Source of the DNA: a virus
Strand: one strand, 5' to 3'
Virus genome (UHGV): UHGV-0178511
Length of the DNA: 35,205 nt
Part shown: positions 1-35,205 of the stretch, in pieces
How the letters are laid out: each line of letters starts with the position of its first letter
How positions within the stretch are numbered: the first letter of the stretch is position 1
Notes under the pieces: generated by a model
Told to the model about the DNA's origin: nothing
Database searches by the model: none
What the model saw: the letters and a program-made list of their open reading frames with translations, nothing else
Translations under genes and position numbers: made by a program

Positions 1-77
1 CACGGGAATATCTGCGGCAGCAGGCCAGTAATGGGTTAAGTGATAACAGGTGTCTGGAAATATAGGGGCAAATCCAC
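1..77. repeat. Terminal inverted repeat, left copy (exact reverse complement of 35128-35204)
   Basis: Reverse-complemented by hand base by base; identity stops at position 78 (t here versus g at 35127). Confidence 0.9.
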
Positions 78-465
78 TTGCAAAGCCTTTTGCTAGTGAT
101 TTTGAAACACTCATAAGTGTACTAATTCCCTCATCCTTAAAGTTTGTTTTTATAGCTTGCCAGACATCCTTTTGACGTAAGTCAGCAATAAAATCATGCC
201 CTCTTGCTGTCAACCTCAGTGGTACTTCGATCCAACTATATCCAACACCTTCCCCTAACGCTTTGGACAATATATGACCGAACCCAGGTTTTCCATCAAC
301 CCTGACTATTAATTCGTAGTCACATAATAATCGCATATGGAAAATAAAATCTTGGTCATATCTATTAAAGCCATTATCCTCTAGTTCACTAAGCATCGTG
401 TCAGGGCCACGAGTTTTTTCGAATGCGATAAGTAGATCTTTTAGATATTGCTGGTCTAATTTCAT
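1..465 (-). CDS. Hypothetical accessory protein, 3'-truncated by window edge; last 25 codons lie inside the terminal inverted repeat
   Basis: Not in ORF track because no stop in window. ATG at 465-463 with GGAGG about 7 nt upstream; open to position 1. Translation MKLDQQYLKDLLIAFEKTRGPDTMLSELEDNGF...[34 protein letters not shown]. Confidence 0.55.
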   Translation of the reverse strand, partial: MKLDQQYLKDLLIAFEKTRGPDTMLSELEDNGFNRYDQDFIFHMRLLCDYELIVRVDGKPGFGHILSKALGEGVGYSWIEVPLRLTARGHDFIADLRQKDVWQAIKTNFKDEGISTLMSVSKSLAKGFASGFAPIFPDTCYHLTHYWPAAADIPV

Positions 466-493
466 TGCCGCCTCCGTGACATGTCACAGAGAT

Positions 494-832
494 TTATATC
501 ATTAATTTTGTTTCGTGCCAGCCTTTGGTCACCCAGCATTGTGAGTCACCATTACACGGGCATGAATTAACAGGAACTCTCTCGCCGCACTTACCGCACC
601 GTTTTCTGCTGATCGATTTTATACGCCAGCGCACACGTGCATCATCCTGGCGGCTCAGTAACGCGATGTACTCACCAAACTCGCAAGGCGCACGCCTGAA
701 GCGACGCGTGGCACAGTTACGCTCCAGCATTTCAATTTCCTGAGCATCAAGTACAAGCTCCAGCTTACGCATACCGGATGATGCTTGCTTGGCTCTCTGA
801 TCGGCTTTGTGCTCTGTTGCTGATTTAGCCAT
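494..832 (-). CDS. Hypothetical Cys-rich protein (CxxC / CPC motifs), possible zinc ribbon
   Basis: 112-aa ORF in track; ends 28 bp upstream of the next minus-strand ORF start, operon-like. Function unknown. Confidence 0.45.
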   Translation of the reverse strand: MAKSATEHKADQRAKQASSGMRKLELVLDAQEIEMLERNCATRRFRRAPCEFGEYIALLSRQDDARVRWRIKSISRKRCGKCGERVPVNSCPCNGDSQCWVTKGWHETKLMI

Positions 833-1025
833 TCTGCTTTTCCTGCATCAGGAGAAAGACAATCATGGCGGCGCGGATACTTCCGGTATCTTTTTACGCG
901 ATATTCCCCTTCAATGGCACATACAAGAAGAGAGCCATCAACAGGAGTGATTGAGGAATCGACAACCAGCAACGCTTAATTATCTATAGTGTCGTATTTG
1001 CTTCATAAAATATGGCGAATAACAC

Positions 1026-1059
1026 AAAGCCCGCAGCAGCTCATTGTGCGGGCTTTTCT
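1026..1059. terminator. Candidate bidirectional intrinsic terminator
   Basis: Perfect 10-bp stem aaagcccgca/tgcgggcttt followed by a T-rich tract, just downstream of the minus-strand 1126-1740 gene. Confidence 0.4.
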
Positions 1060-1125
1060 TATACCTACTTCCTAGAGATAATTCTATGGAGGCATTAAAT
1101 CAATACTGTCATTGGTAATATCATA

Positions 1126-1740
1126 TTATCTAAAAGTCTTTCCACTTTTAACATCTAGGTATATTCTGTTCGACAACGTCATTCCTCCGCAATATGTGAA
1201 ATAGATGTTTTCACCCTTATTGCTTGATGCCATCCACCCTCCGATTTCCTTAAAATCGCTTTCCGTGCAGACCCCTTCATTTATTAACTTCCTAGCTGCC
1301 GAAGAAAACTCTTTTTTGTATATACGGTAGTCATCAGATCCTTTGATTAAAGTATCATCTCCGCTCGCATTTTCAGCAGGATCTGATGGCCTTTCACTGC
1401 TAAGATCACTAAGTTTAACCCATTCTGAAAACTTGCCATTAACGATTCCATTTTTTCTTGTGCAGGATTTATTACCTTCTTTAATATATTCGCTTTCCCC
1501 TCCAACACATGAGGCTGAATATGGCTCAGTTATACGAACCCATTCACCTTTTTTTTCTAGAAAATCTACGCCTTCCCTGAAAAATAGTTTCCCAGCCACT
1601 CCACATTTACTTGAAGGGCAGGTATGTCTTTCCGTTCGATCAACAACAACCCATAGTTTTGATTCATTTTTTGCCATTGCCGATGGTATTTGAGATGAGA
1701 CAATTAACGTAAGCCCTAAAATTAGTATTGATTTTTTCAT
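1126..1740 (-). CDS. Secreted Cys-rich protein with N-terminal signal peptide; moron-like accessory gene
   Basis: N-terminus MKKSILILGLTLIVSSQIPSAMA|KNE is a typical signal peptide with AxA site; visibly AT-rich relative to neighbours; AAGGA RBS; hairpin downstream. Confidence 0.6.
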   Translation of the reverse strand: MKKSILILGLTLIVSSQIPSAMAKNESKLWVVVDRTERHTCPSSKCGVAGKLFFREGVDFLEKKGEWVRITEPYSASCVGGESEYIKEGNKSCTRKNGIVNGKFSEWVKLSDLSSERPSDPAENASGDDTLIKGSDDYRIYKKEFSSAARKLINEGVCTESDFKEIGGWMASSNKGENIYFTYCGGMTLSNRIYLDVKSGKTFR

Positions 1741-2038
1741 TGTAATTTCCTTTTACTTTTTACAAAGCGTTTAATCATGGCTGATTATCTCTAAGTGTAG
1801 TAACAGCCTTGTGCGAAACATGTTACCAAATCGCCATTTCAGTGTATCCGCAGTTAGGCTGCCACTTCAAGGATTCCTAATTACATGGTACGTAAGCGTA
1901 AAATCCCGTTGGTTGGCGGGTAATAACTCTGATCAAATCTCCCTTGTCTTTTGCTCTTACGTATGCAGCTCTTGTGTATTCAACCCAGGCCTCCAGTTCA
2001 GCAATACGCTTACTTCCATCCGAGATAACACCTTCTAC

Positions 2039-2290
2039 TCACGCTGCTCGTTGAGTTTTGATTTTTGCTGTCTCCAGCTCAACACGCAGTTTCCCCACCG
2101 TTAGCGCAATATCCTCGTTCTCCTGGTCGCGGCGTTTGATGTATTGCTGGTTTCTTTCCCGTTCATCCAGCAGTGTCAGCACAATCGATGGTGTTACCAG
2201 CTCATGGAAAAGGTTCGCGTCAAATCCCCAGTTGTCAGGCATTGCCTGCTCTGCCGCTTCACGCAGTGCCTGAGAGTGAATTACGCTCAC
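2039..2290 (-). CDS. Hypothetical protein (ea-region)
   Basis: 83-aa ORF; stop overlaps the upstream gene start (ATGA coupling). Confidence 0.45.
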   Translation of the reverse strand: MSVIHSQALREAAEQAMPDNWGFDANLFHELVTPSIVLTLLDERERNQQYIKRRDQENEDIALTVGKLRVELETAKIKTQRAA

Positions 2291-2508
2291 TTCGAACCTC
2301 TCTGTTTACTGATAAGCTCCAGATCTTCCTGGCAACTTGCACAAGTCCGACAACCCTGAACGGCCAGGCGTCTTAGCTCATCTATGGGATCGCCACACTC
2401 ACAACAATGAGTGGCAGATACAGCCTGGTGGTTCAGGCGGCGCATTTTTATTGCTGTGTTGCGCTGTAATTCTTCAATTTCTGATGCTGAATCAATGATG
2501 TCTGCCAT
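2287..2508 (-). CDS. TraR/DksA-family C4 zinc-finger protein
   Basis: CxxC-x17-CxxC motif (CCECGD...CRTCASC) in a 73-aa ORF, typical of the phage TraR/DksA family. Confidence 0.6.
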   Translation of the reverse strand: MADIIDSASEIEELQRNTAIKMRRLNHQAVSATHCCECGDPIDELRRLAVQGCRTCASCQEDLELISKQRGSK

Positions 2509-2606
2509 CTTCCATTAATCCCTGAATTGTTGGTTAATACGCTTGGGGGTAAATGCGAGCAATAAAAAAGGAGCCTGTAGCTCCCTGATAATTTTGCTTT
2601 TCATGT

Positions 2607-2822
2607 TCATCGTTCCTTAAAGACGCCGTTTAACATGCCGATTGCCAGGCTTAAATGAGTCGGTGTGAATCCCATCAGCGTTACCGTTTCGCGGTGCTTC
2701 TTCAGTACGCTACGGCAAATGTCATCGACGTTTTTATCCGGAAACTGCTGTCTGGCTTTTTTGATTTCAGAATTAGCCTGACGGGCAATGCTGCGAAGGG
2801 CGTTTTCTTGCTGAGGTGTCAT
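2607..2822 (-). CDS. Lambda orf61-like small protein
   Basis: Start taken at internal Met (MTPQQENALRS...); position immediately left of the orf63/orf60a/exo block as in lambda. Confidence 0.5.
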   Translation of the reverse strand: MTPQQENALRSIARQANSEIKKARQQFPDKNVDDICRSVLKKHRETVTLMGFTPTHLSLAIGMLNGVFKER

Positions 2823-2898
2823 TGAACAAGCCCCATGTCGGCAAGCATAAGCACACAGAATATGAAGCCCGCTGCCAGAAAAATGCATTCAGTGGTTG

Positions 2899-3090
2899 TC
2901 ATACCTGGTCTCTCTCATCTGCTTCTGCTTTCGCCACCATCATTTCCAGCTTTTGTGAAAGGGATGCGGCTAACGTATGAAATTCTTCGTCTGTTTCTAC
3001 TGGTATTGGCACAAACCTGACTCCAATTTGAGCGAGGCTATGTGCCATCTCGATACTCGTTCTTAACTCAACGGGAGATGCTTTGTGCAT
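2899..3090 (-). CDS. Lambda orf63-like small protein
   Basis: 63-aa ORF; overlapping arrangement with neighbours as in lambda. Confidence 0.5.
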   Translation of the reverse strand: MHKASPVELRTSIEMAHSLAQIGVRFVPIPVETDEEFHTLAASLSQKLEMMVAKAEADERDQV

Positions 3091-3251
3091 ACAGCTCCCC
3101 GTTTATTATTTATCTCCTCAGCCAGCCGCTGTGCTTTCAGGGGATTTCTGATAACAGAAAGGCCGGGAAATACCCAGCCTCGCTTTGTAACGGAGTAGAC
3201 GAAAGTGATCGCACCTACCCGGATATTATCGTGAGGATGCTTCATCGCCAT
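3063..3251 (-). CDS. Lambda orf60a-like small protein
   Basis: 62-aa ORF overlapping the exo start by 10 bp, as in lambda. Confidence 0.45.
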
Positions 3252-3922
3252 TGCTCCCCAAATACAAAACCAATTTCAGCCAGTGCCTCGTCCATTTTTT
3301 CGATGAACTCCGGCACCATCTCGTCAAAACTCGCCATGTACTTTTCATCCCGCTCAACCACGACATAATGCAGGCCTTCACGCTTCATACGCGGGTCATA
3401 GTTGGCAAAGTACCAGGCATCTTTTCGCGTCACCCACATGCTGTACTGCACCTGGGCCATGTAAGCCGACTTTATGGCCTCGAAACCACCGAGCCGGAAC
3501 TTCATGAAATCCCGGGAGGTAAACGGGCATTTCAGCTCAAGGCCATTGCCGTCACTGCATAAACCATCGGGAGAGCAGGCGGTACGCATACTTTCGTCGC
3601 GATAGATGATCGGGGATTCAGTAACATTCACGCCGGAAGTGAATTCAAACAGAGTTCTGGCGTCGTTCTCGTACTGTTTTCCCCATGCCAGCGCCTTAGC
3701 ATTAACTTCCGGAGCCACACCGGTGCAAACCTCAGCCAGCAGGGTGTGGAAGTAGGACATTTTCATGTCAGGCCACTTTTTTCCGGAGCGGGGTTTTGCT
3801 ATCACATTGTGAACTTCTGAAGCGGTGATGACGCCGAGCCGTAATTTGTGCCACGCATCATCCCCCTGTTCGACAGCTCTCACGTCGATTCCGGTACGCT
3901 GCAGGATAATGTCCGGTGTCAT
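3242..3922 (-). CDS. exo: Lambda Exo (Red alpha) 5'-3' exonuclease
   Basis: 226 aa, [40 protein letters not shown]...; recalled as near-identical to lambda Exo. Confidence 0.95.
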
Positions 3923-4704
3923 GCAGCCACCTTCTGCTCAGTGGCTTTCTGTTTCAGGAATCCAAGAGCTTTCACTGCTTCGGCCTGTGTCAGTTCTGAC
4001 GATGCGCGAATGTCGCGGCGAAATATCTGGGAACAGAGCGGCAATAAGTCGTCATCCCATGTTTTATCCAGGGCAATCAGCAGAGTGTTAATCTCCTGCA
4101 TGGTTTCATCGTTAACCGGAGTGATGTCGCGTTCCGGCTGACGTTCTGCAGTGTATGCGGTATTTTCGACAATGCGCTCGGCTTCATCCTTGTCATAGAT
4201 ACCAGCAAATCCGAAGGCGAGACGGGCACACTGAATCATGGCTTTATGCCGTAACATCCGTTTGGGATGCGACTGCCACGGCCCCGTGATTTCTCTGCCT
4301 TCGCGGGTTTTGAATGGTTCGCGGCGGCATTCATCCATCCACTCGGTAACGCAGATCGGATGATTGCGGTCCTTGCGGTAAATCCGGCATGTGCAGGATT
4401 CATTGTCCTGCTCAAAGTCCATGCCATCAAACTGCTGGTTTTCATTGATGATACGGGACCAGCCATCAACGCCCACCACCGGAACGATGCCGTTCTGCTT
4501 GTCAGGGAAGGCGTAAATTTCTTTCGTCCACGGATTAAGGCCGTACTGGTTGGCGACGATCAGCAATGCGATGAACTGCGCATCGCTGGCATCACCTTTA
4601 AATGCCGTCTGGCGAAGAGTGGTGATCAGTTCCTGTGGGTCGACAGAATCCATGCCGACGCGTTCAGCCAGCTTCCCAGCCAGCGTTGCGAGTGCTGTAC
4701 TCAT
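3919..4704 (-). CDS. bet: Lambda Bet (Red beta) single-strand annealing protein
   Basis: 261 aa, [37 protein letters not shown]...; overlaps exo start by 4 bp. Confidence 0.95.
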
Positions 4705-4709
4705 CCGTT

Positions 4710-5126
4710 TTATACCTCTGAATCAATATCAACCTGGTGGTGAGCAATGGTTTCAACCATGTACCGGATGTGTTCTGCCATGCGCTCCTGAAACTCAACA
4801 TCGTCATCAAACGCACGGGTAATGGCTTTTTTGCTGGCCCCGTGGCGTTGTAAATGATCGATGCAGAGTGATTCAAACAGGTGCTGGGGCAGACCTTTTT
4901 CCATGTCGTCTGCCAGTTCTGCCTCTTTCTCTTCACGGGCGATCTGCTGGTAGTGACGCGTCCAGCTCTGAGCCTCAAGACGATCCTGAATGTAATAAGC
5001 GTTCATGGCTGAACTCCTGAAATAGCTGTGAAAATATCGCCCGCGAAATGCCGGGCTGATTAGGAAAACAGGAAAGGGGGTTAGTGAATGCTTTTGCTTG
5101 ATCTCAGTTTCAGTATTAATATCCAT
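4710..5126 (-). CDS. gam: Lambda Gam, RecBCD inhibitor
   Basis: 138 aa, [55 protein letters not shown]... Confidence 0.95.
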
Positions 5127-5224
5127 TTTTTATAAGCGTCGACGGCCTCACGAAACATCTTTTCATCGCCAATAAAAGTGGCGATAGTGAATTTAGTCTG
5201 GATAGCCATAAGTGTTTGATCCAT
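5081..5224 (-). CDS. kil: Kil (host cell division inhibitor)
   Basis: 47-aa product [47 protein letters not shown] from the internal Met of ORF 5081..5350; overlaps gam as in lambda. Confidence 0.8.
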
Positions 5225-5357
5225 TTTTTGGGACTCCTGGCTGATTAAGTATGTCGATAAGGCGTTTCCATCCGTCACGTAATTTACGGGTGATTCGTTC
5301 AAGTAAAGATTCGGAAGGGCAGCCAGCAACAGGCCACCCTGCAATGGCATATTGCAT
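5193..5357 (-). CDS. cIII: CIII (FtsH inhibitor, stabilises CII)
   Basis: 54-aa ORF below the track's 60-aa cutoff: [54 protein letters not shown]; ATG at 5357-5355, stop at 5195-5193, overlapping kil. Confidence 0.8.
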   Translation of the reverse strand: MQYAIAGWPVAGCPSESLLERITRKLRDGWKRLIDILNQPGVPKNGSNTYGYPD

Positions 5358-5429
5358 GGTGTGCTCCTTATTTATACATAACGAAAAACGCCTCGAGTGA
5401 AGCGTTATTGGTATGCGGTAACGCCGCGC

Positions 5430-5798
5430 TCAGGCGGCTTTGATAGTCATATCATCTGAATCAAATATTCCTGATGTATCGATATCGGTAATTCTTATTC
5501 CTTCGCTACCATCCATTGGAGGCCATCCTTCCTGACCATTTCCATCATTCCAGTCGAACTCACACACAACACCATATGCATTTAAGTCGCTTGAAATTGC
5601 TATAAGCAGAGCATGTTGCGCCAGCATGATTAATACAGCATTTAATACAGAGCCGTGTTTATTGAGTCGGTATTCAGAGTCTGACCAGAAATTATTAATC
5701 TGGTGAAGTTTTTCCTCTGTCATTACGTCATGGTCGATTTCAATTTCTATTGATGCTTTCCAGTCGTAATCAATGATGTATTTTTTGATGTTTGACAT
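5430..5798 (-). CDS. ea10: Ea10-like early protein
   Basis: 122-aa ORF immediately promoter-distal to cIII, same position and length as lambda ea10. Confidence 0.65.
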   Translation of the reverse strand: MSNIKKYIIDYDWKASIEIEIDHDVMTEEKLHQINNFWSDSEYRLNKHGSVLNAVLIMLAQHALLIAISSDLNAYGVVCEFDWNDGNGQEGWPPMDGSEGIRITDIDTSGIFDSDDMTIKAA

Positions 5799-5816
5799 CT
5801 ATTCATATCCTCACAG

Positions 5817-5844
5817 ATAAAAAATCGCCCTCACATTGGAGGGC
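5817..5844 (-). terminator. Intrinsic terminator in the pL operon (tL-like), upstream of ea10
   Basis: On minus strand, stem gccctc/gagggc with 6-nt loop followed by a T-run. Confidence 0.45.
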
Positions 5845-6058
5845 AAAGAAGATTTCCAATAATCAGAACAAGTCGGCTCCTGTTTAGTTACGAGCGACAT
5901 TGCTCAGTGTATTCACTCGTTGGAATGAATACACAGTGCAGTGTTTATTAGTATGCCTGTCTTTTAACCACATCAGGCTCGGTGGTTCTCGTGTACCCCT
6001 ACAGCGAGAAATCGGATAAACTCTATTCACCCCTACAGAGAGCAAAAGAGAAACGCCG

Positions 6059-6640
6059 ATGAACAACTCATGGTGGCAGGAACTAATGCATTTTTTCCTG
6101 CAAGGAATGACACTTAAACAGTTGATTCATATGCTAATCATCCTGATCATATTGATTATTATTATGCCTGTAAGCGTAAAAGAATGGATAAACCTGCATA
6201 ATCCAGAAATCCTTCCTCATTACTGGATGTATTACATCCTGTTGTTTTGCGTTAGCTATGTGCTTAACGGCGTTGTTAATTCCGCTTATCACGCTGTGAC
6301 TGAAAGAATTGAGATATTCGCTGCTCAGAAGCGCAAATCTAAAGAAGAGAAATACGTGCAAGATTTGTTTGATTCGTTAACTCTTGGAGAAAGAGCGTAT
6401 TTGGCATTCGCTGTAGCCGCTAATAACCAGCTAAAGACAGAAAAGGGAAGCCCTGAAGCAATCTCATTGCTCGAAAAAGGGCTTCTTATTCGGGTACCTT
6501 CTGCTACTGGATATCCTGAAATCGACCGTTTTGTTATCCCGGAACGCTATAGAAATGAGTGCTACATTAGGTTTGCTGGGAAGAAAGACAGTCTTATGGA
6601 TGAACTTATCGCTCAGGATAAGCATGGCAAAAACAAGTAA
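6059..6640 (+). CDS. sieB: Superinfection exclusion protein B
   Basis: 193 aa with strongly hydrophobic segment LIHMLIILIILIIIMPVSV; recalled as lambda/P22 SieB. Convergent with N. Confidence 0.85.
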   Translation: MNNSWWQELMHFFLQGMTLKQLIHMLIILIILIIIMPVSVKEWINLHNPEILPHYWMYYILLFCVSYVLNGVVNSAYHAVTERIEIFAAQKRKSKEEKYVQDLFDSLTLGERAYLAFAVAANNQLKTEKGSPEAISLLEKGLLIRVPSATGYPEIDRFVIPERYRNECYIRFAGKKDSLMDELIAQDKHGKNK

Positions 6641-6656
6641 TTAGCAAATTAATTTA

Positions 6657-6929
6657 TCATCTCGCCGTCAGTTGTTTTGATTTCCGGTAGCCTGCCGCGT
6701 AAATGGCTACGTTTGGCAGGCAAATACTTCCACTGCATTCATCTGCCTTCTTGCAGCGAAGGCTTCCGAGTGATGCTGCTTTGTCTGCTCTGACGCAACC
6801 AGAGAGCTTTAGCGCAATTTTTCGCGCCAGTGCTTCATTACTGCGTCGCTCGGCAATAAGTTCTGCTCTGCGAGCTTTGTAGCGGCTTTTTGCCGTACCT
6901 TTGGATTCTTTCCAGACAATGGTTACCAT
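6657..6929 (-). CDS. N: N-family transcription antiterminator with phage-21-type arginine-rich motif
   Basis: GTAKSRYKARRAELIAERR matches the phage 21 N boxB-binding peptide as I recall it; C-terminus resembles P22 gene 24. Start at the Met before VTIVWKE (ORF extends to 6959). Confidence 0.8.
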   Translation of the reverse strand: MVTIVWKESKGTAKSRYKARRAELIAERRSNEALARKIALKLSGCVRADKAASLGSLRCKKADECSGSICLPNVAIYAAGYRKSKQLTAR

Positions 6930-7039
6930 GATGGTCTCCTTTAAGTGGCTTTGGCGCATGACGCGTCGAGGTGCTTATCTTCTCGATCGCTGTCTTGCAG
7001 CTGCAATTCGCGCCATCCCCAAAACCACTCAAGTTCTGG

Positions 7040-7080
7040 TCTCAACGGTTAGGTTGAGAGTCCGTCGATGTTAAAGAGCC
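7040..7080 (-). promoter_or_regulatory. nutL (boxA plus phage-21-type boxB hairpin)
   Basis: Minus strand reads GGCTCTTTAACA (boxA-like) then tctcaac-ctaacc-gttgaga hairpin (boxB). Confidence 0.6.
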
Positions 7081-7125
7081 TGCCAATCTGTTCCGTTTGG
7101 CTTCCAGCGTCCTGCTGATGGCTTA

Positions 7126-7154
7126 AATTTAAGACTTCTTAATTTATTGGTCAA
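7126..7154 (-). promoter_or_regulatory. pL promoter with overlapping P22-type operator
   Basis: Minus strand TTGACC, 17-nt spacer, TAAATT; operator-like palindrome ATTTAAGActtCTTAATT overlaps. Confidence 0.5.
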
Positions 7155-7220
7155 GTGCATTTTTGAAGAAAACTTAATTTTATGGGCGTGAATTTAGTTT
7201 GTCTTTGATTTTTAACGGGA

Positions 7221-7243
7221 AATAAAAAAGGGGCGAAAGCCCC
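7221..7243 (-). terminator. Intrinsic terminator immediately downstream of c2
   Basis: ggggc-gaaa-gcccc hairpin followed by a T-run on the minus strand, directly after the c2 stop. Confidence 0.5.
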
Positions 7244-7894
7244 TTAAGGAAGGTTTGCTAGCTTGGCATCAACGACAACGCCAATGATTTTACAGTTCCC
7301 ATTGATTTCAATCATTGGGTATTGTGGATTGAGTGGTTTCAGGAATTTTCTACCGGCATCAATAACTAACTTTTTGAATGTCGCCTCGTTTTCCCCTTCA
7401 AGTTTGGCGACTACCAGCTTTCCATTACGTGGTTCGACTTCTGGGTCGACGAGAATAATCATCCCCTCAGGAATACTCAGTCCTGCCGGGGCAGTCATTG
7501 AATCGCCTTTAACGTCGAGCCAAAAAGAGTCTTCAGAACAATCTACCGTTGTGTCGTACCAGTTATCTATTGCACGCCTATGATATGGCTCTACAGCTTC
7601 CATCCAACATCCTGCGCTTACCCAACTAATTAGAGGATACGAACCTCTTGGATCATGCCTGCTGTGATAGGCAATGTTTGAAAGACTATCCTCTCCTTTC
7701 AACAGGTAATCAGGGGAGCACTGCAAAGCCTTGGCTAAGGCCAATAGGTTTTCGCCATTGGGCTCAGTTTCAGATCGCTCCCATTGGGAAATAGCAACAT
7801 TAGACACGCCAACCATCTTGCCAAGGGCAGCCTGCCTAATCTTGAGTTCTTTTCTGCGAGCGCGAATACGCTCACCCATCAGTTGTGTATTCAT
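7244..7894 (-). CDS. c2: P22 C2-type prophage repressor (HTH plus S24 autocleavage domain)
   Basis: 216 aa, MNTQLMGERIRARRKELKIRQAALGKMVGVSNVAISQWERSETEPNGENL...; recalled as near-identical to P22 C2. Confidence 0.95.
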   Translation of the reverse strand: MNTQLMGERIRARRKELKIRQAALGKMVGVSNVAISQWERSETEPNGENLLALAKALQCSPDYLLKGEDSLSNIAYHSRHDPRGSYPLISWVSAGCWMEAVEPYHRRAIDNWYDTTVDCSEDSFWLDVKGDSMTAPAGLSIPEGMIILVDPEVEPRNGKLVVAKLEGENEATFKKLVIDAGRKFLKPLNPQYPMIEINGNCKIIGVVVDAKLANLP

Positions 7895-7974
7895 AGTTAA
7901 GACATCTTAAATAAACTTGACTTAAGATTCCTTTGGTGGATAATTTAAGTGTTCTTTAATTTCGGAGCGAGTCT
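7895..7974. promoter_or_regulatory. OR operators with divergent pR/pRM
   Basis: P22-type operator palindromes (AGTTAAGacatCTTAAAT; ATTTAAGtgttCTTTAAT); pR -35 TTGACT and -10 GATAAT with 16-nt spacing. Confidence 0.6.
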
Positions 7975-8160
7975 ATGTACAAAAAAGATGTTATTGACCA
8001 CTTCGGAACCCAGCGTGCTGTTGCTAAAGCACTAGGCATTAGCGATGCAGCAGTCTCTCAGTGGAAAGAAGTTATCCCAGAGAAAGACGCCTATCGATTG
8101 GAAATCGTTACAGCTGGCGCCCTGAAGTATCAAGAAAGTGCTTACCGCCAAGCGGCATAA
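7975..8160 (+). CDS. cro: Cro repressor (P22 type)
   Basis: 61 aa, MYKKDVIDHFGTQRAVAKALGISDAAVSQWKEVIPEKDAYRLEIV... Confidence 0.9.
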   Translation: MYKKDVIDHFGTQRAVAKALGISDAAVSQWKEVIPEKDAYRLEIVTAGALKYQESAYRQAA

Positions 8161-8166
8161 GCAAAT

Positions 8167-8208
8167 TGCTCTTTAACAGTTCTGGCCTTTCACCTCTAAC
8201 CGGGTGAG
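8167..8208 (+). promoter_or_regulatory. nutR (boxA TGCTCTTTAACA plus boxB hairpin)
   Basis: boxA followed by ttCACCTCtaaccGGGTGAG, which I recall as phage-21-type nutR boxB. Confidence 0.6.
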
Positions 8209-8275
8209 CAAACATCAGCGGCAAATCCATTGGGTGTGCCGCTATAACTCAATATCAATATAGGAAAATTAACAA

Positions 8276-8572
8276 ATGGCACAAGCAAGCTACAGCAAGC
8301 CAACACAGCGAGAAATTGATCGCGCTGAAACTGATTTACTCATCAACCTGTCAACGCTTACCCAGCGCGGTCTGGCAAAGATGATTGGCTGTCATGAATC
8401 GAAGATAAGCAGAACGGACTGGAGATTTATTGCTTCGGTCTTGTGTGCTTTCGGAATGGCATCAGACATCAGTCCGATTAGCAGGGCTTTTAAGTATGCG
8501 CTTGATGAAATCACAAAGAAAAAATCCCCGGCCGCCACCGAGGATTTTAAGCAAATTGATATGCAATTCTGA
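8276..8572 (+). CDS. c1: CII-family transcriptional activator (P22 c1-like)
   Basis: 98 aa; C-terminus [18 protein letters not shown] parallels lambda CII KKRPAATERSEQIQMEF. Confidence 0.8.
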
Positions 8573-8595
8573 GGGAATTACTGGATCAATCCACA
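8517..8595 (-). ncRNA. Candidate OOP-like antisense RNA overlapping the 3' end of the cII-like gene
   Basis: On minus strand a hairpin plus T-run sits inside the last codons of the cII-like gene, as lambda OOP does; 5' end and promoter not confidently located. Confidence 0.35.
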
Positions 8596-8604
8596 GGAGT
8601 CATT

Positions 8605-8751
8605 ATGACAAAACAACTCAGTCCTTACCAGGACAAAATTCACAAACACATACTACGTGATCGCTTCCTGTCCAGCTTCAAGCAGCCTGGTCGATTCCGG
8701 GCTGAGTTGGAAAAAGTGAAGCTGATGCAGAAGGAGAAAGGTCATGAGTAA
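8605..8751 (+). CDS. Small ORF between cII-like gene and replication initiator (48 aa)
   Basis: ATG at 8605, stop overlapping the O-like start; P22 has a similar short ORF here. Confidence 0.35.
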
Positions 8752-9643
8752 CATATCTAATCTAGCCGAAGCCAGAGAGGCCAGAAGGCTACAACAACCG
8801 CATCAAAGCAGCGGTAAGGGGTATGCCTTGCTGCACCGTAAAATTATGGATGTGCCGTTTTACAAGGACGCAGAAGCAGCGCATCTGTGGGTTCACTTAA
8901 TCCTCAAAGCAAAGCATACGCCTGAGTATGTAATGACTGACGCAGGAGAAATTCTGGTAGGCAGAGGGAAGCTACTTGGCGGTAGAAACTCTCTGGCGTT
9001 TGAAACAGGACTCAAACCAGATCGCGTTCAGTACCTGCTTAGAAAGTTCAAAAAACTCGGCATGATTGACTGGGTTTCACACGGTAAATTCTCAGTTTTC
9101 TCGGTAGAGAAATATGACGATTATCAGTCAAATTTTGTACCAGCAGATTACCAGCAAATTACCACCTCAAAGCCAGCAATACCAATGCCTGCAAGCAATA
9201 CTGTACCAGCAGATTACCAGCAAATTACCACAGATAAAGAATATAATAATATTATCTCTAATACTGACGTATTAGAGAGTACCGCAGCAGACAAAAAGTC
9301 TGACAAGAAAAAACCTTCCGTTAGCTGTCAGGATGTTGTCGATGCTTACCACGAAATCCTTCCTGAAGCGCCAAGAATCCGCGCACTGAATGACAAGCGT
9401 AAAAACCAGATCCGAACGTTCTGGCGCAAAGCCGGAGTGATAACCCGCCAGCTTGACGGGCATGGGTTCACGATGCAGGACTGGAGAAATTATTTGAGCT
9501 ACGTAGGCGAAAATTGCCGATGGATGTTCGAAGAGCGCCCAAACCATCAACGCGGAACCGTCTGGCACAAAAAGGGATTTGATTTCCTGCTTAACGATAA
9601 TACCTACCTGAAAGTTCGTGAGGGTGAACACGATGACCGATAA
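8744..9643 (+). CDS. Replication initiator, lambda O family
   Basis: 299 aa; position after cII; internal iterons and AT-rich tract (see repeat feature). Confidence 0.8.
9138..9270 (+). repeat. Candidate replication origin: two exact ~29-bp iterons plus AT-rich tract inside the initiator gene
   Basis: gtaccagcagattaccagcaaattaccac occurs twice about 65 bp apart (encoding [10 protein letters not shown] twice), followed by aaagaatataataatattatctctaatactgac. Confidence 0.5.
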
Positions 9644-11069
9644 TTTTTATGCGCCGCCCCATAGTATCGAGGCAGAGCAGGCGGTGATTGGTGGATTGCT
9701 TCTGGATGATGACAGCAGTGAGCGCGTCCAGAAAGTTCTGGCGATGCTGAAGCCTGATTCATTTTACAGCCGACCACACAAAATCCTTTTCGAAGAAATA
9801 ACCAGAATGCACCGTGAGCAAAAGCCAGTAGATGGCCTGACGCTTTTCGATGAACTGGAGCGTAAATCGTTAACGGCGTCTGTTGGCGGTTTTGCTTATA
9901 TCGCTGAGATCGCAAAGAACACGCCAAGCGCAGCAAACATCGTTGCTTATGCAATGCAGGTTCGTGAAACCGCAATGGAACGCTACGCCATCAACCGCAT
10001 GACTGAAGCGACGGAATTGCTCTATTCCCGCAACGGAATGACTGCAACGCAGAAGTACGAAGCTATTCAGGCGATTTTCACGCAACTGACAGACCATGCA
10101 AAAACCGGATCGCGTCGCGGCCTTCGCTCATTTGGTGAGGTCATGGAAGACTGGGTTAGCGACCTTGAGAAGCGATTTGACCCGTCAGGCGAACAACGAG
10201 GAATGAGCACAGGGATCCCATCTCTGGACAGGATGCTGTCACCGAAAGGTCTGGTGAAAGGCTCTCTGTTCGTCATTGGCGCTCGCCCTAAGATGGGGAA
10301 AACGACGCTATACAGCCAGATGGCAATCAACTGCGCAGTGCATGAGAAAAAGCCCGCTCTGATGTTCAGTCTTGAAATGCCAGGCGACCAGATACTGGAA
10401 AAGCTGGTAGGACAGAAGTCAGGTGTTAACCCGAATATTTTTTACCTTCCGGCGACAAATGACGCTGATGACGGCTATCAGGGTGATTACGATGGTGACT
10501 TCAACAGGGCGATAGAAACAGCAAATCGCTTGAGTGAAATCGACATGCTTTACATCGACGACACGCCGGGATTATCTCTGGCTCAAATCGTCAGCGAAAG
10601 CCGTCGAATCAAGCGAGAAAAAGGATGTGTTGGCATGATTCTGGTCGATTACCTGACACTAATGACCGCTGAGAAGGCCGATCGCAACGACCTTGCTTAC
10701 GGCATGATCACCAAAGGACTGAAGAACCTTGCCAAAGAGCTTGATTGCGTTGTTGTGCTTCTGACGCAGCTTAACCGCGCACTGGAAAGCCGAACCAATA
10801 AACGCCCATTACCAAGTGACTCACGAGATACAGGGCAGATTGAACAGGATTGCGATTATTGGGTTGGGATCCATCGTGAAGGCGCTTTTGATGACAGTGT
10901 TCCACCTGGTGAAACTGAACTAATCCTTCGTCTCAATCGTCATGGCAATACCGGCACGGTGTATTGCATTCAGGCAAATGGCGCTATTTATGACACAGAC
11001 CAACAGTCTGCTGAAATGCGCCGCCGTGAACGCGAGGAACCGCAGTCCAAGAAGAAAGGAGGATTCTGA
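9633..11069 (+). CDS. DnaB-family replicative helicase (P22 gene 12-like)
   Basis: Walker A GARPKMGKT; N-terminal PHSIEAEQAVIGG; start at ATG 9633 overlapping the initiator stop (track ORF starts 9618). Confidence 0.9.
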   Translation: MTDNFYAPPHSIEAEQAVIGGLLLDDDSSERVQKVLAMLKPDSFYSRPHKILFEEITRMHREQKPVDGLTLFDELERKSLTASVGGFAYIAEIAKNTPSAANIVAYAMQVRETAMERYAINRMTEATELLYSRNGMTATQKYEAIQAIFTQLTDHAKTGSRRGLRSFGEVMEDWVSDLEKRFDPSGEQRGMSTGIPSLDRMLSPKGLVKGSLFVIGARPKMGKTTLYSQMAINCAVHEKKPALMFSLEMPGDQILEKLVGQKSGVNPNIFYLPATNDADDGYQGDYDGDFNRAIETANRLSEIDMLYIDDTPGLSLAQIVSESRRIKREKGCVGMILVDYLTLMTAEKADRNDLAYGMITKGLKNLAKELDCVVVLLTQLNRALESRTNKRPLPSDSRDTGQIEQDCDYWVGIHREGAFDDSVPPGETELILRLNRHGNTGTVYCIQANGAIYDTDQQSAEMRRREREEPQSKKKGGF

Positions 11070-11096
11070 TGACCATCTACATCACTGAGCTAATAA

Positions 11097-11128
11097 CAGG
11101 CCTGCTGGTAATCGCAGGCCTTTTTATT
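11097..11128 (+). terminator. Intrinsic terminator (lambda tR2-like)
   Basis: caggcctgc-tggtaatc-gcaggcct hairpin followed by tttttattt, between helicase and ninB. Confidence 0.6.
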
Positions 11129-11145
11129 TGGGGGAGAGGGAAGTC

Positions 11146-11586
11146 ATGAAAAAACTAACCTTTGAAATTCGATCTCCAGCACATCAGCAAAACGCTATTC
11201 ACGCAGTACAGCAAATCCTTCCAGACCCAACCAAACCAATCGTAGTAACCATTCAGGAACGCAACCGCAGCTTAGACCAAAACAGGAAGCTATGGGCTTG
11301 CCTTGGTGACGTCTCTAGTCAGGTTGAATGGCATGGTCGCTGGCTGGATGCAGAAAGCTGGAAGTGTGTGTTTACCGCAGCATTAAAGCAGCAGGATGTT
11401 GTTCCTAACCTTGCCGGGAATGGCTTTGTGGTAATAGGCCAGTCAACCAGCAGGATGCGTGTAAGCGAATTTGCGGAGCTATTAGAGCTTATACAGGCAT
11501 TCGGTACAGAGCGTGGCGTTAAGTGGTCAGACGAAGCGAGACTGGCTCTGGAGTGGAAAGCGAGATGGGGAGACAGTGCTGCATGA
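11146..11586 (+). CDS. ninB: NinB (Orf recombination mediator)
   Basis: MKKLTFEIRSPAHQQNAIHAVQQILPDPTKPIVVTIQERNRSLDQNRKLWACLGDV...; recalled as near-identical to lambda NinB. Confidence 0.9.
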   Translation: MKKLTFEIRSPAHQQNAIHAVQQILPDPTKPIVVTIQERNRSLDQNRKLWACLGDVSSQVEWHGRWLDAESWKCVFTAALKQQDVVPNLAGNGFVVIGQSTSRMRVSEFAELLELIQAFGTERGVKWSDEARLALEWKARWGDSAA

Positions 11587-12110
11587 CTATCAAATCAAAT
11601 ACGCCATCACACGACAAGGACTGCTGGCAAACGCCGCTCTGGCTTTTTGATGCGCTGGATATTGAGTTTGGATTCTGGCTGGATTCGGCAGCGAGCGACA
11701 AAAATGCTCTGTGCGCTCACTGGCTAACTGAGGCTGACGACGCGCTAAATTCTGAGTGGATAAGCCACGGTGCAATCTGGAATAACCCACCGTACAGCAA
11801 TATCAGGCCGTGGGTGGAAAAAGCCGCTGAGCAGAGCATACAACAGCGACAGACGGTAGTGATGCTTGTGCCAGAGGATATGTCAGTCGGATGGTTCAGC
11901 AAGGCTCTGGAGAGTGTTGACGAAGTTCGCATCATCACTGATGGACGGATTAATTTTATCGAACCATCGACAGGGCTGGAGAAGAAGGGAAACAGTAAAG
12001 GCTCAATGCTGCTGATTTGGCGACCGTTCATCAGTCCTCGACGGATGTTTACTACCGTATCCAAAGCGGCATTGATGGCGATCGGGCAGGGCGTCAGGAG
12101 GGCAGCATGA
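11583..12110 (+). CDS. Phage-type DNA N6-adenine methyltransferase (orphan, Dam-like)
   Basis: NPPY motif (IWNNPPYS); start ATG overlaps ninB stop (ATGA); no adjacent restriction endonuclease candidate. Confidence 0.8.
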
Positions 12111-12289
12111 GACGACAGCGACGAAGTATCACCGACATCATCTGCGAAAACTGCAAATACCTTCCAACGAAACGCTCCAGAAATAAACGCAAGCCAATCC
12201 CAAAAGAATCTGACGTAAAAACCTTCAATTACACGGCTCACCTGTGGGATATCCGGTGGCTTAGAGAACGTGCGAGGAAAACAAGGTGA
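12107..12289 (+). CDS. ninE: NinE
   Basis: 60-aa product [40 protein letters not shown]...; ATGA overlap with the methyltransferase stop. Confidence 0.7.
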
Positions 12290-12456
12290 TTGACCCAAAT
12301 CGAAGTTACGAACAAGAAAGCGTCGAGCGGGCTTTAACGTGCGCTAACTGCGGTCAGAAACTGCATGTGCTGGAAGTTCACGTGTGCTCCGATTGCTGCG
12401 CAGAACTGATGAGCGATCCGAATAGCTCAATGTACGAGGAAGAAGACGATGAATGA
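12286..12456 (+). CDS. ninF: NinF-like small Cys-containing protein
   Basis: Apparent GTG start overlapping ninE stop; [33 protein letters not shown]...; start codon uncertain. Confidence 0.5.
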
Positions 12457-13171
12457 GTTAATAAATGGCAATGCCATCAAAATGACAAGCATTGAAATCG
12501 CTGAGTTGGTGGGTAAGCGTCATGACAATGTGAAACGTACCATCGAAACGCTGGCTAAAAATGGTGTTATCCGGCTTCCTCAAATTGAGGTTTCCGAAAG
12601 AATCAATAACTTAGGGTTCAATGTTCAGTACGAGCATTACGTCTTCGAGGGCGAACAAGGTAAGCGAGACAGTATTGTCGTTGTTGCCCAGTTGTCGCCA
12701 GAGTTCACCGCTCGCCTTGTTGACCGCTGGCGAGAGCTTGAAGAAGCTGCGGTTAATATCCCCAAAACGCTACCGGAAGCGTTGCGCCTTGCTGCCGATC
12801 TTGCTGAGCAGAAAATGCAACTGGAAAACCAGCTCGCAATTGTCGCACCTAAAGTTGAGTTTGCCGATCGCGTTGGCGAGGCCAGCGGAATTTTGATTGG
12901 AAACTTTGCAAAGGTTGTTGGTATTGGTCAAAACAAACTGTTTGCGTGGATGCGTGATCACAAAATCCTTATTGCTTCAGGTTCCCGGCGCAATGTGCCA
13001 ATGCAGGAATATATGGATCGCGGCTATTTCACAGTGAAAGAAACAGCGGTCAACACAAATCACGGAATACAGATATCGTTCACCACAAAAATCACCGGGC
13101 GCGGTCAACAGTGGCTGACCAGAAAGTTGCTCGATAACGGAATGCTGAAAGTAACAGGGGAGGCTGCTTAA
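12449..13171 (+). CDS. Rha/Roi-like phage regulatory protein (antirepressor-type domains)
   Basis: 240 aa, [35 protein letters not shown]...; family assignment from memory, moderate. Confidence 0.6.
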   Translation: MNELINGNAIKMTSIEIAELVGKRHDNVKRTIETLAKNGVIRLPQIEVSERINNLGFNVQYEHYVFEGEQGKRDSIVVVAQLSPEFTARLVDRWRELEEAAVNIPKTLPEALRLAADLAEQKMQLENQLAIVAPKVEFADRVGEASGILIGNFAKVVGIGQNKLFAWMRDHKILIASGSRRNVPMQEYMDRGYFTVKETAVNTNHGIQISFTTKITGRGQQWLTRKLLDNGMLKVTGEAA

Positions 13172-13461
13172 TGGCTAACCTACGCAAAGAAGCACGCGGC
13201 AGAGAATGCCAGGTACGTATTTACGGCGTATGCAATGGCAATCCTGAAACTACAGTTCTGGCACATTACCGGATGGCTGGAATTTGCGGAACGGGAATGA
13301 AGCCTGACGACCTGATCGGTGCATGGGCTTGTAGTGCGTGTCACGATGAAATCGACCGACGCACCCATAATCTCGACAACAAAGACGCCAGACTTTACCA
13401 CCTCGAAGGCGTGATCAGAACGCAGGCGATACTGCTGAGGGAGGGGAAGATTAAGTCATGA
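13171..13461 (+). CDS. YbcO-like small Cys/His-rich protein adjacent to rusA
   Basis: 96 aa with CxVRIYGVC...CSACHDEID; same position and length as DLP12 ybcO as I recall. Confidence 0.55.
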   Translation: MANLRKEARGRECQVRIYGVCNGNPETTVLAHYRMAGICGTGMKPDDLIGAWACSACHDEIDRRTHNLDNKDARLYHLEGVIRTQAILLREGKIKS

Positions 13462-13820
13462 ACGAATATCAGTTTGTGCTTCCATACCCGCCGTCGGTGA
13501 ATACCTACTGGCGAAGACGGGGAAGCCAATATTACATAAGCGATAAAGGCCAGAAATACCGAAAAGACGTTCAGCAAATCATCCGCCAACTCAAGTTAGA
13601 CATTTTCACCAAATCACGACTCCGTATCAAAGTCATCGCAGACGTTCCAGACTCCCGCCGCCGCGACCTCGACAACATCCTGAAAGGTTTACTCGACTCC
13701 CTTATCCACGCCGGATTTGCGGAAGACGACGAGCAATTCGATGACATTCGCGTAATTCGTGGTGTGAAAGTACCAGGCGGACGGCTTGGAATAAAAATCA
13801 CCGAACTGGAGAACGCATGA
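13458..13820 (+). CDS. rusA: RusA Holliday-junction resolvase
   Basis: 120 aa; PDSRRRDLDNILKGLLDSLIHAGF parallels E. coli RusA [24 protein letters not shown]. Confidence 0.9.
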   Translation: MNEYQFVLPYPPSVNTYWRRRGSQYYISDKGQKYRKDVQQIIRQLKLDIFTKSRLRIKVIADVPDSRRRDLDNILKGLLDSLIHAGFAEDDEQFDDIRVIRGVKVPGGRLGIKITELENA

Positions 13821-14005
13821 ACGCCACAATTCAAACGATACCAGAGCTTCTTATCCAGACACGAGGCAATCAGACCGAAGTGGCAAGGATGCTTTCCTGC
13901 GCAAGAGGAACAGTGCTCAAGTACAACCGAGACAGCAAAGGCGAGCGTCACGTAATAGTTAACGGCGTCCTGATGGTCAAACAGGGCAAGAGGGGAAGAC
14001 GATGA
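13817..14005 (+). CDS. ninH: NinH-like small DNA-binding protein
   Basis: GNQTEVARMLSCARGTVLKY HTH; resembles lambda NinH. Confidence 0.65.
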   Translation: MNATIQTIPELLIQTRGNQTEVARMLSCARGTVLKYNRDSKGERHVIVNGVLMVKQGKRGRR

Positions 14006-14625
14006 GACTAGAAAGCGTAGCTAAATTTCATTCGCCAAAAAGCCCGATGATGAGCGACTCACCACGGGCTACGGCTTCTGACTCTCTTTCCGGTACTGAT
14101 GTGATGGCTGCTATGGGGATGGCGCAATCACAAGCCGGATTCGGCATGGCTGCATTCTGTGGTAAGCACGAACTCAGCCAGAACGACAAACAAAAGGCTA
14201 TCAACTATCTGATGCAATTTGCACACAAGGTATCGGGGAAATACCGTGGTGTGGCAAAGCTCGAAGGAAATACTAAGGCAAAGGTACTGCAAGTGCTCGC
14301 AACATTCGCTTATGCGGATTATTGCCGTAGTGCCGCGACGCCGGGCGCAAGATGCAGAGATTGCCACGGTACAGGCCGTGCGGTTGATATAGCAAAAACA
14401 GAGCAGTGGGGGAGAGTTGTCGAGAAAGAGTGCGGAAGATGCAAAGGCGTCGGCTATTCAAGGATGCCAGCAAGCGCCGCATATCGCGCTGTGACGATGC
14501 TAATCCCAAACCTTACCCAACCCACCTGGTCACGCACCGTTAAGCCGCTGTATGACGCTCTGGTGGTGCAATGCCACAAAGAAGAGTCAATCGCAGACAA
14601 CATTTTGAATGCGGTCACACGTTAG
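14002..14625 (+). CDS. Q: Late-gene antiterminator Q (lambda type)
   Basis: 207 aa, MRLESVAKFHSPKSPMMSDSPRATASDSLSGTDVMAAMGMAQSQAGF...; recalled as essentially lambda Q. Confidence 0.95.
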   Translation: MRLESVAKFHSPKSPMMSDSPRATASDSLSGTDVMAAMGMAQSQAGFGMAAFCGKHELSQNDKQKAINYLMQFAHKVSGKYRGVAKLEGNTKAKVLQVLATFAYADYCRSAATPGARCRDCHGTGRAVDIAKTEQWGRVVEKECGRCKGVGYSRMPASAAYRAVTMLIPNLTQPTWSRTVKPLYDALVVQCHKEESIADNILNAVTR

Positions 14626-14667
14626 CAGCATGATTGCCACGGATGGCAACATATTAACGGCATAATA

Positions 14668-14696
14668 TTGACTTTTTGAATAAAGTTGGGTAAATT
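14668..14696 (+). promoter_or_regulatory. Late promoter pR' (with Q-binding/qut region)
   Basis: TTGACT, 17-nt spacer, TAAATT; surrounding sequence matches my recollection of lambda pR'. Confidence 0.7.
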
Positions 14697-14702
14697 TGAC
14701 CC

Positions 14703-14896
14703 AACGATGGGTTAATTCGCTCGTTGTGGTAGTGAGATGAAAAGAGGCGGCGCTTACTACCGATTCCGCCTAGTTGGTCACTTCGACGTATCGTCTGGAA
14801 CTCCAACCATCGCAGGCTGAGAGGTCTGCAAAATGCAATCCCGAAACAGTTCGCAGGTAATAGTTAGAGCCTGCACAACGGTTTCGGGATTTTTTA
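14703..14896 (+). ncRNA. 6S-type short late transcript ending at tR'
   Basis: About 194 nt from the predicted pR' start to tR' (aatcccgaaac...gtttcgggat plus TTTTTTAT at 14837-14896), same length as lambda 6S RNA. Confidence 0.6.
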
Positions 14897-15447
14897 TATC
14901 TGCACAACAGGTAAGAGCATTAAAGAACTGGCAAAGAGCTTAACGGTCTGCGAAAGCATTTTTTAGTGGCACAGCTGGCCGGTACAACTGAGTGCTCTTT
15001 CCGGTGTGGTGAATGCGCAGGCTGATGCGCGCAGGAGAGCTTCGGAAGAACAAGGTGCCTGTATACAAGCCGGAGATCAGCGCCGGCCACCACAGCCAAA
15101 TCCACCCAGAGCAAAACCGTTGTTCATCCTTACCATTCCCTCAGTATTTTGGGCTACAACCCTCAGCCCATTTTTTAAAGCGTACTTCCACCAAGAACTA
15201 GACCTAACCAACTCATTGCTGACACTCTGTGGATACGGTTGTCTAGTGCGCTTTAAAAAAGAAAACCCAGCATCAATGGCTGGGCTTCGTGATATGACCG
15301 GCATGTATTGTTGGCGCAATCCACGCCTGATTTGCTCATGAATGCGGTCACGAACAAACCCGTTACAAATCAACCGTAACCCGGATTTGTTCAAGCGACC
15401 ATATCCATAATTCCTAATTTGAACAGATCCCCTTCTGGGGGTAAGAC

Positions 15448-15771
15448 ATGAAGATGCCAGAAAAACATGACCTGTTAGCTGCCATTCTCGCGGCAAAGGA
15501 ACAAGGCATCGGGGCAATCCTTGCGTTTGCAATGGCGTACCTTCGCGGCAGATATAATGGCGGTGCGTTTACAAAAACAGTAATCGACGCAACGATGTGC
15601 GCCATTATCGCCTGGTTCATTCGTGACCTTCTCGACTTCGCCGGACTAAGTAGCAATCTCGCTTATATAACGAGCGTGTTCATCGGCTACATCGGTACTG
15701 ACTCGATTGGTTCGCTTATCAAACGCTTCGCTGCTAAAAAAGCCGGAGTAGAAGATGGTGGAAATCAATAA
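15448..15771 (+). CDS. S: Class I holin S with dual-start motif
   Basis: 107 aa beginning [17 protein letters not shown] (Met1-Lys2-Met3 as in lambda S107/S105). Confidence 0.95.
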
Positions 15772-16231
15772 TCAACGTAAGGCGTTCCTCGATATGCTGG
15801 CGTGGTCAGAGGGAACTGATAACGGACGGCAGAAAACCAGAAATCATGGTTATGACGTCATTGTTGGCGGAGAGCTATTCACTGATTACTCCGATCACCC
15901 TCGCAAACTTGTCACGCTAAACCCCAAACTCAAATCAACAGCAGCCGGGCGTTACCAGCTTCTTTCCCGTTGGTGGGATGCCTATCGTAAGCAGCTTGGC
16001 CTGAAAGACTTCTCTCCGAAAAGCCAGGACGCCGTGGCACTGCAACAGATTAAAGAACGTGGCGCTTTACCGATGATTGATCGCGGTGATATTCGTCAGG
16101 CTATTGACCGTTGCAGCAATATCTGGGCTTCACTGCCGGGGGCTGGTTATGGTCAGTTCGAGCATAAGGCTGACAGTTTGATTGCAAAATTCAAAGAGGC
16201 TGGCGGAACGGTCAGAGAGATTGAGGTATGA
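15755..16231 (+). CDS. R: Endolysin R (lambda-type lytic transglycosylase)
   Basis: 158 aa, [51 protein letters not shown]... Confidence 0.95.
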
Positions 16232-16665
16232 GCAGAGTCACCGCGATTATCTCCGCTCTGGTTATCTGCATCATCGTCTGCCTGTCATGGGCTGTTAATC
16301 ATTACCGTGATAACGCCATCGACTACAAAGAGCAGCGCGATAAGGCCGCATCCACAATTGCTGACATGCAGAAGCGTCAACGTGATGTAGCAGAACTCGA
16401 CGCAATATACACAAAGGAGCTTGCTGATGCTAACGCGACTATCGAAAGTCTCCGTGCTGATGTTTCTGCTGGGCGTAAGCGCCTGCAAGTCGCCGCCACC
16501 TGTGCAAAGTCAACGACCGGAGCCAGCAGCATGGGCGATGGAGAAAGCCCAAGACTTACAGCAGATGCTGAACTCAATTATTACCGTCTCCGAAGTGGAA
16601 TCGACAAGATAACCGCGCAGGTTAACTACCTGCAGGAGTACATCAGGACTCAGTGCCTGAAATAA
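16228..16665 (+). CDS. Rz: Rz inner-membrane spanin
   Basis: N-terminal TM segment ([16 protein letters not shown]) and coiled-coil; follows R with ATGA overlap. Confidence 0.9.
16421..16612 (+). CDS. Rz1: Rz1 outer-membrane lipoprotein spanin embedded in Rz (+1 frame)
   Basis: Lipobox LLGVSAC then Pro-rich [13 protein letters not shown]; entirely within Rz in another frame. Confidence 0.7.
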
Positions 16666-16695
16666 TTTTTTTGCAAATCACAAAGTCCATTTAAT

Positions 16696-16751
16696 GAGCC
16701 TCGCGATGCGGGGCTTTTTGCAATAAATGCGTACCGCAACGCATGTTTTTT
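16696..16751 (+). terminator. Two tandem intrinsic terminators downstream of the lysis cassette
   Basis: gagcctcgc-gat-gcggggct plus TTTTT, then atgcgt-accgca-acgcat plus TTTTTT. Confidence 0.5.
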
Positions 16752-16866
16752 ACACCGAACCTGCCCCTTTGGAATGGGCCTTTGAGGATACCAGTTAGTG
16801 CTGGCGAGCCTCGGTGGGCTGGTTTCCTGTGCGGCAAAGGTTCATTTCAAATGGTAGGTAAACGTT

Positions 16867-17388
16867 ATGAATATCGTGCCACTTAATTACAAAGGTGAAA
16901 TTGTCAGTTTCAACACTGATGGTTGGATCAACGTCACAGGTGTTGCTGAGAGATTTGGGAAACGCATTGATAACTGGATGCGTTTGGCAGAAACGCTTGA
17001 ATACGTTCGTGCTTTAGACGAAGCGTTGACCGGGAAAGAATCTCAAATTTTACATCCCTCACAATCGAGGTATGTAAAAACCAGCAAGGCACGAAAGGAC
17101 AGGGGTGGTGGTACGTGGCTACATCCAAAACTTTCAGTTGCATTTGCCCGTTGGTGTGATGCTCGTTTTGCTGTGTGGTGCGACCTGCACATTGATAGTC
17201 TGCTTCGCGGTGAACTGACTGAGCAGCAGAAATATGAGCAAGCATGTCGCATTCGCGATGACCGTAAATCAAAAGCCAGCAATGGGGCAAGAGAGATGGC
17301 TCGCTGGCGATGGGATAAGCCGGTTATTGAAGCAAATGTCGAGTACTGGCGCGAGCAACTGCAGTTGACTCTCGATATCGCTTGCTGA
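16867..17388 (+). CDS. KilA-N domain protein
   Basis: N-terminal KilA-N-like pattern (FNTDGWINVTGVAERFGKRIDNWMRL...LHPKLSVAFARWCDARF). Confidence 0.65.
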   Translation: MNIVPLNYKGEIVSFNTDGWINVTGVAERFGKRIDNWMRLAETLEYVRALDEALTGKESQILHPSQSRYVKTSKARKDRGGGTWLHPKLSVAFARWCDARFAVWCDLHIDSLLRGELTEQQKYEQACRIRDDRKSKASNGAREMARWRWDKPVIEANVEYWREQLQLTLDIAC

Positions 17389-17734
17389 TGGCAAACGCAA
17401 AACTGCGTTATCGGAAAAATCAAAGCATTACGAGAACTGAGCAACAGCTATCCATTACAAAGCCCATCTACGGGTGGGCTTGATAATGAAACCGTGATTT
17501 ACATCCCCACAATCCGGGTATGTAAAAGATAGTTCAGGCGAGAACAGATTTAACTAAATCTGTGCACCACCAGTTGCGGCAGTACAGCGAAACAACCCAA
17601 GCCAGTAAGTGGGGAAATAACACTGGCAGCCACTGAAAGATGAACCTCCTGCCTTATGGCAAAAAAGATTCTTTGTGGTGGCGGACTGATGGAAAGACAT
17701 CCTAATCAAGCAACCACTCTACAGGGTCATAATT

Positions 17735-18106
17735 ATGAACGACCAGCAAATCGAAAAAGAAATCGTTGAGAAAGGCAAAACGGCACCGCGAGTTACGCCA
17801 GACCATATCGAAGGAATTATTGCTCAGGAGGCATATTTCACAGCAGAGGATGGTGCCTTTGGCAAAGCCATAAAAGCGAAACATACTGGCGGAGAGGTAA
17901 ACTACCAGCCGCACGAATCACTTTCTCTGCTGACGTTCTGCGTCCTGGTGCTGCGCAACGGCTTCACCGTCACCGGAGAGAGTGCCTGTGCAAGTCCGGA
18001 AAATTTTGATGCAGAAATTGGTCGGAAGATTGCCCGGCAGAATGCTGTAAACAAAATCTGGATGCTCGAAGGTTACTTGCTGAAGCAGAAGCTAAGCGAA
18101 CAGTAG
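17735..18106 (+). CDS. Hypothetical phage protein (possibly Sf6 gp66 / N4 gp49-like family)
   Basis: 123-aa ORF with RBS; family assignment is a weak recollection. Confidence 0.45.
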   Translation: MNDQQIEKEIVEKGKTAPRVTPDHIEGIIAQEAYFTAEDGAFGKAIKAKHTGGEVNYQPHESLSLLTFCVLVLRNGFTVTGESACASPENFDAEIGRKIARQNAVNKIWMLEGYLLKQKLSEQ

Positions 18107-18209
18107 TTATTACAAAAGCCATTCCTTACTGAGTGGCTTTGATAATGGCTTATACCCTACACGGGATAACTTAACTGATATCCCTTTTAACGGATAAACG
18201 GAGCCAACA

Positions 18210-18452
18210 ATGGCAGAGATTATTCCCATGACTGAAGAACAGAAATTCCAGTTAGAGATTTACAAACTGGTCATGAACCAGAACGCAGCCGCAGAAGAAG
18301 CATTTCAATTCATTGGCACTGACGAGCTGAAGCTTGAGCTATTCAAAATTCACTTCCAGTCAGGTGGCGCTAATTCAGATATCACGACCCGCACTATCGA
18401 AGCGGTGCGTAAATCGAAGGAAGCGTTAGACCTGTTCACTACCGGAGCATGA
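18210..18452 (+). CDS. Hypothetical protein
   Basis: 80-aa ORF with RBS (aacggag) upstream of ATG. Confidence 0.45.
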   Translation: MAEIIPMTEEQKFQLEIYKLVMNQNAAAEEAFQFIGTDELKLELFKIHFQSGGANSDITTRTIEAVRKSKEALDLFTTGA

Positions 18453-18487
18453 TGCTCAGCCTGAAATAACAACTAAGTGAGATGAAT

Positions 18488-18976
18488 ATGGCAGCACCAA
18501 AGGGCAACCGATTTTGGGAGGCCCGCAGTAGTCATGGGCGAAATCCTAAATTCGAATCGCCTGAGGCGCTGTGGGCAGCTTGTTGTGAATACTTCGAGTG
18601 GGCTGATGATAACCCGCTATGGGAGGGTAAGGTATTTTCATATCAGGGAGAAATAATTAAGGCTAATGTCCCTAAGATGCGAGCCATGACTATTTCAGGA
18701 TTGTGTACCTTCCTTGATATCACCAGGCAAACATGGGGAACCTTCCGGTCAATGGAAGGTTTTTCTGACGTCACATCACGAGCGGAAGACATCATCTACG
18801 ACCAGAAATTCTCTGGCGCAGCCGCTGACCTTCTCAACGCTAACATCATCGCCCGTGATTTGGGCCTCAAAGAGCAGTCGCAAGTTGAAGACGTGACACC
18901 TGATAAGGGAGATCGCGATAAGCGACGCTCTCGTATCAAGGAGCTATTCAACCGTGGAACTGGACGCGATTCTTGA
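18488..18976 (+). CDS. terS: Terminase small subunit (P22 gene 3-like)
   Basis: [46 protein letters not shown]...; 3' end overlaps terL. pac site expected inside but not confidently located. Confidence 0.85.
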
Positions 18977-20453
18977 TAACCTGAGCGACGAAGAGCAAAT
19001 AGAATTGCTCGAGCTACTCGAAGAAGAAGAGAACTACCGGAACACACACCTGCTATATGAATTTACGCCATACAGCAAACAGCGTGAGTTCATCGACGCC
19101 GGGCATGACTATCCAGAGCGCTGTTTTATGGCTGGTAACCAGCTTGGTAAGTCATTTACTGGTGCTGCTGAAGTCGCGTTTCACCTTACCGGGCGTTATC
19201 CGGGCACAAAAGGCTATCCTGCTGATGGTAAATATGGCGGGGAGTGGAAAGGTAAGCGTTTCTATGAGCCTGTTGTCTTCTGGATTGGTGGCGAGACAAA
19301 CGAGACTGTAACCAAAACGACTCAACGCATCCTGTGCGGTCGTATCGAAGAGAATGATGAACCTGGCTACGGTTCCATACCGAAAGAAGACATCATTAGC
19401 TGGAAGAAGTCTCCTTTCTTTCCGAACCTTGTTGATCATCTTCTGGTTAAGCATCACACGGCTGATGGCGTTGAAGATGGCATTTCAATCTGCTACTTCA
19501 AACCATACTCGCAAGGCCGTGCTCGCTGGCAGGGTGACACAATCCACGGCGTGTGGTTTGACGAAGAGCCACCATACAGCATTTATGGCGAAGGTCTTAC
19601 CCGTACCAACAAATACGGGCAATTCTCAATTCTGACGTTTACCCCGCTGATGGGGATGTCTGACGTTGTTACCAAGTTCCTGAAGAACCCCAGCAAGTCG
19701 CAGAAAGTGGTCAACATGACCATCTATGACGCTGAGCACTATACCGACGAGCAGAAAGAGCAAATCATCGCATCCTATCCAGAGCATGAGAGAGAGGCGC
19801 GTGCTCGCGGTATTCCTACGATGGGTAGCGGTCGAATCTTCCAGATACCGGAAGAGACGATTAAGTGTCAGCCGTTCGAGTGTCCGGATCACTTCTACGT
19901 AATTGGCGGGATGGATTTCGGATGGGATCACCCGCAGGCGCAGGTTCAGCTTTGGTGGGATAAGGACGCAGACACAATCTACGTTTCACGCGTGTGGAAG
20001 GCGAAAGAAAAGACAGCCGTTCAGGCGTGGGGAGCTGTTAAATCATGGGCGCATAAAGTGCCAACCGCATGGCCTCATGACGGAAACCAGCATGAGAAGG
20101 GCGGCGGTGAGCAGCTCAAAGGGCAGTATGCAGACGCTGGATTTATGATGTTGCAGGAGCATGCGACATGGCCTGATGGCGGTAACGCTGTGGAGCCTGG
20201 CATCACTGAATTGCGCGACATGATGCTCGATGGTCGCTTCAAAGTATTCAACACCTGTGAGCCATTCTTTGAGGAGTTCCGCCTCTATCACCGTGATGAA
20301 AACGGGAAAATCGTCAAGCTTAACGACGACGTTCTCTCAGCCGTTCGCTATGCATACATGATGCGCCGCTTCGCCAAAATGATGCGCGACATCAAAAAAC
20401 CAAAAGAGAAAAAGATACCAGCCCCAATCAGGCCCATCGCACGGAGAACTTAA
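18954..20453 (+). CDS. terL: Terminase large subunit (P22 gene 2-like)
   Basis: 499 aa, [58 protein letters not shown]... Confidence 0.95.
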
Positions 20454-22619
20454 ATGGCCGACGAAAACAGACTCAATTCCATTCTGTGTAAGTTTGACGC
20501 GGACTGGATGGCGAGCGATGAAGCCAGAACCGAGGCGACAAATGACCTGTATTTTAGCCGAGTGTCGCAATGGGATGACTGGCTATCAAACTACACTACC
20601 CTGCAATATCGCGGACAATTCGATGTTGTTCGCCCGGTGGTCAGGAAACTGGTAGCAGAGATGCGCCGGAACCCTATCGACGTTCTCTTCCGACCCAAAG
20701 ACGGCGCTAATCCTGATGCTGCCGATGTGTTGATGGGAATGTATCGTACTGATATGCGCCATAACACGGCAAAGATTGCCGTTAACGTTGGCGTTCGTGA
20801 GCAGATAGAGTCCGGCGTTGGTGCATGGCGTCTGGTCACCCAGTACGAAGACAACGACCCAACAAGCAACAATCAGGTAATCCGACGCCTGCCAATCCAT
20901 GAAGCCTGCTCGCACGTCATATGGGACGCCAACAGCAAGCAGATGGATAAGAGCGACGCTAAGCACTGCACGGTGATTAACGCTTTGTCACGCAATGGCT
21001 GGAAAGAGTTCGCAGAGGATTACGGTATTGATCCTGATACCTTGCCATCTTTCCAGAATCCGAACGATACATGGCTGTTTCCGTGGGTATCGAATGATGT
21101 CGTCTACGTCGCTGAGTATTACGAGGTCGAAGAGAAGAAAGAGAAAGTCTTCATCTACCGCGACCCGCTGACAGGTGAGCCGGTCAGCTATTACCAGCAG
21201 GATATCAAAGACGTCATCGACGACCTGGCTAATCGTGGATTCATTAAGGTAGCAGAGCGTAAGGTCAAGCGTCGGCGTGTGTATAAGTCGATCATCACCT
21301 GCACGCAGATACTGAAAGACCGCGAGAAGATAGCCGGAGAGCATATCCCAATCGTTCCTGTGTACGGCGAATGGTCATTCGCTGGTGACAAGGAGTGCTA
21401 CGAGGGCGTGGTAAGGCTGACGAAAGACGGTCAACGCCTTCGTAACATGATCATGTCGTTCAACGCCGATATTGTTGCTCGTTCACCGAAGAAGAAACCG
21501 ACCTTCTTCCCTGAGCAAATCGAAGGCTACGAATACATGTACGGTGGAAATGATGACTATCCGTACTATCTGCAGAACAGGACCGATGAAAACGGTAACG
21601 ACCTGCCGATTGGTCCAATCTCCTACATGGAAAACCCTGAAGTGCCGCAAGCCAACGCTTACATGCTTGAGGCTGCCACCAACGCAGTGAAAGAGGTGGC
21701 TAGTCTTGGTGTGGATGCGCAGGCAGCAAATTCTCAGGTCGCTTTCGATACCGTCAATCAACTGAACATGCGGGCAGACCTTGAGACATACGTGTTTCAG
21801 GATAACCTTGCTACCGCAATGCGACGTGATGGCGAGATTTATGCCTCAATGGTCAATGATATTTATGACGTTCCTCGTCATGTAACGCTGACACTTGAAG
21901 ATGGTAGCGAGAAAGACGTTCAACTCTACGCGCAAGTTGTAGATTACCAGTCCGGTAATGTGGTCACACTCAACGACATTCGCGGTCGCTATGAGTGCTA
22001 TACCGACGTTGGACCATCCTTCCAGAGTATGAAGGAACAGAACCGCGCAGAGATTCAGGAGTTACTCACCAAGGTTCCGCAAGGTACTCCAGAGTTCCAG
22101 ATGCTGATGTTGCAATACTTCACGCTGCTTGACGGTAAAGGCGTCGAGATGATGCGAGAGTATGCGAACAAGCAACTGGTGATGATGGGGCTGAAGAAAC
22201 CAGAAACACCTGAAGAGATGGAGATGGTACAACAGGCGCAACAGCAGCCGCAGCAGCCATCAGCAGAGCAAATTCAGGCGCAGGGTATCCTTCTGCAAGG
22301 TCAGGCTGAATTGCTCAAGGCAGAGAACCAACAGGCGCAGATTCAGGTTGAAGCTGCCAAGGTTGAAGCTCAAAACCAACTCAACGCCGCGAAGATTGCA
22401 GAAATCTTCAACAATATGGACCTCGACAAGCAGGCAGAACTGCGTGAGTACCTCAAGCTCGTAGGTCAATTCCAGCAACAGCGCAGCAAAGATGCTCGTG
22501 CTAACGCTGAGCTGCTTCTTAAAGATGCAGACCAGACTCATTCACAACGCATGGATTTCGCGAATCTTATGCGTCAAGTTCAAATCCCCTCCGGCGGAGT
22601 AGCCGAGACACCTCAATAA
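20454..22619 (+). CDS. Portal protein (P22 gene 1-like)
   Basis: 721 aa with C-terminal Gln-rich coiled-coil barrel ([50 protein letters not shown]). Confidence 0.95.
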
Positions 22620-22632
22620 GAGAGAGTTAATC

Positions 22633-23544
22633 ATGGACCAAACCACCGACATTCAGGCTTCTGAAGAATTAACCCTGCCCGGCAATCATGCAGCGGCATC
22701 TGCTGATGGCTTAGTTGTCGATAATGCCAACGACAGCGCAGGTCAGGAAGAAGGCTTCGAGATTGTCCTGAAAGACGATGAGAAACCAAAACAAGACCCG
22801 GCAACTAATGCTGAATTTGCCCGTCGCCGCATCGAACGCAAACGCCAGCGTGAGCTTGAGCAGCAGATGGAAGCGGTTAAGCGTGGAGAATTGCCGGAGC
22901 ACCTGCGGGTGAACCCTGAGTTACCAAAACAACCAGACCCTAACGATTATCTTTCCGAAGATGCACTGGCTAAGTACGACTATGACCAGAGCCGCGCACT
23001 GGCCGCCTTCCAGCAGGCAAACAGTGAATGGCAGATCAAGGCTATGGACGCACGAAGCCAGGCTGTCGCCGAGCAGGGTCGCAAAACTCAGGAGTTCACC
23101 CAGCAATCAGCGCAATACGTCGAGGCAGCCCGTAAGCACTACGACGCAGCGGAAAAGCTCAATATCCCTGACTATCAGGAGAAAGAGGATGCATTCATGC
23201 AACTGGTGCCGCCAGCAGTCGGTGCCGACATCATGCGCCTCTTCCCGGAGAAATCTGCCGCTCTCATGTATCACCTTGGTGCTAATCCTGAGAAAACACG
23301 CCAGTTGCTGGCGATGGACGGGCAATCCGCGCTGATTGAAATCACTCGACTGTCAGAACGTTTAACTCTCAAGCCTCGAGCTAAGCCTGTTTCAGAAGCC
23401 CCGTTACCTGATGAACCCATTCAGGGACACGCTGTTGCTGCAAATATATCTGCGATTGAAAAGCAGATGGAAGCGGCAGCAAACAAAGGGGATGTAGAGG
23501 CATACCGCAAGCTTAAGGCGCAACTGAATAAAGGAATTCGATAA
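22633..23544 (+). CDS. Scaffolding protein (P22 gene 8-like)
   Basis: 303 aa; long stretches match my recollection of P22 gp8 ([68 protein letters not shown]). Confidence 0.9.
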
Positions 23545-24839
23545 TGGCATTAAATGAAGGTCAACTGGTCACGTATGCTCTGGATGAAATCATCGAAACC
23601 GTCCAGAACCTGACGCCAATGGCGTCCAAAGTGACAAAATACACCCCTCCGGCAGAATCCATGCAGCGTTCAAGCAACACCGTGTGGATGCCTGTTGAGC
23701 AGGAAGCGCCAACCCAGACTGGCTGGGATTTAACTGGCAACGCAACCGGGATTCTGGAACTCTCCGTGAAGTGCAACATGGGCGATCCGGATAACGATTT
23801 CTTCGAGCTTCGTGCAGATGACCTGCGTGATGAGCGTTCTTACCGTCGCCGCATCCAGGCATCCGCCAAAAAACTGGCGAATAACATTGAGTCAGCGATT
23901 GCCAAACAGGCAACTGAAATGGGCTCGCTTGTTGTTCACGATACCCGCGCAATTGGTCCATCTACTGGCCTGTCTGGCTGGGATTTTGTGTCTGATGCAG
24001 AGCGCCTGATGTTCTCCCGCGAGCTAAACCGCGATATGGGCATCAGTTACTTCCTGAACCCTGACGATTACCGCAAAGCAGGCCGCAACCTGGTAGATGG
24101 TGACATCTTCGGGCGCGTTCCTGAAGAAGCGTATCGCAACGGTACCATTCAGCGTCAGATTGCTGGCTTTGATGAAATTCTTCGCTCACCGAAACTTCCG
24201 GCTGTTACCAAGTCAACCGCTACTGGTGTAACTGTTTCTGGTGCGCAGAAGTTTAAGCCGCAGGCATACACCCTTGATACCGATGGTAACAAAGAGAACG
24301 TCGACAACCGTGTTGCAACGGTGATCGTATCCTCCACCACCGGATTTAAGCGCGGCGACAAAATCAGCTTCACTGGTGTGAAATTCCTGTCTCAGATGGC
24401 GAAGAACGTGCTGACTGATGATGCGACTTTCTCAATCACCCGTGTGATCGATGATACTCACATCGAAATCACGCCGAAGCCGATTGCGCTTGATGACTCT
24501 TCACTGACAAAAGAAGAGAAGGCTTACGCTAACGTAAACACCTCTCTTGCTGATTCCACTCCGGTAAACGTTCTGAACGTGGCAACAACCACCGCTAACG
24601 TGTTCTGGGCTGATGACTCAATCCGCCTGCTGTCTCAGCCGATTCCGGTAACCCATGAACTGTTTGCTGGCATGAAAACGTCTTCCTTCAGCATTCCTGG
24701 TATTGGTGTTAACGGCATCTTCGCAACGCAGGGTGATATCAATACTCTGTCTGGTAAGTGCCGTATTGCTGTGTGGTATTCAGCATGTGCTGTACGGCCA
24801 GAGGCAATTGGTATTGGTCTGCCTAACCAGACCGCGTGA
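23544..24839 (+). CDS. Major coat protein (P22 gene 5-like)
   Basis: 431-aa ORF starting [23 protein letters not shown], in P22 gene 5 position. Confidence 0.95.
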
Positions 24840-24847
24840 TAACCAGA

Positions 24848-24870
24848 GGGAGCTTCGGCTCCCGTTTTTA
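24848..24870 (+). terminator. Intrinsic terminator/attenuator after the coat gene
   Basis: gggagc-ttcg-gctccc hairpin followed by gTTTTTa, 9 bp after the coat stop. Confidence 0.6.
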
Positions 24871-24883
24871 TCTGGAGACAAGC

Positions 24884-25108
24884 ATGACACACATGATCTT
24901 TCGTCATGGCGACATGAAGAAGTGGAAAGGCGTTGGCTACGACTTTGAAATCGTGAAAGCCGAAGAGCTTCAGGAATATCTGGATGCTGGTTGGTTTTCA
25001 CATCCTGATGACCTTTTGAAGGATGTTGCAGAGCCAGAAGAAAAACAGCGTAAAAAGCCTGGTCGAAAACCTAAGGCGGCAGCAGATGAACCTGACAACG
25101 AAGGGTGA
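24884..25108 (+). CDS. Small acidic/basic-tailed ORF between coat and gp4
   Basis: 74 aa ([34 protein letters not shown]...[10 protein letters not shown]); P22 has a short ORF here. Confidence 0.4.
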
Positions 25109-25586
25109 TTTAGTCCTTGCGGCATTACGTAAGCTCGGTGTGGCATCAAATGCCACGTTAACCGATGTCGAACCGCAGTCTATGGAAGACGGCGTCAACG
25201 ACCTTGAAATGATGATGGCTGAATGGCTTGGAGGTGATGCGTCACCTGGTATCAACGTTGGCTACATTTTCGCTGATGCAGATGTCGCTCCGGATCCTGG
25301 CGATGAGCACGGTTTGTCAAATAACGCTATCAATGCCGTCATTTTCAACCTTGCCTGCCGCATTGCTCCAGATTATGCGCTGGAAGCGTCTGCAAAACTT
25401 ATAACCACTGCCAGATACGGGAAAGAGCGACTCGTCAAACTGTCTGCAATGGACAGAGCAAAAGCCGCTAAATGTAAGTCCGGTTATCCAAACCGTATGC
25501 CTGTTGGTAGCGGTAATCAGTTGGCGAAGTGGAACGGTTGGAATTACTTCCACCGGAAGGAACCTTGCGATAACGGGAGCGAATAA
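25086..25586 (+). CDS. Head-completion/tail-adaptor protein (P22 gene 4-like)
   Basis: Start at internal Met ([33 protein letters not shown]...) giving about 166 aa like P22 gp4. Confidence 0.85.
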
Positions 25587-27005
25587 ATGCCGATTCAGCA
25601 ACTTCCGCTTATGAAAGGTGTCGGCAAAGACTTTCGAAACGCCGACTATATCGACTATCTGCCAGTGAATATGCTGGCAACCCCCAAAGAAATCCTCAAC
25701 AGCAGTGGATATCTTCGCTCATTCCCTGGCATTGCCAAACGCTCTGATGTGAACGGTGTATCTCGCGGCGTCGAGTACAACATGGCGCAGAGTGCTGTTT
25801 ATCGCGTGTGTGGTGGGAAGCTTTACAAAGGCGAAAGCGAAGTCGGTGACGTCTCCGGAAGTGGTCGCGTATCAATGGCGCATGGTCGGACATCTCAGGC
25901 TGTAGGCGTTAATGGTCAACTGGTAGAGTATCGTTATGATGGCACGGTTAAAACCGTCTCAAACTGGCCTACAAACAGCGGATTCACGCAGTATGAGTTA
26001 GGCTCGGTCCGCGACATTACGCGCTTACGTGGGCGTTATGCGTGGTCAAAAGACGGAACTGATTCATGGTTTATCACTGACCTTGAAGACGAATCGCATC
26101 CTGACCGCTACAGCGCACAATATCGTGCCGAGTCGCAGCCTGACGGCATCATCGGAATCGGAACATGGCGAGACTTCATCGTCTGCTTTGGTTCATCGAC
26201 GATTGAATATTTTTCCCTGACAGGTGCAACCACCGTTGGTGCCGCTTTGTATGTCGCCCAGCCATCACTGATGGTGCAGAAAGGCATTGCCGGAACCTAC
26301 TGCAAAACGCCGTTTGCTGACTCGTATGCGTTCATCAGCAATCCGGCAACAGGCGCGCCGTCTGTGTACATCATCGGCTCCGGTCAGGTATCACCAATCG
26401 CCAGCGCGAGCATTGAGAAAATCCTCCGCTCCTACACTGCTGATGAACTGGCTGATGGCGTGATGGAGTCTCTGCGATTTGATGCGCATGAGCTGCTGAT
26501 TATCCACCTGCCGCGCCATGTTCTTGTTTACGACGCATCTTCAAGCGCCAATGGTCCGCAATGGTGTGTGTTGAAAACAGGCCTGTATGACGATGTGTAC
26601 CGCGCTATCGACTTCATTTACGAAGGCAATCAGATAACGTGCGGCGATAAGCTGGAGTCCGTGACCGGGAAATTGCAATTCGACATCAGCAGCCAGTACG
26701 ACAAGCAACAGGAACACCTGCTGTTTACTCCACTGTTCAAAGCGGATAACGCCAGAGTGTTCGACCTTGAGGTTGAATCGTCAACTGGCGTTGCGCAGTA
26801 TGCTGACCGCCTTTTTCTCTCTGCAACCACTGACGGCATCAATTACGGGCGTGAGCAGATGATTGAGCAGAATGAACCGTTCGTTTACGACAAACGCGTT
26901 TTGTGGAAGCGAGTAGGGCGCATCAGGAAAAATGTCGGCTTCAAATTGCGCGTTATCACGAAGTCACCTGTCACTCTGTCTGGCTGCCAGATAAGGATTG
27001 AGTAA
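25587..27005 (+). CDS. Tail hub protein (P22 gene 10-like)
   Basis: 472 aa, [49 protein letters not shown]... Confidence 0.9.
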
Positions 27006-27853
27006 TGGCGGATTCGAATCTCAATGTGCCGGTAATCATCCAGGCTACGCGGCTCGACACATCAGTCCTTCCACGCAATATCTTCTCGCAGTCATATCTG
27101 CTGTACGTTATCGCACAGGGCACTGATGTTGGTAACGTGGCTAACAAAGCCAACGAGGCCGGACAGGGCGCTTATGATGCACAGGTCAGGAACGATGAGC
27201 AGGATGTGATTCTCGCTGACCATGAGCAGCGAATTTCTGCTGCGGAAGCAACGCTTGTTAATCATGAGGAGCGAATCAGCCAGGCAGAATCAACTCTTCA
27301 GGACCATGAAACACGAATAGCTCAGAATGAAAGCGATATTTCGTCGCTTGACACAAGAGTTCAGTCGCTGGAGTCGCAGGTTTCAGACCATGAAACGCGC
27401 ATCGATGCTCTGGAGTATGCCACTACTCGCAAGAAGTCGGAGGTTGTTTACTCTGGCGTATCTGTAACCATCCCGACAGCGCCGACCAACCTTGTTAGCC
27501 TACTGAAAACGCTCACGCCGTCATCCGGCACGTTGGCACCATTCTTCGACACCGTTAACAACAAGATGGTTGTGTTCAACGAGAACAAAACCTTGTTCTT
27601 CAAGCTGTCGATCGTCGGGACGTGGCCCAGCGGAACCGCAAACAGGTCAATGCAGCTAACCTTTTCCGGCTCTGTTCCTGACACACTGGTCAGCAGTCGT
27701 AATGCGGCGACAACAACCGACAACATCCTGTTAGCTACGTTCTTCAGCGTGGATAAAGACGGCTTTCTTGCCACAAATGGCAGTACGTTAACCATTCAGT
27801 CAAATGGGGCGGCGTTTACTGCCACAACCATCAAGATAATCGCGGAGCAGTAA
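27005..27853 (+). CDS. Tail needle protein with trimeric coiled-coil and C-terminal knob (Sf6-type rather than P22 gp26)
   Basis: 282 aa; heptad-like repeats ([64 protein letters not shown]) then about 140 aa globular C-terminus. Confidence 0.8.
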
Positions 27854-28308
27854 TGATTCAGTTCAAACCAACGCGAAACATCGACCTGATCGAAGCAGTC
27901 GGAAATCACCCTGACATTATTGCCGGAAGCAACAACGGTGATGGATACGACTACAAGCCTGAATGCCGTTACTTTGAGGTGAACGTGCACGGTCAGTTTG
28001 GCGGCATTGTTTACTATCAGGAGATTCAGCCGATGACCTTTGATTGCCACGCCATGTACCTGCCAGAGATTCGCGGCTTCAGCAAGGAAATCGGGCTGGC
28101 GTTCTGGCGATACATTCTGACTAACACCACCGTTCAGTGCATCACATCGTTCGCTGCACGCAAATTCCGCCACGGGCAGATGTACTGCGCAATGATTGGC
28201 CTTAAGCGTGTAGGAACCATCAAGAAATACTTCAAAGGCGTGGATGACGTGACGTTTTACAGCGCCACACGCGAAGAATTAATCGACTTCCTGAATCACG
28301 GGAGATAG
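27853..28308 (+). CDS. Virion-associated protein in the P22 gene 14 position
   Basis: 151-aa ORF between tail needle and ejection proteins; assignment by synteny only. Confidence 0.45.
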   Translation: MIQFKPTRNIDLIEAVGNHPDIIAGSNNGDGYDYKPECRYFEVNVHGQFGGIVYYQEIQPMTFDCHAMYLPEIRGFSKEIGLAFWRYILTNTTVQCITSFAARKFRHGQMYCAMIGLKRVGTIKKYFKGVDDVTFYSATREELIDFLNHGR

Positions 28309-28310
28309 CC

Positions 28311-29003
28311 ATGTTATATGCATTTAAGCTGGGCAGAAAACTGCGCGGCGAGGAACCTTATTGCCCTGAAAAAGGCGGGAAAGGTGGCAGCTCTGATAAA
28401 AGCGCAAAGTATGCAGCAGAAGCTCAGAAGTATGCCGCAGACCTGCAAAATCAGCAGTGGCAGACGATCATGAAAAACCTTGCTCCGTTCACGCCGCTTG
28501 CGGAGCAGTATGTTAACCAGCTTCAGAATCTTTCCAGTTTAGAAGGTCAGGGGCAGGCACTTAATCAGTATTACAACTCTCAGCAGTATAAAGACCTTGC
28601 AGGGCAGGCGCGTTACCAGAGTCTTGCTGCTGCGGAGGCGACGGGTGGACTTGGTTCGACAGCCACAAGCAATCAACTGGCTACGATCGCGCCGACACTC
28701 GGTCAGTCTTGGTTATCAAATCAGATGAGCAATTACAACAATCTAGCAAACGTTGGGCTTGGTGCGCTGCAAGGTCAGGCAAACGCCGGGCAGACGTACG
28801 CCAACAACATGAGCAGCATTGCACAGCAAAGCGCAGCTCTTGCCGCTGCTAATGCCAATAAACCATCAAGTCTTCAGACTGCAATTAGCGGTGGCACGTC
28901 TGGTGCGATTGCCGGTGCAGGTCTTGCCAGCCTTTTGGGAACATCAACTCCTTGGGGCGCTGGCATTGGTGCTGGTATCGGATTGCTTGGCTCGTTGTTT
29001 TAA
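28311..29003 (+). CDS. Ejection/internal virion protein (P22 gene 7-like)
   Basis: 230 aa, Gly/Ala/Gln-rich with C-terminal hydrophobic Gly-zipper tail; synteny. Confidence 0.7.
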   Translation: MLYAFKLGRKLRGEEPYCPEKGGKGGSSDKSAKYAAEAQKYAADLQNQQWQTIMKNLAPFTPLAEQYVNQLQNLSSLEGQGQALNQYYNSQQYKDLAGQARYQSLAAAEATGGLGSTATSNQLATIAPTLGQSWLSNQMSNYNNLANVGLGALQGQANAGQTYANNMSSIAQQSAALAAANANKPSSLQTAISGGTSGAIAGAGLASLLGTSTPWGAGIGAGIGLLGSLF

Positions 29004-29012
29004 GGGGTAATC

Positions 29013-30344
29013 ATGGCTACTTGGCAAGGAACAAACGGCGGATTGTTGGCTGGTATCGGCGGCGTCAACTCAAACGCTCCGAGCGTAAATGACATCGGCA
29101 ATACGCTTCAGCTTATCAGGCAGAACAATGATATTGAGCGTTCAGGCGCTAACAATGTTGGGCTGACTGCTTTGCAAGGTCTTTCAGGTATTGCGGGTGT
29201 TTTTCAGCAGGAAAAGCAGGCTCAGCGGCAGAAAGAATTTCAGCAGGCGTACGCTAATGCTTATGCGTCTGGTGATCGCGGTGCTTTGCGTCAGTTGGCT
29301 ACTCAATATCCAGACCAGATTGAATCCGTTCGTAAAGGCATGGGATTCATTGATGAAGAGCAGCGTAATTCTATCGGCACCTTAGCGGCTGGCGCACGCC
29401 TTGCGTCATCGTCTCCAGAAGCAATGCAATCATGGCTGCAAAACAACGCCGGTGAGTTAGCTCGTGTTGGCGTTAATCCTCATGACGTCGCTCAGATGTA
29501 CCAACAGAACCCGCGGCAGTTCGGCGAATTTGTCGATCATCTGGGGATGAACAGTCTCGGGCCCGAAAAATACTTTGACCTACAGGATAAAATGCAGGGT
29601 CGCCAGGTTACCATGCGCGGTCAGGATCTGGATTCGCAAACCGCCGCTCGGAATCAGGCAATCACAATGCGCGGACAAGATATCCAGGCGAATTTAGGTC
29701 AGCAGCGCATTAATCTGGACGCAGAAACAAACCGCATTAACAACGAAAATAAGCGCCTTGACCGGATGCTATCAGCAGAAACTAACGACCTGAAGCGCCA
29801 GGAAATACAGAGCCGCATAGCAGCCAACAACCAGCAGTTGCAGCAGAAGCAGCAAGCGCTAAATGATGGCTACAAAGACGGCATCAACACCCTCACAACC
29901 AGCATGTTCACTCTGAACGATATCGTTAGTTCTCCTTCACTTAAGAGCATTACAGGCTTACGTGGAGTAATCCCCAACGTTCCAGGCTCACAGGCTGCAG
30001 ACACTCAGGCACGACTTGATACCTTTAAATCACAAGCATACCTGACAGCAGTTCAGGCCATGCGAGGCATGGGCGCACTTTCTGATGCCGAGGGCAAAAA
30101 GCTCGACCAGGCTGTTGGTTCGCTGCAGAACTCGCAGAGCGAGGAGTCCTTTCGTCGCAACGCTGGCGTCATCCTGAACACGCTCAACCAGAAGCGTAAT
30201 GAGGCGGTTGGTAAGTACGTTCAGCAAAACGGTATCAAGCGAGTGGAAGCGCCTCAGGCTTCTATAGATTACCTGAAGCAGCACCCAGAGCTGTCAATCG
30301 ACTTCATTAATCGCTACGGATATCTTCCATCTTTGGGGCAGTAA
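29013..30344 (+). CDS. Ejection protein (P22 gene 20-like)
   Basis: 443 aa, Gln/Asn-rich; synteny. Confidence 0.7.
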   Translation: MATWQGTNGGLLAGIGGVNSNAPSVNDIGNTLQLIRQNNDIERSGANNVGLTALQGLSGIAGVFQQEKQAQRQKEFQQAYANAYASGDRGALRQLATQYPDQIESVRKGMGFIDEEQRNSIGTLAAGARLASSSPEAMQSWLQNNAGELARVGVNPHDVAQMYQQNPRQFGEFVDHLGMNSLGPEKYFDLQDKMQGRQVTMRGQDLDSQTAARNQAITMRGQDIQANLGQQRINLDAETNRINNENKRLDRMLSAETNDLKRQEIQSRIAANNQQLQQKQQALNDGYKDGINTLTTSMFTLNDIVSSPSLKSITGLRGVIPNVPGSQAADTQARLDTFKSQAYLTAVQAMRGMGALSDAEGKKLDQAVGSLQNSQSEESFRRNAGVILNTLNQKRNEAVGKYVQQNGIKRVEAPQASIDYLKQHPELSIDFINRYGYLPSLGQ

Positions 30345-33113
30345 ATGGCTAATTACCGTGATTTGTTAGAGCAGGCTGGCGCACGTTACGGTGTGCCAGA
30401 AGGGTTGATGACTGCACTGGGTGCCAAGGAGTCTTCTTACAACCCTGCCGCAGTAAGCTCCGCCGGGGCTGTAGGATTGACTCAGGTCATGCCTGGGACA
30501 TGGCGTGATATGGGTTATACCGATGAGCAAATGCAAAACCCCGAATATCAGGCTGACGCTGGCGCGCGCTATCTGGCAAAGATGTACCAGCAGTTTGGTA
30601 ACTGGCGTGATGCTCTTCAGGCTTATCACGACGGTCCCGGCAACGTTATGAAGGCAAAGCGTGGTGAATATACGCCAGGACCTGAAGGCCGCGGTTACGT
30701 TGATGATCGCTTTGCTCAATGGGCGGGTGACCCGGTGACAGACTCAACAGTCGAACAGCGCGCCACCTCTGCAAAGGTACATCCTCAGCAAGACCCTAAC
30801 AACCCGTTTGCACAACTGGAAGCACAGTCATCCGAACAAGTATCGGCATCAGGTGTGCAGTCAGACCCAAATAATCCATTTGCTCAGATTGAGCAGCAGG
30901 CAGCCAGTCAGCAGCCACCTCAACCCGTAAGTTCTGTCGCACCGAAACCTGTTCAGCAACAAACAGTTAATCAGGCCAATAATGAACCAGCACGTGAAGA
31001 ACCATCATTGATGCAACAAGCTGGCGATTGGCTCACAGGTGGTCAAAGTGCAGGGCAAATTACAGAGCAGGCTGGTCGTGGTCTGGTAAACATACCATTT
31101 GACGTATTGCAGGGTGGCGCAAGTCTGATTAATGCAATCAGCCAGGGGCTTGGTGGGCCAAAAGTATTGGATGATGTCTATCGTCCAGTCGACCGACCGA
31201 CAGATCCTTACGCGCAAGCTGGAGAGTCAATAGGCGGTTATCTTGTTCCTGGAGCAGGTGTAACTGGAAACATGGTCATTGGTTCTCTCGCTGACGCGGC
31301 GAATCAACGGGGTGATTTTGCCGAAAATGCCGCTATTAATGCCGGACTTAACATTGCTACGCATGGCCTGATAAATGGCGTTACCCATGGTGTTCGTGGT
31401 GCATCAAATATAATTAGTGGCAATAAAACATCTGCACAGAGAGCGACCACTGCGGCAACAGAAACATCACCATTCTCCGGTACTGCGCCAACAGAAACAT
31501 CACCATTCTCCGGTGATGCCGCTGCAGCAACAAATCCTGCGGTTCATGCCGCAGAGGCAAGAGCAGCACAAGGTGTACCAATGACGCCTGCGACGAGGGA
31601 CCCAGAGGAGGTCGTCCGCACAGTAGCAGCACAAAAAAGGCCAAATCTCGCTTCATCGCTTGATGAACTAGATATCAATCCTCAGGCTGAAGTTCTGGAG
31701 TCTGCTGAAAGGCTTAATGTTGATTCATTACTCCCTTCACACTTTTCCGGGAACGAGCAATACAAGGCAGTTGAGCAAGCAATCAAGTCCCGTGCGGGTT
31801 CCGCTCTACGGGTGCAGGAAAATGAAGCAATCAGGCAACTAGCACAGGGCGCGGGGGAGATAATTGATCGCGTTTCCGGTGCAAAAGATGCTCTTGGTAT
31901 GAGCGACAAGTTTATTGATACGATCAATGGAAGAATGTCTGCGCTGATGAAACGAAGCGACCAGCTTTATCGCAATGTTGAAAAGGCGATGCCTGCAGGT
32001 GCAAAAATTGATGCGCCATCAACAAGGTCAATGCTCAAACAGGTGGCAGAAGATCTTGGCGGGATGAAAAACCTTGACCCTATTGAAAAGAGAGTCTTTC
32101 GGGCAGTTAATCCAGGCAAGAACGGCGCATTAACTTATGCAAATCTCAATAAGCAACGACGACTTGTTGGTGATGCACTTCATAAGAATTCTGGACCATA
32201 TAAAGATGCTGATCGCGCTGCTTTATCGAGGCTTTACGGTTCGCTCGCCGATGATCAAAAGGCGGCGCTGTCAGAGACAAATGCATTACGTGATTTTGAA
32301 GTTGCTCAGAGGCTTGTTCAGATGCGAAAAAGCATGGAAGAGCAAATGATTAATCTAACTGGCAGAACGCTGAACGGTGATGTTTCTCGCAAAGCAACTA
32401 CAGCACTACAGGCAATGTCGAAAGGCGATGCCAAAGGATTTCGTGAATTGATGCAAAACACGCCGTCCAGGAAGCTAAGAACCGAGCTACTGGGAACAGG
32501 TCTTCGGGATATGCTTTCGAACGGAAAACGTGGCGCTGATTTTAATCCTGCAGGGTTTGCTGACTGGTATCAAAACATGTTAGCAAACGGGCAGATGCGC
32601 AATCTTGCCCGACATTTACCAAAAGAGACTATGTCAGGTCTGAACGATGTATATAAGGTCGCAAAGGCTATCAAAGATGCAAAATCTTACGAGATAACTA
32701 CAGGAAGACTAAACGAGTTCGTCAAACGGTTTAATCGCGTCACTGCGGCAAATGAATTTGTTGCTAACCATGCCCAACGCATTGGCACTGCGGTTGGTTC
32801 AACTGTGTCAGGACCGTTCAGTGCAGTAGGTGCTGTTGCTGGGTCAGAAATTGGGGCAAAAGTCGCCAGCAAAATCAGGGCGATGGGCGGCGCTGAATCA
32901 ATTGAATCTGCAGAAAAGCTAATTAGCTCACCAGAATTCCAGAAAGCAGCAAGGCTGGCAGTAAAACAAGCACCAGAAAGCATCGTTGATACAACTGTAA
33001 GACGCTCTTCTGCTTGGCGCTCGTTTTACAACTCACTTCCAGAATCAGATAAGAAAACCATATCAAGGCTAGGCATCATGTACTGGATGAACAGTGATGA
33101 TAACCAGAAGTAA
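30345..33113 (+). CDS. Large ejection protein with N-terminal lytic transglycosylase (SLT) domain (P22 gene 16 position)
   Basis: 922 aa; SLT motifs [27 protein letters not shown] in the first ~120 aa; internal peptide repeats. Confidence 0.8.
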
Positions 33114-33130
33114 CGGAAAGCCACGGATGG

Positions 33131-33391
33131 TTAGCTGCTGTCTTTTTTATATAGCTCTTTGAGAGTATCAAAGACAATTTTCTTAACCATATCAGATTGT
33201 TGTTCTGCCATACGCTCTGCATCGTCAATGTAAACTGATGTAGAGCTTTGTTTATCCAATGATTCTTCAATCGCTGCAATTATCTCTGAGTTCAGCGACC
33301 TGTTATTCATCTTCGCACGCAGCTTAATTTTCGCGTGGAGTTCATGCGGAAGTCTCAAGTGAAACTGCGCCTCGTCGTATTTGCTGTACAT
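33131..33391 (-). CDS. mnt: Mnt-like ribbon-helix-helix repressor
   Basis: From the internal Met: FHLRLPHELHAKIKLRAKMNNRSLNSEIIAAIEESL...DDAERMAEQQSDMVKKIVFDTLKELYKK parallels P22 Mnt FNFRMPMEVREKLKFRAEANGRSMNSELLQIVQDAL...NDAERLADEQSELVKKMVFDTLKDLYKK. Confidence 0.8.
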   Translation of the reverse strand: MYSKYDEAQFHLRLPHELHAKIKLRAKMNNRSLNSEIIAAIEESLDKQSSTSVYIDDAERMAEQQSDMVKKIVFDTLKELYKKDSS

Positions 33392-33512
33392 CCTTGATGC
33401 CTCACCAGTTGGGTGGAATGGCATCGTAACCTACTGGATAAATACTCAATAGTACCATTTCGGTATGCAATCACATCATGGTTGCATCATATCATTCGTC
33501 TGGAGCAATGAA
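33392..33512. promoter_or_regulatory. Divergent mnt/tailspike intergenic region with candidate operator palindrome
   Basis: ATGCAA-N11-TTGCAT inverted repeat at 33465-33487, followed by TATCAT (-10-like) and GGAG RBS before the tailspike ATG. Confidence 0.4.
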
Positions 33513-35205
33513 ATGTCAGATATCACCGCAAATGTTGTGGTAAGCATGCCTTCGCAACTCTTCACTATGGCTCGTTCTTTTAAAGCCGTAGCCAATGGCA
33601 AAATTTATATCGGTAAAATTGACACTGACCCGGTAAATCCAGAAAACCAGATTCAGGTTTATGTGGAAAACGAAGACGGTTCTCACGTTCCTGTTTCGCA
33701 ACCAATCATCATTAACGCTGCTGGTTACCCTGTATATAACGGACAGATTGCCAAGTTCGTAACTGTGCAAGGCCATTCTATGGCTGTTTATGATGCATAC
33801 GGTGCGCAGCAGTTCTATTTTCCGAATGTGCTAAAGTATGATCCAGATCAGTTTAAGGGCAATCTCCTGAGCGAAGATCACTCACTTGGCGACTCTCTAG
33901 TCATGCATAACCCACAGTTTGTCGATAGCACATCGACCATTCTCTCAAAAAAGCTAACTATCGACCTGAGGACGCTTACAGACTACGGGTTTGCTGAGGG
34001 AAACACCGGTGCTCAGAACAAAGCTGCATTTCAGAAGGCTATTGATGATGCTACGTTGCCAACTGAGATTGTTATACCAGAGGGGGCGTTCATTGTTGAC
34101 CCTGGTATTACGATTAAGAATACTGTCACCATGATACGAGGTGCTGGCGCATATCAGTCCAGAATTTTCTCTACGGGTACAGCGGCACCGATAATCACGC
34201 AACAAGATGGGGTAATTACGTTCTGCGAGTTCAGGGACTTTGGTCTTGACGGAAATGGCTACGCAGCTAACGGCATCAGTCTTACTGAAGCCAACCACAT
34301 TAAAATAGAAAATATTGACGTGGTTAATACTAATAACAACGCAATATTAGTTAACGGTTACTCCATTGACATCATTGGGTGCCGGTTGTTTCAAAACGCC
34401 GGTAACGGTATTAATGTTGGTGGTTACTGCAATAATATTAATATAATCAACAGCCGTATCTATGGTAACGGAGCCGGTGGAGTTTTACTTACGCCAGCTT
34501 ACGCTGAGGGCGGTATGAGCGTCAGAGTTAATGGCAACAATATAGAGCAAAATAAGTTCTACGGACTTTTGGCTTACGGGGTTAAAGGCCTTAACCTTGA
34601 TGATAACTATTGGGAACGCAACGGTGAGATTGGTTACCAGTATAGTGTACCTGAGTCTATTACAGTACGTGCGGATATCCACCTTATCGCGAACAATTTT
34701 ACATTAATTCCTGACCTTTCAAAAATTAATGATACCGTATCTATTCGCGGGAATCAGCAGACCGCGATTGGCTACGCCAGCGCGCTACCTAACCAAGACG
34801 GATTTATTTTCACGAACTATGCGAAAAACCTGACGATTGAAAATAATCAGTTATTAGACGCATCGAAAGTGAATAATTTATTAGCAATGTACCACAATAA
34901 TCTTTCGTCCAAAGTTACTGACAGGCTATATCTTGCCAACAACACAGTGAACTCCATCGGATACGTTGGTAGTTATGACCCGGCGACACAAAACCCTGAC
35001 ACTGCGCATTTAATAGATATTGCGAACAGAGAGTTAACTGCTAACTATCTTGATCGAAATATGTTGCTCTGGACTGCGGCATCTGGAACTACAGGAACAT
35101 TGATAAAAACTCAAAACATCTATGCTGGTGGATTTGCCCCTATATTTCCAGACACCTGTTATCACTTAACCCATTACTGGCCTGCTGCCGCAGATATTCC
35201 CGTGG
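33513..35205 (+). CDS. Tailspike protein, 3'-truncated: P22 gp9-like N-terminal head-binding domain plus non-P22 parallel beta-helix receptor-binding domain
   Basis: N-terminus [59 protein letters not shown] matches P22 gp9; remainder has beta-helix repeats ([51 protein letters not shown]). No stop in window; last 25 codons lie in the terminal inverted repeat. Confidence 0.9.
35128..35204. repeat. Terminal inverted repeat, right copy (exact reverse complement of 1-77)
   Basis: 77/77 identity by manual reverse complement; base 35205 (g) is beyond what can be compared. Confidence 0.9.

Follow-up and report, generated by a model that had tools for sequence, protein, structure and literature searches.

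Tailspikes of the P22-like phages share a common plan, i.e., an adaptor, then a beta-helix, then a C-terminal domain, as is seen with P22 gp9, Sf6 gp14, HK620 gp9, and the CUS-3 endosialidase. What these four proteins target are, respectively, the Salmonella O-antigen, the Shigella flexneri O-antigen, E. coli O18A1, and K1 polysialic acid. That tailspike receptor-binding bodies are exchanged among phages as modules is textbook.

The system that is closest to the one considered here comes from prophages of STEC, i.e., of E. coli that make Shiga toxin. Prophages from STEC serogroups, of the genera Lederbergvirus and Uetakevirus, have been mined for receptor-binding proteins (PMC10408124, Virol J 2023), and Table S1 of that study places two of those proteins, RM10386_Prophage_RBP (Lederbergvirus, NZ_CP028126.1) and E2865_Prophage_RBP (Uetakevirus), within a single O26 subtype, its members linked by horizontal transfer. 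The threshold employed for that subtype was at least 30% identity at 60% or more coverage versus the subtype representative. Subsequently the RM10386 tailspike (I3U_RS19900) had its C-terminal region joined to the N-terminus of CBA120 TSP3 (PMC12737597, Viruses 2025), with the resulting chimeric CBA120 phage giving rise to an O26-specific luciferase signal, i.e., one reflecting DNA delivery, along with neither signal on off-target strains nor plaques. Cleavage of the O26 antigen by this tailspike is not demonstrated in either paper. A figure legend of the latter study cites I3U_RS19900 as the source, whereas its Table 2 provides WP_038987731.1, and RefSeq now lists WP_001280420.1 at I3U_RS19900. 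This mismatch in accessions leaves a small doubt as to the RM10386 copy employed, but the O26 conclusion does not depend on it, as the bodies of the two copies are essentially the same.

The DNA considered here, the ‘window’, is the whole of a 35,205-nucleotide stretch presented as virus genome UHGV-0178511. Within it, positions 33513-35129 are from the tailspike gene of an E. coli prophage that is P22-like (Lederbergvirus), and make up codons 1-539 of that gene. Very probably this is an O26-type tailspike gene which has been interrupted by an insertion sequence (IS) and which most likely is now a pseudogene. The features upon which that description is based are as follows.

33131..33424, minus strand: Mnt/Arc-type ribbon-helix-helix repressor gene, the only remnant of immI (Repressor_Mnt, E 3.3e-14; Arc, E 3.9e-14)
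33513..33851, plus strand: tailspike codons 1-113, head-binding (tail-adaptor) domain of the P22 type, from Pfam and from identity to P22 gp9 and Sf6 gp14
33852..34007, plus strand: tailspike codons 114-165, linker or neck plus beta-helix cap, holding recombination breakpoints, from alignments
34008..35129, plus strand: tailspike codons 166-539, receptor-binding body of the O26 subtype, formed as a right-handed parallel beta-helix and ending early, at codon 539
35130..35205, no strand assigned: first ~76 nt of an IS2-like, IS3-family element, its terminal inverted repeat included, from alignment

The tailspike gene is found at the end of a virion module consisting of, in order, terminase, portal, scaffold, coat, gp4, gp10, needle, gp14, gp7, gp20, gp16-SLT, mnt, and tailspike. 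The gp16 of the window is a 922-residue protein fused to a lytic transglycosylase domain, and between these ejection-protein genes and the tailspike sits the mnt-like gene, which is called as 86 residues in the identical neighbours L003-L006. The early region supplies YqaJ and RecT recombination genes, sieB, a CI-type repressor, a DnaB-type helicase, and an antiterminator Q gene.

A first-pass annotation of the window had proposed that only the first ~110 residues of this tailspike resemble P22 gp9, with the remainder being a different right-handed beta-helix, and both of these proposals have held up. Pfam's Head_binding domain (PF09008) covers residues 1-113, with all 113 profile positions aligned (E 1.4e-67), while in a sequence search of the PDB the P22 gp9 structures align solely with residues 1-115. 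Identity over the head-binding domain is 74.6% to P22 gp9 (residues 2-115 of the latter) and 92% to Sf6 gp14. At the level of DNA, the corresponding stretch (33513..33851) is 83-94% identical to HK620, Sf6, CUS-3, IME10, and N7, with the likeness restricted to that stretch; epsilon34 and other phages similarly match over only the first ~340 bases of the gene. Many E. coli P22-like prophages are 96-97% identical to the window, with that likeness too stopping at ~33855, i.e., at the end of the head-binding domain. What is held in common with HK620, Sf6, and CUS-3, that is, is the head-binding domain alone, other than that Sf6 gp14, following its strong match over that domain, displays a weak similarity extending to residue 256.

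Beyond the adaptor, Pfam's Beta_helix domain (PF13229) is found at residues 221-326 (E 7e-10), and AlphaFold2, as applied to the intact tailspike as a monomer with an 18-sequence alignment (mean pLDDT 74), predicts with pLDDT above 90 a beta-helix running from residues ~150 to 500. The same model places a C-terminal beta-sandwich at residues ~520-645, but is poor for the head-binding domain as well as for the final 50 residues. Foldseek returns a probability of 1.00 to the tailspikes of Sf6, P22, CBA120, and Klebsiella phages, with the PDB matches being generic throughout, i.e., to the beta-helices of tailspikes, depolymerases, and AlgE4-type epimerases, which beyond the adaptor display 8-16% identity. 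The joining of a P22-type adaptor to a different beta-helix is real and far beyond chance, and from that joining follows a glycan specificity other than that of P22. As neither Foldseek nor the PDB sequence search yielded a close solved structure for the body, no catalytic chemistry or residues can be assigned to it. Five acidic residues of the helix (D286, E345, E368, E372, and D388) nonetheless are conserved across the family, and may be viewed as putative catalytic residues, i.e., as candidates based on that conservation.

Among the properties expected of a P22-type tailspike, the head-binding domain, the central beta-helix, and the position at the end of the virion module thus are all present. 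A complete ORF with a C-terminal domain, by contrast, is lacking here but is seen with the progenitor allele, as represented by a Logan contig (L006). That contig is 100% identical to the window over positions 33100-35129 and carries an uninterrupted gene of 707 codons, with genes for an acyltransferase and an integrase coming next, and then yfdC. Intact alleles of this tailspike are 707 or 708 codons long, and the allele occurs on 59 contigs of the protein collection.

The body itself is not new. Upon direct comparison, 536 of the 539 native residues (99.4%) are identical to RM10386 I3U_RS19900, with the intact progenitor differing from the RM10386 protein at just three of 707 residues (A20S, D364A, and Q376P). 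Versus RM10386_Prophage_RBP, the window's 99.4% identity extends over 539 of 707 residues, i.e., 76% coverage, which is beyond what is demanded for inclusion in the O26 subtype. The expectation that exchange of the body would have resulted in a specificity unlike that of P22 is therefore borne out, since this body belongs to a subtype directed at the E. coli O26 O-antigen rather than at a Salmonella O-antigen. The first-pass annotation had itself indicated that strong full-length identity to a characterised tailspike of known specificity would render the combination ordinary, and with 99.4% identity to just such a tailspike the finding is ordinary. This tailspike was known before, and its specificity for O26 has been put to the test, with the body having been both catalogued and used to re-target a reporter phage.

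It might instead be supposed that what this body targets is not O26 but some other glycan, e.g., a capsule or colanic acid, with the link to O26 being an outcome of clonal prophage spread. Most carriers do in fact belong to one STEC O26:H11 lineage, and for that reason the association with O26 is weak when taken by itself. In addition, the re-targeted phage produced no plaques on O26 (PMC12737597), and there is a weak, partial match (E 8e-27) to phrog_8280, which is described as a ‘tail spike protein with colanic acid degradation activity’. That match was judged to be too partial to allow assignment of a colanic acid substrate, however, with the best PHROG match, and the sole full-length one, being instead to phrog_8846, a family without assigned function. 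A search with the tailspike against NCBIfam returned no family. The signal from the chimeric phage was, moreover, specific to O26, and zero on off-target strains (PMC12737597), and the same body is found in two unrelated genera of prophages of O26 hosts.

The body is found as well in a strain unrelated to the STEC lineage. This is FDN-24, a non-STEC chicken isolate with a genome of 4.8 Mb, which holds a 100%-identical allele along with ‘O26 family’ wzx and wzy, as so named by RefSeq. The O-antigen cluster of that strain also holds rfbBDAC and a set of fnlA, wbjC, and wecB, a gene content that fits the O26 repeat unit, which is made up of L-Rha, L-FucNAc, and GlcNAc. Strain RM10386 is named as O26 in its own record, and the source records of the 873-residue homologues considered further below name E. 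coli O26:H11 or O26. A target other than O26 consequently is highly improbable. As the window consists of prophage DNA only, this typing of hosts is of other carriers, but the presence of the tailspike hints at an E. coli of serogroup O26, or a descendant of one, as the host of the window’s prophage.

Were the phage intact, its tailspike would be expected to act as a homotrimer, with its head-binding domain (residues 1-113) plugging into the tail hub. The beta-helix body (residues ~150-500) would bind repeats of the O26 O-antigen, most likely cleaving them, with that cleavage supplying the virion with access to the outer membrane, while the C-terminal beta-sandwich plus tail (residues ~520-707) would complete and also stabilise the trimer. 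Adsorption to O26 bacteria and delivery of DNA into them are as described in the literature, with formation of the trimer and enzymatic cleavage of O26, along with its chemistry, steps that we infer. Insertion of an IS2-like element following codon 539 would then have separated or removed the last 168 codons, leaving a short tail that is encoded by the IS.

The evidence for that insertion is found at the very end of the window. The tailspike ORF begins with an ATG at 33513, on the plus strand, and is open through the window’s final base, just as would be observed were the gene intact and its ORF shortened only because the window stops there. To that idea, however, next to no probability can be given. 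Following ...GCTGGT, the intact allele continues as AATTATTCATTC whereas the window continues as GGATTTGCCCCTATATTTCCAGACACC, with the two splitting exactly at 35129/35130, and from 35130 onward no intact allele matches. What is present there instead is an IS terminus reading TGGATTTGCC..., which is base-precise at the join other than for an ambiguity of 1 nt, as T35129 is common to the tailspike and to the IS. An annotated IS3-family element (NZ_CP123260; L012) has an end to which the 76 nt of 35130-35205 are 100% identical, with identity to IS2 being ~91%. Among complete E. coli genomes, 105 match the tailspike body, at 99.9-100%, and in all 105 of those the match stops at 35129. It is this alignment of the window with the intact allele and with the IS terminus that, unless the window’s sequence is itself in error, refutes the window’s end as the sole cause of the shortened ORF.

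The first-pass annotation had taken the full 564-codon ORF to be tailspike. The native portion instead stops at codon 539, i.e., at position 35129, with residues 540-564 encoded by the IS, as the sequence found past 35129 is IS terminus and those codons are thus read-through into the element. If the IS is the same as the L012 copy, then the fused frame continues for 56 codons past codon 539 before reaching a stop. In L012 the transposase is annotated as antisense to the window, and here it would therefore be located on the minus strand, past the window’s end. As the window reaches only 76 nt into the IS, one junction is covered. The transposase genes with their programmed frameshift, the second inverted repeat, the other junction with its short target-site duplication, and, if still present, the last 168 codons would all be past the window’s end.

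A different concern is that the joining of tailspike to IS could be an artefact, i.e., of assembly or of a chimeric read at the end of a contig, with the real gene intact. The window does end inside of a multi-copy repeat, as is typical of the ends of short-read contigs, with the terminal stretch of the IS matching 9,616 places across 3,733 E. coli genomes, annotated there as IS3-family or IS2 transposase elements. The exact tailspike-IS junction is, in addition, absent from the complete E. coli genomes of the collection, nor is the predicted 595-residue IS-fusion product found in the protein collection, so that the insertion rests on one sequence. Many of the ‘partial’ homologues are also plain contig breaks within the same region. 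An artefactual junction nevertheless is quite improbable, as the join is base-precise and at the exact terminus of an IS, which is what true transposition gives, and as real insertions of IS2 and of ISSen4-like elements are seen within this same portion of the tailspike gene in other, independent assemblies.

That the insertion is harmful to the tailspike is suggested by what is lost. Residues 540-707, or 168 codons, are strongly conserved across both adaptors and genera, with a conservation of 0.65-0.67 versus 0.69 for the helix (as a majority fraction among 18 diverse homologues), and include the near-invariant residues D549, D557, W574, W606, W669, and W688. The C-terminal part of the P22 tailspike is required for trimer assembly. 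From that requirement in combination with the conservation, we infer that loss of function is the most likely outcome. The window’s copy, by its sequence, is then most likely a pseudogene within a defective prophage, because the insertion takes away the conserved C-terminal beta-sandwich, and such a prophage most likely cannot make infectious, spike-bearing particles. The earlier suggestion of a probable polysaccharide target for this phage that differs from that of P22 stands, therefore, with regard to the subtype of the body, which does differ, but not with regard to the phage, as with an interruption following codon 539 a working spike is very unlikely.

Alternatively, the truncated protein might still be made and might retain some function, whether as binding to O26, its cleavage, or incorporation into virions. 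The cut falls after the confidently predicted helix, keeping the putative groove as well as D286, E345, E368, and D388, and the frame remains open into the IS, as noted. The strong conservation of the lost residues, along with the need for the equivalent part in P22 trimers, argues against such retention, which we consider unlikely.

Disruption of this gene is not unique to the window. At least three other independent IS insertions are found in other assemblies, at codons 553-589 of the tailspike gene. One of these (P0056/L013) displays a canonical IS2 left end following codon 553, in the opposite orientation, and two others display an ISSen4-like IS3-family end following codons 573 (P0048/L014) and 589 (P0047). 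Other lesions in the tailspike gene are seen as well (P0050, P0064, and P0040). By contrast, a series of ‘partial’ homologues of 538-569 residues was rejected as representing biological truncations, since their ends are of native sequence located at the ends of contigs. Those breaks likely occur because the Lederberg-type and Uetake-type copies of the gene are 100% identical in nucleotide sequence over residues 541-630.

Including the window’s own, there are then at least four independent insertions within about 150 bp, i.e., IS2-like (codon 539), IS2 (codon 553), and ISSen4-like (codons 573 and 589). Such clustering could be a consequence of an insertion hot spot, of selection, or instead of ascertainment. 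That the 3' third of this gene serves in lysogens as a recurrent target of IS3-family elements, due to a hot spot or due to selection against an enzyme that attacks the lysogen’s own O26, is a speculative and rather doubtful proposition. Were selection nonetheless to be responsible, then the prophage would be locked in place but with its O-antigen acyltransferase kept.

There are practical consequences as well. With regard to annotation, the ORF should be entered as a tailspike pseudogene of the O26 type, disrupted by an IS, rather than as a new depolymerase. With regard to the mining of prophage tailspikes for diagnostics, candidate genes should be checked both for interruptions by IS elements and for contig breaks stemming from a near-identical Uetakevirus copy.

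How, then, does this locus compare with its relatives? With P22, Sf6, HK620, and CUS-3, what is shared is the plan and the adaptor, the head-binding domains of the latter three being 88-94% identical in nucleotide sequence to the window. The bodies of all four are unrelated to that of the window in sequence, with structural matches that are generic (10-26% identity, TM 0.2-0.35). A search of the phage collection with residues 120-539 found no characterised isolate carrying this body, and just one phage isolate, the Lederbergvirus N7 (MH717096), carrying a related one. The N7 tail protein possesses the same head-binding domain along with a neck that is 100% identical up to approximately residues 150-180, beyond which nucleotide identity falls to ~60%. 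As its body is ~58% identical at the protein level, N7 represents a sister subtype. Within a deep protein search, the 707-residue form was found at 98-100% identity, whereas more distant relatives, at 46-85% identity, display further adaptors, including a T7-tail-fibre N-terminus, in forms of 719-974 residues, some of which are from Citrobacter and from a Budviciaceae bacterium.

A substantially greater similarity is seen with the Uetakevirus (epsilon15/phiV10-like) tailspike of O26:H11 strains, which is an 873-residue protein (e.g., P0004/P0031) corresponding to E2865_Prophage_RBP of PMC10408124. Its body is 96-100% identical to that of the Lederbergvirus type in nucleotide sequence, from residue ~180 to ~690, and the same O26 specificity is predicted. 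Two such copies (L007/L008) are 97.9% identical in nucleotide sequence to the window’s body (34008..35129), and in the deep protein search the 873-residue proteins displayed 93-94% protein identity across the whole of the body. The N-terminal adaptor is instead wholly different, i.e., Tail_spike_N of Pfam (PF18668), at ~280 residues, and the gene is found in an epsilon15-like prophage, where it is followed by gtrA and a lysis cassette (holins, GH19 endolysin). The breakpoint between the Lederberg-type and Uetake-type copies is at about residues 150-165, with the two diverged before that point. To judge from these alignments, the body is one that is exchanged horizontally, being found nearly identically on an epsilon15-like (Uetakevirus) adaptor within the same O26 strains.

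Closest of all is the tailspike of the RM10386 prophage (NZ_CP028126.1, I3U_RS19900, WP_001280420.1), which has the same adaptor, the same body, and the same location following an mnt-like gene. The surrounding prophages are not the same, however. That is, the gp16-SLT protein of the window is 922 residues in length versus a 614-residue protein in RM10386, and with ejection-protein genes differing in this manner the prophage backbones are mosaic. In intact copies of the RM10386 type, the tailspike gene is followed by the acyltransferase gene, intS, and argW, whereas the copy found in the window is broken, after codon 539, by an IS2-like element.

The 3′ portion of the tailspike gene is a place of repeated interruption. 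Between codons 539 and 589, that is, there are at least four independent insertions of IS3-family elements, each found in a different assembly, as follows:

Window 35129/35130, after codon 539: IS2-like element, window copy
After codon 553: IS2, contig L013 4659-4713 (protein P0056)
After codons 573 and 589: ISSen4-like element, contig L014 4720-4750 (protein P0048) and protein P0047

Other lesions are seen as well: among homologues P0050, P0064, and P0040, foreign sequence forms the tail after codon 561, the reading frame ends in a premature stop after codon 545, and 40 aa are missing through an in-frame deletion. The clustering of the insertions may reflect a hot spot, selection, or instead ascertainment. 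As a separate observation, the 9 bases AACATCTAT (window 35115-35123) precede the IS terminus at an offset of 6 nt, and they precede the same IS by 6 nt again at an unrelated insertion site in strain YZLc4-1 (L012 1601-1609), a match which may be due to chance or to a target-site preference.

The same gene also may have exchanged sequence between phage types. The intact Lederbergvirus-type copy (L006 9169-11292; part of the window concerned, 33971-35129) and a Uetakevirus-type copy (L007 8001-10622) are 100% identical at the nucleotide level over two blocks, aa 391-480 and 541-630, and residues D364 and Q376 of the window allele are those of the Uetakevirus copy rather than those of the RM10386 Lederbergvirus copy. 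Together these sequence identities suggest gene conversion between co-resident Lederbergvirus-type and Uetakevirus-type prophages. It is likely also because of these identical blocks that many draft assemblies break inside the tailspike gene. For the RM10386 donor tailspike itself, PMC12737597 gives two identifiers, I3U_RS19900 in the legend of Figure 1 and WP_038987731.1 in Table 2; I3U_RS19900 in present RefSeq leads to WP_001280420.1.

More broadly, the receptor-binding body belongs to a family (33-85% identity) that is joined to at least five distinct N-terminal adaptors (P0043, P0045, P0046, P0069, P0072, P0074, P0076-P0078, P0084), with Citrobacter sedlakii and a Budviciaceae bacterium among the sources. 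The adaptors include:

P22 head-binding domain
epsilon15-type PF18668
'MATTPTN...' type
T7 tail-fibre N-terminus (PF03906)
842-974-aa forms

In intact prophages, from which the segment lying past the IS and outside of the window is known, an Acyl_transf_3 family gene (L001 7848-8990; L006 11363-12505; L011 1292-2434) comes after the tailspike gene, with intS and then tRNA-Arg beyond it. The Acyl_transf_3 product probably is an O-antigen O-acetyltransferase serving in lysogenic conversion and superinfection exclusion.

Upstream of the tailspike gene are found:

30345-33113, +: 922-aa ejection protein, N-terminal lytic transglycosylase (SLT) domain plus P22 gp16
33114-33512: immI region, one Mnt/Arc-type gene only

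The ejection protein contains short tandem peptide repeats (DPNNPFAQ and TETSPFSG, each twice). RM10386 instead possesses at this position a differing, 614-aa protein, and the prophage backbone is thus a mosaic that surrounds an mnt-tailspike module common to both. The window's immI region lacks the arc and ant genes that the 2013C-3277 and N7 versions (L001, L002) possess, and other relatives carry there an HNH endonuclease gene or different inserts (L003).
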